From: a virus
Lineage: Duplodnaviria > Caudoviricetes
Length of the DNA: 64,000 nucleotides
Direction: 5' to 3' (one strand)
Virus record (IMG/VR): IMGVR_UViG_3300002026_000124
Location: 1 to 64,000 of that record
Below the pieces are notes generated by a model. That model was not told the DNA's origin. It did no database searches and saw only the letters and a list, made by a program, of their open reading frames with translations. The translations under genes and the position numbers were made by a program. Shown here in pieces: positions 1 to 64,000 of the stretch (position 1 is the stretch's first letter; every line of letters starts with the position of its first letter).

Positions 1-1
1 T

Positions 2-3000
2 ACTCAATATAAAGAAGAGGTTAATGATAATAATAAAGAACTTACCCTAATTGATAACATTGGTATATATAGTAATAATTTAAAGGAAATTCCAACCGAT
101 GGTTTAAATGAAAATATAAGCCAGAGATTAGTCATTGCATTTCAAATTGGAAATGAACTAATTAGTCTAGACCAATTTATCGAAATTTCGGGTAATGATA
201 GAAGTACATTTTTAAAAAATAATGTACTTGGAAAATATAGAGCAGAAATATTAGGTAGATTTAAAAGTAGTTTAGGGGGTTTTATTGGAGATGTAGACAT
301 ACCTGAGCCTAAAGAAATGTTCAATAAGCAAGAATTTAAATCTGTTGCTCCAAAAGTTGGTAATGCATATATAGTCCTTGATATAACTAATGCCTATATT
401 AAACTTTATAAACGTAGAACGGCTTTACAGGCATCAAAAACAAATGAGCTTTCTGCAGTTAATGAAGTAATTAATGATATGGTAGTTACAAATCTTGGTA
501 TGAAACCAACGATTTATAATATATTTAAAATAATTTTACATGATGTTGATGTATTTTTTAATAAATTAAGAAGTGTATCGTATGATGCTGAATCTAGACA
601 TCACCCATTATATTATAACCAAATTGTTAAAAATCCAAATTTTCAAGATGCTAAAAAGAATGATAAAGAAATATTTGCATTCCCATTAGTAATTAAAGAG
701 GAAAGGGTGTGTGACCAAGTAAAACAAACTAGAGGTTTACCATTATTCGAAATTACTGAACAATTTCCGGAATTAACTTTAGTTGAAGATTTTATTGAGA
801 CGTTTATAACCCAAGAAAAAATAACTGCATTATATAATTTAAAGGCAGAACAAAATGGGGATGGGTCATTTAAGTGGATACCAATATCGCCAGTTGATTC
901 AAGACTTGCAAATGATAGCACATTAACACCATATTTTGGTGTCGACAATACTAATGGTGGTTCTGCCGGACAGCCAATTAATTTAAGTACCAATCCTTTA
1001 TTAACTGAAGTTTTTGAAAGATTATTAAGAAGGTACTATATATTATCACAAAATGCATTTGGACTCACATTTTATAATAACAATAAAACTAATTTAGAAT
1101 TAGTAAAATTATATGGTAGCTCCGAAGCGGTAAACTTAGCTGCATCAATTACAAATTTAGATTATACTAATCTTTTAGAAAATGCTTCTAAAGAATATGG
1201 TACAAAAAGGAATGTGAATGCATTTTATGATTATTTAAATAAATATGTAGGTGCGTTATATACCGGTAATACCGAAACATTTCATAAAATACTTGGCGGT
1301 AATGATTTATATACAAATAAAAGTGACGGAAATTATGATGGGTTAAAGGTATATTATACAGATGATATTGTTACTAGAGTTAGTGCTGCCGATTCAAGTA
1401 ATCCGGTAGATAAATTTTTAGATACTTTACCAAAAAGTGCCTATTGGGAAAGATTTATGGGTGGAAACGTTGATACGGCAGACATGTATAAATTTACCCA
1501 AGAAAATGTTTTCTATATTAAAGATGAAAATACTGCTGGCGATTCGAATTTTGGAAACGTAAACGTAAATACTAGATTTTTAGTATCTCCAAATAATATA
1601 TATACCCCTGCTGATAATTCATCAATACTACATTTTACAATACCAAATAATGTTGTTAGTTATGCTGGGTCTGCTAGTGGTGCAGGTAATATTACTAGTA
1701 CTGAAGTAAATAAGGATTTAGTAATTAGTAACGCATCAAAATTTGGAAATAATGGCATTAAAAATAGTGGCGTTCAATTTGCAATGATGGATTATGAATC
1801 AATTAATGTTAGTAAAAGTATTGTTGGGATTTGGGCAGACCAATTAACTAAATATGACACTGAAATATATTCTAGTATTAGTACACCGTCAAAATTTAGT
1901 GCATTAATGTTTTTGTCTAATCTTGGTTATTCTATAAGTCCTTTCAGTTACTATCCAAACAATTTAATTGATGTTGTGTTTAAAACACCTGCAGTGGTTG
2001 AAGTACCAAAATTTTTGCCACAATATATGGGTGGTTTGGTTGGTATAAATGATGGAGACGATTTATATAATCAAATTTATGATTTCTTTAATGGTGGTGC
2101 AGGGAGAAATATTGAAAATTCTGGAATTTTTATTCTTGCAGATATATATGATATTAATAATAATTTGGCTTCAAAAGATAAGGATGAATTACAAAATTCC
2201 TTTAATATATTTTTTGGGGATGGCGGTGGAGAATTTACTGTGTATGGCGGTATCTTAGACATGTTTAAAAATTTATATGCTGAGGCACAAGCTAAAATTG
2301 CCGATGTACCTGAAGATAAAAAAGGGGAAGTTAAGGGAAAATTTTATTATGAAAATCTAGGACCAAATGGAACTTATTTTCAAACCATAATACTTCCACT
2401 AATTGACAGAATTAACTTAATAAATTTCAGTCAGTATACTTTTAGTAATACCAAACCTACTCCGGCAACATATACTTCATTACTAACTCAAAATGCTAAT
2501 AATGAGAAAAAGGACATCAATAATTTATTTTTCGAAACCTTTTTCACTAGATTAGCAACAGAAATTAATTTAAAGAAGCAGAAATTAGCTAATGAAGAAA
2601 AGGAATCTAAAAAATTAATGAATGACGAAGATATTATGACAGAATTATATTATTCGTTTAAAAATATTAATGATAAATGGGTTTCTTCGCCACAAAGTGG
2701 AAATTTAAATATGGGTTATCCGTTTAATACTAAAAGTAAAATTATTAGTAACACTGAAAATAGCGATAGTGGAGAATATGCATTAATAAATTCCTTTGCC
2801 TTTGTTGATAGGGCAATGAATCCAATTGGTGACACTATAATCAATCCGGAAGTACTAGTGGATTTACTTGAAGACCCAAATGCAACAGTGTTTACGGTTT
2901 TAACACAATTACTATCTATTAATGGATTTGAATTTTTTCCATTGCAAAATTTTATGAATTTTAGTATACCAAATGAATGGAAAGAATCATTTATTGTTGA

Positions 3001-3763
3001 TGCTAGCGGCATTTTAACCGGACAAACATCGTCATTTGTATGTATGTATATCGGTGGTAGTTCTAGCTATCCTTCGGGCATCGATAAATATTTGGGTGGT
3101 CAATTTAAGGATGATGGTATTCTTGATATAAGTAATCCTGGGACACAAGATTTCTTTTTTAATGGTGATTGTGGTAGTGTTCCTACAGATGATAACCAAA
3201 CTGCAACGAATACAAGTTTTCCGTATCGACAAGTAAGAGCATTCAGAGTTAGATTTGGTGAACAAAACCAATCTATGTTTTCCGGAATTAAAATTGATAG
3301 TAAGGAATATCCTGAAACCAATGAAAGTATTCAGATTTTATCTAGATTAGCGGGAGATAATAAAAAGAATGCCCCACCACCTAAAGGACAAAACTTATAT
3401 AATTTATATGAGAACCGTGCCTATAAAGCAACTGTAACTGGATTGGGTAATGCGATGATTCAGCCAACACAATATTTTCAAGTAGAAAATATCCCTATAT
3501 ATAATGGTGCGTATTTAATTTTAAATGTTGAACACCAAATCGACCCGAATAAAATGATAACTAGTTTTAGTGGTACTAAAATATTAAAATTTCCAATTCC
3601 TAGAGTATTGGAATCATCAGCAATTGTCGGATTTAATGGTGGAAATACAGATAACACAAGTTCTACTGCATCATCGGCATCTAGCGTTACTGCGGGTGTG
3701 GGTACTGCGGGTAATTTAGAACAATCGAAATATAACTCAATGTACGAATTTAAAATACAATAA
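2..3763 (+). CDS. Large baseplate hub / late-control-D (gp27/VgrG-like) structural protein, 5'-partial
   Basis: Frame is open from position 2 through the track start at 317, so the gene begins upstream of the window. C-terminal motif GNAMIQPTQYFQVENIPIYNGAYLILNVEHQ resembles phage hub proteins; lies just upstream of a cell-wall hydrolase. Confidence 0.55.
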   Translation, partial: TQYKEEVNDNNKELTLIDNIGIYSNNLKEIPTDGLNENISQRLVIAFQIGNELISLDQFIEISGNDRSTFLKNNVLGKYRAEILGRFKSSLGGFIGDVDIPEPKEMFNKQEFKSVAPKVGNAYIVLDITNAYIKLYKRRTALQASKTNELSAVNEVINDMVVTNLGMKPTIYNIFKIILHDVDVFFNKLRSVSYDAESRHHPLYYNQIVKNPNFQDAKKNDKEIFAFPLVIKEERVCDQVKQTRGLPLFEITEQFPELTLVEDFIETFITQEKITALYNLKAEQNGDGSFKWIPISPVDSRLANDSTLTPYFGVDNTNGGSAGQPINLSTNPLLTEVFERLLRRYYILSQNAFGLTFYNNNKTNLELVKLYGSSEAVNLAASITNLDYTNLLENASKEYGTKRNVNAFYDYLNKYVGALYTGNTETFHKILGGNDLYTNKSDGNYDGLKVYYTDDIVTRVSAADSSNPVDKFLDTLPKSAYWERFMGGNVDTADMYKFTQENVFYIKDENTAGDSNFGNVNVNTRFLVSPNNIYTPADNSSILHFTIPNNVVSYAGSASGAGNITSTEVNKDLVISNASKFGNNGIKNSGVQFAMMDYESINVSKSIVGIWADQLTKYDTEIYSSISTPSKFSALMFLSNLGYSISPFSYYPNNLIDVVFKTPAVVEVPKFLPQYMGGLVGINDGDDLYNQIYDFFNGGAGRNIENSGIFILADIYDINNNLASKDKDELQNSFNIFFGDGGGEFTVYGGILDMFKNLYAEAQAKIADVPEDKKGEVKGKFYYENLGPNGTYFQTIILPLIDRINLINFSQYTFSNTKPTPATYTSLLTQNANNEKKDINNLFFETFFTRLATEINLKKQKLANEEKESKKLMNDEDIMTELYYSFKNINDKWVSSPQSGNLNMGYPFNTKSKIISNTENSDSGEYALINSFAFVDRAMNPIGDTIINPEVLVDLLEDPNATVFTVLTQLLSINGFEFFPLQNFMNFSIPNEWKESFIVDASGILTGQTSSFVCMYIGGSSSYPSGIDKYLGGQFKDDGILDISNPGTQDFFFNGDCGSVPTDDNQTATNTSFPYRQVRAFRVRFGEQNQSMFSGIKIDSKEYPETNESIQILSRLAGDNKKNAPPPKGQNLYNLYENRAYKATVTGLGNAMIQPTQYFQVENIPIYNGAYLILNVEHQIDPNKMITSFSGTKILKFPIPRVLESSAIVGFNGGNTDNTSSTASSASSVTAGVGTAGNLEQSKYNSMYEFKIQ

Positions 3764-3764
3764 T

Positions 3765-5525
3765 ATGTTTAGTGCAATAACGGAAGATGGTGTAAATTTT
3801 ATTAAATTCATTTGTATCAAAGGCATGAAACCAGATAGGAATGGTAATACATTACTTTCAGGAATAAAAACTGAAGGTTTACCATATACTGGTCCACCAC
3901 AAATTAAAAAAAGGTGGGAATGTAATATAATGTATAATGGTGCTAGAATAACTACTGGAGAAGTATTAGCTGAAGCATTGGTTGTGTGGTTTAATAAATA
4001 TGCTGCCCAATATCAATTAGATGCAAACGTAATTGCAGCTCAAGCATACGCTGAATCGCATTATATTATGTGGAATTATGCTGGTGGCGATAGTACTGCA
4101 TCCGGAGTAAGTCAATTTACAATGCTTACCATTTTCGGAATTATTATTGATAATGCAGGTAATTCCGATAAGATGACAAGTGAAGAAATTGGTAAAATCA
4201 CCAACGGCTTACCTTTTCCAAATGGTAAAAATTCATATATGGTTAAAAGTGACACATATCAAAATGCGTGGGCAAATAGAGAACAATTACATCAAAATGT
4301 AATTAATAATCCAGATGTAATGATTAAAGCACAATGTAGATATATGAAAAACATTGCAAATTCTTGCGACTCACTTACAAGCAGTACTTTATTTTGTTAT
4401 AGTAGGGGACCAGCATATGCTAGGGACACATATAGTAAATCAATGCAAGCATGTATTGATGGCACTAAATCAAAACCGACATATATTGATGAGGGTTTAA
4501 CCTATGTTTTACGAATTTTTGGTATACTTGGTGATAAAGATAATTATCTCGAAAGTAAAGGGGCGGGCGCATACAAACCAAAAGGTTATTATTTTGGATA
4601 CGATGAAAAATTATATCCAGATGTAAACAATGCTCCAAACCCAAAAAATTTAAGAATGAAGGAAGGTGTTGTGTTTAATGCATTTAAAGCAAATGTAACC
4701 GAATCAGATAATTATAATTTAGATAAATCGTATGGTACTGATTCGGTAGTTGAGACACTATCAAAAAATATAAATTATAAATTCATTTATTATCCGGAAC
4801 AAGACTATAAACACGAAGTTACTAATAAAACACAAATTGTACTTCATCATACTGTTAGTGGTGATAATATTGCAGGGGACATATTATGGTGGGAAAATCA
4901 AGTGGCTAAAACTGGAGATAAAGTTGGAACAGCATTCATAGTTGGAAGACGTGGAGAAATATTCCAATTATTTTCAACGGATTATTGGGCATATCATCTA
5001 GGAATTTCAGAAAAAATAATTGCGGATAATCAACTTTCCGGAAGTGCAAACCGCATATTAAATGAGGGTTCTGTTGGTATTGAAATTGATTCTTGGGGTG
5101 GCTTAATTCAATCTGGGGGTAATTGGTATCCGGCAACAAGTGATGATTATCATAAACAGCAATATGTTGCGAATACAAAAGTTAAACCCATAGAAAATGT
5201 CATTGAATATAATAGTAGTAATGGTTACCCTAATGGATTTCATGGATTTTACGGATTTGAAAAATATACTAACGACCAAATTCTTGCAGTTAAAGAAATA
5301 ATTCAAGCGGTTAGAAATAAATTTAGTAATCCTACTACTAAAACCTCTAGTATTCCGGGAACATATAATAGTGATATGTGGGGTATTGATAATGGTGGGG
5401 TTTGGAAACCAATTCAAGCTGCGTTAGATGGGAAAGCTGGAATTTGGACACATGTGAGTTATCGTTATGATAAATCTGATTGTCACCCACAACCAGAATT
5501 AATAAATATGTTAAAAACTCTATAA
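3765..5525 (+). CDS. Two-domain peptidoglycan hydrolase (N-terminal lytic transglycosylase-like, C-terminal Amidase_2)
   Basis: AAQAYAES...SGVSQF lysozyme-fold motif; IVLHHT, AYHLG, SVGIEI and THVSY...DKSDCHP zinc-amidase motifs. Confidence 0.8.
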   Translation: MFSAITEDGVNFIKFICIKGMKPDRNGNTLLSGIKTEGLPYTGPPQIKKRWECNIMYNGARITTGEVLAEALVVWFNKYAAQYQLDANVIAAQAYAESHYIMWNYAGGDSTASGVSQFTMLTIFGIIIDNAGNSDKMTSEEIGKITNGLPFPNGKNSYMVKSDTYQNAWANREQLHQNVINNPDVMIKAQCRYMKNIANSCDSLTSSTLFCYSRGPAYARDTYSKSMQACIDGTKSKPTYIDEGLTYVLRIFGILGDKDNYLESKGAGAYKPKGYYFGYDEKLYPDVNNAPNPKNLRMKEGVVFNAFKANVTESDNYNLDKSYGTDSVVETLSKNINYKFIYYPEQDYKHEVTNKTQIVLHHTVSGDNIAGDILWWENQVAKTGDKVGTAFIVGRRGEIFQLFSTDYWAYHLGISEKIIADNQLSGSANRILNEGSVGIEIDSWGGLIQSGGNWYPATSDDYHKQQYVANTKVKPIENVIEYNSSNGYPNGFHGFYGFEKYTNDQILAVKEIIQAVRNKFSNPTTKTSSIPGTYNSDMWGIDNGGVWKPIQAALDGKAGIWTHVSYRYDKSDCHPQPELINMLKTL

Positions 5526-5528
5526 TAA

Positions 5529-5553
5529 AAAAGGCATCAATTTGATGCCTTTT
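5529..5553. terminator. Bidirectional intrinsic terminator
   Basis: aaaaggcatca/tgatgcctttt inverted repeat between convergent genes. Confidence 0.8.
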
Positions 5554-5557
5554 CTGT

Positions 5558-6352
5558 TTAAAGTAATTCTTTCTTAAAATAATGTAGATTAATTATGTCA
5601 TCGTTGACGGTTTTCGGATTATAAATCATTTCACGAATTTTTTGCATTGCCTTCTGTACTTTATCTTCACTTCCATCTTTTTCTGCACTTTCCAATATTC
5701 TCAAACTTTCACTTTTATATTCTTCAAGTAGTTCTTGTTTTTCGCTAGTATTTGATTTTATAAGTAATTTTAACAGATTCTTATCACCTTCATTAAGGTC
5801 ATCATATTTTTCATTAAATTTATTAATTGCTATTTGAACAACATCGTCATTTACCAATTTTAATTCAGATTCAACAATTTGTTTTTTCTCTTTCGGCTTT
5901 TTTATGTAGTTTAGAACGGTTGTAAATGATTCATGAATGCTATCAACATCAATTTTATCATAATCGCTTAATGATTCTGTAATTAAATCATCAATTGCAT
6001 TATATAAATTAACTTTATCTAAATTATAATCTGTGTTTTGGGGAATTGCTTCCTCCATAATGAAATTCTTTAACTTTTCACGTTCAGCATCTATTTCACC
6101 AATTGTATATACCTCAAACAACTTAATGTTATTGTCGATATAACGTGTCGCACTTAAGTCATTTTCAATGTGTTTATTCTCAATATTATTAAATATTTTG
6201 AACTCCAATTGTAATATTGGAGAATTCTTAACAACATTGAAAAAATCGGTTGTTAATTTTTTTGATTCTTCAAGTAAATTATTATTAAAATAAGATTCTT
6301 TTAATTTATTTGAAACTATCAAATTAACAATACCTATGTTTACATTTTTCAT
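5558..6352 (-). CDS. Hypothetical helical protein downstream of the portal
   Basis: 264-aa ORF with upstream GTATTTAT motif; head-module context. Confidence 0.6.
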   Translation of the reverse strand: MKNVNIGIVNLIVSNKLKESYFNNNLLEESKKLTTDFFNVVKNSPILQLEFKIFNNIENKHIENDLSATRYIDNNIKLFEVYTIGEIDAEREKLKNFIMEEAIPQNTDYNLDKVNLYNAIDDLITESLSDYDKIDVDSIHESFTTVLNYIKKPKEKKQIVESELKLVNDDVVQIAINKFNEKYDDLNEGDKNLLKLLIKSNTSEKQELLEEYKSESLRILESAEKDGSEDKVQKAMQKIREMIYNPKTVNDDIINLHYFKKELL

Positions 6353-6424
6353 ATGATTTAATTCGATTTATTATAAATACTATTAGTTATTATAAACGGT
6401 TATTTTATTTTACTTAAATTATTA

Positions 6425-8467
6425 CTATACCTCCAAATCTCCAATGTCGTTAATTTCAACATCTTCTGAATCAATTATTTTCTGTTCGCCATTAAGACTT
6501 ATATTTTTTTTAAGTAAATTATCAATTTCATTAATCATATTTTCAGCGTCTCGATTTAATTTATCATTAATTTTATTATTCTCGCTAATAATTTTTTTAT
6601 TTTTACTTTCTTTTTTTCTTTCAGGTTCAATGCTACTATTATAAACCAATTTTTCGATTTGTTTATTATAGTCATCTTCACTCAAAACCCTTCTACTCCT
6701 AACACTATCACCCACAACAGGTGGTAAATCACTTGGTGACTGATTAGGTAAGCCGCTCGTTTCAGGACCACCCATTGGTGGAGCACCGCCACCTGCAGGC
6801 GGCATACCACCCGCTTCAGGACCGCCCATTGGTGGAGCACCCATACCACCGCCCGCAGGTGGCATACCACCTTGTTCAGTTCCACCGCTTGCACCGCCCG
6901 CAGGCATTCCTTCAATTGGTTCACCATATCTCTTATCAATATCGGCAAATAAACCAGATTTCTTAATAACAACTGGAGAATCTTGAAGTTCTTGTTGTAT
7001 AACCTTTTCCATTTTCTGTTGTTTAAGGTCTTCAACAATTTCCCTATCACTCATATTGAATATTATACGTTTTGCATTGGTATGTGACATTGCTGCGATA
7101 CCACCTTCATTACGTGTTAATTCTGTGTATGTTTGTGCCTTATCACGCATCAATTCAGATTTCAATAAATCTTGTTGTGTGCTTGGATTTGTAAGGGTAA
7201 GTGTAAAATCTTTAATATCGTCTCCAGAATAACCCAATAGGTACAGATGAATCATTCCCATTTTATTGAGTTCCTGAATTATGGCTTGTTGAATACGACT
7301 AATTTTCTTTGCGAAACGAATATCGTATTGTGCCATATTTTTTCCCGCACCTGCAGCATCTTGGAAACTTAAAAATGGTTTAGGAACACCTAATCCAACA
7401 AATAAATTATCACGTAGATATTCAATGTCCTGTATTTGGTCAAGGTTTGATGCACCCGGAAGTGTTTCAATACCAGTTTGGGTATTTGCGTTTCTTACAG
7501 GTAAGAAATAATCTTCATCGTTACCTAAAATGTTAAATCTATAATCAATTTGTCCGTCATTTGGTGCAACTTGTGCAATTTTTTTAAATTTTGTAGCTAC
7601 TTTGTAGATATAATTTTCAATATCATCTTCATCGATGTTTCCAACATCAATTTTAAATACTTTTTTCTCTCCTGCACGTATGATACGATAAGTTAACATA
7701 GCATCTTCAGCCATAACTAGCTGTCTAAATACTCTACGTACTTTATTAAGTACTGATGAACCATATGGCAAGTACTTATCGTCACCAAGCAATCTAAAAT
7801 GGGCAATTTCAAATACGTTGAATTCATCACCCGTCATTCGTTCTCTAAATTTTACAAATGGTTTCCCATTTTGGATTCTTTCAAATCTTTCAATTTCATA
7901 ATTAACGAGTTGTTTTACGTGAGTGATTCCCTTTTTTCTTTCTCCGTATAATAATACAAAATTATCACCGTATTTAACAGTATTTCTTACCCAAAATGGT
8001 AAGTTAACATTCACGTTAACAATATCATAAAAGAATTCTTCGAGTATAGTCTTGATACGTTCTTTATTTGAATAAATATTTAACATTTTACCATTAAAGC
8101 CAATGGTTGTAGCTTCTTCCATAAATAAATCTAATGCACTACTGATAATTGGATAATATTCCATACCCTCATAATCAATATATGCTGGAAGTCTAGCAGC
8201 TTCATATTGTAATGCTTTCTGAAATCCCCTATCAGTGGTTCTAAAAAATTTATTTTGAAGTTCTCTTTTCTGTTCTAACTCCAAACCTTTCTTATGAATT
8301 TCTTCCGGAGTGTTACCCTTAATAATTACTTTGTTTTCTTTAGATGGGATAGCACTTACAGAAGACTGTAAACTTGGATTTTGTTCATGAAAACCGAAGC
8401 CATCTAAATTAAGAAATTTATTAAGCTGTTGATATATCGTTAATTTATTTTGTTTTTCGTCAGCCAT
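6425..8467 (-). CDS. Portal protein (T4 gp20-like)
   Basis: Motifs YIDYEGME..PIISSALD, AHFRL...PYGSSVL, EDAMLTYRI.RA.E..VFKIDVG, EDYFLP, IETLPG..NL..I.DIEY, LGVPK; Gly/Pro/Met low-complexity C-terminus. Confidence 0.93.
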   Translation of the reverse strand: MADEKQNKLTIYQQLNKFLNLDGFGFHEQNPSLQSSVSAIPSKENKVIIKGNTPEEIHKKGLELEQKRELQNKFFRTTDRGFQKALQYEAARLPAYIDYEGMEYYPIISSALDLFMEEATTIGFNGKMLNIYSNKERIKTILEEFFYDIVNVNVNLPFWVRNTVKYGDNFVLLYGERKKGITHVKQLVNYEIERFERIQNGKPFVKFRERMTGDEFNVFEIAHFRLLGDDKYLPYGSSVLNKVRRVFRQLVMAEDAMLTYRIIRAGEKKVFKIDVGNIDEDDIENYIYKVATKFKKIAQVAPNDGQIDYRFNILGNDEDYFLPVRNANTQTGIETLPGASNLDQIQDIEYLRDNLFVGLGVPKPFLSFQDAAGAGKNMAQYDIRFAKKISRIQQAIIQELNKMGMIHLYLLGYSGDDIKDFTLTLTNPSTQQDLLKSELMRDKAQTYTELTRNEGGIAAMSHTNAKRIIFNMSDREIVEDLKQQKMEKVIQQELQDSPVVIKKSGLFADIDKRYGEPIEGMPAGGASGGTEQGGMPPAGGGMGAPPMGGPEAGGMPPAGGGAPPMGGPETSGLPNQSPSDLPPVVGDSVRSRRVLSEDDYNKQIEKLVYNSSIEPERKKESKNKKIISENNKINDKLNRDAENMINEIDNLLKKNISLNGEQKIIDSEDVEINDIGDLEV

Positions 8468-8541
8468 TTTTTATAATTTATTATAGTTTTTTATAAATAC
8501 TTTAATTTTTTCGAAAAGTTCGATTTAACTATAAATACATT

Positions 8542-10596
8542 CTATCTTTTGTTTTTATCAACGATTCCTGTAAATAACCAAGCATTTGCTTGATATGGAT
8601 TTAATGGTGATACGCTATTTGGCGAAATCATTGGTCTATTTTTAATATCTTGTTTTTGACCAATTTCGTTTATATCGTTTACAGTGAGAAAAGCATTCAT
8701 CATTTTTTCGGTTATGCCTTTATTCTGCTTATATTTCGCCATGTCAAAGTTCAGAACATATAAACCGATTGATAGTCCCATGATAGAATCATCGTGAAAA
8801 CTACGTTTATGGTCAGCCACACGATTTCCAGGTACTGTCACAAAAGTTTTTAATTCGTTTAACAATCTAATTGACCTAATAATTACATCACCAAGATGAA
8901 CTGCTCTTTGCATTTCCAATACAACAGATGGTCGATTATTTCCAATAAAAAATCCGGGAATTAAATCTAGGTTAACAGTTGCTCCATCAGGCATAATTTT
9001 TTGACCCTTCTTAATATAACCTTGTAATCTATCCCTAGATGGTTTATGTGTTACTTCGGCATAATGCATATTTTCGTATCCAATTTCCAACATAGTTTCA
9101 ACAGTTTGAGCACCATGACCACCAGTAATATCGATAATACAATAAGCATTATTATATGATTTACCATATTGATATGCAATTTGTGCAAGTAATTGAGGCG
9201 TTACTTTTCCGTAATATTCAGCAACTTGTTCAACCGTATGTCGTTTTATTTTAACCTTTTTTATTTTATCCCCCTTAGTTATTATCTTTTCTTCAATGGT
9301 TTCGATTGTTTTAAGCATATTGATGGTCGAACTATCTTCACCATGACCCGGAGAAACGTCAATTGCCATAATATAATCCTCTCCAGGTAATGAGTCTTCC
9401 CAAATCCACATGTTCAAATCATTATATTCTTGACGAATAGGTGTTTTAACTTCATTTTCCTGTATTCTTTTAAGATATTCCTCAGCAATAAAGTTATCTC
9501 CAGAACCCAAGAATGAACATAAAAGTTCCTGTGCAATTTTACGCATGTCACCGTTTGCATCCTTAACTTGGTCTTCGAACCAAGGCGAACTCGCTTCCCA
9601 TCCATCATCCATCATTTGGATTCTTCTCACATTGTTCCAATTTTCATCGGGTAATCTAATTTCATTTTCTTTTCCTTTATTCTTTACCCATGATAAACCC
9701 TTATTATATCTAGGGTCATTATACCACCATAATTCAACCGCTTTGAAATTATTTTCATTTCTACGTGCCCCATCGAAATGCTTATAAAATACTGCATCTA
9801 ATCCGGAAGGTGTACTAACCATAATTGCCCCACCACCAGTACCTAAAGTAGGTTTAGCAGCTGTCCAGAATTTATCGCCCTTTTCAGTCCATGCTGTTTC
9901 ATCCCAAAATATTAAAGTTGGTGTCATACCACGAAGACCTTTAGAACTAAAAGCACCTAGTTTAGAATTATTGTCATAAATTTTTAATTTTTGAGTATCT
10001 TTTAAATTTTTCTCATTACTATCCCTACCTGTTTTTGGTCTAAGCCAATCCGGACAACCTTCAATGAATAAAACAACGTCACTCATTAATTCGTCACGTG
10101 CAGTTTCTAGTTTATCCGCAACAATAGCAACCTGACGGTTTTGATTAAACATTATATACCATGCAATATATGCACATGTGGTTGTTGAAATACCTGCCTG
10201 ACGATATTTATTAGCAACTACAAAACGATTATCTAAATATGTTCTAATTAAATCTTTTTGGAAATCAAATAAATGAAAGGGAACAATAAGACCCGCAGTA
10301 CCTTGAGTCTGGTCAAAAATAGTTAAATATGTTTCAATGAAATAAACTGGATTAGTAGCACATTTTACAATTTCGTCTTCCTGTTCTAAAAGTGTTAATT
10401 CACTAGCTTTTTTTGCAATACCATCCTTGGTAACAATAACAGGTTCAATTTTCCCAGTTTTTTTTCTAATTTCTTCCCCTAACTTTCTAATTTTCTCCTT
10501 TTCAGTATCTTTTTGAAAATTATATGGTATTATAGGTACGTGTTCTGGGGAATCGTCCTTTTCTAGTATATTATCTAAATCTACATTAACATTCAT
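8542..10596 (-). CDS. terL: Terminase large subunit (T4 gp17-like)
   Basis: Walker A KYRQAGIST, Walker B LIFWDE, STPSG, QELLCSF, nuclease AIDVS..G.D and HDDSIM; adjacent to the portal. Confidence 0.95.
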   Translation of the reverse strand: MNVNVDLDNILEKDDSPEHVPIIPYNFQKDTEKEKIRKLGEEIRKKTGKIEPVIVTKDGIAKKASELTLLEQEDEIVKCATNPVYFIETYLTIFDQTQGTAGLIVPFHLFDFQKDLIRTYLDNRFVVANKYRQAGISTTTCAYIAWYIMFNQNRQVAIVADKLETARDELMSDVVLFIEGCPDWLRPKTGRDSNEKNLKDTQKLKIYDNNSKLGAFSSKGLRGMTPTLIFWDETAWTEKGDKFWTAAKPTLGTGGGAIMVSTPSGLDAVFYKHFDGARRNENNFKAVELWWYNDPRYNKGLSWVKNKGKENEIRLPDENWNNVRRIQMMDDGWEASSPWFEDQVKDANGDMRKIAQELLCSFLGSGDNFIAEEYLKRIQENEVKTPIRQEYNDLNMWIWEDSLPGEDYIMAIDVSPGHGEDSSTINMLKTIETIEEKIITKGDKIKKVKIKRHTVEQVAEYYGKVTPQLLAQIAYQYGKSYNNAYCIIDITGGHGAQTVETMLEIGYENMHYAEVTHKPSRDRLQGYIKKGQKIMPDGATVNLDLIPGFFIGNNRPSVVLEMQRAVHLGDVIIRSIRLLNELKTFVTVPGNRVADHKRSFHDDSIMGLSIGLYVLNFDMAKYKQNKGITEKMMNAFLTVNDINEIGQKQDIKNRPMISPNSVSPLNPYQANAWLFTGIVDKNKR

Positions 10597-10629
10597 TTTA
10601 TAAATATTTATAATAAATACTTATAAACA

Positions 10630-10865
10630 TAAAATAGCAAAGCACGCTATATTTCTCGACATAGCGTGCTTCGATTTCCTTCACCCAAATGGTGCGATGA
10701 ACTTAAAATGCCAAAGACGCATTTCTACGTCTTCTAAACTGTTTTACCACTTACAATGTTAATATGGGTAATCAGCGTTTTGATATCAACTAAACCGCAA
10801 GGCTTGGCAATAATCCGGTATTGTCAAGCCTCGAAACCTTTTCCTCCGAATAAGGTAGGATAGGC
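10630..10865 (-). ncRNA. Candidate structured RNA upstream of terL
   Basis: ~235 nt without an ORF; own GTATTTAT motif at 10870-10877; several hairpins including a GAAA tetraloop and a terminal 11-bp stem. Confidence 0.5.
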
Positions 10866-10876
10866 AAATATAAATA

Positions 10877-11359
10877 CTATAACTTTATTGAAGAGGTTTC
10901 AACAAACTCATTATTTTTTAAAACGATTTTTCTAGCATAGAATAAATCTTTAACACGTACTAATGACATTCCATAATGAAAAACTAATAATGGTACATCA
11001 TCGGATTTATCAAATATTTCATCATATTGATTAAAACCGTTTTCATCAATATCCTCTCTATCTTCTTCATATGCTAATGCGTGAATAGTGTGATAACCAT
11101 GCATATACGGTCTATCTACGGCTTCATGCAGACATACCAAATCAAAACCACTTGTTTTTAAACTATAAACTGCTGAAATGTAGTTTTCTTCAGGTGGCAT
11201 AGCTTTATCACATGCAGGAGTTAAATCCCAACACCATGCCTCAATATCGACATTAGTTTCGTCATCCGAAAATATAAATTCGTATAACCCTTCATCTTTG
11301 GAATTATATCCAATTTTTAAAACGTATATTAATTTTAATTTTTTATCATCAATTTCCAT
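10877..11359 (-). CDS. Hypothetical acidic protein
   Basis: 160-aa ORF with upstream GTATTTAT motif. Confidence 0.6.
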   Translation of the reverse strand: MEIDDKKLKLIYVLKIGYNSKDEGLYEFIFSDDETNVDIEAWCWDLTPACDKAMPPEENYISAVYSLKTSGFDLVCLHEAVDRPYMHGYHTIHALAYEEDREDIDENGFNQYDEIFDKSDDVPLLVFHYGMSLVRVKDLFYARKIVLKNNEFVETSSIKL

Positions 11360-11390
11360 AGCGTGATTTTCCTATAAATACTATGAACTA

Positions 11391-11804
11391 TTAATAATTA
11401 CTGATGATTAAACCTGTACAGATACGAATTTTATCCGATACAATTTTAAGTACTAAATCATGAGCAAATAATTGCTCAAACTCTTTGGATTTAATCCAGA
11501 TATAAATCAGCCGAGAAACAATTCCAAGAACTAAGATTGTTAACGAAACATATAAATTGACTAATGTAATAAGGATTGCAATTGCTAATAAGACATAGCT
11601 GATGATGTTTAGTACGAATCTCCAACTCATTAAAACTATCAATAGGTCGTATGAATATGTCGTAAATATTCTACGATATTCAAGCCAGTCTGTTTCCGAA
11701 CCACTTTCGTCAAGACCTTGTACCTTTTTGAATATCTCTAATTCACGTTTTTTTGAACCCCCAATATAGGTTCTACGAAACTTTAATGTATCGAATTGTA
11801 TCAT
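11391..11804 (-). CDS. Membrane protein (two hydrophobic segments)
   Basis: Hydrophobic stretch; start moved to ATG 11804, downstream of the TGTAACA-N15-CGTATAAT motif at 11825-11854. Confidence 0.55.
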   Translation of the reverse strand: MIQFDTLKFRRTYIGGSKKRELEIFKKVQGLDESGSETDWLEYRRIFTTYSYDLLIVLMSWRFVLNIISYVLLAIAILITLVNLYVSLTILVLGIVSRLIYIWIKSKEFEQLFAHDLVLKIVSDKIRICTGLIISNY

Positions 11805-11907
11805 AATAGTGTTTATTAAAAACAATTATACGTTAAAATTAATTAAATGTTACAAAAAAACCCGAATTTCTTCGGGTTTTAATTTTATAAATTACAATTT
11901 ATAATTG

Positions 11908-14391
11908 TTATACACCACCCATTTGGGTTTTTCCTTGTGTTCCACCAGCAGCAAATTGATTACCCATTGCTTTTGTTTTAAAAGCATCTGATTTATATTC
12001 AACACCATTACGACCTAATCTCAAAGTACCACCACCATTTTCAACATATAGTTTTAATAACTCATATCTCTGTGGTAATTGTAGTTTTCTAGCTTCTTCA
12101 GCAATTGCACCCATTTGAGGATTGATTAAAATGTTTCGATATGCTTCACCAAACAATTTATTAACTTCGTTCGCATTGTTAGGGTCAAGTTTTGCAAATT
12201 TTTCTTTTATACTCCAACCAAACATTTCATTTACTTGAACTTTTTTCTTTAATATTACGTTTTCATACAATTTAAATTGTTTGTCAATAATACCATCAAG
12301 TTTTTTCATTGTGCTTGATTTTGCACTTTCATTAAGTGTTGATTTTCTTAAACCAGCTTTTTCTTCAAGACGTGTGCGAATATATTTTCTTACTTTAGCT
12401 TCACTTTCATTCATTGAAATCTGAACTTCTTTATCCGGACTGATAGTAATGTCAACACCAGTAGTTGGAGCACCGTCAGGTTTAACTGTAGCTACACCAA
12501 GACTTTGAGCACCTGGAGCAAAACCAGTGAATGGTTTGTCACCACTTTTTTCAAATGGTTTTTCAGCACCCATATCATCAGCATCTTCTTCACTAGCAGT
12601 ATCAATATCTTCGATGTCAATTCCGTCTTTTTCAACTTCTTCTTCATCTTCTTTTAACATGTTAGGTACACTGACTTCAGTATTTAATGGGTCTACAGTT
12701 TCGGCAATACCTAAACCTGCAATTCCACCACCACTCTTTGAAGCACCAACTTCTTGACTAATAGCAGTCATGATTTTTTTAATGTCGACTTCAGCTTTTC
12801 CAGCACTTTTCAATCTAGTATTTAATGCTGTGATTTGTTTTCCTAAACTAGCTGCTTGTGCTTCTAATTTTTTAACTTCTGCAGGAACTTCACCTGCATT
12901 ATATGTTTGTTTAATTCCGGTAACGGCTTTATTAACACCCTGTTTAGCTTGGTCAAATTTTTGTCCAACTGCTTGACCAACTTGGTTAGCTTTATTACCG
13001 ATTGCCTGACTAGCTTGGTTTGCACCTGCCTTAATTCCACCAACTGCAGCTTTACCTAGGTTTTTTAAACCACCAAATAATTCGTTAAGTTGTGCAATAT
13101 TTTCTTCATCTGAACTTTCATTCATTCCGGTAACCATAGGTTCAAGTTTATTTGCATAATCTTCATGACCATAATCACCCTTTAATTGATTTAAAATTTC
13201 AGGATTAACTATTTTAATAACCATTGCAACATTTTCTAAATCGCCATCATTCTGACCATCATTATGTGCATTTGCATAACCACTTACAAGGTTACCAACT
13301 TCTTCTTCACCACATTCCATAAGTGCTTCGGCACTATTATAACCACGTGATTCAGCATATTGTGCAAAACCACCACATTCGCTACACTGTTCCACACCTT
13401 CAGCAGCCATACCCAATTCTTCTTCCCCACCATCTTGAGGTACACTATCACCTAAGTCAGCAATGTCATCTTGGTTAACAACCTTAATGAGTCTATTTGC
13501 CATATCTTTTCTATCTTCGATTTCAATTTCAGGAAGTTTATCTTTAAATGCAGATATAAAAGAATTAATATATGACTTAACCTGTTCGTCAGTCATTTCT
13601 GTTTTTCTAATTTTATTAGTTATCTTACCAATAACTTTTTCAAGTTCTTTATTTGGTTCATCTGTTTCTTCGCCAGTATCAATACCGCCAGCATCTTCTG
13701 CTCCAGCTTCCATATCTTCAGCACCTTCAGCGCCTGCATCACCCATATCTTCACTACCTGCTTCAGCATCTTCTGCTCCTTCAGCACCTGCATCACCCAT
13801 GTCACCCATATCTTCAGCACCCATTTCGTCTGCACCTGCTTCAGCATCGCCCATTCCCATATCCTCACCACCTGCTTCTGCACCTGCATCAGCCATATCA
13901 CCACCTTCTGGTGGACCACTTGGAAGAGCCTGTGGTGCTGGTTCTGGAGTTGCATCTGCACTTGCAGCAGCATCTAAATCATCTACTTTACTAGCAGCCA
14001 TATCGATTTCTTTTCCCGCAACATCTTCGTTTAAAACCATTTTGCTACCGGATTTATTTGGTTTTAATGAGTTTGCACCACCAATAGTGTGAAACATCAT
14101 ATTTCTTTGTTTGTCTGCTTCAGCTAAAGACTTAAATTGATAGTTTGTTATATTTGATAAACCACCAATATATGCAAAATCAGATGCGTTAGGGTCTTGT
14201 TTTGTTCCTGCCTTTTTAATATAGTAGTTATGGTTTTCTTTAATAATACCATATGCTACGCCATCGGCAGCTCTCTTATAATCAATAAGACTACCTGCAC
14301 CACTAGTTTTGGTTTCTTTAATTATTGGTTTTACGCTACCTAAATTTCTAAGTCTTTCGTAATATGCTTCTTTTGATGAATGGTTTTTCAT
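11908..14391 (-). CDS. Very acidic head-associated protein (scaffold/internal core candidate)
   Basis: 827 aa with D/E/A/G repeats (DAGAEGAED), several L/M-N-E motifs, late-type motif upstream, located beside the packaging genes. Confidence 0.5.
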   Translation of the reverse strand: MKNHSSKEAYYERLRNLGSVKPIIKETKTSGAGSLIDYKRAADGVAYGIIKENHNYYIKKAGTKQDPNASDFAYIGGLSNITNYQFKSLAEADKQRNMMFHTIGGANSLKPNKSGSKMVLNEDVAGKEIDMAASKVDDLDAAASADATPEPAPQALPSGPPEGGDMADAGAEAGGEDMGMGDAEAGADEMGAEDMGDMGDAGAEGAEDAEAGSEDMGDAGAEGAEDMEAGAEDAGGIDTGEETDEPNKELEKVIGKITNKIRKTEMTDEQVKSYINSFISAFKDKLPEIEIEDRKDMANRLIKVVNQDDIADLGDSVPQDGGEEELGMAAEGVEQCSECGGFAQYAESRGYNSAEALMECGEEEVGNLVSGYANAHNDGQNDGDLENVAMVIKIVNPEILNQLKGDYGHEDYANKLEPMVTGMNESSDEENIAQLNELFGGLKNLGKAAVGGIKAGANQASQAIGNKANQVGQAVGQKFDQAKQGVNKAVTGIKQTYNAGEVPAEVKKLEAQAASLGKQITALNTRLKSAGKAEVDIKKIMTAISQEVGASKSGGGIAGLGIAETVDPLNTEVSVPNMLKEDEEEVEKDGIDIEDIDTASEEDADDMGAEKPFEKSGDKPFTGFAPGAQSLGVATVKPDGAPTTGVDITISPDKEVQISMNESEAKVRKYIRTRLEEKAGLRKSTLNESAKSSTMKKLDGIIDKQFKLYENVILKKKVQVNEMFGWSIKEKFAKLDPNNANEVNKLFGEAYRNILINPQMGAIAEEARKLQLPQRYELLKLYVENGGGTLRLGRNGVEYKSDAFKTKAMGNQFAAGGTQGKTQMGGV

Positions 14392-14469
14392 TTGAATATT
14401 TTTAATTTAACTATTATTTACTTTACATTTTTTTATAAATACTTTATTTGGAACAAAAAAATGCAAAAC

Positions 14470-14730
14470 TTATATTATTTCACCAACTTCGTTAGTGATT
14501 TTATTTTTAACTAGCATTTCAGCAACTCTTTTTGTGATTAAATTCTTTTTATTATATATATCAATAATTGATTGATTCGCCTTTTTATGTGAAACATTTT
14601 CGTTTAGAAATTTTTCATTTTTATGCATATGCTCAACAATGTCATAGAAAACTTTTTCTGCCTTTTTATTTTCTATGTATTCTTTTAATTGTGCTTCCGT
14701 AACTATAATTCTTTTCATTGCATTAGTCAT
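14470..14730 (-). CDS. Hypothetical protein
   Basis: 86-aa ORF, co-oriented and overlapping the upstream gene. Confidence 0.55.
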   Translation of the reverse strand: MTNAMKRIIVTEAQLKEYIENKKAEKVFYDIVEHMHKNEKFLNENVSHKKANQSIIDIYNKKNLITKRVAEMLVKNKITNEVGEII

Positions 14731-15526
14731 TATACTCTTTTAAACTTAATTCATCAGTCAAGTATTGGTTTTTCATTTCAACCATTTTTTCTAAATATCC
14801 TGTGTTACGCAAAATTTTGAATACTAGGTTCTCAACACCAAATTCTCCCGATTTATCAAGTCCGGATTGTCTATATTTTTTTATTTTATTTTTTAATACT
14901 TCATGCTTTTTAATGAAACTTTCATCGTTCATTTCATCTTCAAGGTCATCAATTGCATTCATCAGACCTGCAGATTTTAATTGCACATCTGCCATATCAA
15001 TGTTAATAATCTTCTTTATTGGTTTTCTAATCCAATCATTTTTAATTAGTGAATATGTACCTGAAGAATGATGAGGTTCTTTCGAATCTTGAAAATACAT
15101 TTCAACATCATGACCTTTTACTTGTATAGGTAACTTATCTGCCCAAAGTTGTTTTTTTAATTTAAAGAAATCTCCAACAAAATCCTTATTTTCAGAGATT
15201 TGATTGAAGTCAAGTACTATGTGAATATCTAAATCGGAGTTCTCACTATAGTTATAGTTTGCCATGCTACCGGTTAATATTACGTCATCAAATTTGAGGT
15301 TCTCAACATCAGAAAATTCAATAAATCTTTTAGCATTCATTAATAATGTCTTCCTCACTTCTTGTTTTAGCTTGTCGTTATCCCAAATAAGCGGACTTAA
15401 TGTATCGTTCATTTTTATTGATGATACATCAACTACCTCTGGTTCAATTACTTCTTTAAGAATTTCAGAAATATTATTTTTCTTCCAGAATTTTGCGCTC
15501 CATTTTCTCGGATTATTGCTATCCAT
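14723..15526 (-). CDS. Pol-beta-family nucleotidyltransferase
   Basis: GSMANYNYSENSDLDIH (GS...DxD) motif plus a third acidic residue in VEMY. Confidence 0.8.
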   Translation of the reverse strand: MDSNNPRKWSAKFWKKNNISEILKEVIEPEVVDVSSIKMNDTLSPLIWDNDKLKQEVRKTLLMNAKRFIEFSDVENLKFDDVILTGSMANYNYSENSDLDIHIVLDFNQISENKDFVGDFFKLKKQLWADKLPIQVKGHDVEMYFQDSKEPHHSSGTYSLIKNDWIRKPIKKIINIDMADVQLKSAGLMNAIDDLEDEMNDESFIKKHEVLKNKIKKYRQSGLDKSGEFGVENLVFKILRNTGYLEKMVEMKNQYLTDELSLKEYND

Positions 15527-15530
15527 ATCT

Positions 15531-16226
15531 TTAATTAATATATGATGTTAATTCGTATTTACCACTATCCATTCTATAAATACTAATTGTTACACTTCTA
15601 TTTTTTTGTGGGACACCATCTTTCAATAGCTGTATTGTATCACGTTTAGTTTCGCCATAATTAATACCGCCAGTACCAAAACGGAAGAACATAGCGTCTT
15701 CATCAACGGTATAACCCTTCTTCCCTACCTTTATTCTAACAGAATCGAGTGCTTCAGATAATGTATTAAAATATGTATCATTTTGTTGTGGCATATCAGA
15801 ACCTTCAGCAATTCCGGCTTCTGGATTACTTGGCATTAATTTAGTAATAATTGTTTCTATTTTACCTAGAAGTTCTTTATAATTTTTATCGTTCTGCATT
15901 GAAAGGTAATCAAGTTTTCTTTTCAATTCATCAACCTTAATTTGATAATTTCCTTGGTCTTCATTAACATTCTGCTGAACGTTTTTTACACTCCTACTTA
16001 TTAAAAGTCTATAGATTGAATCTATTACGCCATATTCTTGGTCTGATAATAAATCATCAATAACCCCTTTAATTTTTTCGGCTTTATCAGTATAAACTTC
16101 GGTGTCCATTTCAAGCCCCTCATTTAAATTTTTAGCCGAAATCACATTATTTAATTTAAATCCCGGATTTAATTTTACCATATTTTCGAAAAGCAATGCT
16201 TTAGAATCTTTAGCTGTTCTTATCAT
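15531..16226 (-). CDS. Hypothetical protein with LFE-type N-terminal motif
   Basis: N-terminus KDSKALLFENMVKLNPGF shared with other ORFs in the window. Confidence 0.6.
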   Translation of the reverse strand: MIRTAKDSKALLFENMVKLNPGFKLNNVISAKNLNEGLEMDTEVYTDKAEKIKGVIDDLLSDQEYGVIDSIYRLLISRSVKNVQQNVNEDQGNYQIKVDELKRKLDYLSMQNDKNYKELLGKIETIITKLMPSNPEAGIAEGSDMPQQNDTYFNTLSEALDSVRIKVGKKGYTVDEDAMFFRFGTGGINYGETKRDTIQLLKDGVPQKNRSVTISIYRMDSGKYELTSYIN

Positions 16227-16255
16227 AATATTTTCAATTTGTTATAAATACTAAT

Positions 16256-17644
16256 TTAATTGTGAATTAGATTAATAATTCCTTGTGTGTCTTTTCTTGA
16301 CGCAGGAATATCTGTATCGCCAGGTTTTATAATCACCCACCATTTTCTGTCATGTGGTAAGTTTCTATCGTGCGGCATCTTAATATAATCATCATACCAT
16401 ATAACATTTTTGTCATCTAAATTAAAAAGATGTTTATGCTGATGTTCATTATTATAATAATTAATGATTCTTGATTTTATAATTGGCTTTTCAGTTTTTT
16501 CATCAAATTGCCACATGCCAGCCATATCTTTCCATTCCACATTTCCAATATCAGAGGGTTTCTCTTTAAAAAACTCACTAAATAATTTTGCTGGTGCTGC
16601 AACACCAAGTACATCACCTTTTGTAAGACCAGTTACTTGATGCCCTTCAAGTGAAAATTTAAACTCAAAATTTGGCGGTATTTTAGCACCCTTTATCATA
16701 TTAACCTCTTTAGTGTATGCATAATGAATGGTGTTTGGAGTATTTCTAGCAATATCAAACGCCAATTCTAAATATTTCGATGAGATAAAATCACCAGCAT
16801 CATGCCATCTAACAACGGTATCTTCACCCCTTTTTTGACTATACCCCTCTATTTTTTGAATCTGTCCAATTATATTATTTTTCCACTCATCCCAATGGTT
16901 AATAATATAATTTAATTTTTGCATTTTTTGTCTAATTGGTGGGTCGTATTGAACATAATTACCCATTTGAGCATAACACCATTTTACACATTCTTTCGCT
17001 TGTGTACAAGTAATAAGAACATAGAAGTTTTCTGGTGAATAATCTCCCCTTTCTAAATAAATTATTGATTTTAGTGCAGGTAATGAAATGTTAAAAAAAT
17101 TACTTTTCGCCATTTTTTGATTTTTACCTAATAACTTATCATCATCAAGTTTTGTTGTTAAAACATCTGCCAGTTTTTTTAAATCAAAATCTGGAATGTC
17201 TTCTGCTCGTACATCATAATATTTCCTAACTTTACCGGATAATTTCGATGGGTCAATTTTTTTTCCCGTTCTTCTATCAACAACATTACTTAAATCAACA
17301 ATCAAATCTTTAAGTGTTCCAGAATGTATACGACCAGTTGCACCAACACCTTGTTTATCACCACGTATGAATGCTGCCAGTTTTTCCTTAAAACCGCTTT
17401 GCATCTCCTGTTCAATACCTTTATCTAATTTAGCAGTTTTAATTGAATTAAACATTTCATCACCTTGCATTTCTTCACTAATTTCAGTACTACATGGAGT
17501 TTGTTCTATATCTTTTTGTAGTGGTACAAAATCAGATGTTGAGAATCCTGGGGGTAATTTGGATAAAGAATTTTCTTCTCTTAACGGCATTCCAGCAACC
17601 CTATTCATCATTTCGAATAATCGCTGTTTAGAATCTTTAATCAT
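16256..17644 (-). CDS. Gp88-like (radical-SAM-related) protein with LFE-type N-terminal motif
   Basis: FNISLPA, CxxxxxCxxxCYA, VRWHDAGDF and YAYTK motifs. Confidence 0.65.
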   Translation of the reverse strand: MIKDSKQRLFEMMNRVAGMPLREENSLSKLPPGFSTSDFVPLQKDIEQTPCSTEISEEMQGDEMFNSIKTAKLDKGIEQEMQSGFKEKLAAFIRGDKQGVGATGRIHSGTLKDLIVDLSNVVDRRTGKKIDPSKLSGKVRKYYDVRAEDIPDFDLKKLADVLTTKLDDDKLLGKNQKMAKSNFFNISLPALKSIIYLERGDYSPENFYVLITCTQAKECVKWCYAQMGNYVQYDPPIRQKMQKLNYIINHWDEWKNNIIGQIQKIEGYSQKRGEDTVVRWHDAGDFISSKYLELAFDIARNTPNTIHYAYTKEVNMIKGAKIPPNFEFKFSLEGHQVTGLTKGDVLGVAAPAKLFSEFFKEKPSDIGNVEWKDMAGMWQFDEKTEKPIIKSRIINYYNNEHQHKHLFNLDDKNVIWYDDYIKMPHDRNLPHDRKWWVIIKPGDTDIPASRKDTQGIINLIHN

Positions 17645-17716
17645 ATTAAAACATTTTCTATAAATACTGAATTATTAATTAAAATGCCATAGTATTTATT
17701 ATAAATTCCTGTAGAA

Positions 17717-19426
17717 ATGAATTTAGAATGTTTAAATACGATAATTAGCGAAAATCTTGCAATACATATTGATATTGATGATTTACGTTCATGGAACTTA
17801 AATACTGGTCTTACACTAACAAGTATAACTAAATGGAATCAATCTAAAGCAGATAATCTTAATCTATATGATTTCGGATTAACTGGTTATGATAATGGTA
17901 GAATTGACAACATGTTAGATGGGATTACATTAAATAGTAATGATAATAAAGTAAAATTATACCGTGTAGGGAAAAATGACGCTAGTGGAAATACCTCATA
18001 TAGTGGTTATACTATTTCTTCATTCACAGGGACTTCAGTGGGAAACTACTTTAATCTAAATGGTGGTTATTTTCAAGGATTTTTTAAATTAGAGGGTTAT
18101 AATTATGAATTATTTCCACCTAGATATAATAATGGTATTACTATTGAAACAATTATAGAGTTATTACCCGAATCCAAAGGCATTTTCTTTTTAATGGGTA
18201 CTCGTGCTGAAGATAAATATAATCCATATTTTAGCGGTGAAACTGCAATCACTGGTCAAACTGCATATCAGGAAATTCATAATATTACTAAATACAAATA
18301 TTCTTTTTCCGGTTATACGACATCTGAAGGTAATTATTTAGAGGCATTTGAGGAAATTGGCATTAATAAACAAGCATTCTCTGAACCGGAGAATTTAGTT
18401 GCCGTCATTGATGAAGACATTCCAGAACTAGATAATGTTAGAAACAATGTAATTGCATTTGAAATTACAGCAGATGGTAATATCGGATATAAATATATTG
18501 ATAACGATGGTTTAATTGCTCAAAATTATTCCCCAAATGTTATAACAAAAATTGGATGGACAATTATTGATGTTGTTTTCACACCATATGATATAATCCC
18601 TAATTATAATCCCGCAATGTATAATTGCTATCCTCGTAGAACAGGTAGCCTAATGTTTTATGTTAATGGTAGGAAATTTTGGAAAGTGAATGATTTTCTA
18701 GAATGGTATTGTACTCCATTAATTAATAATAGGGAAAAACAATTGGGTGTACCATTTAATATTAGTTGGGGTGGCGGTTCATTTGGACTTGAACATTCTT
18801 GGCATTTTAGCGGAGATACTTCAAATCCATTAGTTATGGACACAAGAAAAGATAATCTGCTAATTCAGAAATACTTCAATAATTCATATATTGGAAATGT
18901 TCAAAAATTAAGAATGTATGATACTGCGTTTACTCCACAAATGGTACTACATAATGCATTAATTGAGGTTAATGATAATAATTATAACATATTTGTTAAT
19001 AAAGGTGGTAGATTAGTTAATGGTGTACTAAGTACAGCAAATATTACTCAACAAACATCTGGGTCTGATATCAGAAAATCAATTAAATATAGAAATGCTG
19101 ACAATACTTATAGAAATCTATTCGATATGCTAGATATCAAAGTCGTTGTTAAATCTAAATCAAATACTAGTGTTGAACTAATTAAATTTAAAAAGGATAG
19201 TATAACCGGAATGACAGGATGGACAGGTTTAATATATATTGACAACTTTACTTATGACTTTATTGTACCCAATACAATTACTGCACAACATCCTAACGAA
19301 GTATTATATGCTGAAATTAAGTTCCAATGGGCAGACCCATATGATATTGATGGTGTACTTGATAGAATTTTTATAATTAATTTAACAACTTCTGCATTAC
19401 TTGATAATAGTATAAAAAATTATTAA
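17717..19426 (+). CDS. Virion structural protein (beta-rich)
   Basis: 569-aa ORF after GTATTTAT at 17692; first gene of the tail-fibre operon. Confidence 0.5.
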   Translation: MNLECLNTIISENLAIHIDIDDLRSWNLNTGLTLTSITKWNQSKADNLNLYDFGLTGYDNGRIDNMLDGITLNSNDNKVKLYRVGKNDASGNTSYSGYTISSFTGTSVGNYFNLNGGYFQGFFKLEGYNYELFPPRYNNGITIETIIELLPESKGIFFLMGTRAEDKYNPYFSGETAITGQTAYQEIHNITKYKYSFSGYTTSEGNYLEAFEEIGINKQAFSEPENLVAVIDEDIPELDNVRNNVIAFEITADGNIGYKYIDNDGLIAQNYSPNVITKIGWTIIDVVFTPYDIIPNYNPAMYNCYPRRTGSLMFYVNGRKFWKVNDFLEWYCTPLINNREKQLGVPFNISWGGGSFGLEHSWHFSGDTSNPLVMDTRKDNLLIQKYFNNSYIGNVQKLRMYDTAFTPQMVLHNALIEVNDNNYNIFVNKGGRLVNGVLSTANITQQTSGSDIRKSIKYRNADNTYRNLFDMLDIKVVVKSKSNTSVELIKFKKDSITGMTGWTGLIYIDNFTYDFIVPNTITAQHPNEVLYAEIKFQWADPYDIDGVLDRIFIINLTTSALLDNSIKNY

Positions 19427-19427
19427 T

Positions 19428-20567
19428 ATGTCAACAAATTGCTCTGTAATTATAATATCTGATGGCTGTTCTCTTAATACTGCTGAATATGTTGAGAGAA
19501 TCAGTGACTCAGTTATAATTACTGACCCTGCAGGCGATACGTTAATACTTCAAGATTATAATCCGGCATCCACACCAATAATTCCACCGACACCACCATA
19601 TGTTGCGGAAAATGTTGCAAATAAAAAAACAGATTTACTAAATCCTGATAACACCACCTATCCAACAACACTTGCAGTTGCTAACGCATTAATAAGTGGA
19701 ACAACCTACGAGTTACAATCACCCGCAGTAATTTCAGTTGGTGGAATAACCGCAGGCATGGTTCTAACAGGTAAAACATTAGCGGAAATAATACAAGATA
19801 TGTTAGTGCCGGAATTATTTGGAAGTATTACTGCACCATCAACCTCAATTTCATTGTCAACAACAGGTACATTTGAAGTTGGATGTACTATTTCACAAAC
19901 AATTAGTGGTACGTTTAATCGTGGTTGTATCAATCCTAAGTATTGTAGTATTAGTGATAAACGTAGTGGATGTGTGACTGCCTATAGTTTTACTGGCACA
20001 GGTATGCCAGTTGGTTGGCAAAGCTGCATAACTAGTCCAGCCACTCAAATTAATCCTAGTTATACAATTATAAATGGTAGTCAGTCTTGGGGTGTTTGCA
20101 GTACTTATGAAGCAGGATTACCCGCTCTAGGAAGTAAGAATACCGAATATTGTACAGCATTACCATCAGGTAATACCTCAGCTGCTAGTTCGAGTGTATC
20201 CGGTATATACCCATATTATTATGGTAAAGTAGTTTCGGCAGGTCGCCCTGCAGTTACAAATGAATTAATTACTGGTGGTACTAAGTCTATTGCAAGTAGT
20301 ACAGGTACAGTTACCATTGATTTTAATAGTGCGTCAAACGAATTCACGTGGCTTGCAATACCTGCAATTAGTACGTCAAAAACTTGTTGGTATGTGAATG
20401 CCCTAGATAATGGTAGAATCAATAACTTATTGAGTGATAAGTATCCTGATGAATGTATATTAAGTGTTTCTTCAGGTCAATATTGCTGGTCAGGTATAAA
20501 TTATAAAATATATATGAGTGGTGCTGTGGGAGCTATTACAGACCCAATCCAATTTAGAAATAACTAA
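19428..20567 (+). CDS. Tail/fibre-associated structural protein
   Basis: S/T/G-rich, Cys-rich beta composition, directly upstream of the fibre gene. Confidence 0.5.
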   Translation: MSTNCSVIIISDGCSLNTAEYVERISDSVIITDPAGDTLILQDYNPASTPIIPPTPPYVAENVANKKTDLLNPDNTTYPTTLAVANALISGTTYELQSPAVISVGGITAGMVLTGKTLAEIIQDMLVPELFGSITAPSTSISLSTTGTFEVGCTISQTISGTFNRGCINPKYCSISDKRSGCVTAYSFTGTGMPVGWQSCITSPATQINPSYTIINGSQSWGVCSTYEAGLPALGSKNTEYCTALPSGNTSAASSSVSGIYPYYYGKVVSAGRPAVTNELITGGTKSIASSTGTVTIDFNSASNEFTWLAIPAISTSKTCWYVNALDNGRINNLLSDKYPDECILSVSSGQYCWSGINYKIYMSGAVGAITDPIQFRNN

Positions 20568-20568
20568 T

Positions 20569-22890
20569 ATGGCAATAAATTTAAGTGATAATATAAGGGT
20601 AAATGGACCTAAACCTACCGAGAGTAAATATTTAAATATACTCTCACCATACATTGACATTAATGAAGTTAATTCATCAATTGCTATTGGTGAACGATAT
20701 ATAGGTCTCACAGTTAATGTTAATGGTGTCGAATATTGGTATAAGGTTGGTATTGGTGATGGTGACTTAGTTGTTAAATCTAGTGGTGGTGGCAGTGGTA
20801 GCTTAACTGGTGCAACTAACGGCTTAAGTTTAATTAATAGCGGAACTACTGCAGTCTTAGGAGGTGTGTTGACTCAAAACACTAATATTACTGGTAATTA
20901 TACCCTAACTTTAAGTGGTGGTAGTAAAATAAACACAACCTGTGGTTATCAAATCTCTGGCGTGACGATGTTTAGAACGAGTAGGTCACTATCAAATATT
21001 GGAATTGGTTGTTTAAGTTTAAATGCTGTAAGCACAGCAATTGATAATGTTGCTATGGGACGTTTAGCAATGTGTAAAAATACAATCGGTAATTATAATA
21101 CTGCATATGGTACTTCTGCGCTATGTTGTAATTCTAGTGGTAATTGGAATGTTGGTGTAGGTACTAATGCTCTCACAAGAAATGGAACTGGTTGTAGTAA
21201 TGTTGCAGTTGGGACAGGCGCACTTAGTAATAATCAAAGTGGTAGTGGTAATATTGCATTTGGAAATAACACATTAAATGCTAATTCCACTGGTTGTGAT
21301 AATATTGGGGGTGGGACACTTGCAGTTAGTCAAAATACTAGTGGTTGTAATAACATTGGTTTTGGTGTTAGTGCGGTTCTATGTAACTGCAGTGGTTGTT
21401 ATAATATTGGTCTTGGTTGGAATTCTCTAACAAATAATAGAACTGGTAGTAATAATATCGCATTTGGATATCAAGCATTGGCGGGAATACAGAATATTTC
21501 CCATAGCAATAACATTGGTGTGGGTTATCAAACACTTTTTTGCATAAGTGGTGGTACTAGCAATATTGGTATGGGTTATCGTGCACTATATAATAACACC
21601 AAAGGAAATCATAATAATGCTAGTGGTTATCAAGCACTTAGTGCAAATACTACTGGTCGTTTTAACATTGCTAGTGGTTATCAGGCGTTGGTTAAAAATA
21701 CTTCAGGAACTGGTAATATTTCAAGTGGTTATCAAGCACTTTATTGTAACACTACTGGTTGTTATAATATTGGTAATGGTTATCAAGTGCTTAGTGGGAA
21801 TAGTAGCGGTCATCACAATGTGGCAAGTGGCTACAAATCAATGGCATGTACTTTTAATGCTGTTGGTAATGTTGCTATTGGGCATCAATCTCTATATTGT
21901 GGAGGTAATAGTTCAGGTAATATTGCTATTGGTTGCTGTACATTATCTAATAATTGGAGTGGTGGTCAAAATATTGCAATTGGTGATTGCCCACTTTATT
22001 GTAACATTAATGGTAATTATAATATTGCAATAGGTTATCAAGCACTTTATTGTAATACATGTAATTCATGTAATATTGCAATAGGTTTCCGTGCACTTTA
22101 TAATAATAAATGTGTTGGTGGTGTTGGAGGATGTGATAATATTGCAATAGGTTTATACTCTTTATATTCAAATACCTATGGACGTTATAATATAGGTATT
22201 AATCAATGTTCATTATATTCAAATACCTATGGTTGTCATAATAGTGCTAGTGGATATCAAGCACTAAGTGCAAATACAACTGGCTGTTTCAATACAGTTT
22301 ATGGAAGTCAAGCATTACCGAAGAACACAACTGCAAGAAGTAATACAGCCATTGGTTATCGTGCTGGTTTTAGTAACGTTACTGGTAGTGGTAGTACATA
22401 TATTGGAACATGTGCAGGTTATAATGGAACTGCTTCAAACATGCTATATATTGCAAATAATGCAACAACTACACTGATTAAAGGTTGTTTCAGTAATAAT
22501 ACAGTATGTAATGCAGGAAATGTTACAACATGGAATACAACCTCTGATATTAGGATAAAGGAAAATATATGTACGATTGAAAATAGTATTGGTATAATTT
22601 CACAATTGAATCCAGTAGAATTTGATTATAATTGCAATTATGCATGTAATCATTCATGGGATGACAAGCAAAGAATATGTAATTATGGATTTATTGCACA
22701 AGAATTCGAGCAAGTATTTCCAAAGCACATAACTATTGGTTGTGAGAAGATAGGAGATTGCATCATAGAAGACTTCAGAACTATAAGTACTGGACATTTA
22801 CTACCATTATTAGTAAAGGCAGTTCAGGAGCAACAATTAGAGATTAAAGATTTAAAGGAAAAATTAAATCGGATTTTAGATAAAATATAA
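20569..22890 (+). CDS. Tail fibre with N(I/V)AIG-type beta-roll repeats and C-terminal peptidase S74 chaperone
   Basis: ~14-aa repeats N[IV]A[IS]G..AL..N..G; SDIRIKENI...GFIAQE...LVKAVQE; start set at ATG 20569, just after the upstream stop. Confidence 0.85.
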   Translation: MAINLSDNIRVNGPKPTESKYLNILSPYIDINEVNSSIAIGERYIGLTVNVNGVEYWYKVGIGDGDLVVKSSGGGSGSLTGATNGLSLINSGTTAVLGGVLTQNTNITGNYTLTLSGGSKINTTCGYQISGVTMFRTSRSLSNIGIGCLSLNAVSTAIDNVAMGRLAMCKNTIGNYNTAYGTSALCCNSSGNWNVGVGTNALTRNGTGCSNVAVGTGALSNNQSGSGNIAFGNNTLNANSTGCDNIGGGTLAVSQNTSGCNNIGFGVSAVLCNCSGCYNIGLGWNSLTNNRTGSNNIAFGYQALAGIQNISHSNNIGVGYQTLFCISGGTSNIGMGYRALYNNTKGNHNNASGYQALSANTTGRFNIASGYQALVKNTSGTGNISSGYQALYCNTTGCYNIGNGYQVLSGNSSGHHNVASGYKSMACTFNAVGNVAIGHQSLYCGGNSSGNIAIGCCTLSNNWSGGQNIAIGDCPLYCNINGNYNIAIGYQALYCNTCNSCNIAIGFRALYNNKCVGGVGGCDNIAIGLYSLYSNTYGRYNIGINQCSLYSNTYGCHNSASGYQALSANTTGCFNTVYGSQALPKNTTARSNTAIGYRAGFSNVTGSGSTYIGTCAGYNGTASNMLYIANNATTTLIKGCFSNNTVCNAGNVTTWNTTSDIRIKENICTIENSIGIISQLNPVEFDYNCNYACNHSWDDKQRICNYGFIAQEFEQVFPKHITIGCEKIGDCIIEDFRTISTGHLLPLLVKAVQEQQLEIKDLKEKLNRILDKI

Positions 22891-23099
22891 TGAGTCAATT
22901 GTCAGAAATTTATGCGGGTTGGAAGAATATTATATTTCCTAATCCGGAAGTAGAGGCACAAGCTAAAAAAAGAATAATTATTTGTGTGAGTAACGAATGT
23001 AAAAATTTTCGTAAAAATAAAAGTTGTAAGCTATGTGGTTGTTACATGCCTGCCAAAGTAAGAAGTCCGAAATCTAAATGTGATATTGGTAAATGGTAA
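22890..23099 (+). CDS. Small Cys-rich (DUF6171-like) protein
   Basis: C..C...CKLCGC.MPAK.R.....C.IGKW pattern. Confidence 0.55.
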   Translation: MSQLSEIYAGWKNIIFPNPEVEAQAKKRIIICVSNECKNFRKNKSCKLCGCYMPAKVRSPKSKCDIGKW

Positions 23100-23522
23100 T
23101 TATTTCCTATTGCTTGTAACTACGTAAGTATTTTCAAGCGCAATGCCCTCAAATGTATCGGTATCAATACACATTTTATGATATGAGTCCAAAATTTCCG
23201 TTTTTCCATTGAAAATTAATTCAATCCTACCACTTAAACAAAGCATACAATGTATATAATCTCTTTGTTTTAATTCAATTACCGAACCTTTAGGTAAATA
23301 ATAGAAAATTACAATATCTTCCGGTTTACTATTATCGATAATTTTTTTATATTTAATATCATTTACACACTCATCCCAATCGGTAAAAAAACGGATAATT
23401 ATACCGTCTTCGATAGTGTGAACGCTAGGAAGTTTTTTTATTAAGCTGCCCTTCTTTTTTAGAATTGAGGCGTTAATTTTATCAAACAATTGTCTTTTCT
23501 CGTCAGTCATTCTAATTAACAA
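23100..23522 (-). CDS. Cupin-fold protein
   Basis: H...IHCMLCLSGRIEL...H.M.I beta-barrel pattern. Confidence 0.45.
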   Translation of the reverse strand: MLIRMTDEKRQLFDKINASILKKKGSLIKKLPSVHTIEDGIIIRFFTDWDECVNDIKYKKIIDNSKPEDIVIFYYLPKGSVIELKQRDYIHCMLCLSGRIELIFNGKTEILDSYHKMCIDTDTFEGIALENTYVVTSNRK

Positions 23523-24106
23523 TAAGGAATACTACTTATGTCGTCTCTATTAATTTCGTTCGTACCTAATGATTTTTTCGCAATTAATGATTCGGTGTAA
23601 TGTCTAATAAAAATTGATTTTATTTTTTCCGGTGCTTTTTTAAATGATATGAAATCAATTTCAACGCCATCAGATGTCCACAATGTAACATCAATACCAG
23701 TCCATTCAATATAACTATAATCGGCTTCACCATTTGGAGCAGTATCATAACTACCACTATCATATGTAGCATTTACTCTAATCGGAACATTATCACCCTC
23801 AAATTTTAATGAAAATTCTATCGGTTCTTTATTAGCATCGAATTGATAGACAATCTCAAAATTATTTAGAATTGATAAATGAGAAGCCTGATTTCCATAT
23901 TCCCAATCACCACCAAGTCTGGCATCAGAAATTTCTGTTTTAATATTATTCTTATCGATTAATGAATCACAAATAAATTGTTTCTGAAAATCTTCATTTT
24001 TTAATAAATTTACTTTCTCTTCTTCCTTATTATATGCTTCATTTCCAAGAAAATCAAAATTTTGAATTTCTTCGTTTATTAGTTTTATTAATTCGATATT
24101 TTTCAT
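23516..24106 (-). CDS. Hypothetical protein with I-x-EE-I N-terminal motif
   Basis: MKNIELIKLINEEIQNF; GTATTTAT motif at 24123-24130 on the minus strand. Confidence 0.6.
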   Translation of the reverse strand: MKNIELIKLINEEIQNFDFLGNEAYNKEEEKVNLLKNEDFQKQFICDSLIDKNNIKTEISDARLGGDWEYGNQASHLSILNNFEIVYQFDANKEPIEFSLKFEGDNVPIRVNATYDSGSYDTAPNGEADYSYIEWTGIDVTLWTSDGVEIDFISFKKAPEKIKSIFIRHYTESLIAKKSLGTNEINRDDISSIPYC

Positions 24107-24185
24107 TAAAGTTTAATTTAAAATAAATACTATGAGATTCATATAAATCTAAATAATTTTAACATTTAAAGTATTTATAAGTATG

Positions 24186-24333
24186 AAAGTCATTGCTTAA
24201 TTAGGAATTAAGTTACGTCTGTAAAGTCAGAAATGGTTTTTGAAATTTTATCGCCAGTTAGTGGTTAAGTAAAATTTAGACATAACAAAATGATTATTAT
24301 GAATGCACTCCTTAAAAAAGAGTGCATTTTTTT
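24186..24333 (+). ncRNA. Candidate small structured RNA with terminator
   Basis: GTATTTAT at 24171; nested stems 24189-24294; terminator 24302-24333. Confidence 0.4.
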
Positions 24334-24370
24334 ATTAAATATAAATATTTTTATTTTTTTTCGAAAAAAG

Positions 24371-24401
24371 TTTGTATTTATGATTTTAAGTCGTACATTT
24401 G
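24371..24401 (+). promoter_or_regulatory. Bacteroidota sigma-A-type promoter of tRNA operon 1
   Basis: TTTG (24371-74), N19, TACATTTG (24394-401). Confidence 0.8.
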
Positions 24402-24430
24402 TACTCTGTAATAGTTAAACATAGTTTGAA

Positions 24431-24505
24431 ATGAAAAATTTAGTAAACATACAACCCCAGCCGCAACAACATCCAAAAGATGGTGAATGGGAAAAGTTTG
24501 CTTAA
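24431..24505 (+). CDS. Attenuator leader peptide 1, MKNLVNIQPQPQQHPKDGEWEKFA
   Basis: Hand translation; QPQPQQHP run matches the downstream Pro/Gln/His tRNAs. Confidence 0.85.
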   Translation: MKNLVNIQPQPQQHPKDGEWEKFA

Positions 24506-24532
24506 ATTTTCAAGAGAAGTTTTAGGTTAATT

Positions 24533-24564
24533 AAACCCCATTCGTGACGAGTGGGGTTTTTTTT
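24533..24564 (+). terminator. Attenuator terminator 1
   Basis: aaaccccattcg/cgagtggggttt stem plus T-run; 5' arm also complementary to leader 24485-24491. Confidence 0.85.
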
Positions 24565-24572
24565 GTTTTTAT

Positions 24573-24648
24573 CGGGATATAGTACAGTTGGTAGTATGCG
24601 TGCTTTGGGAGCATGAGGTCGTCAGTTCGAGTCTGGCTATCCCGACCA
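24573..24648 (+). tRNA. tRNA-Pro(TGG)
   Basis: Cloverleaf, loop TTTGGGA, C1-G72, encoded CCA. Confidence 0.95.
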
Positions 24649-24649
24649 A

Positions 24650-24743
24650 CAGGAAGTGAGCGAGAGGTTGAAGCTACTGGTCTTGGAAACCAGTCACGGC
24701 ACAAAGGCGTTGTCGTGCGTGGGTTCGAACCCCACCTTCCTGA
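24650..24743 (+). tRNA. tRNA-Pro(TGG) with 25-nt variable arm
   Basis: Acceptor caggaag/cttcctg, A73, stem ctggt/accag, loop CTTGGAA. Confidence 0.75.
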
Positions 24744-24813
24744 CATGTGGACTGGTTAGAATTTACATACAAGGTCGTCCGTAATTGGAAATGATGCGTA
24801 GGAAATTCAACAT

Positions 24814-24888
24814 GGTGGGTATAGCTTAGTTGGTTAAAGCGTCTGATTGTGGTTCAGAAGACCGTGGGTTCGAACCCCACTATCCACC
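24814..24888 (+). tRNA. tRNA-His(GTG)
   Basis: G-1:C73, loop TTGTGGT. Confidence 0.95.
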
Positions 24889-24896
24889 CTTTTTTT

Positions 24897-24972
24897 CGAG
24901 TAGTTGGGGAGTTGGTCACCCCGCCACATTTGGGATGTGGAGAACTCGCAGGTTCGAATCCTGCCTACTCGA
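24897..24972 (+). tRNA. tRNA-Pro(TGG)
   Basis: Acceptor cgagtag/ctactcg, loop TTTGGGA. Confidence 0.9.
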
Positions 24973-24974
24973 CT

Positions 24975-25049
24975 GTGTTAGGCGTAGATGTTGGCATCTT
25001 CACTTGGCTGTGAACCAAGGCTTCGGGGGTTCGATTCCCCTCTAACACC
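24975..25049 (+). tRNA. tRNA-His(GTG), no encoded G-1
   Basis: Stem cttgg/ccaag, loop CTGTGAA, C73. Confidence 0.75.
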
Positions 25050-25141
25050 TAAAAGCGTGATAAAAGAGTTTATCACGTTTATATGTGATTGAATATAAAA
25101 TTTACTAATCAGCTTATATTATATTCAATCACATATAATAC

Positions 25142-25214
25142 TGTCTCGTGGTGTAATTGGCAACATGTTTGGCTCTGAACCAAAAGAGTAGGGGTTCGAA
25201 ACCCTTCGAGACAA
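25142..25214 (+). tRNA. tRNA-Gln(CTG)
   Basis: Acceptor tgtctcg/cgagaca, loop CTCTGAA. Confidence 0.9.
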
Positions 25215-25219
25215 CATAT

Positions 25220-25300
25220 TATCCTTTGGCAGAATGGTCATTGCATCGCCCTTTGAAGGCGACACCGAGAGGTTTGCAGGTTCGAGTCCTGCAGGGATAA
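25220..25300 (+). tRNA. tRNA-Gln(TTG) with long variable arm
   Basis: Stem tcgcc/ggcga, loop CTTTGAA, extra arm caccgagaggttt. Confidence 0.8.
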
Positions 25301-25417
25301 CAAAAAGTTTTTGGAAATCTTGTATTTATTATTATCTTTGCATAAATATTGCTGGTATAATAACACGTTGTTATAGAATAGTACACGATGCATACTATCG
25401 CCAACATTTTTTAATAT

Positions 25418-25490
25418 TGTCCTGTGGTGTAATTGGCAACACGTCTGGTTTTGGTCCAGAAGAGTTCAGGTTCGAGACCTGACGGGACAA
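25418..25490 (+). tRNA. tRNA-Gln(TTG)
   Basis: Stem tctgg/ccaga, loop TTTTGGT; internal promoter TTTG-N19-TATCTTTG at 25310-25340 upstream. Confidence 0.9.
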
Positions 25491-25503
25491 CAAATTTATT
25501 ATT

Positions 25504-25653
25504 ATGGGAAAATTAAGAGTTGGAAACAAGGAAAATTCTTTACTTAATGGTGAATGGGCAGGTCATGTTAGAAAAGATGGTAAGGAATGGACTGCAAGAA
25601 AACGCAGAAACCTTGACAAAGAAATAATTAAAAAGGAAAGCAATGAGTTATAA
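25504..25653 (+). CDS. Small basic hypothetical protein (49 aa)
   Basis: Hand-translated MGKLRVGNKENSLLNGEWAGHVRK...; overlaps the next start. Confidence 0.45.
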   Translation: MGKLRVGNKENSLLNGEWAGHVRKDGKEWTARKRRNLDKEIIKKESNEL

Positions 25654-26065
25654 TTTATTCTTAGATGACTACAGATTTCCAAAGGAAACTGTTGATTACA
25701 TGTTTATTCCAATCTACACTAGTGAAGAATGGATAATCGTCAGGAATTACTATGCCTTTATTACAATAATTCAAAAGAAAGGTCTTCCGGATATCATTTC
25801 TTTCGACCACGACCTTGCAGATGTTCATTATAAGAATCAGGTTTTCGATTATAATGATGAAACCCTGGAAAAAACCGGATATCATTGTGCAAAATGGCTC
25901 ATTGACTATTGTCTCGATAATAATTTAGAAGTTCCCACAAGAATATTAATACATTCAATGAATCCTTACGGGACACAGAATATCAAATCAGTTTTCGAAA
26001 CCTACTTCAAGGTTTATGGTAAAGAATATAGTCCAATTAGCATTACCCCAAGCATGCGTAGATAA
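25643..26065 (+). CDS. Cyclic-phosphate-processing receiver-like domain protein
   Basis: LFLDD.R.P, ISFDHDL, KTGY..AKWL and IHSMNP.G motifs. Confidence 0.65.
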   Translation: MSYNLFLDDYRFPKETVDYMFIPIYTSEEWIIVRNYYAFITIIQKKGLPDIISFDHDLADVHYKNQVFDYNDETLEKTGYHCAKWLIDYCLDNNLEVPTRILIHSMNPYGTQNIKSVFETYFKVYGKEYSPISITPSMRR

Positions 26066-26155
26066 TTGTTTTTAATGTCTTTGCAGCTTAAGTCCCAATC
26101 TTTTAAATAAAAGGATAGTATTTATATAAAATAAGTACATAATAAAATATCAATT

Positions 26156-27325
26156 ATGAAAAAAGATAGTAAAGTAAGACTTTTCGAAGTCATGGGCAGA
26201 TTAGACAAAACGTTTAAACCAGTTCTTAACGAATGGAATTTCGATAAGAAAAAAGATGACGATTCCGATGATAAAGAGGAAAAAGAAGAAAAGGACGAAA
26301 AACCAAAAGGTAAAACACAGTTTAATTTTGATAAAAAAGAAGATAAAGAAACTGAGAAACATGAAGATTCTGAAACTCCTGAAGAATTGAAAGAAGAAGA
26401 TGCGCCAAAAGCTAAGATACCTGTTAATGCAATTGCAAAAGTAGGTGGAAAAATTAATGAGTCTTTGCCTGTAGATGAAAAATATAATAAATGGGGTCAA
26501 TCTCAAGATGCTTGGGCAGATATTGAAAATGGTAAACCCTCAATTGGAAAAGAATTACAGAAAAAAGTAAATCTTGATAAAAAGGGCGAACTTGGTAGCG
26601 GAAGTGGTGATTCTCACGTACCCGAATATTATTACTCATATGATTCAGATGACCCAATTTCAAACGTTAATGGCTATACCCAACGTCAAATTGATGCTAA
26701 AAATCAACAGTGGAGAGATAATATGTCACGCAATATGAGAGGGTCAATGGGTGATGAAGATGGTATGTATGAAAATAAAAAGATTAAATTGGAAAAGAGT
26801 AAAGTAAGACTTTTCGAAGTTATGCAAAGAGTAACACCAAATTTTACTGGTAAAGCATTAAATGAAAGAGACGAAGAATTTTGGGCACAAGAAAAAAATG
26901 CAGGTGATGGTAATGCATATTCAAACACTAATCGTTATGAAACCGAAAATGGTCAAATGATTCCAGTTAATAAATATGATGAATTTGAACACGGTAAAAT
27001 TTTGGGAACATATGATAGTAATGGTAATAAAATTGGAGACCCGAATTTACCTAAATCAATAATAGAACCTAAAAAAGAACCAACACCAGATGAAATAACA
27101 CAAACTAATGACGATAGTGTGAAAATTACTAGCGCCCTAATTCAAAATGGTTTCTTTAATTCAAGTGGTAGTAGTGATAAATTCGTTAAACCGTATGACC
27201 AAGGACCGAATTGGCATGGCTGGAGTGAAATGGATAAATTTTTAAAGGATGGTGCTCAAAAGGGTTTGTGGTCAGAAGAGAGTGCTAGAAAATATAGCGA
27301 AAACGTGTGGCGTTCATACGATTAA
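26156..27325 (+). CDS. Charged low-complexity protein with two LFE-type motifs (internal head protein candidate)
   Basis: SKVRLFEVM occurs twice; GTATTTAT at 26118. Confidence 0.6.
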   Translation: MKKDSKVRLFEVMGRLDKTFKPVLNEWNFDKKKDDDSDDKEEKEEKDEKPKGKTQFNFDKKEDKETEKHEDSETPEELKEEDAPKAKIPVNAIAKVGGKINESLPVDEKYNKWGQSQDAWADIENGKPSIGKELQKKVNLDKKGELGSGSGDSHVPEYYYSYDSDDPISNVNGYTQRQIDAKNQQWRDNMSRNMRGSMGDEDGMYENKKIKLEKSKVRLFEVMQRVTPNFTGKALNERDEEFWAQEKNAGDGNAYSNTNRYETENGQMIPVNKYDEFEHGKILGTYDSNGNKIGDPNLPKSIIEPKKEPTPDEITQTNDDSVKITSALIQNGFFNSSGSSDKFVKPYDQGPNWHGWSEMDKFLKDGAQKGLWSEESARKYSENVWRSYD

Positions 27326-27365
27326 AATAAAAAAATAAAAATATTTTAATTTTTTTTCGAAAAAG

Positions 27366-27396
27366 TTTGTATTTATCAAAAATGTCTCTATCTTTG
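27366..27396 (+). promoter_or_regulatory. Bacteroidota sigma-A-type promoter of tRNA operon 2
   Basis: TTTG (27366-69), N19, TATCTTTG (27389-96). Confidence 0.8.
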
Positions 27397-27428
27397 CAGA
27401 GAATTTAATTAGTGAAAACAATAAAGTT

Positions 27429-27542
27429 ATGAAAAATTTACTCAACATATTATCAGTAGTCCTAGTGGATGCGCTCTTATGGGCAGCGGATGAGGATATG
27501 GTATATCGTGTCGGGTCGAAAGATACTGGAGTAGGTTATTAA
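27429..27542 (+). CDS. Attenuator leader peptide 2, MKNLLNILSVVLVDALLWAADEDMVYRVGSKDTGVGY
   Basis: Hand translation; 17 of residues 8-25 are L/V/D/A/W/E/M, matching the downstream tRNAs. Confidence 0.85.
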   Translation: MKNLLNILSVVLVDALLWAADEDMVYRVGSKDTGVGY

Positions 27543-27562
27543 TAACTGAAACAATAAAAACG

Positions 27563-27592
27563 AAACCCGACCCGAAAGAGTCGGGTTTTTTT
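27563..27592 (+). terminator. Attenuator terminator 2
   Basis: aaacccgac/gtcgggttt stem, GAAA loop, T-run; leader 27511-27518 is complementary to 27568-27575. Confidence 0.85.
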
Positions 27593-27618
27593 ATTGTTCT
27601 TTGACATGTTGGAAATTT

Positions 27619-27689
27619 GGTCTATTAGGGTATGGGTATCCTTGGTGGTTGTCGCCCACCAGAATCGAGTTCGAGTCTCGAATAGACCG
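27619..27689 (+). tRNA. tRNA-Asp(GTC)
   Basis: Stem ggtgg/ccacc, loop TTGTCGC, G73. Confidence 0.85.
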
Positions 27690-27838
27690 CTAAACATTTG
27701 ATTGTCGGGTTATTACTCAGAGGGTTTTAACTTACGAAGATAGACGTGTTAGTATAATAAGTACACTTGCCTTAAATAAGTAGGAAGTTGTAACATGAAA
27801 AGGTTATCACACGTAACAAGAACGTCAAATGTTTTTAA

Positions 27839-27910
27839 CGGGGTCGTAGTTTAATGGTTAGAATACCGCACTGTCTATGCGGGGAAGGGGTTCGAATCCC
27901 ACGGCTTCGG
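27839..27910 (+). tRNA. tRNA-Asp(GTC), weak T-stem
   Basis: Stem ccgca/tgcgg, loop CTGTCTA, G73; only 3 bp in the T-stem. Confidence 0.7.
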
Positions 27911-27924
27911 CAAAATTTAAATTT

Positions 27925-28044
27925 ATGAAAAAGAATAAGTCGTCCGAAAATACCGGACAGTTAAAATCAAAAGTTTGCTTTAAAGTAATTTCTAAAGAGG
28001 AATTAAAGAAAAACAGAAGTAATGCATATGATTACTTAATTTAA
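27925..28044 (+). CDS. Small basic ORF (39 aa)
   Basis: Hand translation MKKNKSSENTGQ...YDYLI. Confidence 0.35.
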   Translation: MKKNKSSENTGQLKSKVCFKVISKEELKKNRSNAYDYLI

Positions 28045-28167
28045 TCTACCGATAATCTACCGTTATAACAGTAAAAAGTGCAATATGTTGCACAATCTAC
28101 CGATAATCTACCGATAATCTACCGATAATTACCGTTATAACAGTAAAAAGTGCAATATGGTGCACAA
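28043..28167. repeat. Compound tandem repeat (11-mer aatctaccgat plus duplicated palindrome-containing unit)
   Basis: 11-mer repeated 1x then 3x; taccgttataacagtaaaaagtgcaatatgNtgcacaa present twice. Confidence 0.85.
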
Positions 28168-28171
28168 AAAC

Positions 28172-28255
28172 GCAGCATTATACAAGCGGTCAAAGTAGCA
28201 AGTCCTTCAAACTTGCATCTTCGGATTTCGAGGGGTTCGAATCCCCCATGCTGTA
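28172..28255 (+). tRNA. Class II-type tRNA, anticodon TTC (Glu) by geometry, C33
   Basis: Acceptor gcagcat/atgctgt, stem caagt/acttg, loop CCTTCAA, variable hairpin atc-ttcg-gat. Confidence 0.65.
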
Positions 28256-28306
28256 CCTTGACTTTTCTGTACCATAGGACTATTTATAATAAAATATTAT
28301 ACTCCT

Positions 28307-28951
28307 ATGGCACGAAAAGAAAAAAAATATCACTTTATTTATAAAACAATAAACATCATAAATAATAAGTTTTATATTGGTATGCATTCAACAGACAATT
28401 TGAATGATGGATATGTTGGTAGCGGAACAAGACTTTGGTATTCAATAAATAAATATGGTAGGGAAAATCATAGATTGGAAATACTTGAATTTCATGAAAC
28501 ACGAATTATATTAAAAGAACGTGAAAAGAATTTAGTAAATGAGGATTTATTGAAAAATCCTATGTGCATGAACATAAAGATTGGTGGTGAAGGTGGATTA
28601 AATGGTCTTTCACAAGAATCAATTAAAAAAATACGTAAGGGTGCATCTGATTTCATGAAAATGAAGTGGAATGAACCAGAATTTAGAAATATGTGTTCTC
28701 AACGTTCTATAATTAAAATGAAAGAAAATCATAGACTTGGTAAAATGAGATATGATACGTTTATTGGTAAATCTCATAGTGAAGAAACAAGAGAACTTAT
28801 GAAAGTAGTTCATAAGGGAATGGGTATTGGTTCTACAAATTCTCAATTCGGTACTTGTTGGATAACTAAGTGTGGCGTAAATAAAAAAATTAATAATAAT
28901 GATTTGTCCTTATATATTAGTGATGGTTGGTGTAAGGGTAGAGTCATATAA
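28307..28951 (+). mobile_element. Free-standing GIY-YIG homing endonuclease (Seg-like) in the tRNA array
   Basis: FIYKTIN...KFYIGMHST...Y.GSG; NUMOD3-like GKSHSEETR. Confidence 0.85.
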
Positions 28952-28952
28952 T

Positions 28953-29024
28953 GGTCCGTTCGTCTAACGGTTAGGACGGCAGGTTTTCATCCTGTTAATA
29001 GGGTTTCGATTACCCTACGGACTA
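28953..29024 (+). tRNA. tRNA-Glu(TTC)
   Basis: Stem gcagg/cctgt, loop TTTTCAT. Confidence 0.9.
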
Positions 29025-29031
29025 CTAAAAT

Positions 29032-29104
29032 TGCGTGTTGTGGAAGTTGGCTCTCCGGACAGAATCATAATCTGTAGACACTGGTTCAAATCCAGTACAC
29101 GCAA
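29032..29104 (+). tRNA. tRNA-CAT (Met or Ile2)
   Basis: Stem acaga/tctgt, loop ATCATAA. Confidence 0.8.
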
Positions 29105-29111
29105 CAATATT

Positions 29112-29186
29112 GCTCTCTTAACTCAGTTGGTTCAGAGTGTCACGCTTACAACGTGAAGGTCGGGGGTTCGACTCCCTCAGAGAGCA
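29112..29186 (+). tRNA. tRNA-Val(TAC)
   Basis: Stem tcacg/cgtga, loop CTTACAA. Confidence 0.92.
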
Positions 29187-29303
29187 CAAATGCCGTAAGT
29201 CTGGATAAAATTCCTTAAAGGGAAACTGGAGTAGCGAATAACTTAAAGCGAAGTGGTTTCGTGATAGACGGTTGTGATGAAAAGTTAGTCACTCATTAGT
29301 CGC

Positions 29304-29379
29304 AGGGTAGAATGGTGTAAGAATGGGAGCACGTTTGCGATAAGCAAAAAGACGAAAGGTTCGAATCCGAAATACCCCT
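29304..29379 (+). pseudogene. Degenerate tRNA-like sequence
   Basis: GGTTCGAATCC present but T-stem is 2 bp; anticodon loop lacks U33. Confidence 0.45.
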
Positions 29380-29383
29380 TAAT

Positions 29384-29458
29384 AGTCCCTTAGTTTAGTT
29401 GGTAAAAACGTCTGGCTTACATCCAGAAGATGCACTGGTTCGAATCCAGTAGGGACTA
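29384..29458 (+). tRNA. tRNA-Val(TAC)
   Basis: Stem tctgg/ccaga, loop CTTACAT. Confidence 0.9.
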
Positions 29459-29468
29459 CTTTTGACAT

Positions 29469-29534
29469 ACGGTTTAGGACCGTTATAGCTTCGGCTATAA
29501 AGGGGGTGGGATGTTCGCTACTGACCACCCCTTT
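29469..29534 (+). ncRNA. Compact three-hairpin element
   Basis: acggt/accgt, tatagc-UUCG-gctata and a 10-bp aagggggtgg/ccaccccttt stem. Confidence 0.45.
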
Positions 29535-29653
29535 ACAAAAAACGTTTAATTTTGCATAGTTATTCTTATTAATTTAAACTATCTGTGCAAATTTTATCGG
29601 TTGTAGAGGCGATAAGCATAGTTTATCGGTTGTAGAGACGATAAAATTTAAAT

Positions 29654-29735
29654 ACGGGTATAGTCCAACGGTAGGACGCTCTCTGTCCAAGGGGAGAAAT
29701 AGGCTGCAGTCAGGGTTCAATTCCCCTTACCCGTG
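29654..29735 (+). tRNA. tRNA-Asp(GTC)-like with aberrant anticodon arm and long variable region
   Basis: Acceptor acgggta/tacccgt, G73, D-stem gtcc/ggac, CTGTC present, loop irregular. Confidence 0.5.
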
Positions 29736-29795
29736 CAAAAAATAATTATTATCCTTGTATTATATATTAACTGCATATACTAAGATAATAAATAT

Positions 29796-29877
29796 CTCGC
29801 AGTGTCGTAATTGGTAGCCGGGACAGTCTAAGAAGCTGTTGCCTTCGGGTGTGTGGGTTCGAGTCCCACTTGCGAGA
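29796..29877 (+). tRNA. tRNA-Leu(AAG)
   Basis: Stem acagt/gctgt, loop CTAAGAA, long variable arm, A73. Confidence 0.8.
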
Positions 29878-29884
29878 CGAATAT

Positions 29885-29939
29885 GGGGATGTGATGAAAT
29901 TGGCGATACATGCCAGACTTAGAATCTGGCGCTAATAAA
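29885..29939 (+). pseudogene. 5' two-thirds of tRNA-Leu(TAG), truncated in the variable arm
   Basis: GGGGATG..D-arm..ccaga CTTAGAA tctgg, then no T-arm. Confidence 0.7.
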
Positions 29940-29952
29940 CTGGCTTCACTTT

Positions 29953-30029
29953 GGGGCAGTAGTGACAATTGGCTAACACGACAGATTTGCACTCTGTAAA
30001 TGGGGTATCATACATCCCCTGCTCCACCA
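29953..30029 (+). tRNA. tRNA-Ala(TGC) with non-canonical T-loop
   Basis: G3:U70, loop TTTGCAC, encoded CCA; T-loop ATCATAC. Confidence 0.75.
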
Positions 30030-30098
30030 CAACATTGGTTTCGAAAACCAACGTCTCCACTTTTCCAGAAAACCAAGTATTTATAATAAAGAAATATT

Positions 30099-30917
30099 GT
30101 GAATACTTGGAAAACTAATAGAAAAACAATTTTAATTAATTGTGAAAATTGTGGAAATGAATTCAAAAAAACATTATCTGAATATAATCGTTCAGAAAAA
30201 TTAAATAAAAAACATTTTTGTTCATTAAAATGTAATAATGAATCTAAAAAGATTAAACTAAAATTCTGTTTACAATGTAATGAAGAGTTTATTCCCGATA
30301 AAAATAAAACTAAGTTCTGTTCACATTCTTGTAACGCAAAATATAATAATAAAAATAGAAAGGGTATTAAATACAATATAAGTGAAAATGGTTTAATTGG
30401 ATTAAGGGAATCGTATAAAAATAATTTCGGATATGATATTATAAAATTTAGAAATAACTATTATCAATCACAGAATTATTGTAAAGAATGTAATGAACCT
30501 ATTCCATATGAAAAAAAGAATCATGTTTTTTGTAATCGGGATTGTAAAAGAACATATGATAGAAAGAATTTAACTGAATATCAAAAATACTATAAAGATT
30601 GTCAATTTAAATTTGGTTTATCAGACTATCCAAATGAATTTGATTTCGAATTGATTAAAACACATGGTTGGTATCAACCAAAAAATCATGGCAATAACTT
30701 AGGTGGAATTAGTAGAGACCATATGATTTCAGTAAAATATGGATATGAAAATAATATTAGTTCTGAGATAATTAGTCATCCTGCCAATTGTCAATTGATG
30801 ATTCATAATGAGAATATTAGTAAATATAAGAATTGTTCAATAACATTAGAAGAACTAATGATTAAAATTGATAATTGGAATGAAAAATATTCACAAATAA
30901 CAATGGGTTTAACATAG
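30099..30917 (+). mobile_element. Zn-finger/HNH-type homing endonuclease
   Basis: Repeated CxxC...FCS..C modules and C-terminal RDHMISV...HPANC...H..N..K. Confidence 0.75.
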
Positions 30918-30981
30918 TGGCGAGTGTTAACCGTAAGTCCTGCGTGGCTGGTAACGGTGGTTCGATTCCATCAGCCTGTTG
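30901..30981 (+). ncRNA. Non-canonical tRNA-like RNA
   Basis: Intact T-arm ggtgg-TTCGATT-ccatc, 7-bp D-like stem, 8-bp acceptor-like stem, no standard anticodon loop. Confidence 0.4.
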
Positions 30982-30986
30982 TTTAT

Positions 30987-31059
30987 GCCCTGTTGACGTA
31001 ATTGGCAACCGTATTGGTCTTAAAAGCCAAGTTTCTCAGTTCGAATCTGAGGCGGGGTA
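30987..31059 (+). tRNA. tRNA-Leu(TAA) with short (4-nt) variable loop
   Basis: Stem ttggt/gccaa, loop CTTAAAA, A73. Confidence 0.8.
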
Positions 31060-31095
31060 CTATTTAAAAATTTTATAGTATTTATGATAAAAACT

Positions 31096-31416
31096 ATGGA
31101 TACAAAACAAAAATTATTCGAGATGATGGGTAAACTAAATCATGATTTTAAACAATCAAAAATTGTTGAAGGGTTTGAAAATAGTAATAATCCAATTAAT
31201 TCCGAACAATTAACCCAAAAGGATGTGGCATCTAAAATTAGAAATCGAGGATATCAATATCACACAGATACTACACTTAAAACAATTGGTGTAAATGCTA
31301 TTATAGATGAAATGAAACCCAGAGATTTACAATATTTTTTGGATTTAGGGTTTGTACGTGAACCATTAGGTGATTTAGGTTCAGAATATGATTCATTAAA
31401 TTATCATTACATATAA
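31096..31416 (+). CDS. Hypothetical protein with LFE-type N-terminal motif
   Basis: MDTKQKLFEMMGKLNHDF; start at 31096, after GTATTTAT at 31078. Confidence 0.6.
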   Translation: MDTKQKLFEMMGKLNHDFKQSKIVEGFENSNNPINSEQLTQKDVASKIRNRGYQYHTDTTLKTIGVNAIIDEMKPRDLQYFLDLGFVREPLGDLGSEYDSLNYHYI

Positions 31417-31420
31417 ATCT

Positions 31421-31936
31421 ATGGACTACCATTTGAGTTTATTTATCATGTCGATTCTTGTATTTGTTTCCTATGTCGGAGCAGTATGGATTAAATTCGG
31501 TGTACAGCCATCAATAAGTGCAAGTTATGATTGTTGGAAAGGCTTATGGCAATCACTTTTCGTATTATTCTGTTGGGGATTTGCATTTCCTGCAATGGTT
31601 ATTGGTATAGAAGTAACGCCATTAATGTTTTTTGCTTGTGCTGGAATTATGTTTGTAGGTGCCGCATATGAAATAAAAATTAAATGGGTATATGAATATC
31701 ATATGGTATTTGCAATATCCGGAATTATATTTAGCCAGTTAGCAATTTACTTTGGTTATGATTTACTATGGGTTAACATAGTATCGGTTGTATTATCAGT
31801 ATTAATATTATTAGGTAAATTGTATCTTGGTTTAAAGAATCACTTCTGGTGGATAGAGTTAGTTGCCTTTGCTGCAATAGTTTATGCAATGGGAACTAAG
31901 ATTATTCCTTTCTTATATCTAACAACACTTAATTAA
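31421..31936 (+). CDS. Polytopic membrane protein
   Basis: About five hydrophobic segments. Confidence 0.65.
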   Translation: MDYHLSLFIMSILVFVSYVGAVWIKFGVQPSISASYDCWKGLWQSLFVLFCWGFAFPAMVIGIEVTPLMFFACAGIMFVGAAYEIKIKWVYEYHMVFAISGIIFSQLAIYFGYDLLWVNIVSVVLSVLILLGKLYLGLKNHFWWIELVAFAAIVYAMGTKIIPFLYLTTLN

Positions 31937-31939
31937 AAT

Positions 31940-32022
31940 TCGTTCGTGGTAGAGTGGTCGATTACATTGGTCTCCAAAACCAATAGAGAAATCTCACGTG
32001 GGTTCGAATCCTACCGAACGAG
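31940..32022 (+). tRNA. tRNA-Trp(CCA) with long variable arm
   Basis: Stem ttggt/accaa, loop CTCCAAA, G73, extra arm gag-aaat-ctc. Confidence 0.85.
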
Positions 32023-32231
32023 CATAAATAATGGTAAAAATTGCGGGTACGTACACAAGTCAAAGTTCTTTCCAACGGAACACCGACTACTACTGAGGGT
32101 AGAGATATTCCCAAGAGCAATATCAGTTAGTGTATGACCATTATTTTATAATTTTTTATAAAATTTCCAAAAATCTTTAAATTTTTATTATTTTTTATTT
32201 TTCAGATAGTATTTATCTGAAAAGTATAACT

Positions 32232-32411
32232 ATGGCAATATCAAAACAAGACAATGCTTGTAGAACGTTCATTATAAATGAAAAGGAGTACAATGTCTAT
32301 AAAGATGGGAAGCACACATTTGTTAAATCTGAGGATAAAATTGTATTTAATAGTACAAAATCTGATATAACTGTGTCTCAATGGTTAAAAAAAATAAGAA
32401 ATACTAAATAA
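32232..32411 (+). CDS. Small hypothetical protein (59 aa)
   Basis: Hand translation, after GTATTTAT at 32209. Confidence 0.5.
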   Translation: MAISKQDNACRTFIINEKEYNVYKDGKHTFVKSEDKIVFNSTKSDITVSQWLKKIRNTK

Positions 32412-32422
32412 TAAGAATTTAA

Positions 32423-34111
32423 ATGGCAATATTAGGAACAGATGTATCGGTAAGTGTAGGTGGTAATATTCGTTGGACGGGTGGTGCAACAACAAACTAT
32501 ACAGTACTTGAATTACATAGATTTTTACAAGATTTGGCTGACGATGCAGCTGCAAGTGGAAATGATTTAATTGATATTACAAGTAGTACACCATCTGAAA
32601 GGTCAACAGATAATATCATCACATTATTGGGAAGTTACAATATCGATGATACGATGGCGAAGCATCTTTATGATGGTTCTATTACGCAGAGTGGGGGTAG
32701 TACAGTATATTCTGGTTTAAAGGTGTTGGGTGCTGTAAATAACAGTGCAACTCAATTACAAGTTATTCAGAATAACGGTTTATATGATGGTGCAGCACCT
32801 TTCTGGGGAACTCAGGCAACTGGTGGTTTTAATGGTAGTGCAGCTTCCGGGGTTTTGATGCGATGTTTAATTAAATCGAGATTTGGAAATAATGATATTG
32901 ATGGTAAGCGTATTAGGGTACAGGCAAGACATTGGGGTGACACATATGATTTCTTTAACGTTACTTTGGGTCAGGGTGAAGCCGTAGCTGCTATTGGTAC
33001 AACACCTGATGCACAAAATACTACATCTAAGCCGACAGTTACTGCATATACTCATGTTGCGAACACCGAAGGTTATCAAACAATTAATTTAAATAATGGT
33101 AATGGTGCACAACCTTATTATTCTAAATGGACATATGGTGTAAATACTTCTGGTGATGGACTTAAAGGTGTTTGGGAATATATTAAAGATTTAACTGGTA
33201 CTGGTACAGCAAAAACTTTACATGGTATCAACGGTGAATTGTTTTTAGGTGTTACACATCAATATGCGTATAGTGGAGAAACTGGAACTGCATTTATTGA
33301 AGACGATGTTATTACTTGGGGTGCGGGTGCTACTGCAGGGACTGGTTTATTACTTGCATTAAATGATGCCGGAACGACTGGTACTGTATGGATGCAATTA
33401 CTAACTGGTGTTGCACCAACAAATGCGATGACAGTCAATAATGAAGCTGCTAATGGTAGTCATAAACTTAATGGGAATACTACTACAAGAACAATTCCTA
33501 AAGTATTTTTAGGTTCATATACAGGTTCACTAATTGGTGCATTTGGTATTGGTGTACTGGCTTCAAATTTACTTTCGACTGATAGTATTCAAGATTTACT
33601 TGGTGTTACTCAAATTCCACCAAACAACGTTACATTTACTGTATCTGGATTGGTAAGTGGACAGGACATGGTGTTGGTAGGACCGAAAGCTGGTGGTGAT
33701 ACATTTGACTTTGCACAATTAACATTAAATACAACATTAGCGGCTGGCTCAACAACAGTTGTTGTAACTACTGCAATTCCTTCTGATACACCTTCAAGTG
33801 GAACTATTAGGGTACTTGATAATAATGGTGTTTATATTCGTGCACCATATACATCATGGGCAGGAAGTACATTTAATTTAACCGGTACTTTTGGTAGTGC
33901 TGCAACTGCACCTAAAAATGTTTGGATATCATATATTGATAGACTTGCTGACGATACTACAGAAGCATTTACATCAATCTATAGTGCACCAAGGTCACTT
34001 TGGATTAGGGTTCGTGATGGTGGTGTGACTCCTATTAAAACATATGAATCACAAGGTACATTAGGTTCTGCTGGTGGTAGTGCAGTTGCAAGTAGAATTA
34101 CAGACCTTTAA
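32423..34111 (+). CDS. Virion structural protein (G/T/A-rich)
   Basis: 562 aa, beta-rich composition, late operon. Confidence 0.55.
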   Translation: MAILGTDVSVSVGGNIRWTGGATTNYTVLELHRFLQDLADDAAASGNDLIDITSSTPSERSTDNIITLLGSYNIDDTMAKHLYDGSITQSGGSTVYSGLKVLGAVNNSATQLQVIQNNGLYDGAAPFWGTQATGGFNGSAASGVLMRCLIKSRFGNNDIDGKRIRVQARHWGDTYDFFNVTLGQGEAVAAIGTTPDAQNTTSKPTVTAYTHVANTEGYQTINLNNGNGAQPYYSKWTYGVNTSGDGLKGVWEYIKDLTGTGTAKTLHGINGELFLGVTHQYAYSGETGTAFIEDDVITWGAGATAGTGLLLALNDAGTTGTVWMQLLTGVAPTNAMTVNNEAANGSHKLNGNTTTRTIPKVFLGSYTGSLIGAFGIGVLASNLLSTDSIQDLLGVTQIPPNNVTFTVSGLVSGQDMVLVGPKAGGDTFDFAQLTLNTTLAAGSTTVVVTTAIPSDTPSSGTIRVLDNNGVYIRAPYTSWAGSTFNLTGTFGSAATAPKNVWISYIDRLADDTTEAFTSIYSAPRSLWIRVRDGGVTPIKTYESQGTLGSAGGSAVASRITDL

Positions 34112-34173
34112 TAATTAATAATTGATTTTAAAATATATAAACGTATTTTTATGTACGTGGAAAGGAGTGCTTT

Positions 34174-37100
34174 ATCGCAACAATAGTAGTAAATACGTAT
34201 CTTGATGGTGGGGTTGCAAGAACTGCAGGTGAAACTTGGACGATAAATAGTGGTGCAATTTTTACAGTTAGAACTGATAGTCGATGGCATCTCAATAGTC
34301 CTGCAGCTTATGCTGGTTCATTTAGTACAATAATTTGTAATGAGGGTGAAGTGGTTTTTGATGGTCGCAATGTTAGGTGGTTAGCGATTAATACAGGTAG
34401 TGGAACTGCTGCAATTGGAGACACTATTAGCCAAGGCGGTGTATCTGGTTATTTTTTAGGCTTTTGGTCAAGTCTTACTGCGCAACCATCGTTAACAATT
34501 GGTGCTACTGGATTTATTAAGTTAAGAGAAGTTACAGGTGGTAATTATGCTGCAGGTGCTCTAACTTTTAGTGGTGGTGGTGCTGCAACAGCGACTAGTG
34601 CTGATGTTACTGGCTGGATAGAAATTGTAGCAGATGCTAGTACATCAATGACATTCCCACGATTAGGTAAACATACTATTCGTGGTGATTGGTTTTATCT
34701 TGCAAATACAAATGGTACATTAGGTCAACAAATACAATTACCCACTAATGGTGGTGGTGTGAATACGTTCTGCCCCGGTGTTTGGGTCGAAACTGCTCCA
34801 AGTTCTAATACTTATGAATATTTTCCAGCATTAACGACAAGTTCTGGTTGGGCTAGACAACATATTGGTGCTGCTGTTGGTGAAACTGATAAAAGACAAA
34901 ATTTTGTAAAAGATATCGGAAATGGTCTGGTACAGTTCGGAGAATCGTCAAGTCTTGCAGGTACATATGCTAACCTTGCTGCACAAGTAACTGCATATAG
35001 TTCAATATCACATACTTCCACATATACTGTAGTTAATAATCTTTGTACAATAACATATACAACTGGACATTTTTTAAAAACTGGTGCACAAGTTGGGGTG
35101 GATTTTACTTCAGGTGGTGCTTCTGCTTTAGATAATATATTTACTATTACAGTATTAGATGCTTTTACATACACATTCGCATTAACAACTGCCGACACAA
35201 GTGGTAATGCCACGGTAAGACCTGGGATATCAATGGCAGCCACTGCACATGCATTAGGTGTTGGCGATACAGTTTATTGTGATTTTACCACAGGAACTGG
35301 TGTTGATGGTCAATATACTGTTTATTCGGTGGGTAGTACTAGCGTATATTTTCTTGCTTATCCACATATTGCAGCACTAACAGGTGGTAACGTGTCAATA
35401 CATTCAAGATTTGTAGTAACATTTACTACACATGCATTGGCACTTGGTAATAGGGTTCATCTTGATTTCACAACAGGTGCTGGTGTTGATGGAATTTATA
35501 CTATTGTTGCAGTTCCAGATGCAAACACATTTCATATTGTGGCTAACAACGGTGCTACAGCAACTTCTGGAAACGTTAGTATTAGACAAACAATTGGTAA
35601 TGTTCCTGTAAGTGGTTGTACAATTAGAATACCAAATGTTATTTTACGAGAATGCCCTACTGCTGCAAGGGCGACTAATCAAATTACTGCATCCATTACT
35701 ACAAGACCTGAATGGCTGACTACATCCGCAGGTGCAATAGATTTCGAATATGCATATACTACATGGTATATGAATTTTTCGCAACCATATTCAGTTAGAT
35801 TATATCATTCCAGTACATACGACTCATTAATTTCAAATGAGGTTGCTACCGCATTAGATATTGATGACATGCATACTTCCATGTATGGTAGCCAAGACGT
35901 TGTGACATTTAATTGTACTTCAAATTTTGCTGGTGGTGCGGTTAAGAACTGTAAATTCCAAAGAGGAAATGCCCCCGGAACATCTGACCACGCTGTAATA
36001 GTAAATTATAGTAAGGACATTGTTTTCACTAATGTGACTGGTGGAATTATTCAGTATGGTAGGAGTTCAGGTAAAGGATTTTTTCTATCATATGATAACG
36101 GATGTTCATTCATTAATTGTAGAGGTTTTAATACCAACTTTCCAATGACTGCATGTATAAATATAACGATAAGTAATTACGACCATTGTGATAGATATAT
36201 TGGATATACAACTACTACTAGTCCAAATTATGCATTTCTTTTAAGTGCTGGTTGTTCAAATATTGATATAAACGGGATTAGCTTTGGTTTTAACGGAACA
36301 GTTCCTAACGTTCATCCGCATTCAGGTTTATTGTCGATTACTGCAAATAATGGAGTTAAATTGAGAAATGGTGGTTCAAAAACGACTCCATTGGCTTGTG
36401 GGTCGTGGAGACCAAACTATCACTCAATGAGGGTGACTCATATTACTGGAGGGAATAATGATAATATTAAATATCAGAGACTATATATTGATGATAATGC
36501 TGGAACTGGAGTATTTTCAACGGTAAATAGTGATAATAACATAACCTACGAGTCTGTTCATTGTGGCATATATGTAATGAGTGCAATGGCAGTATCTGTT
36601 CAAATCAATGCAGGTCTTAACTCAATCATCAAAAACGGAAGAGCGGGAAATACTACAACTACAGGACAAGCATCTGTATATGGTAGTCACTTTCAAGATA
36701 TATTCTTAGGTGATTTTAATGGTAGATTTATTCTTACATGTAATGAACCAACTGTTGAGACAATATCACAATTTACGATGGTATCTGGAGTAGCTAAATT
36801 TAACTCAGCAGGTGGTATTTTAATGGGGGTTATTGGTAACCAAGCAATTTTTGAGGATTCTTGTTTTAGATTAGGTCATACTGGTTTTCAGAATACCACA
36901 CCTTCAATGTCAGGTGGTGTTATTGGAAACTTTACATTAGAATATGATATTGATTTAGGCACTGGTTATACTAATACGTGGTCGACACTCAATGGAACAA
37001 ATTTGAGTGCAATTTCTGTCAATCCGGCAATCGGATTTAAAATGAAAATCAGAATAACAACTACTAATACAAATGCTGCAGCAATAACGCATTTAAGAAT

Positions 37101-37428
37101 TGATACAGTATCAACTGCTGCAGCACAGGAAAATGTTTATCCACTTGATACAGTTCCAATAACGATTAAGGTTTTGGATGCCATAACTAAATTACCAATT
37201 TCTGGTGCTAGAGTATATTTGGAAACAAGTCCTGCAGGGGTTGATATTTTCAACACATTAACCGATGTAAATGGAAATATTCAAACATCATTTTTCTACG
37301 AGTCGGATGTGAATGTTGTTGGTAGAGTTAGAAAATCCACTGAATTCCCATTTTATAAAACAGGTGATATTATTGGTGAAATAACTTCAGAAGGATTTGA
37401 CAATACCATTTTATTGATTTCCGATTAA
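34174..37428 (+). CDS. Large virion structural/fibre protein; probable non-canonical ATC start
   Basis: Frame open from 34141; AAAGGAG at 34161-67 followed by ATC-GCA-ACA; three internal ~60-aa repeats (V..DFT.G.G.D..YT). Confidence 0.6.
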   Translation: MATIVVNTYLDGGVARTAGETWTINSGAIFTVRTDSRWHLNSPAAYAGSFSTIICNEGEVVFDGRNVRWLAINTGSGTAAIGDTISQGGVSGYFLGFWSSLTAQPSLTIGATGFIKLREVTGGNYAAGALTFSGGGAATATSADVTGWIEIVADASTSMTFPRLGKHTIRGDWFYLANTNGTLGQQIQLPTNGGGVNTFCPGVWVETAPSSNTYEYFPALTTSSGWARQHIGAAVGETDKRQNFVKDIGNGLVQFGESSSLAGTYANLAAQVTAYSSISHTSTYTVVNNLCTITYTTGHFLKTGAQVGVDFTSGGASALDNIFTITVLDAFTYTFALTTADTSGNATVRPGISMAATAHALGVGDTVYCDFTTGTGVDGQYTVYSVGSTSVYFLAYPHIAALTGGNVSIHSRFVVTFTTHALALGNRVHLDFTTGAGVDGIYTIVAVPDANTFHIVANNGATATSGNVSIRQTIGNVPVSGCTIRIPNVILRECPTAARATNQITASITTRPEWLTTSAGAIDFEYAYTTWYMNFSQPYSVRLYHSSTYDSLISNEVATALDIDDMHTSMYGSQDVVTFNCTSNFAGGAVKNCKFQRGNAPGTSDHAVIVNYSKDIVFTNVTGGIIQYGRSSGKGFFLSYDNGCSFINCRGFNTNFPMTACINITISNYDHCDRYIGYTTTTSPNYAFLLSAGCSNIDINGISFGFNGTVPNVHPHSGLLSITANNGVKLRNGGSKTTPLACGSWRPNYHSMRVTHITGGNNDNIKYQRLYIDDNAGTGVFSTVNSDNNITYESVHCGIYVMSAMAVSVQINAGLNSIIKNGRAGNTTTTGQASVYGSHFQDIFLGDFNGRFILTCNEPTVETISQFTMVSGVAKFNSAGGILMGVIGNQAIFEDSCFRLGHTGFQNTTPSMSGGVIGNFTLEYDIDLGTGYTNTWSTLNGTNLSAISVNPAIGFKMKIRITTTNTNAAAITHLRIDTVSTAAAQENVYPLDTVPITIKVLDAITKLPISGARVYLETSPAGVDIFNTLTDVNGNIQTSFFYESDVNVVGRVRKSTEFPFYKTGDIIGEITSEGFDNTILLISD

Positions 37429-37513
37429 TTTTCAGTAAAATTTTTAAACATTAAATATAGTATTTATAGTAAAAATATATTTAAATTACTATATTTACAA
37501 AATATTTATTAAT

Positions 37514-37792
37514 ATGGCTAATGATATCGAGGTAGTAGAAGAAGCATATAGAGCGTTAAAACAACTACATATAACATCAAATGATGTAAATCAAGATTTG
37601 TTAGTTGTGATTGAAGAGTTAAAGAAGGAAAACGAATATCTCAAAGAACTTATTATCAATGCAGATAAGAATGTTGCAATCCAAAAATCTATCGTATTAA
37701 ATAGTTTGATGTCTAGTCAAGAAAAACATGAACGAGATTATCAAGAAATTTTGTTATTGAAAAATGAAATAAAATTATTAAAAGGTAAATAA
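37514..37792 (+). CDS. Coiled-coil hypothetical protein
   Basis: Heptad-rich 92 aa; GTATTTAT at 37460. Confidence 0.55.
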   Translation: MANDIEVVEEAYRALKQLHITSNDVNQDLLVVIEELKKENEYLKELIINADKNVAIQKSIVLNSLMSSQEKHERDYQEILLLKNEIKLLKGK

Positions 37793-38223
37793 TGGCTATA
37801 TCAATTAATTGGGGAACTAAAGTAATATATGTACCAAAATCAGATTTGACTTCATTGGGTGGAAACATATATGAACTCGATTTAGACTGGTTTAGATTGG
37901 AACTAAAATCTTTGGAGGATGGTGAAGAAGGCATAGTGTTTCCCGATACACATACACATAATTCACCTGTTACCCTTGGTGGTGCAACGTATGCACAGGT
38001 TATTGAATTTATAAATGGATATACAATAACTTTTGAAGATGGACAATATGCAGTAAAGGCGGTTGGTGCTAATAGCAATGTTGCTGACGTTACTAATGTT
38101 AATCAGGTTTCATTAAGAACCTCTAACTCAGCAGGATTGATTGTTGTGACATCCGGCTCTGGTGTTACCGAACAAGACAAATTAGATATTGCCAACAGAG
38201 TTTGGAGTAAAACATTACCATAA
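37792..38223 (+). CDS. Structural hypothetical protein
   Basis: 143 aa, translationally coupled to both neighbours. Confidence 0.55.
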   Translation: MAISINWGTKVIYVPKSDLTSLGGNIYELDLDWFRLELKSLEDGEEGIVFPDTHTHNSPVTLGGATYAQVIEFINGYTITFEDGQYAVKAVGANSNVADVTNVNQVSLRTSNSAGLIVVTSGSGVTEQDKLDIANRVWSKTLP

Positions 38224-38948
38224 TGACAACAGGTGAGAGACTATTATCAATATCATCACTTTCTAGTGGTACTACACTTGACTTATTTATGAATATCAGT
38301 GGAGGTACTTCATTAAATTATCCCGAATTAATATATGTTGATATAACAAATTGTAGTGCAATTGGTAGTGATGATGGTCAATTAGAAATTACCGCAAGTG
38401 GTGGCACAGCTCCATACACATATTCAATTGGTGGTGCATATCAAAGTAGTAACATTTTTACCGGATTATCTGCGGGAACATACAGCATTTCGGTTAAAGA
38501 CTATGCTTCATTAATTGATAGTATTGGTGGAATTAAATTAACTGTCCCTAGTTCGGGTCCACCATCAACAGTAATACCGTTTATTTATAGTTTAATAATT
38601 ACTGATTTAACTCAAAATAATTCATTAGATGGTAGTATTAAGGTATTTGCTAGTGGTGGTACTATGCCATACACATATTCAATTAATGATAATCCTTATC
38701 AAGTAAGTAATAATTTCTCAGGTTTACCTGCAGGTGATTTTAAAATTAATGTTAAAGATGCGGATGGGTTAATTGGTGGTTTATCTGGAATTAAAGTGAG
38801 TTCGCAAACATTAGTTAGTGGGGGTAGTGGTTGGGGTGGTGGTAGAAAATTCGACAATCAACGCTATAAAACTAAAGTCAATGTTAAGAATATAAAAATT
38901 AGTGATACCGATTTAAATGAAAGTATTAAAGTTAGGGTAACGATTTAG
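38223..38948 (+). CDS. SprB-repeat protein
   Basis: Two DG.I...ASGGT.PYTYSI....YQ.SN.F.GL.AG...I.VKD repeats. Confidence 0.75.
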   Translation: MTTGERLLSISSLSSGTTLDLFMNISGGTSLNYPELIYVDITNCSAIGSDDGQLEITASGGTAPYTYSIGGAYQSSNIFTGLSAGTYSISVKDYASLIDSIGGIKLTVPSSGPPSTVIPFIYSLIITDLTQNNSLDGSIKVFASGGTMPYTYSINDNPYQVSNNFSGLPAGDFKINVKDADGLIGGLSGIKVSSQTLVSGGSGWGGGRKFDNQRYKTKVNVKNIKISDTDLNESIKVRVTI

Positions 38949-38990
38949 TACTAATTTATAAAATCGAACTATTTATATGAAAACATTGTT

Positions 38991-39572
38991 ATGCAAAAAT
39001 TTTTCACAGATAAAACAAAATTATTCGAATGCAACATATCTGTTGATGGTGCGAATATTAATGAAACCAAGGCTAGACTAATTCTAGAATTTCCTAATAA
39101 AAGAAATCTTTTATTTTATGGTGATATTGATACTAATGGTAAATGTAAGGTAGTAATACCCGCACTTAAGGAAATGAATGAATGTGAGGGGACAGTTTTA
39201 TTGGAAGTTATTGCAGAATCAACACATTTCGAATCATGGAGAGATAAATTTCAACTCGAAACTAATAAAAAGGTGCAGGTCGAAATGGTTGAATCACAAA
39301 AAGAGGTTATTATTGAAAATACTAAGCCACGTGTTGCAGTTATTGTCGACAATGTGGTGGAAATTAATCCAACCTATAAAAAGTTTGATAAGTTTGTTAA
39401 TGAAAATAAAATTAACATAAATTCGGTTATGAAAAATAAAACCGAATTTTTCAACACTTTATATGAATTTAAAAACCGTTATAATGCAAGTAAAGAAGAT
39501 GTAGTTATAATTGTTGAAGAATTGAAAAAGGTTGCAAATTCAAATGAAATACAAAATTTATTAAATTCTTAA
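38991..39572 (+). CDS. Hypothetical protein
   Basis: 193-aa ORF with CTATTTAT upstream. Confidence 0.55.
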   Translation: MQKFFTDKTKLFECNISVDGANINETKARLILEFPNKRNLLFYGDIDTNGKCKVVIPALKEMNECEGTVLLEVIAESTHFESWRDKFQLETNKKVQVEMVESQKEVIIENTKPRVAVIVDNVVEINPTYKKFDKFVNENKININSVMKNKTEFFNTLYEFKNRYNASKEDVVIIVEELKKVANSNEIQNLLNS

Positions 39573-39580
39573 TTAATTTC

Positions 39581-39610
39581 TGTAACATTCCTTGTTGATT
39601 ATCGTATAAT
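39581..39610 (+). promoter_or_regulatory. Phage-specific promoter motif TGTAACA-N15-CGTATAAT
   Basis: Same motif at 47724-47753 (+) and 11825-11854 (-); variants at 51704 and 59298. Confidence 0.65.
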
Positions 39611-39644
39611 ATACTATATTTGAAATATTTTTAAATACTGTATT

Positions 39645-40290
39645 ATGTTTATTATTTCAAAAAAGAAAGATTATTACGATGGCGTTGTTGGTACTGTTGG
39701 TATCGACAAAACACTTGTGTATAACCGTGAAACTGTTGAAATCGAGGAAAATAAATTCCCAAATATTCTAAAAAAAATGCCATATTATGGTAGCCGATAA
39801 TTTCATAATTGGATTTTGTGGAAAACTTTATGTTGGTTGGAAACTCTCATATGAAGTAGATGCTCCACAGGGTAAAGTATTAATGAGTGACATCACATAT
39901 GATTTTGAATTTATTAAGAGCATATTTAATTGTGATGGTTGGAGTGGTAAACTAATTGACCAATATAATTATGTTGTAAGCTATGATGCGTTGCAATTAT
40001 TTATAGATTTAAAAGTACCTGTTTTTATATATGAAGTCTATCATAACAGAACATCCATTGGTAAATATTGGGGTAGAGATACTACAAAATTCTTTGTTAA
40101 TCCCACACTAAAAGATTATGAGTTCTTTAAAATTTTTGATAGTTTTCAAGCGTTTCAAGAAATTCAGATGTTTATGGGTGGTGTATTAGGTAGGGGTGAA
40201 AAGGAAATCGTTGAAATTGAAGACAAATATAAGATTGCACAACACGGATTTAATAAATGGAGTTTTAGAAAAGAACCAAAAACTAAATAA
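39645..40290 (+). pseudogene. Hypothetical gene split by a frameshift at an A8 tract
   Basis: ORF 39645-39800 joins ORF 39787-40290 if one A of 39770-39777 is skipped. Confidence 0.5.
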
Positions 40291-40291
40291 T

Positions 40292-40699
40292 ATGTCTGAA
40301 AGTCATGAAGGTGGGTTTCAATTTGAAACTGAAAGAGAAAAATTTAAAAGACACATGGAAGAACAAAGGGCGTTGTTCGAAAGAAAAGTGTACGAAAAAA
40401 GAGTGAGAGTGATGGAAGCTAATTCTGTTGAATCTAAAACCGATTCCTTAATTAAAGAAATTGAAAGACTGAGGGTTGAGAATGCTAATTTAAGAAACGA
40501 AAATGGAAATTTGTATGCTAAAATTAGAAAGCTAACTTATTATTCAGAGAATAATAAAACTACACAGCAATCAGGATTTATAGTTGTACCAAAAAAAGAA
40601 GGTCCTTCGATGTACGATATATTTGCTAGTAATTGGGAGTCTGTAAAAGAATTTATCAAAAATATAGGAGATAAAACAATAAAGTGGTTTAATAGTTAA
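40292..40699 (+). CDS. Coiled-coil hypothetical protein
   Basis: ATG directly after the upstream stop. Confidence 0.55.
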   Translation: MSESHEGGFQFETEREKFKRHMEEQRALFERKVYEKRVRVMEANSVESKTDSLIKEIERLRVENANLRNENGNLYAKIRKLTYYSENNKTTQQSGFIVVPKKEGPSMYDIFASNWESVKEFIKNIGDKTIKWFNS

Positions 40700-40734
40700 A
40701 TCATAAAGTATTTAGGGTAAAACAACATTTTAAA

Positions 40735-41010
40735 ATGGAACAAGAATTACACGATATTCACATAATACCCGCAGTGTTTCTCAAATATAGAGAAGATGGT
40801 AATGTGATTTTAAGATGCTTACAGGGTGAAGAAACTGTGGATAGGGCATTTGAACCACATATTACCAAAGGTATTAAAGACCCAAAATATTTATTGTTGG
40901 GAATCATGACAGGTGTTGGGTACACGCAATTGAATGTTTGCGATGCTAGTGAATTTGAAGATTTATTTATTGAAAAGTGGTCGATTCTTTATAAAAACGT
41001 TGACTATTAA
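40735..41010 (+). CDS. Hypothetical protein
   Basis: 91-aa ORF in operon. Confidence 0.55.
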   Translation: MEQELHDIHIIPAVFLKYREDGNVILRCLQGEETVDRAFEPHITKGIKDPKYLLLGIMTGVGYTQLNVCDASEFEDLFIEKWSILYKNVDY

Positions 41011-41342
41011 TGGAAAGCGAAACCGATAGATTACATCAACAATTAATTAAACTTGGTGATATGATGGGGGATGGTTTACACCATGAAGACCCTTGGATAT
41101 CTAGAGAATATAGAAAGGTGCTTAAAGCACTTCATCCCGAAATGTTTCCTAGTAAGAAACGTAAACCAAGTCAGAAACTAATCAGGACATTAATACCATG
41201 TACCTGTGGTGCGAAAGGATGGGTATTTGTTAGATTTAATGAGGGAAAAGTTGGTATTAAATGTAAAGATTGTCAACGTGCTACCGGAGAATGTAATAGT
41301 AATACCGAAGCATGTGAAAATTGGAATAAATTAGTTCATTGA
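41010..41342 (+). CDS. Hypothetical protein with C-terminal Zn-ribbon (Lar-like)
   Basis: PCTCG...IKCKDC.......EA...WN pattern. Confidence 0.5.
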   Translation: MESETDRLHQQLIKLGDMMGDGLHHEDPWISREYRKVLKALHPEMFPSKKRKPSQKLIRTLIPCTCGAKGWVFVRFNEGKVGIKCKDCQRATGECNSNTEACENWNKLVH

Positions 41343-41348
41343 TATTAT

Positions 41349-41630
41349 GGGGGCGACTTGGATTTGATTAGATGTCAGATTGGTAAAGTAAGCAAGTCTT
41401 AGTTGAATCAGACTAAGTAAAAAAGAGTGTTGAACTCGCAATGGTAGCGTAGGGAATAAACAAACCAACAAAAACTTCTGGTGAAGTAAGTTATGAATAA
41501 GTGAGTAACGAATCCCGAAGAGAAACTAAAATGTAAACTATTCTATTTTGCTTGTTTAGAAAAACGAGATAAACTTGTAGAAAACCTATTAATCACATTT
41601 AAGACGAGGGTTCGAATCCCTCCGCTTCCA
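41349..41630 (+). ncRNA. ssrA: tmRNA (short, ~282 nt)
   Basis: 5' GGGGGCGACTTGGATTTGA; 3' GAC-GAGGG-TTCGAAT-CCCTC-CGCTTCC-A; G3:U70 alanine identity. Confidence 0.85.
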
Positions 41631-41656
41631 CTTAATACATTAAAAATCAATTAGTT

Positions 41657-41932
41657 ATGGGAAAGAAATCATTGAAAAGTAAATTAATTGGATTAGTACT
41701 TAAAAATCTATGTAAAGAAAATTTTGAATTAATTACACAAGAATTAGTACAAGATGATTTAAATAAATATTTAGCATTTAAAACAAGAGTTTCTGATTTT
41801 AGATTATGTGAAGACCAAAATTTTAAAAGTGCTGGAATATCATTTACTGATGATAATGATGAATTTCGTGTGATTAATGTTACTATTGGACAAACAATTA
41901 CATCGAAAAATAAACTATTAAAAATCAATTAG
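41657..41932 (+). CDS. Hypothetical protein
   Basis: 91-aa ORF. Confidence 0.5.
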   Translation: MGKKSLKSKLIGLVLKNLCKENFELITQELVQDDLNKYLAFKTRVSDFRLCEDQNFKSAGISFTDDNDEFRVINVTIGQTITSKNKLLKIN

Positions 41933-41934
41933 TT

Positions 41935-42363
41935 ATGGGACTCGATTATGAAAAAATGAGCAAAATGTTGGATGATTATATTGCATCACCAGAAGGTATT
42001 GCATATTTCGAAAATAAACGAATTATCCAAGAAATTCAAGAAGGTCGCTACAGGCGTTTTGAGGCGTATTTACAGACACATGATTTTGATAAGTTAATGT
42101 ATCGGCTAATACTTGAACATGGGGAAGAATGGCGTGAAAAATGCTACCACAGTGGTTGTGAACCATATCCTAATAACAAGCTGCAATTCATCATCGATTA
42201 TGTACAACGTGAATTTGAAGTAATTAGGGTAGCACAACTTGAGAATATGTTTAATACGCAAATAAGGTTCTTCAAGGGATATTATTTCAGAATCATGCAT
42301 GGTCAGGGCAGTTGTTTTGATTTATATAATGGTGGGGATTTTAAACATTTATTAAGTGCATGA
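41935..42363 (+). CDS. Hypothetical protein
   Basis: 142-aa ORF. Confidence 0.55.
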   Translation: MGLDYEKMSKMLDDYIASPEGIAYFENKRIIQEIQEGRYRRFEAYLQTHDFDKLMYRLILEHGEEWREKCYHSGCEPYPNNKLQFIIDYVQREFEVIRVAQLENMFNTQIRFFKGYYFRIMHGQGSCFDLYNGGDFKHLLSA

Positions 42364-42671
42364 AAAAATTCAATAAATTAGTAAGGGATAGGATTCCGGA
42401 AATCATTGTAAAAAAGGGTTCGAAATGTGATTATCATATTGCTGAAAATAATGAAGAATTTATAACTAAACTTCACGAAAAACTCAGGGAAGAAGTCCAG
42501 GAATTCGAAGATAACCCAAGTATTGAAGAAATGGTTGACATAATGGAAGTTCTGGAAAGTCTATCAATATATTACGGTTTTGAAGCAGATGAAATCGATA
42601 AAGAGAAGAAAGAAAAGAATGAAAAACGTGGGGGATTCAAAAAAAGAATAATATTGGATTCTACGGATTAA
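42360..42671 (+). CDS. MazG-like / PRA-PH-like nucleotide pyrophosphohydrolase
   Basis: KLVRDRIPEII...KL.EE..EF...EE..D..EV pattern. Confidence 0.75.
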   Translation: MKKFNKLVRDRIPEIIVKKGSKCDYHIAENNEEFITKLHEKLREEVQEFEDNPSIEEMVDIMEVLESLSIYYGFEADEIDKEKKEKNEKRGGFKKRIILDSTD

Positions 42672-42732
42672 GAGATAAAATGTTAACCATTAAATGGGTG
42701 GCGATTCATTAGTAGTTAATATATTAACCAAT

Positions 42733-42821
42733 GGCGGGGTGGTGGAATTGGTAGACACGCTGGACTTAAAATCCAGTGGGCAGTAATGCCCGTGTGGGTT
42801 CGAGTCCCATCCCCGCTACCA
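42733..42821 (+). tRNA. tRNA-Leu(TAA)
   Basis: Canonical class II, loop CTTAAAA, encoded CCA. Confidence 0.95.
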
Positions 42822-42836
42822 AAAATTAGAAAAATT

Positions 42837-43109
42837 ATGGCGAAATTAAAAGTGCCTGTGGATGTACTGTATGAAAAATGCAGGAAAGTCATTAATCATG
42901 AAATCCGAATTGAATCTCGTGAAGAAGCAAGAGAAATTATGCTACTTACTACAGAGAAGCATCGTAATGATTTCGTCAAATATCACCAACAGGACATGGG
43001 TAATATTTGTTGCATGGTTCTTGATGCAGCAAAGCAAGACTTGGTGAAAGAAGGAAAATTAGTTCTGAAACCCGAAGATAGTTTCGGACACCCATTAACA
43101 TTTGAATAA
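42837..43109 (+). CDS. Hypothetical protein
   Basis: Start moved to ATG 42837, downstream of the tRNA. Confidence 0.5.
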   Translation: MAKLKVPVDVLYEKCRKVINHEIRIESREEAREIMLLTTEKHRNDFVKYHQQDMGNICCMVLDAAKQDLVKEGKLVLKPEDSFGHPLTFE

Positions 43110-43149
43110 TATGGCAATAATTTATTAAAAAAACTGTAAAGAAAAGACT

Positions 43150-43332
43150 ATGATAGATATTAAAGCGGGTGAAGGTTTATGCGAATATATTCGAAGGGCA
43201 AATGGTATGAAAAAAGAAATATCGCAATTAAGTGACATACCAAAAATTGTAAATAGTGATAAAATTACAATTACTGGTGGTGCTGAATTTATTGGGAAAT
43301 TTTTGAATGCGTTACCGGAAGAATATAAATAA
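43150..43332 (+). CDS. Small hypothetical protein
   Basis: 60-aa ORF. Confidence 0.4.
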   Translation: MIDIKAGEGLCEYIRRANGMKKEISQLSDIPKIVNSDKITITGGAEFIGKFLNALPEEYK

Positions 43333-43339
43333 TTTTAAA

Positions 43340-43422
43340 GTCCTTGTGATGAAATTGGTAGCACGTGATAGTTTCAAAAACTATTGCCTTCGGGCGTGAG
43401 GGTTCGAGTCCCTCCAAGGACA
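43340..43422 (+). tRNA. tRNA-Leu(CAA)
   Basis: Stem atagt/actat, loop TTCAAAA, long variable arm. Confidence 0.88.
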
Positions 43423-43446
43423 CTAATTTAATTAAAATTTAAAACG

Positions 43447-43496
43447 ATGAAAGAAAAATTTAAAGTCTTGTAGGTTGCTCTAATGCGACTACAAGA
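43447..43496 (+). promoter_or_regulatory. uORF MKEKFKVL* with hairpin covering the next initiation region
   Basis: ATG 43447 to TAG 43473; 12-bp stem 43466-43496 ends 2 nt before ATG 43499. Confidence 0.5.
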
Positions 43497-43498
43497 AA

Positions 43499-43819
43499 AT
43501 GAGAGTAAAAACTATTTCAAAGACCACTACTAATCGTGGTGTATTCAATCGTGCGTATAAAGAACTTCTTGAACGCAAAGGTAGAATCCATTGTTCACGT
43601 TGCAAATACCATAAAGGTGAAAACTATGAAGGTAAATGGTATGGAGAATATATTTATGACGATATGAATACCTGTCGTGGTAAATCAGGAACTCATACAA
43701 AGTTACCAAATTGGAAACTTGTTTCAAAACAACCAAAACAATGGATGAAAAAACCCATCAAATTTGTTGATAAACAATATGGTGGGTACAGGTACATTTA
43801 CGTTGACATCAAATGGTGA
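43499..43819 (+). CDS. Small very basic protein with CxxC
   Basis: K/R-rich 106 aa. Confidence 0.55.
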   Translation: MRVKTISKTTTNRGVFNRAYKELLERKGRIHCSRCKYHKGENYEGKWYGEYIYDDMNTCRGKSGTHTKLPNWKLVSKQPKQWMKKPIKFVDKQYGGYRYIYVDIKW

Positions 43820-43830
43820 TGTCAACACAT

Positions 43831-43902
43831 TGCGAGTTAGCTTAGTGGTAAAGCATCACCTTCATAAAGTGGAGACCGAGGGTTCGAGTCCCTCACTCGC
43901 AA
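43831..43902 (+). tRNA. tRNA-CAT (Met or Ile2)
   Basis: Acceptor tgcgagt/actcgca, loop TTCATAA, one stem mismatch. Confidence 0.8.
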
Positions 43903-43945
43903 CAAAAAACCCATCGAATTCGATGGGTTTAGATTTCCAATATGT

Positions 43946-44572
43946 TTATTTAAATTTATCTTTAATTTTATTAAAAAATCCAGATGGTTTAGCTGGTTCT
44001 TGCACAGGTGCGGGTTCTTGCACAGGTACTGGTGCTGGTTCAGCTGCAGGTTCGGGTTTTGCAGGATTATATTGACTTTTTTCTCCACGAATATCTGCTT
44101 GAATTCTTTTAATAATTGTAGGTAAAATGCTTATATGATTCTGTGATAATAATTCACTTCCACCCTCTAATTCTTCAGGTCTTCCACCATTTTTATCAGT
44201 AATTACTTTTATAACCTTAGAAGTTTCAGGACCTATAGCTACTTTCACTTTCTCAATATTTGGATTATCCAAAATTGGAAAACTTAAAACGATTTCAGCA
44301 CCATTAGGAGAATACATTTCAAAACCCTGAACATCTGCAAATTTCCCCATTACATATTTTTTTAATTCAGGATTAACATATTGTGAGAATTTATCCATTT
44401 GCTGTCCAGCTTTACGTTGATTAATTTCCGAATTACTTCCCGACCATTTATCACGCATAGTGGTATTTAATGCTCGTTGTGCTAACCCTGTAGAAACTTC
44501 ATTTAATTTATGTTTGAATGTTGGGTCAATCTTTCCCATAACTTCAAAAAGTCTTTGTTTATTATCTTTCAT
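43946..44572 (-). CDS. Hypothetical protein with LFE-type N-terminal motif
   Basis: MKDNKQRLFEVMGKIDPTFKHKLNE; PAPVQE repeats. Confidence 0.6.
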   Translation of the reverse strand: MKDNKQRLFEVMGKIDPTFKHKLNEVSTGLAQRALNTTMRDKWSGSNSEINQRKAGQQMDKFSQYVNPELKKYVMGKFADVQGFEMYSPNGAEIVLSFPILDNPNIEKVKVAIGPETSKVIKVITDKNGGRPEELEGGSELLSQNHISILPTIIKRIQADIRGEKSQYNPAKPEPAAEPAPVPVQEPAPVQEPAKPSGFFNKIKDKFK

Positions 44573-44604
44573 ATTATACTATTTTAATATTTTAATATTA
44601 TTTA

Positions 44605-45456
44605 TTATGATATCTCAAAATCTACCCATTCACCTTGGTCTTCAGCATTTTCATCAATTTGATTTTCGCTAACTACCTTTGGTTTACCTCTTTCAAACTT
44701 AACATTTTTAATTATGTTGTCGTTAAGTAATTGTTCCAACAAGTCATTGGATAGTGGTCCATATTTAAATCCACGTCTTAAACTTCTAGCAATAATAAAT
44801 GAAAGTAATGCCGGATTTTTTGTTTCCACAGCAGTAATTTCAAAACTATTATATTTTCCACCATTGACTAATCTCTCAACAAAATCAAATAAATACTCGC
44901 CTTCGGTATTAAAAACTTTCGGGGTTGTAACTGACAAATAATATTTTCCATCAATATTGAATATCATACCAATTAATGTCCTACCATTTTTTACATCATC
45001 TGAAACACCTGCAGTTTCTTCAGCAAATACAGTAATTTTAAACCCTAGTCCCATACCATTTATCCTATTCATTTCTTTCATAAAATCCCAACCATGACCA
45101 CCACGATAACCCGAACTCATTTGTTTAATATGAATCATTTCATGAGCCAAAACATTTTTAAATTGTCGATACGTGAATTTATGGAATGACGACATTGCTA
45201 GATATGAGATAGTAACCTCACCGGTGTATCTATTATATGTTCCATGAACATAACCATGTGTTTTCTTTCTATTATCCTTCCACAATAGTGGTACTTTGGG
45301 TAATATACCATTAAAGAGTTGCTGATTTAATTTATCATATTCATCTTGTATATTAATATCATTTCTATCAACAATATCTTCATCAGCATAAGGTCTTTCA
45401 TTAAGAATTTTACTTACTTCTTCAGTGATTAACGATTTTAATAGTAAGGTGTTCAT
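44605..45456 (-). CDS. SprT-like zinc metalloprotease
   Basis: VLAHEMIH...GHG.DF...M..IN; N-terminal LITEEV motif. Confidence 0.8.
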   Translation of the reverse strand: MNTLLLKSLITEEVSKILNERPYADEDIVDRNDINIQDEYDKLNQQLFNGILPKVPLLWKDNRKKTHGYVHGTYNRYTGEVTISYLAMSSFHKFTYRQFKNVLAHEMIHIKQMSSGYRGGHGWDFMKEMNRINGMGLGFKITVFAEETAGVSDDVKNGRTLIGMIFNIDGKYYLSVTTPKVFNTEGEYLFDFVERLVNGGKYNSFEITAVETKNPALLSFIIARSLRRGFKYGPLSNDLLEQLLNDNIIKNVKFERGKPKVVSENQIDENAEDQGEWVDFEIS

Positions 45457-45458
45457 AA

Positions 45459-45884
45459 TTAAAAATTTACTTTACATTCTTGAGTTTTGAAATCGAAAGA
45501 TAATCCGGAAATATATAATGAACTATCTTTAGCAAGATTGGCATTATTAATAATAAATTTCCACTGATATTCACCGATATTTTTTTGTGTTTCCTGTTTC
45601 ATTTCATCGGTATGTTTATCGTATAATTGTAACATAAACACTCCCTCTACCTTTTCAACATCAACTATAAAGTTTTCTATTCCGAATTCGTTTAACCAAA
45701 AAGAAAAACCCCAAGTAGCAATAATATCGCTACCAATAATTTTATTGTCAAATTCTGTCGTGAAATTATCGTAATTATTGAATGACGAATTGTTTAACCT
45801 TTGATTAAATTTAAATCTTTCATCATTTACTATGTAAGATTCGTTAAGAAATTTTTGAATTTCTTCAAGTATAATATTATTCAT
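45459..45884 (-). CDS. Hypothetical protein with I-x-EE-I N-terminal motif
   Basis: MNNIILEEIQKFLNES; GTATTTAT at 45900-07 on the minus strand. Confidence 0.6.
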   Translation of the reverse strand: MNNIILEEIQKFLNESYIVNDERFKFNQRLNNSSFNNYDNFTTEFDNKIIGSDIIATWGFSFWLNEFGIENFIVDVEKVEGVFMLQLYDKHTDEMKQETQKNIGEYQWKFIINNANLAKDSSLYISGLSFDFKTQECKVNF

Positions 45885-45936
45885 TTGACAACATTTTCTA
45901 TAAATACTCTTGGATAGTTAAAAATCTTACATATAT

Positions 45937-46506
45937 TTGTACTTCAAAATGATTTATATGGAAGTATTAAAGAAACCACTAGTTATTAATTTGTTTGCTG
46001 GACCTGGAACAGGAAAATCAACAACAGCTGCACAAATATTTTCAGAATTAAAATGGCAAGGTTATAGCTGCGAACTTGTTATGGAATTTGCTAAAGAAAA
46101 AGTTTGGGAAGAAAGTTTTAAAGTGCTTGATGACCAAATATATATTTTCGGAAAACAAGTTCACAAAATGCGTAGGCTTGTTGGTAAGGTAGATATAATC
46201 ATTACTGATTCCCCGCTATTATTCTCATTAGTTTACGATAGTACAAAGAATGAGAATTTTAAAAACTTAGTTCTGGATGTTAATAATGAATTCGAAAACC
46301 TGAATGTTTTTCTTATAAGACAAAAAAAATATGTTGAGGCTGGAAGGATGCAAACTGAGGAAGGTGCAATAGCATTAGATACCCAAATTAAGAATATGCT
46401 AATGAATGAAAACCAAACATATTGGGCAGTGAATGCGACACATGAGGTAATTCGTGAAGAACTTCTTCCAATTGTTATTGGAAAATACGAAAATCTAATT
46501 AAATAA
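45937..46506 (+). CDS. P-loop NTPase/kinase (NadR/AAA_28-like)
   Basis: [13 protein letters not shown] and IITDSPL motifs. Confidence 0.75.
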
Positions 46507-46802
46507 TGACGCAAATCGCATACAAATTATTCAGGCAATTAAAGTCCGGAGAAATAACATCGTTGTTCATCAATAAAAAAGAACGACTTAAACGTGGGGA
46601 ATGGTTAGACGCTAAATCATATCCAACCGATGGATTTAAACATAGACCATTTTGGCATTGTACCGAAAAACCAATTGCCCCACATCTAAGTGAGAAAAAT
46701 AGGATTTGGGTACAGGTTGAAATGGATGATTTCACGGAATTCGATAGACCTGAACACCAAGGTGGTAAATGGTTCTTGGCAAAAAAAATACGAATACTAT
46801 AA
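46506..46802 (+). CDS. Hypothetical protein
   Basis: 98 aa, coupled start. Confidence 0.55.
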   Translation: MTQIAYKLFRQLKSGEITSLFINKKERLKRGEWLDAKSYPTDGFKHRPFWHCTEKPIAPHLSEKNRIWVQVEMDDFTEFDRPEHQGGKWFLAKKIRIL

Positions 46803-47678
46803 TTATTCTTCTCCCTTTGGAATTTGATTAAAATAGTCGCTAAATTTTTCGTATTTAAATTTAGGGTTCAACCATTCTTTACCTCCGGCAGCTAATCTTT
46901 TAACTGCATATAGTTTTAATGCTCTAAAAGGTACTCCAGAACCCGATGACGGAGCTGCTGAATTAAAAAAACTAGGCATAAAATATTGTGCATATTTACT
47001 CTGTAGTTCTCCGGATTTCAATGTGTCGGCAACATTACCAGATTCATCTAAAACCAAAACGATTGATTTTGGATTCCTCGGAACAATATCAAATACTTCG
47101 TCACCATTTCTATCCAATTTTACAACGCTGAATCCATCTACTTTGGTATATTCACCTTTTCTTTGTTGTATTTCCCATTCAGGATTAACCTTTTCTGCTT
47201 CCTGTGCATAGGTTTTCTCCCATTCGAAGCTATATTTTGTGAGTTTAATAAATTTTCCTACCATTGGGTTTTGTTTCGGTTTGGCTAAATATCTATCTAA
47301 TGTTGAACCATATGACACAGTTGCAAATGACCCTGGTTTTAGATTATTTTTTAAAAATTTAAAAAAATCATTAACTTCTTCCGCTTCTTGGCTGTTATTT
47401 GGAATTTGAGGTTTATTCTCTTTATTGCTATCTAACACAAACTGTAATGCTTGTTGAACTTCTTCAGGACTTACTTGATAATCAGTTGCAAGCTGCTGTA
47501 ATTCTTTTGGGGATAATGTTGGTCTTGTTCCCAACATTGTTTTAATATCATTGACCATATCGGTTGAAAAAGATTGCTTTTCTTCGACCTCATTATAATA
47601 TTCTTCTTTCAAAAGAAAACCTGGATTAACCTTTCTCATCATTTCGAAGAGCATCTGTTTTGTGTTACTATTTTTCAT
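46803..47678 (-). CDS. Hypothetical protein with LFE-type N-terminal motif
   Basis: MKNSNTKQMLFEMMRKVNPGFLLKEE; GTATTTAT at 47716-23 on the minus strand. Confidence 0.6.
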   Translation of the reverse strand: MKNSNTKQMLFEMMRKVNPGFLLKEEYYNEVEEKQSFSTDMVNDIKTMLGTRPTLSPKELQQLATDYQVSPEEVQQALQFVLDSNKENKPQIPNNSQEAEEVNDFFKFLKNNLKPGSFATVSYGSTLDRYLAKPKQNPMVGKFIKLTKYSFEWEKTYAQEAEKVNPEWEIQQRKGEYTKVDGFSVVKLDRNGDEVFDIVPRNPKSIVLVLDESGNVADTLKSGELQSKYAQYFMPSFFNSAAPSSGSGVPFRALKLYAVKRLAAGGKEWLNPKFKYEKFSDYFNQIPKGEE

Positions 47679-47752
47679 AAAATGTATTATTTATGTTTAT
47701 ATCATTAATTTTAACATAAATACTGTAACATAATCATAAATTATTCGTATAA

Positions 47753-48850
47753 TTGCACATGAACTCATTTTTAGAAAAAGTCGATTGGAATGTATTAAAT
47801 ACATATATCGACAATAGCTTAATTATCTCAAACAAGCATCCAGAATATGATATTTGGATTCTTAATTATTCGCCAAAGGTTCAGTCTAAGAAATTTTGGG
47901 ATGAATATACTTTGTCATGCCGTGGACTCGTTATTGATGCCGAAGGCAATATCTTAGCACGACCATTTCAAAAATTCAAGAACTATGAAGAATATGACCC
48001 ATCAGAATTCGATTGGTCTCAGGACTTCGATGTGTTTGAAAAAATGGATGGCTCATTAATTATCTTATTTTACTACGAACCACGTATGGAATGGATAATT
48101 GCGTCAAGGGGTTCTTTCGCATCTGAACAAGCGATTGAAGGAAGAAAAATGATTGAGTCTAATACATATAATCATTTAGACGTTAAAGAAACATATTTGT
48201 TCGAAATTCTGTATCCAGAAAATCGCATTGTTGTCGATTACGGTAATAGAAGAGAATTAGTATTATTAGGTAGAGTTAACACTTTAGATGGTTTTGAATT
48301 ATATTATGACGATTTAGTTTCAATGCATTCAAAATATTTTACCGTTGTAAAGAAATTTAATATTAAGTCTTTCGTTGAATTAAGAGAATTGATAACTAAG
48401 GGTGAAGAAAACAAAGAAGGATTTGTAATTAGGTTTTACAGTGGTTTAAGAATTAAGATGAAATTTGCTGAATATGTTAGACTACACGGAATCATAACAA
48501 ATGTCTCAAATCTAGTTGTTTGGGAACATTTGAGAGACAAATATGAATTTGATGAATTGCTTGATAGAGTACCTGACGAGTTTTATCAGTGGCTTAATAA
48601 AACAGTAGCAACATTAAATAATGAATTCTACAATATTGAGAGATTGGCGTTGAAGGAATTTATTAGGATTTATTATAATGACGACACTGTTATTCGTAAA
48701 GATTTTGCAATGGAAGCACAAAAAAGTGCTTATCGTTCAATTTTATTTAAAATTTACGATAAAAATAGTTACGATGAAATCATATGGAATATGATAAGAC
48801 CTGAATATAGTAAACCATTTAAGGATGGTTATGTAGATGAAACTTTATGA
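47753..48850 (+). CDS. RNA ligase, T4 Rnl1 family
   Basis: CRGL...ARPF.KF.N, EKMDGS (motif I), FEI..PENRIVV, EGFV and K.K motifs. Confidence 0.88.
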   Translation: MHMNSFLEKVDWNVLNTYIDNSLIISNKHPEYDIWILNYSPKVQSKKFWDEYTLSCRGLVIDAEGNILARPFQKFKNYEEYDPSEFDWSQDFDVFEKMDGSLIILFYYEPRMEWIIASRGSFASEQAIEGRKMIESNTYNHLDVKETYLFEILYPENRIVVDYGNRRELVLLGRVNTLDGFELYYDDLVSMHSKYFTVVKKFNIKSFVELRELITKGEENKEGFVIRFYSGLRIKMKFAEYVRLHGIITNVSNLVVWEHLRDKYEFDELLDRVPDEFYQWLNKTVATLNNEFYNIERLALKEFIRIYYNDDTVIRKDFAMEAQKSAYRSILFKIYDKNSYDEIIWNMIRPEYSKPFKDGYVDETL

Positions 48851-49935
48851 AAATGAATGTATTATCTCTCTTTGACGGAATGTCATGTGGTCAAATCGCT
48901 TTAAACCGAGCAGGGGTTGATTATGGAAACTATTATGCTTCCGAAATCGACCCCTTTGCTATTAAGGTAAGTCAACATAATTATCCCAATACCCAACAAT
49001 TGGGAAACGTGTTGAATGTTAAAAGCCAGGATTTACCTAAAATCGATTTATTAATTGGTGGTAGTCCATGTACCGGATTTAGTAAAGCTGGAAAACAATT
49101 GAATTTCGAAGACCCTCACAGCAAATTATTTTTTCAATTTGTTAGAATATTAAATGAAACCAAGCCAAAGCATTTTCTTTTAGAAAACGTTAAAATGAAG
49201 AAGGAATGGCAAGACGTAATTTCATCGTATCTTGGAGTAGAACCCATTTTAATTAACTCAAATCTAGTTAGTGCACAGAATCGCAGTCGATTATATTGGA
49301 CTAATATAAACATCGATAACGCATTATTAGATAAAGGCATATTAATTAAAGATATTACTGAAGATGGTGGTAATATAATATTGGAAGACTTTTATAAAAA
49401 TAGGGAAATAAGAATCTACGATAAAAAATGCCCGACCCTTAGAAGTGAAAGAAATGGATTAAAGGTCGTTAAAAATATTACTTTGTCTTCAATTTTAGAA
49501 ACTAATGTCAACGATAAAGAGTTTTTATTGACGGAAGAAAGCATCGTCAATAATGATATTGGGAAATTTAGAGACAATAAAATTGCCAAACAAGTTATGT
49601 TTACCGAAAGGCGAACTGAAGAAGCTAAAGCAATAAGAAGAGAATACCAATCAAAGTATGGAAAAGATTATTGCCCTAGAAGGGGTAAAGAATTAGTTCC
49701 ACGCACGGACGATAAAGCCAATTGTTTAACCACAGCATTAACTAAAGAACATATAATATTAGATGAAAATTATGTTTTCCGTAAACTAACACCATTAGAA
49801 TGTGAACGCTTGCAAACCGTGCCGGATAACTATACAAATGTGAGTGGCGTTAGTAATACTCAGCGATATAAAATGCTTGGAAATGGTTGGACAATCGATG
49901 TTATAGCATATTTATTATCTAACATTCAATTCTAA
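48847..49935 (+). CDS. DNA cytosine-C5 methyltransferase
   Basis: SLFDG, GGSPC, LLENV, Q.R.R.YW, LTP.ECERLQ and GNGW motifs. Confidence 0.93.
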   Translation: MKMNVLSLFDGMSCGQIALNRAGVDYGNYYASEIDPFAIKVSQHNYPNTQQLGNVLNVKSQDLPKIDLLIGGSPCTGFSKAGKQLNFEDPHSKLFFQFVRILNETKPKHFLLENVKMKKEWQDVISSYLGVEPILINSNLVSAQNRSRLYWTNINIDNALLDKGILIKDITEDGGNIILEDFYKNREIRIYDKKCPTLRSERNGLKVVKNITLSSILETNVNDKEFLLTEESIVNNDIGKFRDNKIAKQVMFTERRTEEAKAIRREYQSKYGKDYCPRRGKELVPRTDDKANCLTTALTKEHIILDENYVFRKLTPLECERLQTVPDNYTNVSGVSNTQRYKMLGNGWTIDVIAYLLSNIQF

Positions 49936-50015
49936 TTTTTACCCTATTTAGAATGATTAAGTTTAGTTAATCGTATAGTTTTTTGTATTTATAAGTACAA
50001 AAAACTATATAAATT

Positions 50016-51632
50016 ATGATACAAAAAACAAACACAGTTGCAAGTTGCACGTACACCTCTTCAGGTGACTATTCTACTTACACGAAAAACAAAGCGTTCG
50101 ATGGCAATTCTACTACTTATTGGGTCTCATTAAGTACCACTTCACCTAAAACTATTGGGATAACATTCCCATCAGTAAAGAAAATGGAATACTATGGAAT
50201 AAAAATTAAGGACACTGCAAATTATTCTATTGAAGAAAATGCACCAGTATCGTGGACATTACAAGTATTGGAAGGTGGTTCATGGTATACAATACACGAA
50301 GTAGTTGATTATTCAGGATTCGTGAGCAATGTAGAATCATTATTCCCAATTCCTGCTTTATCTACGCATAAAAATTATCAATTAGTAATCACCAAACAAA
50401 AGGGTTTAAGTAATCAAGTTATGATAACTGAAATTATTCTTTATGCTGATATGGATAAAATTGATACAAGTATTAATGCCGTTTATTCTTCAAGCGGGGA
50501 TTTTAGTGCAATATATAAAAAAGATTATGTTTTTGACAACTTTGTAACCCAAAATCAATGGGTATCTAGTTCATCTAGCACAAAATGGATACAGGTTGAT
50601 TTAACTAAAGGAGTATTTCCTACAACGCTTGGTTATAGAGTAACTCGTTATGGAATTCTCCCAGGGAATGTTATTGAATATTTAGACCGTGCTCCAAAAT
50701 CTTGGATATTGGAAGGTTATGTTGGTGGTGCTTGGGTTAAACTTGATGAAGTTACTGGATTTGATTCAGAAGATTTTGCAGATGATACTGAAGAACAATT
50801 TATAGTTGGTAATCCTAAGTTTGCAACTAAATATAGATTAACCATTACAGAAACTAACGGTGCTCCTGTAGTAAGTTTAAGAGCATTTACATTATATGAA
50901 CAACCAAATTTTGGCAATTTAGTTGGCGTTGGTAATGCAATTGTTAGTGGAATACCAAAACCTTTAATTTGTTGGATGCCAGAAACTCAACTTACATATA
51001 CAACATTACAGGTAATTAGAAAAGTATATAGTAATGAAACAGTTATTGCTACATTCCCTTATGCAGATAGAATGAAAGTTAAATCCTTTATTGACTCAAC
51101 ATATACCAATAATGGTCAAACATATCCTGCTACGTATTGGATTAAATTACTTGGATGCTCTGATGGACAAACACATGAAAGTATTCGTATTGAACCAAGC
51201 AGAATTGTTTCAACACCTACGTTCAATGGTACTGATTATATTTATACAGTTAGTTCTCCAATTCTTTATTCAATTGGTGGTATTGAAATACATAATAGAT
51301 TTAATAATGTTCAAAGTGTTACACTTATAAGTGGTTCAACAACGATGAATTCATCTGGGTCAACACAAATTTATGGAAGTACTACCGTAAAAACTTCAAA
51401 TGATAAGAAATCTTCATCAACAAGTACTGTTAGCTCAAAATCAAACATACCTGTAGATAAGTTAGCTGCGAGTACACATAATACTTCAAGGTCGAATAGA
51501 CAATCCACTACTGTTAGTACACATAATACTTCAAGGTCGAATAGACAGTCAACTACTGTTAGTTCAAGCCATGCTCCAAGAGGTCCTTATGTACACAGTC
51601 TCTCAAACTTAGAAGATAATAGATTAGAATAA
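50016..51632 (+). CDS. Tandem discoidin (F5/8 type C) carbohydrate-binding protein with Ser/Thr-rich tail
   Basis: Two AFDG/VFD...W...I...Y.I...P.SW.L repeats; GTATTTAT at 49985. Confidence 0.7.
   Translation: MIQKTNTVASCTYTSSGDYSTYTKNKAFDGNSTTYWVSLSTTSPKTIGITFPSVKKMEYYGIKIKDTANYSIEENAPVSWTLQVLEGGSWYTIHEVVDYSGFVSNVESLFPIPALSTHKNYQLVITKQKGLSNQVMITEIILYADMDKIDTSINAVYSSSGDFSAIYKKDYVFDNFVTQNQWVSSSSSTKWIQVDLTKGVFPTTLGYRVTRYGILPGNVIEYLDRAPKSWILEGYVGGAWVKLDEVTGFDSEDFADDTEEQFIVGNPKFATKYRLTITETNGAPVVSLRAFTLYEQPNFGNLVGVGNAIVSGIPKPLICWMPETQLTYTTLQVIRKVYSNETVIATFPYADRMKVKSFIDSTYTNNGQTYPATYWIKLLGCSDGQTHESIRIEPSRIVSTPTFNGTDYIYTVSSPILYSIGGIEIHNRFNNVQSVTLISGSTTMNSSGSTQIYGSTTVKTSNDKKSSSTSTVSSKSNIPVDKLAASTHNTSRSNRQSTTVSTHNTSRSNRQSTTVSSSHAPRGPYVHSLSNLEDNRLE
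51471..51560 (+). repeat. 45-nt in-frame tandem duplication (STHNTSRSNRQSTTV x2)
   Basis: Two copies with 2 synonymous differences. Confidence 0.9.
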
Positions 51633-51703
51633 ACTAAGTTAATTAAATAAAATGGGAAGCATGCTTCCCATTTTTTATTTAATTAAAAATAATTACAAGT
51701 TTT

Positions 51704-51746
51704 TGTAACATTTACTTGTTTTATTCGTATTTATGTCTTTACTTTG
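51704..51746 (+). promoter_or_regulatory. Promoter region of tRNA operon 3
   Basis: TGTAACA-N15-CGTAT variant (51704-30) and near-consensus CTTG-N20-TTACTTTG (51715-46). Confidence 0.55.
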
Positions 51747-51782
51747 CACTCAGAAATCAAAACATATTAAAAAATTAAAGCA

Positions 51783-51875
51783 ATGAAAATTTTTGGCACA
51801 TATTATTACGGTAAAAAATCTTATAAGAAACATCTTACGAGAATCGGGAATGTTATGTCCAAAAAGCAAAAATAA
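51783..51875 (+). CDS. Attenuator leader peptide 3, MKIFGTYYYGKKSYKKHLTRIGNVMSKKQK
   Basis: Hand translation; YYYGKKSYKK run matches the downstream Lys/Tyr tRNAs. Confidence 0.85.
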   Translation: MKIFGTYYYGKKSYKKHLTRIGNVMSKKQK

Positions 51876-51902
51876 GCAATGATTTTTGCATAAAGCACAG
51901 AG

Positions 51903-51930
51903 ACCCGATTCGAAAGATTCGGGTTTTTTT
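51903..51930 (+). terminator. Attenuator terminator 3
   Basis: acccgattc-GAAA-gattcgggt plus T-run; leader 51841-48 is complementary to 51904-11. Confidence 0.85.
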
Positions 51931-51937
51931 GTTTTTA

Positions 51938-52011
51938 GACCTCTTAGCTCAATTGGTAGATGCACCACCCTTTTAAGGTGGGGGTTCTGGGTTCAAGTCC
52001 CAGAGGGGTCA
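51938..52011 (+). tRNA. tRNA-Lys(TTT)
   Basis: Stem ccacc/ggtgg, loop CTTTTAA. Confidence 0.92.
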
Positions 52012-52016
52012 CAAAT

Positions 52017-52106
52017 GAGAGTACGGCAACGAGTGGTGTTGCGCAGAGGCGCATAATCTCTGTCCCAGTGGGGTGAACATAGGTGGTTCGAATCCATCTG
52101 CTCTCA
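52017..52106 (+). tRNA. Non-canonical tRNA-CAT (G33, 6-bp anticodon stem, long variable arm)
   Basis: Acceptor gagagta/tgctctc, loop CGCATAA. Confidence 0.55.
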
Positions 52107-52111
52107 CAAAT

Positions 52112-52192
52112 GCCAGTATTGAACAGGTGGTGAGTTTAAGACTCTGTAAAAGTCTCGCTTCGGCTGTGTAGGTTCGATTCCTGCTGCTGGCA
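52112..52192 (+). tRNA. tRNA-Tyr(GTA)
   Basis: Stem agact/agtct, loop CTGTAAA, variable arm. Confidence 0.88.
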
Positions 52193-52246
52193 CTTACGGT
52201 AGAGTTTAGGCAATTTCTGTACCCAACGTAACTGAAATATCCATAC

Positions 52247-52317
52247 GCACCCGTAGCAAAGGGGATATGCCTCTGGCTTTTAACCAGATGACACAGGTTC
52301 GATTCCTGTCGGGTGCA
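52247..52317 (+). tRNA. tRNA-Lys(TTT)
   Basis: Stem tctgg/ccaga, loop CTTTTAA. Confidence 0.88.
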
Positions 52318-52372
52318 CTTTTAGGGTTTTTTACTACTTTTTAAGTCCAATGTCCCAATAAAAAGTAGACAA

Positions 52373-52457
52373 GTATTCGTAGCAAAGTGGTTATGCTCCT
52401 GCCTTTTAAGCAGAGTGTCTAAACAACACAACGTGGGTTCGATTCCCACCGAATACA
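52373..52457 (+). tRNA. tRNA-Lys(TTT) with long variable arm
   Basis: Loop CTTTTAA, extra arm gtgt...acac. Confidence 0.8.
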
Positions 52458-52462
52458 CAAAT

Positions 52463-52545
52463 GGACAGGTGGGTGAGTGGTTAAAACCGCCAGACTGTAA
52501 ATCTGGTAGCTTCGGCTTTCGGGGGTTCGAATCCCTCCCTGTCCA
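52463..52545 (+). tRNA. tRNA-Tyr(GTA)
   Basis: Canonical; ccaga CTGTAAA tctgg. Confidence 0.95.
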
Positions 52546-52552
52546 CAAATAT

Positions 52553-52795
52553 ATGATTATGGAAACACTAAAAGAAATTGTGAATGGAACTATGGCTAAA
52601 CTAAGCCATATATGCAATGGTAAAGCGTATTATAGAATTGATAATGAGAATCATTCTTATCAACTTGAAATTAATTGCAATGATGCTGAATGGAAAGATG
52701 TGTATATCTATCCTGAAATCAAAGCAATTACATTAATGAGGTGGATACGCAAGGGTATTGAAAAACAGGATGACACATTCATCGTGTTGAAATAG
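52553..52795 (+). CDS. Hypothetical protein
   Basis: Start moved downstream of tRNA-Tyr. Confidence 0.55.
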   Translation: MIMETLKEIVNGTMAKLSHICNGKAYYRIDNENHSYQLEINCNDAEWKDVYIYPEIKAITLMRWIRKGIEKQDDTFIVLK

Positions 52796-52801
52796 GCTCA
52801 A

Positions 52802-52873
52802 GCACTCGTGGCAGAATGGCGATGCTACTCCCTCTTAAGGAGACCAATAGGGGTTCGATTCCCTTCGGGTGCA
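52802..52873 (+). tRNA. tRNA-Lys(CTT)
   Basis: Loop CTCTTAA, acceptor gcactcg/cgggtgc. Confidence 0.85.
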
Positions 52874-52878
52874 CAATT

Positions 52879-53385
52879 TTATTCTACAAAGTCTTCGTAA
52901 TACCGAATCAATTGGTTCTCGGTTTCAAAGTACCTGATTTTATCATTATCTGGTGTATAATTAACCATTTCTCTGCCTTTAATTACTAATCCATCATATC
53001 CTAATCTTAACATTTCATCATTAACATTTGTGTTTGTATCAAAATCTCTTTTCGCATCAAAATAATCGTCAATTCCCTTTTCTCTACCATAATTCATCGC
53101 AAGTCGTTGTATAAACATTTCAGCATCATTCAAAGTATTAACAATTTTTGGATGTTTCGGTATTGCTCCGACAACAAAATATACTTTACCATACTTTCTT
53201 GCTAATCCACGATTACTTAATGCTGCGGTATATAGACCCTGACCAAATGAAGCCATTCCATTATTTTCTTTACCTAATTCTTGGACACCTCTAATAGTTA
53301 CATTTTGTCTTTTCCACCTGAGATATTCAGATTGATTAAAATTATTGATTTCCTCATTAATAATTTTAGCGATATTATCATTCAT
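52879..53385 (-). CDS. Hypothetical protein with I-x-EE-I N-terminal motif
   Basis: MNDNIAKIINEEINNF; FGQGLYT...A..YG and GYDG.V motifs reminiscent of ART-like folds. Confidence 0.55.
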   Translation of the reverse strand: MNDNIAKIINEEINNFNQSEYLRWKRQNVTIRGVQELGKENNGMASFGQGLYTAALSNRGLARKYGKVYFVVGAIPKHPKIVNTLNDAEMFIQRLAMNYGREKGIDDYFDAKRDFDTNTNVNDEMLRLGYDGLVIKGREMVNYTPDNDKIRYFETENQLIRYYEDFVE

Positions 53386-53563
53386 TGATATTACTTTTCA
53401 ATAAATACATTCTAAATACAATCAATTATAGTTTTTATTTAGATTATTATAATATGTTTAATAGCATGTTTTAGAATTATTTATTGATTTTTTTTGGCGG
53501 TTTAAATTATTTACCATAATTTTGTCTTCGAATTCAAGTACAAAACTTGGATTATATAAATAT

Positions 53564-55216
53564 ATGATAAATAAAACTCCGGGCGAAATTGCTGAAGTAC
53601 AGTACGCAATCGCCACAGACGAACATCTTTATGATGTTACCCCAAATCCCCGTTATTTAGAATCTCTTCGTGACACTGGTTACGACAATTATCAGGCAAT
53701 TGCCGATATTGTTGACAACTCAGTTGATGCTATCGTTTCTATGGATAGCAATCCAAATCCATTCATTAAAATTCTCACTAAATTTTCCGATAAAGGAAAG
53801 GGTAGAATTTTAATCATCGACAATGGTAGTGGTATGGTTAAAGAAACACTTATTGAAGCATTAAAACTTGGTTCGGAAACCCACAAAGAACGTGAAACTG
53901 AATTAGGATTTTTTGGTGTTGGTTTAAATGCTGCAACCGTTTCAATGGGTCGTGGTTTTAAAGTGATTACCAAACACGCTGACGATACCTATCTTACCGG
54001 TATATTCGATTTGGACAGAGCCATTAAAGAGGAATCTTGGAAATTTGTTTCCATTGAAGAATCTGACGATGACGACATTAAGTCATTTGTGAAATTAACG
54101 AATGATGCACCAACGGGAACAATTATTGAGATTTATAGTCTCGACAGAATTTCGAATCATCAGAAATCTCAGTTCGATGAAATTCTTTTAAAAACAATTG
54201 GAAGAGTTTATCGTTATTTCATTAGCGAAAATAGTAATGGAAATAACAGCGATGGGAAAATTGCTTTTTATTTGAATGATAAAAGAATCAGAAAAATCGA
54301 CCAAATGGGTAGAGAATTGAAGGGGACAAAACTCCTTAACGAAAATCAACCCGAACAAAAATATCAATTCAATATCGATGGGGAATTGATTGAGGTTATT
54401 GTAAAATATTATTATGTTGACAGTGAAATTGAAACTGTCTATCCTTCCGAAAAACTCAATGGTAGGTCTAATGGTTTTTACGTTATGCGTAATGAACGTC
54501 AAATTATGGAAGCCGAAAGACTTGACTTTTCAGGTATTGATAAATCATCGGGTCACCATACCAATTTCCGTGCAGAAATTCTTTTCGATGGTAAATTTGA
54601 CCATATCTTCAAAACAAATGTAATGAAGAATAGGATTATTATGCCACAGCAATTAACGGATAAAATGCAGTCGGATGTCAGCAATTACGTTAAATATGCT
54701 AAAGAGGAAAGGGAAAAGAATGCTCCGATAAACGAAGATGTTGACGAAAATGTGAAAAAAGATGTTGAAAGCATCGTTAACAGTAAAAACAAATCTTTAA
54801 GCACCCCAACTCTTTTAAGAGATAAGAAAGGCAATCTTATTAAAAAGGAGGAAGTAATTACCGATGCTCCGGAAGAAAACGATGTAAAAAGAGACCGTAA
54901 AAAGGAAGAAAATCCTAGGAAACCGAAAACGAAATATAAAATCGATGTCGATTTCGTCCACAATGGTGAAAGCGGTTCGTTTTACGTTCCTCGTCATATG
55001 GGTGGTGGTAAATATTTACTTCGCATTAACCTTGACCACGGATTCTACACTGAATTTGAAAAATTAAACCGTCAGGGTAGAGAATTCATCATCAATTTAC
55101 TTCACTCATATGCACTCGCAGCTCACAGCGAGATATATAGCGAAGATTTAGATACAATTGACGAACTAATCAATACTTGGAGTAATTTCCTACGTAGAGA
55201 TTTAAAGAACAATTAA
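53564..55216 (+). CDS. GHKL (MORC/Hsp90-like) ATPase
   Basis: AIADIVDNSVDA, IIDNGSGM, LGFFGVGL and GTII Bergerat-fold motifs. Confidence 0.85.
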   Translation: MINKTPGEIAEVQYAIATDEHLYDVTPNPRYLESLRDTGYDNYQAIADIVDNSVDAIVSMDSNPNPFIKILTKFSDKGKGRILIIDNGSGMVKETLIEALKLGSETHKERETELGFFGVGLNAATVSMGRGFKVITKHADDTYLTGIFDLDRAIKEESWKFVSIEESDDDDIKSFVKLTNDAPTGTIIEIYSLDRISNHQKSQFDEILLKTIGRVYRYFISENSNGNNSDGKIAFYLNDKRIRKIDQMGRELKGTKLLNENQPEQKYQFNIDGELIEVIVKYYYVDSEIETVYPSEKLNGRSNGFYVMRNERQIMEAERLDFSGIDKSSGHHTNFRAEILFDGKFDHIFKTNVMKNRIIMPQQLTDKMQSDVSNYVKYAKEEREKNAPINEDVDENVKKDVESIVNSKNKSLSTPTLLRDKKGNLIKKEEVITDAPEENDVKRDRKKEENPRKPKTKYKIDVDFVHNGESGSFYVPRHMGGGKYLLRINLDHGFYTEFEKLNRQGREFIINLLHSYALAAHSEIYSEDLDTIDELINTWSNFLRRDLKNN

Positions 55217-55341
55217 ATTCCGATAATCAATAAGAAGCCGAGAAAATATCTCGGCTTTTTTATTTAAAATCACTATTGCATTTTAATTTTAATTAATTTA
55301 TATTTGCTAAAAATAACTTTAAAGCATAAGCAATATGAAAA

Positions 55342-56100
55342 ATGACTAATAAAAAAAGGAAGGTAACTACTACTGTTACGACAACTGTTACCGAAGAAAT
55401 TATTAAAATAACCTCAAACGAAAAAACTCACATTATCTGTATTTTAGACCAAAGTGGTTCGATGTCAAATATTATGTCGGACAGTATTGGTGGTTTCAAT
55501 GCATTCCTTAAAAAGCAAAAAGAATTACCTGATGAAGCAACTATTACCGTTGCATTATTTGATGATAAATATAAACTGCTTTATGATAATATTGATATTA
55601 AAAAAGCAGAAGAACTTACAAGTGCAGTTTGGTATCCACAGGGGATGACAGCACTTTATGATGCGATTGGTAAAACAATCAATGTCGAGAAAAGAAATTT
55701 TGAAATACTTGGAAACGAAGCACCTGCAAAAGTATTGTGTGTTATTGTAACCGATGGTGAAGAAAATAGTAGTAAAGAATATAAATTAGAAGATGTTAAA
55801 AAATTAATTAAATCTTGTGAAAAAGATAACTGGAACTTCATGTATTTAGCTGCGAATCAAGATGCGTTTGCTGTTGGAACAAGTTTTGGTGTAAGTGCTG
55901 GAAATACATTTAATTATACTGCAAGTGCTGCTGGTGTTGCAAATATGTCAGCGACACTGAATAATGCGAGTGTAAGCTATAGGTCAATGAGTAGCACATC
56001 AGATAATTTTCAGAAATTGTCTAAGAAATTAATTGATGATAAGGACGATGATGTAATAAAAGATGTTATCACGACAAGTGGTACATTCACAATTAAATAA
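55342..56100 (+). CDS. vWA domain protein
   Basis: MIDAS DQSGSM, TALYDAIG, IVTDGEENSS. Confidence 0.85.
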   Translation: MTNKKRKVTTTVTTTVTEEIIKITSNEKTHIICILDQSGSMSNIMSDSIGGFNAFLKKQKELPDEATITVALFDDKYKLLYDNIDIKKAEELTSAVWYPQGMTALYDAIGKTINVEKRNFEILGNEAPAKVLCVIVTDGEENSSKEYKLEDVKKLIKSCEKDNWNFMYLAANQDAFAVGTSFGVSAGNTFNYTASAAGVANMSATLNNASVSYRSMSSTSDNFQKLSKKLIDDKDDDVIKDVITTSGTFTIK

Positions 56101-56316
56101 ATTTTTCTGTTTTGTTTCTATTTTGTTTTTTGGGGGGGTGTTGACAAACACCCCTTTTTTATTGATTAAAATTTTTTATAATTTAGCTAAAAGTTTGTTA
56201 CATAATTACTTAAAATTTATTTAATTATTTTTCCGAAAATTTCTCAAAGTCGTTGTATTTATTATGGCAAATGAATATATTTGTATCTATAATTTTACGA
56301 AATCTTAAATTTTATT

Positions 56317-58896
56317 ATGAACGAAAAAATCTTAAAAACTTACGCAAAATCCGAAATTTATAAAGCAACATTAGAATACTTTAAAGGCGATACATTAGCT
56401 ACCGAAGTATGGATAAATAAATATTGTTTAAAAAATGATACGGATTATTTCGAACTTACACCGGATGATATGCATCGAAGAATTGCGGGTGAACTTGCAA
56501 GAATTGAAGCAAAATACCCCAATCCATTATCTGAGGACCAGATTTATAAAACGCTAAAGAATTTTAAAAGAATTGTACCGCAAGGTTCACCAATGTCAGG
56601 AATTGGAAACGATTTTCAAGTTGTATCGTTATCAAATTGTTTTGTGATTGGTAATAAAGGTGAAGGTGATTCTTATGGTGCTATATTAAAAATCGACCAA
56701 GAACAAGTTCAACTCATGAAACGTAGAGGTGGCGTTGGACATGACCTATCACATATTAGACCTTCAGGAAGTCCAGTTAAGAACTCCGCAATAACATCCA
56801 CAGGTATAGTTCCATTCATGGAAAGATACTCAAATACAACAAAAGAAGTAGCACAAGATGGTCGTAGAGGTGCATTAATGCTAAGTGTTTCAATTAAACA
56901 TCCTGATTCCGAAAAATTTATTGATGCCAAACTGGAACAAGGTAAAATAACAGGTGCAAATGTTAGCGTAAAATTACATGATGATTTTATGAAAGCTGCA
57001 CTAGATAGTACACCATATCAACAACAATATCCTATTGATAGCGAAACTCCAAAATATACTAAAACAATTGACGCACAAAAACTTTGGAAAAAGATTATAC
57101 ATAATGCTTGGAAATCAGCAGAACCAGGAATTTTATTTTGGGATAAGGTAATCTCTGAAAGCATTCCGGATTGTTATGCCGACCAAGGATTTAAAACGGT
57201 TAGCACTAATCCATGCGGTGAAATCCCGTTATGTCCTTACGATAGTTGTAGACTATTAGCAATTAATTTATTTGGGTATGTAAGAAATCCATTCACCAAA
57301 GAATCATATTTCGATTGGTCAGCATTTTTTAATGATGCACAAATCGCAATGCGTTACATGGATGATATCATTGACCTTGAAATCGAAAAGATTGATGCAA
57401 TATTAGCTAAAATAGAAAGTGACCCTGAAGATGCATTTACGAAAATTTATGAAAATAATCTTTGGATGAATATTAAAAAAATGACCATTAAGGGTCGTAG
57501 AACTGGCTTGGGTGTTACTGCTGAAGGCGATATGCTTGCAGCTTTGGGTCTGCGCTATGGAACAGATGAGGCAACTTCATTTAGTGAAGAAGTTCACAAG
57601 ACATTGAAGTTAGAAGCATATCGTTCAAGTGTAACTATGGCTAAAGAACGTGGTGCATTTCCAATATATGATTGGGATAGAGAAAAAGAAAATCCATTCA
57701 TCGAAAGAATTTTTAACGAAGATGAACAACTCTATAAAGATATGGTTACTTTTGGTCGTAGAAATATTGCACTCCTAACACTTGCACCAACTGGAACTGT
57801 TTCTTTAATGACACAAACTACTTCAGGGATTGAGCCAGCATTCTTACCTGTGTATATGCGTAGACGCAAGATTAATCCACAAGAAAAAGACGTGCGTATC
57901 GATTTTGTTGACGAAGAAGGTATCGCATGGATGGAATATCCAGTATTTCATCACAAATTTGAAATGTGGCTTGTAATTAATGGATATAATATTGACGTTG
58001 TTAAGACAATGACCAAAGAACAACTCGAAGAAATTGTTAAAACTTCACCATATTATAAAGCGACATCAAATGATGTAGACTGGGTTAAAAAAGTTGAAAT
58101 GCAGGGTAGATTACAAAGGCATATTGACCACTCAATTTCAGTAACAGTTAATTTACCTAAAGAGACTACAGAAGAAATTGTTTCTAAAGTATATGAAGCA
58201 GGGTGGCGTAGTGGTTGTAAAGGAATGACAGTTTATCGTGATGGTAGTCGTAGTGGGGTATTGGTATCAAGCACAGAAAAGAAAAATAATGAAAAGGATG
58301 TTGAATTTCATGAACATCACGCACCTAAACGTCCTAAGAGATTAAAAGGTGAAATACATAGATTTCAAAATAGCTTGGAGAAATGGATTGCTGTTGTTGG
58401 AATTAAAGACGGTAGACCTTATGAAATCTTCACAGGTAAAAATGAAAATGGATTAAGTAATTTACCTTCGAATGTTAAAGACTGTGAAATCGTTAAAAAT
58501 ATTATTGATAAGGAAGAACTTAATGATGCCTATGAAAAAATCATTGTTAAGAAAAAGAGATATGACATTGAATATGTTGACAGCGATGGTATTAAACAAG
58601 TTCACACCGGTCTAAACCATGCTTTCGACCCAGAATATTGGAATTATGCTAAATTAATTTCGGGAATGCTTAGACATGGAATGCCAATGATATATGCATA
58701 TCAGTTGGTAGAATCGCTTAACTTTAAAGAAGACCATATCAATACTTGGAAAAATGGTGTTGCACGTGTAATTAAAAGATACGTGAAGGATGGTGAAAAA
58801 AGTCAGGGGAAGTGTTCTATATGTGGTGGAACTGAATTTGAATTTCAAGAAGGCTGTCTCAAATGTTCGGGGTGCGGGTGGTCAAAATGTTCCTAA
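56317..58896 (+). CDS. nrdJ: Class II (B12-dependent) ribonucleotide reductase
   Basis: SNCFV, GGVG.DLS.IRP, TNPCGEIPL, APTGTVS, SGIEP; C-terminal Zn ribbon; no small-subunit gene adjacent. Confidence 0.92.
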   Translation: MNEKILKTYAKSEIYKATLEYFKGDTLATEVWINKYCLKNDTDYFELTPDDMHRRIAGELARIEAKYPNPLSEDQIYKTLKNFKRIVPQGSPMSGIGNDFQVVSLSNCFVIGNKGEGDSYGAILKIDQEQVQLMKRRGGVGHDLSHIRPSGSPVKNSAITSTGIVPFMERYSNTTKEVAQDGRRGALMLSVSIKHPDSEKFIDAKLEQGKITGANVSVKLHDDFMKAALDSTPYQQQYPIDSETPKYTKTIDAQKLWKKIIHNAWKSAEPGILFWDKVISESIPDCYADQGFKTVSTNPCGEIPLCPYDSCRLLAINLFGYVRNPFTKESYFDWSAFFNDAQIAMRYMDDIIDLEIEKIDAILAKIESDPEDAFTKIYENNLWMNIKKMTIKGRRTGLGVTAEGDMLAALGLRYGTDEATSFSEEVHKTLKLEAYRSSVTMAKERGAFPIYDWDREKENPFIERIFNEDEQLYKDMVTFGRRNIALLTLAPTGTVSLMTQTTSGIEPAFLPVYMRRRKINPQEKDVRIDFVDEEGIAWMEYPVFHHKFEMWLVINGYNIDVVKTMTKEQLEEIVKTSPYYKATSNDVDWVKKVEMQGRLQRHIDHSISVTVNLPKETTEEIVSKVYEAGWRSGCKGMTVYRDGSRSGVLVSSTEKKNNEKDVEFHEHHAPKRPKRLKGEIHRFQNSLEKWIAVVGIKDGRPYEIFTGKNENGLSNLPSNVKDCEIVKNIIDKEELNDAYEKIIVKKKRYDIEYVDSDGIKQVHTGLNHAFDPEYWNYAKLISGMLRHGMPMIYAYQLVESLNFKEDHINTWKNGVARVIKRYVKDGEKSQGKCSICGGTEFEFQEGCLKCSGCGWSKCS

Positions 58897-58936
58897 CTTA
58901 ATGTCTGGAATGAATTATTTTCTTAATAAAAATTAA

Positions 58937-59053
58937 ATGATTTTATATAAAGATAACGAATACGTGACCTTTGAATTATTCGATGGGACATCTGCAACAC
59001 TAACTGTTTCGGAATATGAAAATTTTGTGAAAAAAAATCCAGAATATCAGTAA
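58937..59053 (+). CDS. Small hypothetical protein (38 aa)
   Basis: Hand translation. Confidence 0.35.
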   Translation: MILYKDNEYVTFELFDGTSATLTVSEYENFVKKNPEYQ

Positions 59054-59107
59054 ATGTTCTTTGATATATGAAATAAATATTATAAATTTGCTCTTCGAGC
59101 AAGTAAA

Positions 59108-59290
59108 ATGATACAACTAGAAAGTAAAATTATTGGTGATAAATATGTGAGTGGTTATTATTTAACCATTCACGATTTATCCGAACTCGTAAGAGATTTT
59201 CAGGTAGATTGTCGTGATGGATTTGTGAGTAACGACAATTCATATATTGAAAGTTGGTTAAAAAATCATAAACGCATTGAAAATAAATGA
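59108..59290 (+). CDS. Small hypothetical protein
   Basis: TTTG-N19-TAAATTTG promoter at 59060-59090. Confidence 0.5.
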   Translation: MIQLESKIIGDKYVSGYYLTIHDLSELVRDFQVDCRDGFVSNDNSYIESWLKNHKRIENK

Positions 59291-59372
59291 TATTGTACAT
59301 AACATTAAAAACAATATGTTCGTATAATATTACTATTGAAAAATAAATAACTGTAAAATTAAATTAAAATGT

Positions 59373-61688
59373 ATGAAAAAACATGTAAAAATTGATGAAG
59401 GCTATTTCCTTGCCACGCAAGAAGTTAATAGCAATGTAACTGTAGAAGTGCAGAAAAGAACCAATCACATATTTGTGGTTGACGTAAGTGGTTCAATGTA
59501 TAATGAGCTGCCACTAATCAGAACCCAATTGAAAAACAAACTCTCTAACCTGATGAAGGAAGGTGATACAATTTCAATTGTTTGGTTTTCCGGAAGAAAC
59601 GATGCTGGAATCTTAAAAGAAGAAGTTGAAGTTAAATCCCTGAAAACCCTTAGCGACCTCAACGATGCAATTGACAAATGGCTTCGTACTGTTGGGTTAA
59701 CGGCTTTCTATAAACCATTACAACTTGTAAAAGAGTTGGTTGGTAGAATTAAAGTAAACAGACCCGATTCAGTGTTCTCAATGATTTTCCTTACAGACGG
59801 TTATAACAATGACTGTCCTTGGAATGAAGTGACAAAGGCACTTAAAGACCTTGAAAATGATGTAGTTAGTTCAACATTCGTTGAATATGGATACTACGCT
59901 GATTCCCGCAAACTCACCGAAATGGCTTCAATTCTTGGTGGTGAGAAAATCTCAACAAGTAATTTTGATGAATACGAACCGATATTCGACAGAAAAATAT
60001 CATCAAGTATCAATGGTGGTAAAAAATCTGTTGTAGAAATCACCGATGCGTATCTTTACGATTTCGCATTTAGTGTTGGTGTTGACGGTAGTGTTTTATT
60101 GTACAACATTGTTGACGGAAAAATCCTGGTTGGCTCAGATGTAAAAGAAGTTCACTTTTTCAGTTCAACTGCTATTGGTGAATTAAGTCTTCCACATTAT
60201 CCAAAAAGTGAAAGATTGGATACTGCACTTTATGCTGCAATCTATGTACTTGCCGACAAACTCATGAACGATGATGCAGAAAGAATTTTCTATGCACTCG
60301 GTGATAATCATTATTACAATATGTTAGCGAATGCTTTTGGTAAACAAAAACTTAATGGTTTTAAAACCGCTATTAAGGAATGCGTTGCTGACGTATCGAA
60401 AAGATTTCCGGATGGTGTAGCGAAAATTAAAAAGGTTGACGACAATGCGTATTGCCTAATGAATCTTATTGAAGATTTAGGTAGTATCGATGGTTGCCTT
60501 TTCTATCCAAGTGATTCTAATTTCGTTTACAACAGAATTGGTAGAAAGAAAGTAGCTAGGGGTGAAAACCTTTCAGATGCTGATAAGAAGAGAATTGCCG
60601 AAGCCAAAAATGTTGAGGAACTGAGTAAAATCACCGAAGAAATCAGTGAAAAGAATATTGCGATTAAATTCAATAATTCTGACCCTGATAGAGGTTATGC
60701 CTTAACTAATTTGGTTTGGAATGAAGAACGTGCCAATCTTTCAATTCTTATTCGTATTGAAGGTAATGCAACACTTCCTGCGAATAAATTCAAAATTGAC
60801 AACATCGCAACCTACAAATACAATACATTCACTTTGGTGAAAGATGGTATTGTAAATGTGGACAAACTTCCGGTAAGCTATTCGAAGGAATTGTATGACC
60901 ATTTAACTAGCAAGGGAATTAAATTCTTCGTTGTTGGTTCAGTATCTGCACCCGTTGTAACAAATCTCGATATTCCGAGAATCGTTATCGACCTTGCAAG
61001 TTTACCAATAGTAAACCGTGGAATGGTAAAAGCTGTTAGTGCAAACGAATTGGCTAAACAGGAATGGGAATTATTGAAGCTGCAAGCAAATAAGAAAGTT
61101 TACGATTACTACAGGAAATCATTGTTTCCTAAAGAAAGTAAATCTTTCATTGAATTGCTTACTCCTACTCTCGGTGCTGAAAAAGCACAGGAATGTGCCG
61201 ATTGGCTTAAAGAAGTTGGTATTACTGACTTTAATGGTTTTGCACCAAAGACTGATTTCGAAGAATCTACGGATTTCTACATGTCAGTTAACTTGGCTAC
61301 CAAAATCAAAGGTCTTTCAAGTCTACCAAAGGTAGAAGATGTTGTGGCTAAAATAGCAAGTGGTGCTGCTTTGAAGGTAAGCGAATGGGCAATGTCCGGA
61401 GCGATTAAAGCATATCAAGCTGCTCAAGAATCTGACATTTATAAAACATTGTCAGAGGAACAGAAGAAGGAAGCACTTCGCACTTACCTCATTTCTAAAG
61501 CAACTGAATTGAATATTGCTAAGAGAAAAGTTATGCAAGAAATTGCACAAATTAAATTCTCTCTTATTCTTTCAAAGAAATGGTTTGTTGAATTCAAGAG
61601 TTTCGATGAAAACAAATTAAGTCTTAAACTTGATGGTCAGGATTTAGAATTTACTTTCGATTTAAGTGAAAAGGAAGAAAAAATCTAA
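59373..61688 (+). CDS. Large vWA domain protein
   Basis: DVSGSM, GLT.F and FLTDG MIDAS motifs, then a long unknown C-terminal region. Confidence 0.75.
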   Translation: MKKHVKIDEGYFLATQEVNSNVTVEVQKRTNHIFVVDVSGSMYNELPLIRTQLKNKLSNLMKEGDTISIVWFSGRNDAGILKEEVEVKSLKTLSDLNDAIDKWLRTVGLTAFYKPLQLVKELVGRIKVNRPDSVFSMIFLTDGYNNDCPWNEVTKALKDLENDVVSSTFVEYGYYADSRKLTEMASILGGEKISTSNFDEYEPIFDRKISSSINGGKKSVVEITDAYLYDFAFSVGVDGSVLLYNIVDGKILVGSDVKEVHFFSSTAIGELSLPHYPKSERLDTALYAAIYVLADKLMNDDAERIFYALGDNHYYNMLANAFGKQKLNGFKTAIKECVADVSKRFPDGVAKIKKVDDNAYCLMNLIEDLGSIDGCLFYPSDSNFVYNRIGRKKVARGENLSDADKKRIAEAKNVEELSKITEEISEKNIAIKFNNSDPDRGYALTNLVWNEERANLSILIRIEGNATLPANKFKIDNIATYKYNTFTLVKDGIVNVDKLPVSYSKELYDHLTSKGIKFFVVGSVSAPVVTNLDIPRIVIDLASLPIVNRGMVKAVSANELAKQEWELLKLQANKKVYDYYRKSLFPKESKSFIELLTPTLGAEKAQECADWLKEVGITDFNGFAPKTDFEESTDFYMSVNLATKIKGLSSLPKVEDVVAKIASGAALKVSEWAMSGAIKAYQAAQESDIYKTLSEEQKKEALRTYLISKATELNIAKRKVMQEIAQIKFSLILSKKWFVEFKSFDENKLSLKLDGQDLEFTFDLSEKEEKI

Positions 61689-61866
61689 TCATTTTTAATA
61701 AATTAAAACCCCGGAAAATATTCGGGGTTTTTTTGTAACGTAAACTTAATATTCGTTTTTGATTCATAACAGTATGTATAGTTGTCAGGTCGGAAAGTGC
61801 CTTAAATGTTCCTATACTGGAATTGCCTGATTCCCTTTTTTATTGTATTTATATAGAAAGACTGTC

Positions 61867-62106
61867 ATGAAAAGAAAATTATTTGCAATCATATTAATTT
61901 TATCCGTAATATTATTATCTGGATGTGCAACCGAACAATATGCACAAGTACATCGGAAGAAAAAATCGTTGATGTTGTTGAAAAACACTGAGTTAGATAG
62001 GAATATTAAACTTTATAAACAAAGGCATAATCATTATAATAAACGTGATTTTGATAAGCATATTAGAAAACAAAAAAATCATTTTTACGGTAATTCTAAA
62101 AAATAA
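61867..62106 (+). CDS. Small lipoprotein-like basic protein
   Basis: MKRK + hydrophobic stretch + LSGC lipobox. Confidence 0.55.
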   Translation: MKRKLFAIILILSVILLSGCATEQYAQVHRKKKSLMLLKNTELDRNIKLYKQRHNHYNKRDFDKHIRKQKNHFYGNSKK

Positions 62107-62116
62107 TTGAAAAAAG

Positions 62117-62147
62117 TTTGCAGATATTGAAACTTTATTTACCTTTG
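62117..62147 (+). promoter_or_regulatory. Bacteroidota sigma-A-type promoter of tRNA operon 4
   Basis: TTTG (62117-20), N19, TACCTTTG (62140-47). Confidence 0.8.
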
Positions 62148-62189
62148 CGGAGTATTTAGTTTTATACAAGACATAAAATTTATAAAATA

Positions 62190-62318
62190 ATGAAATCACA
62201 AGTATCCAATATTAACATTTCGTCAACGATTAATAGTCGTAATGGAGAAAGTATATTCTGTTCAAGTTTTACAGGCAGAAATATAGCGGATACGGGTTCA
62301 GGATTTTTATCGTGTTGA
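62190..62318 (+). CDS. Attenuator leader peptide 4, MKSQVSNINISSTINSRNGESIFCSSFTGRNIADTGSGFLSC
   Basis: Hand translation; S10 I5 T3 C2 match the downstream tRNAs; remainder is rich in N/G/F/R. Confidence 0.82.
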   Translation: MKSQVSNINISSTINSRNGESIFCSSFTGRNIADTGSGFLSC

Positions 62319-62342
62319 AATAAACACAAAAAAATTAAAAAG

Positions 62343-62372
62343 AACCCGAATTCGCAAGATTCGGGTTTTTTT
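62343..62372 (+). terminator. Attenuator terminator 4
   Basis: aacccgaat/attcgggtt, GCAA loop, T-run; leader 62293-99 is complementary to 62342-48. Confidence 0.85.
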
Positions 62373-62388
62373 ATGTTCTTTTTATACT

Positions 62389-62459
62389 GTCGGGATAATT
62401 TAGTGGTAGAATGCTTGTTTGGTATTCAAGCAACACCAGTTCGATTCTGGTTCTCGGCT
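62389..62459 (+). tRNA. tRNA-Thr(GGT)
   Basis: Loop TTGGTAT, acceptor gtcggga/tctcggc. Confidence 0.85.
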
Positions 62460-62463
62460 CAAA

Positions 62464-62513
62464 ATATAACTCTTACGGGTTATAAATACAAAATATAACC
62501 TCTACAGGTTATA
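62464..62513 (+). repeat. Tandem duplicated small hairpin (tataac-N8-gttata x2)
   Basis: Two diverged copies between tRNA-Thr and tRNA-Cys. Confidence 0.6.
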
Positions 62514-62547
62514 CTCCGTAAGATGTTCATTGACATGCTGGTTTTAT

Positions 62548-62622
62548 GCACGGATGGTCGAGTGGTCAAAGGCAACGCTCTGCAAAAGCGTACAATCGTG
62601 GGTTCGAATCCCACTCCGTGCT
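62548..62622 (+). tRNA. tRNA-Cys(GCA)
   Basis: Stem acgct/agcgt, loop CTGCAAA, U73. Confidence 0.93.
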
Positions 62623-62669
62623 CTGGGTCGTTTTCGTACTTTCTCAGTATTTATCTGAAAGTACAAATT

Positions 62670-63332
62670 ATGGCAAGAAAAGAAAAACAATATCATTTCA
62701 TTTATAAGACAACTAATAAGTTGAATGGTAAATATTATTACGGAATGCATTCCACAAATAATTTAAATGATGGATATTATGGTTCAGGAAAAAGATTGAG
62801 ACGTTCTTTGAATAAATATGGTAAAGAAAATCATGTTGTTGAATATCTTGAATTTCTACCCGATAGAAAATCGCTAATTGAACGTGAAAAAGAAATTGTT
62901 AATTTAAATGAAATTGCGAAAGAAGATTGTATGAATCTAATGGTTGGTGGAAAAGGTGGTTTTATTTCAGAACAGGCATTGAAGGGAAGATATGCTGCAG
63001 ATAAAATTTTGATTGAAAAATATGGTGAGAATTGGCGAAGAGTTATTTTTAGAAAATATTTTGATGGTTTAAGTGATGAAGAAAAAGAATTAATTTATCA
63101 GAAAATGAAAAAAACTAATGAAATAAATGGATATGACTATAAAGGTTTTTTAGGAAAAAAACATTTACCTGAAACCATAGAAAAAATGAAAAAAAGTAAG
63201 AATGTTGGGATAAATAATTCACAATTTGATACTTGCTGGATTTATTCTGATGAATATAGTAAACCACAAAAAATTAAAAAATTTCAATTAAATGAATTTA
63301 TTAATCGTGGTTGGCGAAAGGGAAGAAAATAA
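62670..63332 (+). mobile_element. Free-standing GIY-YIG homing endonuclease, paralog of 28307..28951
   Basis: MARKEKQYHFIYKTTN...YYYGMHST; start moved to ATG 62670. Confidence 0.85.
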
Positions 63333-63335
63333 TAC

Positions 63336-63416
63336 TGTGACGTGGATGAATGGTTTAGTCACCACGCTGATACCGTGGGTCGCAAGACAACGTGGGTTCG
63401 AGTCCCACCGTCACAA
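63336..63416 (+). tRNA. tRNA-Ile(GAT) with long variable arm
   Basis: Stem ccacg/cgtgg, loop CTGATAC, extra arm gtc-gcaa-gac. Confidence 0.82.
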
Positions 63417-63448
63417 CAAAGCAATCAAAATTTTAATCATTCACTAAT

Positions 63449-63533
63449 GGAAGAGTGTCCGAGTGGTTTATGGTGGCAGTCTTGAAAACTGCTGGATGTA
63501 AAAGTCCCGTGGGTTCGAATCCTACCTCTTCCG
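63449..63533 (+). tRNA. tRNA-Ser(TGA)
   Basis: Canonical class II, loop CTTGAAA, G73. Confidence 0.95.
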
Positions 63534-63572
63534 CACTATTTAATTGGAAATTGGGTAGAATATTTAAAAAAA

Positions 63573-63657
63573 GGAGGGGGGACAGGATGGTAATGTGCCT
63601 GTTTGCTAAACAGAGGCTGGGATAATACCCAAGAGTGGTCGGTACACTCTCTCTCCG
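63573..63657 (+). tRNA. tRNA-Ser(GCT) with non-canonical T-loop
   Basis: Loop TTGCTAA, G73, T-loop GTCGGTA. Confidence 0.75.
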
Positions 63658-63662
63658 CAAAA

Positions 63663-64000
63663 AAGGTTAGTAATCCAGAAGCCTAACCAGCCGAAGGGTG
63701 AAGTTTCCTTAATGAAATTGATACAAACAAGCACCTGTGGTGGGATTGCAATGTGTTGATAAATTAGTTAAAAACTCATTTCGACTTTAATATTGGAACA
63801 TGAAGATTTATGGTGCACCTTATCTTCTGGAAGGTTCGAAACCTTTGGAGTCGGCTAGAATCACATGCAGTGGATATCATCATGTGGTTTGTGCACCAAA
63901 AAAGAAGTCATGACTCTTTGAGGTGTAAAAGTTCTGGGATGCATAAGAGGCTGACCTAATGTTCTGTTGGAATTTGAGTGTTAGTAGATTTATTTACACG
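63663..64000 (+). ncRNA. Candidate large structured RNA, truncated by the window end
   Basis: No credible ORF; multiple nested stems. Confidence 0.4.

Follow-up and report, generated by a model that had tools for sequence, protein, structure and literature searches.

We found that tRNA genes of the studied phage, which is giant and uncultured, lie in blocks behind short leader ORFs, and that the block behind the fourth leader is very probably governed by ribosome-mediated transcription attenuation as a feedback on tRNA supply, for which expression, ribosome-profiling and reporter data are lacking. Each tRNA block is probably expressed only while its tRNAs are in short supply at the ribosome. 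This reading rests on the anatomy of the unit, the match between leader composition and tRNA content, conservation and covariation, all of them taken from the sequence. The phage unit works like the multivalent leader-peptide attenuators and meets their defining features at the sequence level: a short leader ORF directly 3′ of a promoter, control codons cognate to the downstream supply, an intrinsic terminator ahead of the controlled tRNA genes, and a mutually exclusive antiterminator which, as computed together with E. coli controls, is exposed or covered by the position of the ribosome.

The window, that is, the whole stretch of DNA analysed here, comprises bases 1-64000 of a 72,175-base virus record in which portal and terminase genes are present. 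The record extends 8,175 bases past the window, and contig coordinates continue those of the window. No cultured phage close to the studied phage was found, the best terminase match being Flavobacterium phage immuto at 28%. Its relatives are uncultured jumbo phages of 320-365 kb, two of them with direct terminal repeats, whose terminases are 75-80% identical to its own. The ribonucleotide reductase has its best named relatives mostly among Bacteroides crAss-like phages, and the promoter boxes follow the Bacteroidota consensus TAnnTTTG, in which the box spans -12 to -5 (PMC9723704); because of these two features, a Bacteroidota host was inferred from the sequence. Searching GTDB with the leader-4 DNA pattern, which detects close kin only, yielded no match on Bacteroidota chromosomes and two matches in all, namely a 362,763-bp contig with the same size and leader as one of the relatives (G006), binned in a Paceibacterota MAG, and a 15-kb contig from a Patescibacteria MAG that bears a relative of leader 4.

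Table 1. Positions of the leader-tRNA units and associated features; positions past 64000 are contig coordinates.
Feature	Position	Strand	Remarks
Unit 1	24431..25491	+	leader 24431-24505 (Pro/Gln/His); antiterminator 24483-91; terminator from 24533; tRNAs Pro x3, His x2, Gln x3
Unit 2	27429..32023	+	leader 27429-27542 (Leu/Val/Asp/Ala/Trp/Glu/Met); terminator from 27563; tRNAs Asp, Glu, Met, Val, Leu, Ala, Trp
T4 Rnl1-type tRNA-repair ligase gene	47753-48850		few kb upstream of the Lys/Tyr unit
Unit 3	51783..52874	+	leader 51783-51875 (Lys/Tyr); terminator from 51901; tRNAs Lys x4, Tyr x2
Promoter, Bacteroidota sigma-A-type	62117..62147	+	TTTG 62117-20; TAnnTTTG -7 box 62140-47
GTATTTA motif, candidate phage-specific promoter element	62150..62159	+	function inferred; overlaps the start site region
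Leader ORF 4, 42 codons	62190..62318	+	begins 42 nt after TAnnTTTG
Antiterminator strand, codons 33-37, 14 nt	62286..62299	+	pairs with terminator 5′ arm
Intrinsic terminator hairpin and T run	62338..62372	+	about 23 nt after the leader stop
tRNA-Thr(GGT)	62389..62460	+	ARAGORN and Rfam
tRNA-Cys(GCA)	62548..62623	+	ARAGORN and Rfam
Inserted GIY-YIG-like homing endonuclease gene	62670..63332	+	Pfam PF01541, E 2e-4, just under the cut-off
tRNA-Ile(GAT)	63336..63417	+	ARAGORN and Rfam
tRNA-Ser(TGA)	63449..63534	+	ARAGORN and Rfam
tRNA-Ser(GCT)	63576..63658	+	atypical T arm
Spacer at window edge	63659..64000	+	block continues past the window
tRNA-Asn x3	64108, 64905, 65973	+	ARAGORN
tRNA-Phe x2	64339, 64502	+	ARAGORN
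tRNA-Gly(TCC)	64582	+	ARAGORN
tRNA-Thr(TGT) x2	64659, 68185	+	ARAGORN
tRNA-Ile(TAT)	64817	+	ARAGORN
Weak AT-rich hairpin and T run	68523-68552	+	hairpin itself 68523-68547; just before Arg(TCT); common to a sub-lineage only
tRNA-Arg x4 (TCT, CCT, TCG, ACG)	68563, 68827, 69300, 69379	+	ARAGORN
Unassignable tRNA	70221	+	ARAGORN
tRNA-Gly(GCC)	70299	+	ARAGORN
Probable end terminator	71135-71159	+	end of tRNA block 4

The TAnnTTTG box was present 5′ of 53 of the 57 related leaders, at a distance of 22-70 nt, and the GTATTTA motif 5′ of 56 of the 57; before long ORFs, the latter was seen at 19/57 in sense and at 7 in antisense orientation. As an initial annotation of the window had counted, leader 4 carries ten Ser, five Asn, five Ile, four Gly, three Thr, three Phe, two Arg and two Cys codons, with Ser written in both TCN and AGT codons, while the single Met, Lys, Gln, Val, Glu, Ala, Asp and Leu were missing from its list. 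Codons 3-31 (to about 62282) form the sensing segment, in which 26 of 29 codons specify the eight amino acids cognate to the block, against a background of 45% (binomial p 7e-7). The block's own anticodons can read 25 of these 29 codons under standard wobble, and 12 of the 15 anticodon types in the block have a codon in this segment. Since it holds only two Arg and one Cys, the sensitivity of leader 4 to single tRNAs may be low.

The same annotation had noticed that CGGGTTC (62293-99) is complementary to GAACCCG (62342-48), and both lie where it placed them; the real pairing is longer and joins 62286-62299 to 62342-62355. The latter segment is common to antiterminator and terminator, which are therefore mutually exclusive. 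The antiterminator duplex was computed at -21.9 kcal/mol (p 0.005 against codon shuffles) and the antiterminator fold at -26.9 kcal/mol (z -7.1 against 200 shuffles), while the terminator fold reached -17.4 kcal/mol (z -5.2). Equilibrium folding of the full leader-terminator transcript favoured the terminator in most leaders, and did so in E. coli thrL, hisL and pheM as well; it was rejected as an uninformative test of the switch. We then used a co-transcriptional model, in which the transcript is cut at the terminator loop and the RNA up to 12 nt past the start of the A-site codon is removed, and which gave the expected textbook pattern for thrL, hisL and pheM. With a ribosome on codons 2-31 of leader 4, the terminator arm was predicted to be sequestered, and it was freed from codon 32-33 onward. 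The predicted switch fell just after the cognate-rich segment in all 57 distinct phage leaders (5, 5, 18 and 29 in families 1-4). On this modelling the leader switch is kinetic, and its operation in vivo is inferred. In the absence of a ribosome, the model gave leader 4 a read-through probability of 1.0, against 0.0 for hisL and 0.05 for pheM, so a general failure of translation should also turn the block on. Attenuation theory regards a pause hairpin as needed for sharp attenuation; no hairpin pausing RNA polymerase was established, the candidate at codons 22-31 being unsupported: it is 92% paired but shows no covariation and a z of -0.65.

The preference of equilibrium folding for the terminator would also be compatible with an incidental ORF and a terminator overridden without the ribosome, either by a phage antiterminator protein or by T-box-like pairing with tRNA, and jumbo phages often encode their own transcription factors. 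However, no Rfam T-box match, bulge motif or Stem I specifier loop was found in the studied DNA. Among the relatives, the leader-4 peptides are only 31-71% identical to the one here and carry in-frame indels, yet the start codon, the frame and the position of the stop (19-41 nt before the terminator) are preserved. A protein antiterminator, moreover, does not explain why leader composition tracks the tRNA set across different splits of the code. We regard such an override as highly improbable and ribosome-mediated attenuation as the better account; translation of the leader itself remains an inference.

We next turned to the content of the block. Within the window, Thr, Cys, Ile and Ser(TGA) tRNAs were firmly recovered downstream of leader 4, as the initial annotation had it, but its Ser(GCT) gene was found only at a relaxed ARAGORN threshold and not by Rfam at E 0.1, so that this gene may be degenerate; relatives have Ser(GCT) in the same slot. 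In the window, a tRNA is indeed lacking for Asn, Gly, Phe and Arg and for no other amino acid, an Ala tRNA being detected by Rfam at 29953 and also by relaxed ARAGORN. These missing tRNAs had been predicted to lie past 64000 on the same strand, and there they were, as found by ARAGORN with Rfam in agreement. One group (Asn, Phe, Gly(TCC), Thr(TGT) and Ile(TAT)) occupies 64108-66045, and a second group (Thr, Arg, the unassignable tRNA and Gly(GCC)) occupies 68185-70375. In the 8,175 bases past the window, neither ARAGORN nor Rfam found a tRNA for an amino acid outside the eight of leader 4, so the amino acids that the block at 62389-70375 provides for are Ser, Thr, Ile, Asn, Gly, Phe, Cys and Arg and no others. 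Between 62372 and 71135, we found no second leader peptide and no strong terminator; missing tRNAs sitting behind a separate leader, which would have refuted the prediction, were thus not seen in that interval. A separate Arg-rich leader before the Arg block was also looked for, and none was found.

The block is 8 kb long, with protein genes (the endonuclease, a GNAT and unknown proteins) between the tRNAs. Phage-type promoter-like GTATTTAT motifs occur in it at 62646, 65017, 66518 and 70410, and weak hairpins also occur at 66632 and 67709. We infer that the whole 8 kb forms one attenuated transcript, so that the sharing of this transcript by the distal genes is likewise an inference; given the internal promoter-like motifs and the hairpin at 68523, the distal Arg/Gly genes may be partly uncoupled from the attenuator. 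The attenuator might even gate the proximal tRNAs only, with internal promoters driving the distal genes for Asn, Thr, Arg and Gly(GCC), a possibility that we consider unlikely. It draws on the GTATTTAT motifs, the weak hairpins and the length of a block interspersed with protein genes, as well as on the AT-rich hairpin with its T run and a TAnnTTTG at 68556-63, which are common to a sub-lineage. However, the last base of this TAnnTTTG is already the first of tRNA-Arg(TCT), which would place the start of its transcript inside the acceptor stem. The hairpin is missing in many relatives, in which Arg(TCT) comes directly after a gene or after tRNA-Thr (22 nt in L057), and an Arg codon is invariant in the leader-4 core, without an Arg-rich second leader having been found.

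The other three units showed the same correspondence between leader and tRNAs. Cognate codons made up 8/14 in leader 1 (Pro, Gln, His; p 3e-6), 20/28 in leader 2 (Asp, Glu, Val, Leu, Ala, Trp, Met; p 7e-5) and 8/16 in leader 3 (Lys, Tyr; p 3e-4), and 19 of the 20 amino acids, with Gly as the exception, were most frequent in the leader of their own tRNA block (permutation p under 5e-6). The proposal that four attenuators would cover all 20 amino acids was borne out for the amino acids and not for every gene: three tRNA genes at 42733-43903, Leu(TAA), Leu(CAA) and a CAT tRNA, together with the tmRNA, stand behind no leader (41349-43903), and the attenuators thus span all amino acids, not all tRNA genes. 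Chance has to be weighed here, since complementary strands of short length occur often, Ser, Asn, Ile and Phe are frequent in any short AT-rich ORF, the eight amino acids of leader 4 account for 45% of phage codons, and the duplex p values of some single leaders were only marginal. Against the p values of 7e-7 and under 5e-6, the fulfilled blind prediction of tRNAs and the independent splits in two distant phages described below, this explanation is already refuted.

Synonymous codon choice in the leaders was also uneven. Codons ending in U in four-codon boxes were seen 5 times against 16 expected (p 5e-5), and the avoidance recurred in three other genomes (p 0.016, 0.006 and 0.005) with p 0.19 in a fourth, all genomes being measured against the codon usage of the studied contig; split boxes in the leaders showed no codon bias. 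Two isoacceptors usually decode such a U-ending codon, and its avoidance may thus tune the leaders to single tRNAs. A different reading of leader codon bias comes from the theory of selective charging (PMC1183508). The idea that leaders maximise the variety of synonymous codons gave inconsistent results in four genomes (p 0.04, 0.81, 0.02 and 0.09) and was dropped.

We further compared these units with those of other phages. An identical four-way split was found in five relatives (G001, G002, G006, G007 and G008), and a sixth, G004, has leaders 1-3 plus a leader-4 pattern match. Behind the 29 leader-4 relatives, 293 of 316 tRNA calls were cognate to the eight types, and 9 further calls were CAT tRNAs, most of them located where Ile(TAT) is found elsewhere. 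A leader-4 strand forms a stronger pairing with its own terminator than with that of a relative (interaction -2.7 kcal/mol, p under 5e-5); the relatives are not phylogenetically independent, and this value is uncorrected for kinship. In G003, leader 3 was lost, the terminator there is mismatched and weakened, and the Lys tRNAs are gone, with only tRNA-Tyr kept.

The strongest test was provided by two distant huge phages, LR745206.1 and LR756500.1, which have terminases about 27-39% identical over short stretches. LR745206.1 (634,780 bp) carries seven leaders, for His/Phe/Trp/Lys, Ser/Arg, Glu/Tyr, Ile/Gly/Ala, Asn/Leu/Thr/Val/Met/Ile/Arg, Pro/Asp and Gln, and LR756500.1 carries four, for His/Glu/Val/Trp/Leu, Lys/Met/Phe, Asn/Asp/Arg and Ala/Leu/Pro/Tyr/Gln/Gly/Thr. 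The true assignment of leaders to blocks ranked first among 5040 permutations in the former and among 24 in the latter. Judged from sequence comparison, the tRNA groups were reshuffled in these phages and the leaders rewritten to match, which neither chance nor a protein antiterminator explains. The pooled compositions of leaders 1-3 are partly circular, because short peptide patterns were used to sort those families; no such circularity affects the single-genome tests on the studied contig, LR745206.1 and LR756500.1, although some CAT anticodons were read as Ile2 by position.

In the proposed mechanism, host-type and probably also phage-type promoters would start the transcript, and a ribosome translating the 42-codon leader would trail RNA polymerase. 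With Ser, Thr, Ile, Asn, Gly, Phe, Cys and Arg tRNAs plentiful, the ribosome would stand at codons 32-42 and cover 62286-62299, the terminator would fold, and transcription would end before the first tRNA. Should any of the eight be short, the ribosome would lag in codons 3-31, the antiterminator would form and the block would be transcribed. The sister units would act likewise for Pro/His/Gln, Asp/Glu/Val/Leu/Ala/Trp/Met and Lys/Tyr, so that all 20 amino acids would be monitored. Flavobacteria display signs of leader-peptide attenuation (PMC9723704), which suggests that the host machinery supports it.

The trigger is inferred. A shortage could arise through cleavage of a tRNA by a host tRNase, through lack of charging, or through excessive use by phage genes. 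The same attenuator might have been selected to sense host amino-acid starvation through tRNA charging, as in biosynthetic operons; this overlaps with our preferred explanation, with which it shares the mechanism, and is less probable but a real possibility. Stalling cannot distinguish an uncharged from a missing tRNA, and the codon bias of classical leaders follows the selective charging of isoacceptors (PMC1183508), the phage leaders being codon-biased too. However, the output consists of tRNA genes rather than biosynthetic enzymes, and extra tRNA, we infer, supplies no amino acid. A gene for a T4 Rnl1-type tRNA-repair ligase precedes the Lys/Tyr unit here, as it does in four of five complete relatives, being absent only where leader 3 was lost (one event), and a PolyA_pol/CCA-adding domain is present in all five. 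PrrC and retron-Eco7 are defences known to target the tRNAs for Lys and Tyr (PMC11555353). The ligase, the CCA-adding domain and this known targeting favour tRNA loss as the trigger, as circumstantial evidence.

E. coli thrL (Thr/Ile), ilvL, trpL, hisL, leuL and pheL have the same order of promoter, leader ORF with control codons, overlapping antiterminator, terminator and genes. The multivalent attenuators of amino-acid operons control biosynthetic enzymes, whereas phage leader 4 is viral and controls tRNA genes; because of this output, the phage unit falls outside the families of amino-acid and synthetase operons. Unlike the amino-acid operon leaders, leader 4 covers eight amino acids without long runs, and the four units partition the whole code. 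It is also predicted to read through without a ribosome, which hisL and pheM are not. The pheM attenuator of E. coli pheST (phenylalanyl-tRNA synthetase) adjusts how much charged tRNA is available and not how much amino acid is made, and the phage unit would share this kind of feedback; pheM differs in its single amino acid, protein output and chromosomal location. T-box riboswitches likewise report tRNA status through a terminator/antiterminator switch, but their contact with uncharged tRNA is direct, made by a specifier loop and the T-box bulge without translation, and the phage unit has no such element. No Rfam leader family was matched at gathering score, Thr_leader giving a weak match at 62301-62375 (28.6 bits against a cut-off of 55).

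Known phage tRNA arrays are like the phage unit in that they can replace depleted host tRNAs. In T5-like phages, tRNA arrays counter retron-Eco7 and PrrC, and phage tRNAs rescue infection (PMC11555353); arrays as counter-defence have also been put forward as a hypothesis (PMC10264068), and huge phages, the largest of them predicted to infect Bacteroidetes, carry up to 67 tRNAs (PMC7162821). The reported control of the T5-like arrays is a strong promoter (PMC11555353), in contrast to the proposed attenuator here. The text of PMC7162821 contains neither "attenuat" nor "leader" and that of PMC11555353 lacks "attenuat", and our literature search, which had most subscription journals outside its scope, found no published account of attenuation of tRNA genes.

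On these results, leader-peptide attenuation would also reach tRNA genes and viruses, in a form in which one leader senses eight amino acids and the whole code is covered. A leader sequence also predicts unseen tRNA content in fragmented assemblies, as the blind prediction past the window showed. Why phages carry tRNAs has been debated for more than 50 years, between codon compensation and the replacement of tRNAs destroyed by the host (PMC10264068). A block that is expressed only upon slow reading of its own codons would imply tRNA genes that meet shortages as they arise, not a standing need for codon compensation, and each leader offers a ready reporter of which tRNAs fail during infection, which makes the debate testable. 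A broader reading, on which we are nearly evenly divided and lean slightly to doubt, is that Bacteroidota jumbo phages divide the genetic code among 4 to 7 attenuators, codon-tuned to single isoacceptors, which would induce replacement tRNAs upon depletion by host tRNA-cutting defences or by phage demand, and so form an inducible counter-defence that senses the damage and not the defence protein.

Host-type and candidate phage-type promoter elements are combined ahead of the leaders and many genes, in composite promoters consisting of a host TAnnTTTG box and GTATTTA. We found GTATTTA upstream of 56 of the 57 distinct leaders gathered, and TGTAAC was often present as well (34/57). The GTATTTA/TGTAAC element is a candidate phage promoter motif. 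Within unit 1, which carries the Pro/Gln/His tRNAs, a second host-type promoter precedes the final Gln(TTG) gene and could allow bypass of attenuator 1.

Nested attenuators were observed in the distant huge phage LR745206.1, where a Gln leader without its own promoter box sits within the Pro/Asp unit, whose leader contains Gln codons too; an Ile/Gly/Ala leader, similarly nested, comes after the Glu/Tyr unit. Leader 4 is present twice in the L008 assembly, one copy being truncated, and the T run after the terminator is weakened there.

The tmRNA gene and the three tRNA genes that follow it have no leader preceding them. Homing-endonuclease-like genes interrupt the tRNA series in units 2 and 4; one gave a GIY-YIG match (Pfam PF01541, E 2e-4) just under the cut-off, while the other three had no Pfam match and were recognised by eye. 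A non-coding, GC-richer stretch of about 450 nt lies between Ser(GCT) and Asn in unit 4, and Rfam gave no match to it. Together with two comparable stretches, it possibly represents structured RNAs or decayed tRNAs.

A T4 Rnl1-type RNA ligase gene lies upstream of the Lys/Tyr unit. It is also present in the related jumbo phages G001, G002, G006 and G007, and is missing from G003, a relative that has lost both leader 3 and the Lys tRNAs. Two contigs were found in GTDB bins, a 362,763-bp phage contig of the same clade (L128, JBAZIW010000001.1) in a Paceibacterota MAG and a 15-kb piece (L129) in a Patescibacteria MAG, which is probably mis-binning.

A tRNA-Leu with an AAG anticodon (A34), unusual in bacteria, is found too in G002, G003, G006 and G007. 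The TAT anticodon of one tRNA-Ile is rare among bacteria; in relatives, a single slot alternately holds Ile(TAT) or a CAT tRNA, the latter being a probable lysidine Ile2. A CTA-anticodon tRNA (amber suppressor), to which ARAGORN gives the label Pyl, is located after block 4 in many of the relatives and may point to TAG read-through or recoding.

Positions of the features described (L001, part of the contig carrying the window; L001:4817 is contig 64817)
Feature	Position
Composite promoters, examples	window 51704-51740; 62150-62159
Second promoter, unit 1	window 25311-25340
tmRNA (Rfam 69.5 bits), then Leu(TAA), Leu(CAA), CAT tRNA	window 41349-43903
GIY-YIG-like gene	window 62670-63332
Other homing-endonuclease-like genes	window 28307-28951; 30099-30917; L001:10433-11116
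Ser(GCT)-Asn non-coding stretch	window 63660-64000, to contig 64100
Comparable stretches	window 29190-29380; contig 64190-64330
RNA ligase gene	window 47753-48850
Leu(AAG)	window 29796-29878
Ile(TAT)	L001:4817-4890 (contig 64817-64890)
CTA-anticodon tRNA	G001 148036; G002 34047; G005 77586; G006 237313; G007 159544; W02 110720
Nested attenuators (L109, L112)	LR745206.1 406703-408119; 365029-369249
Leader 4 copies	L008 ~13085; ~13963
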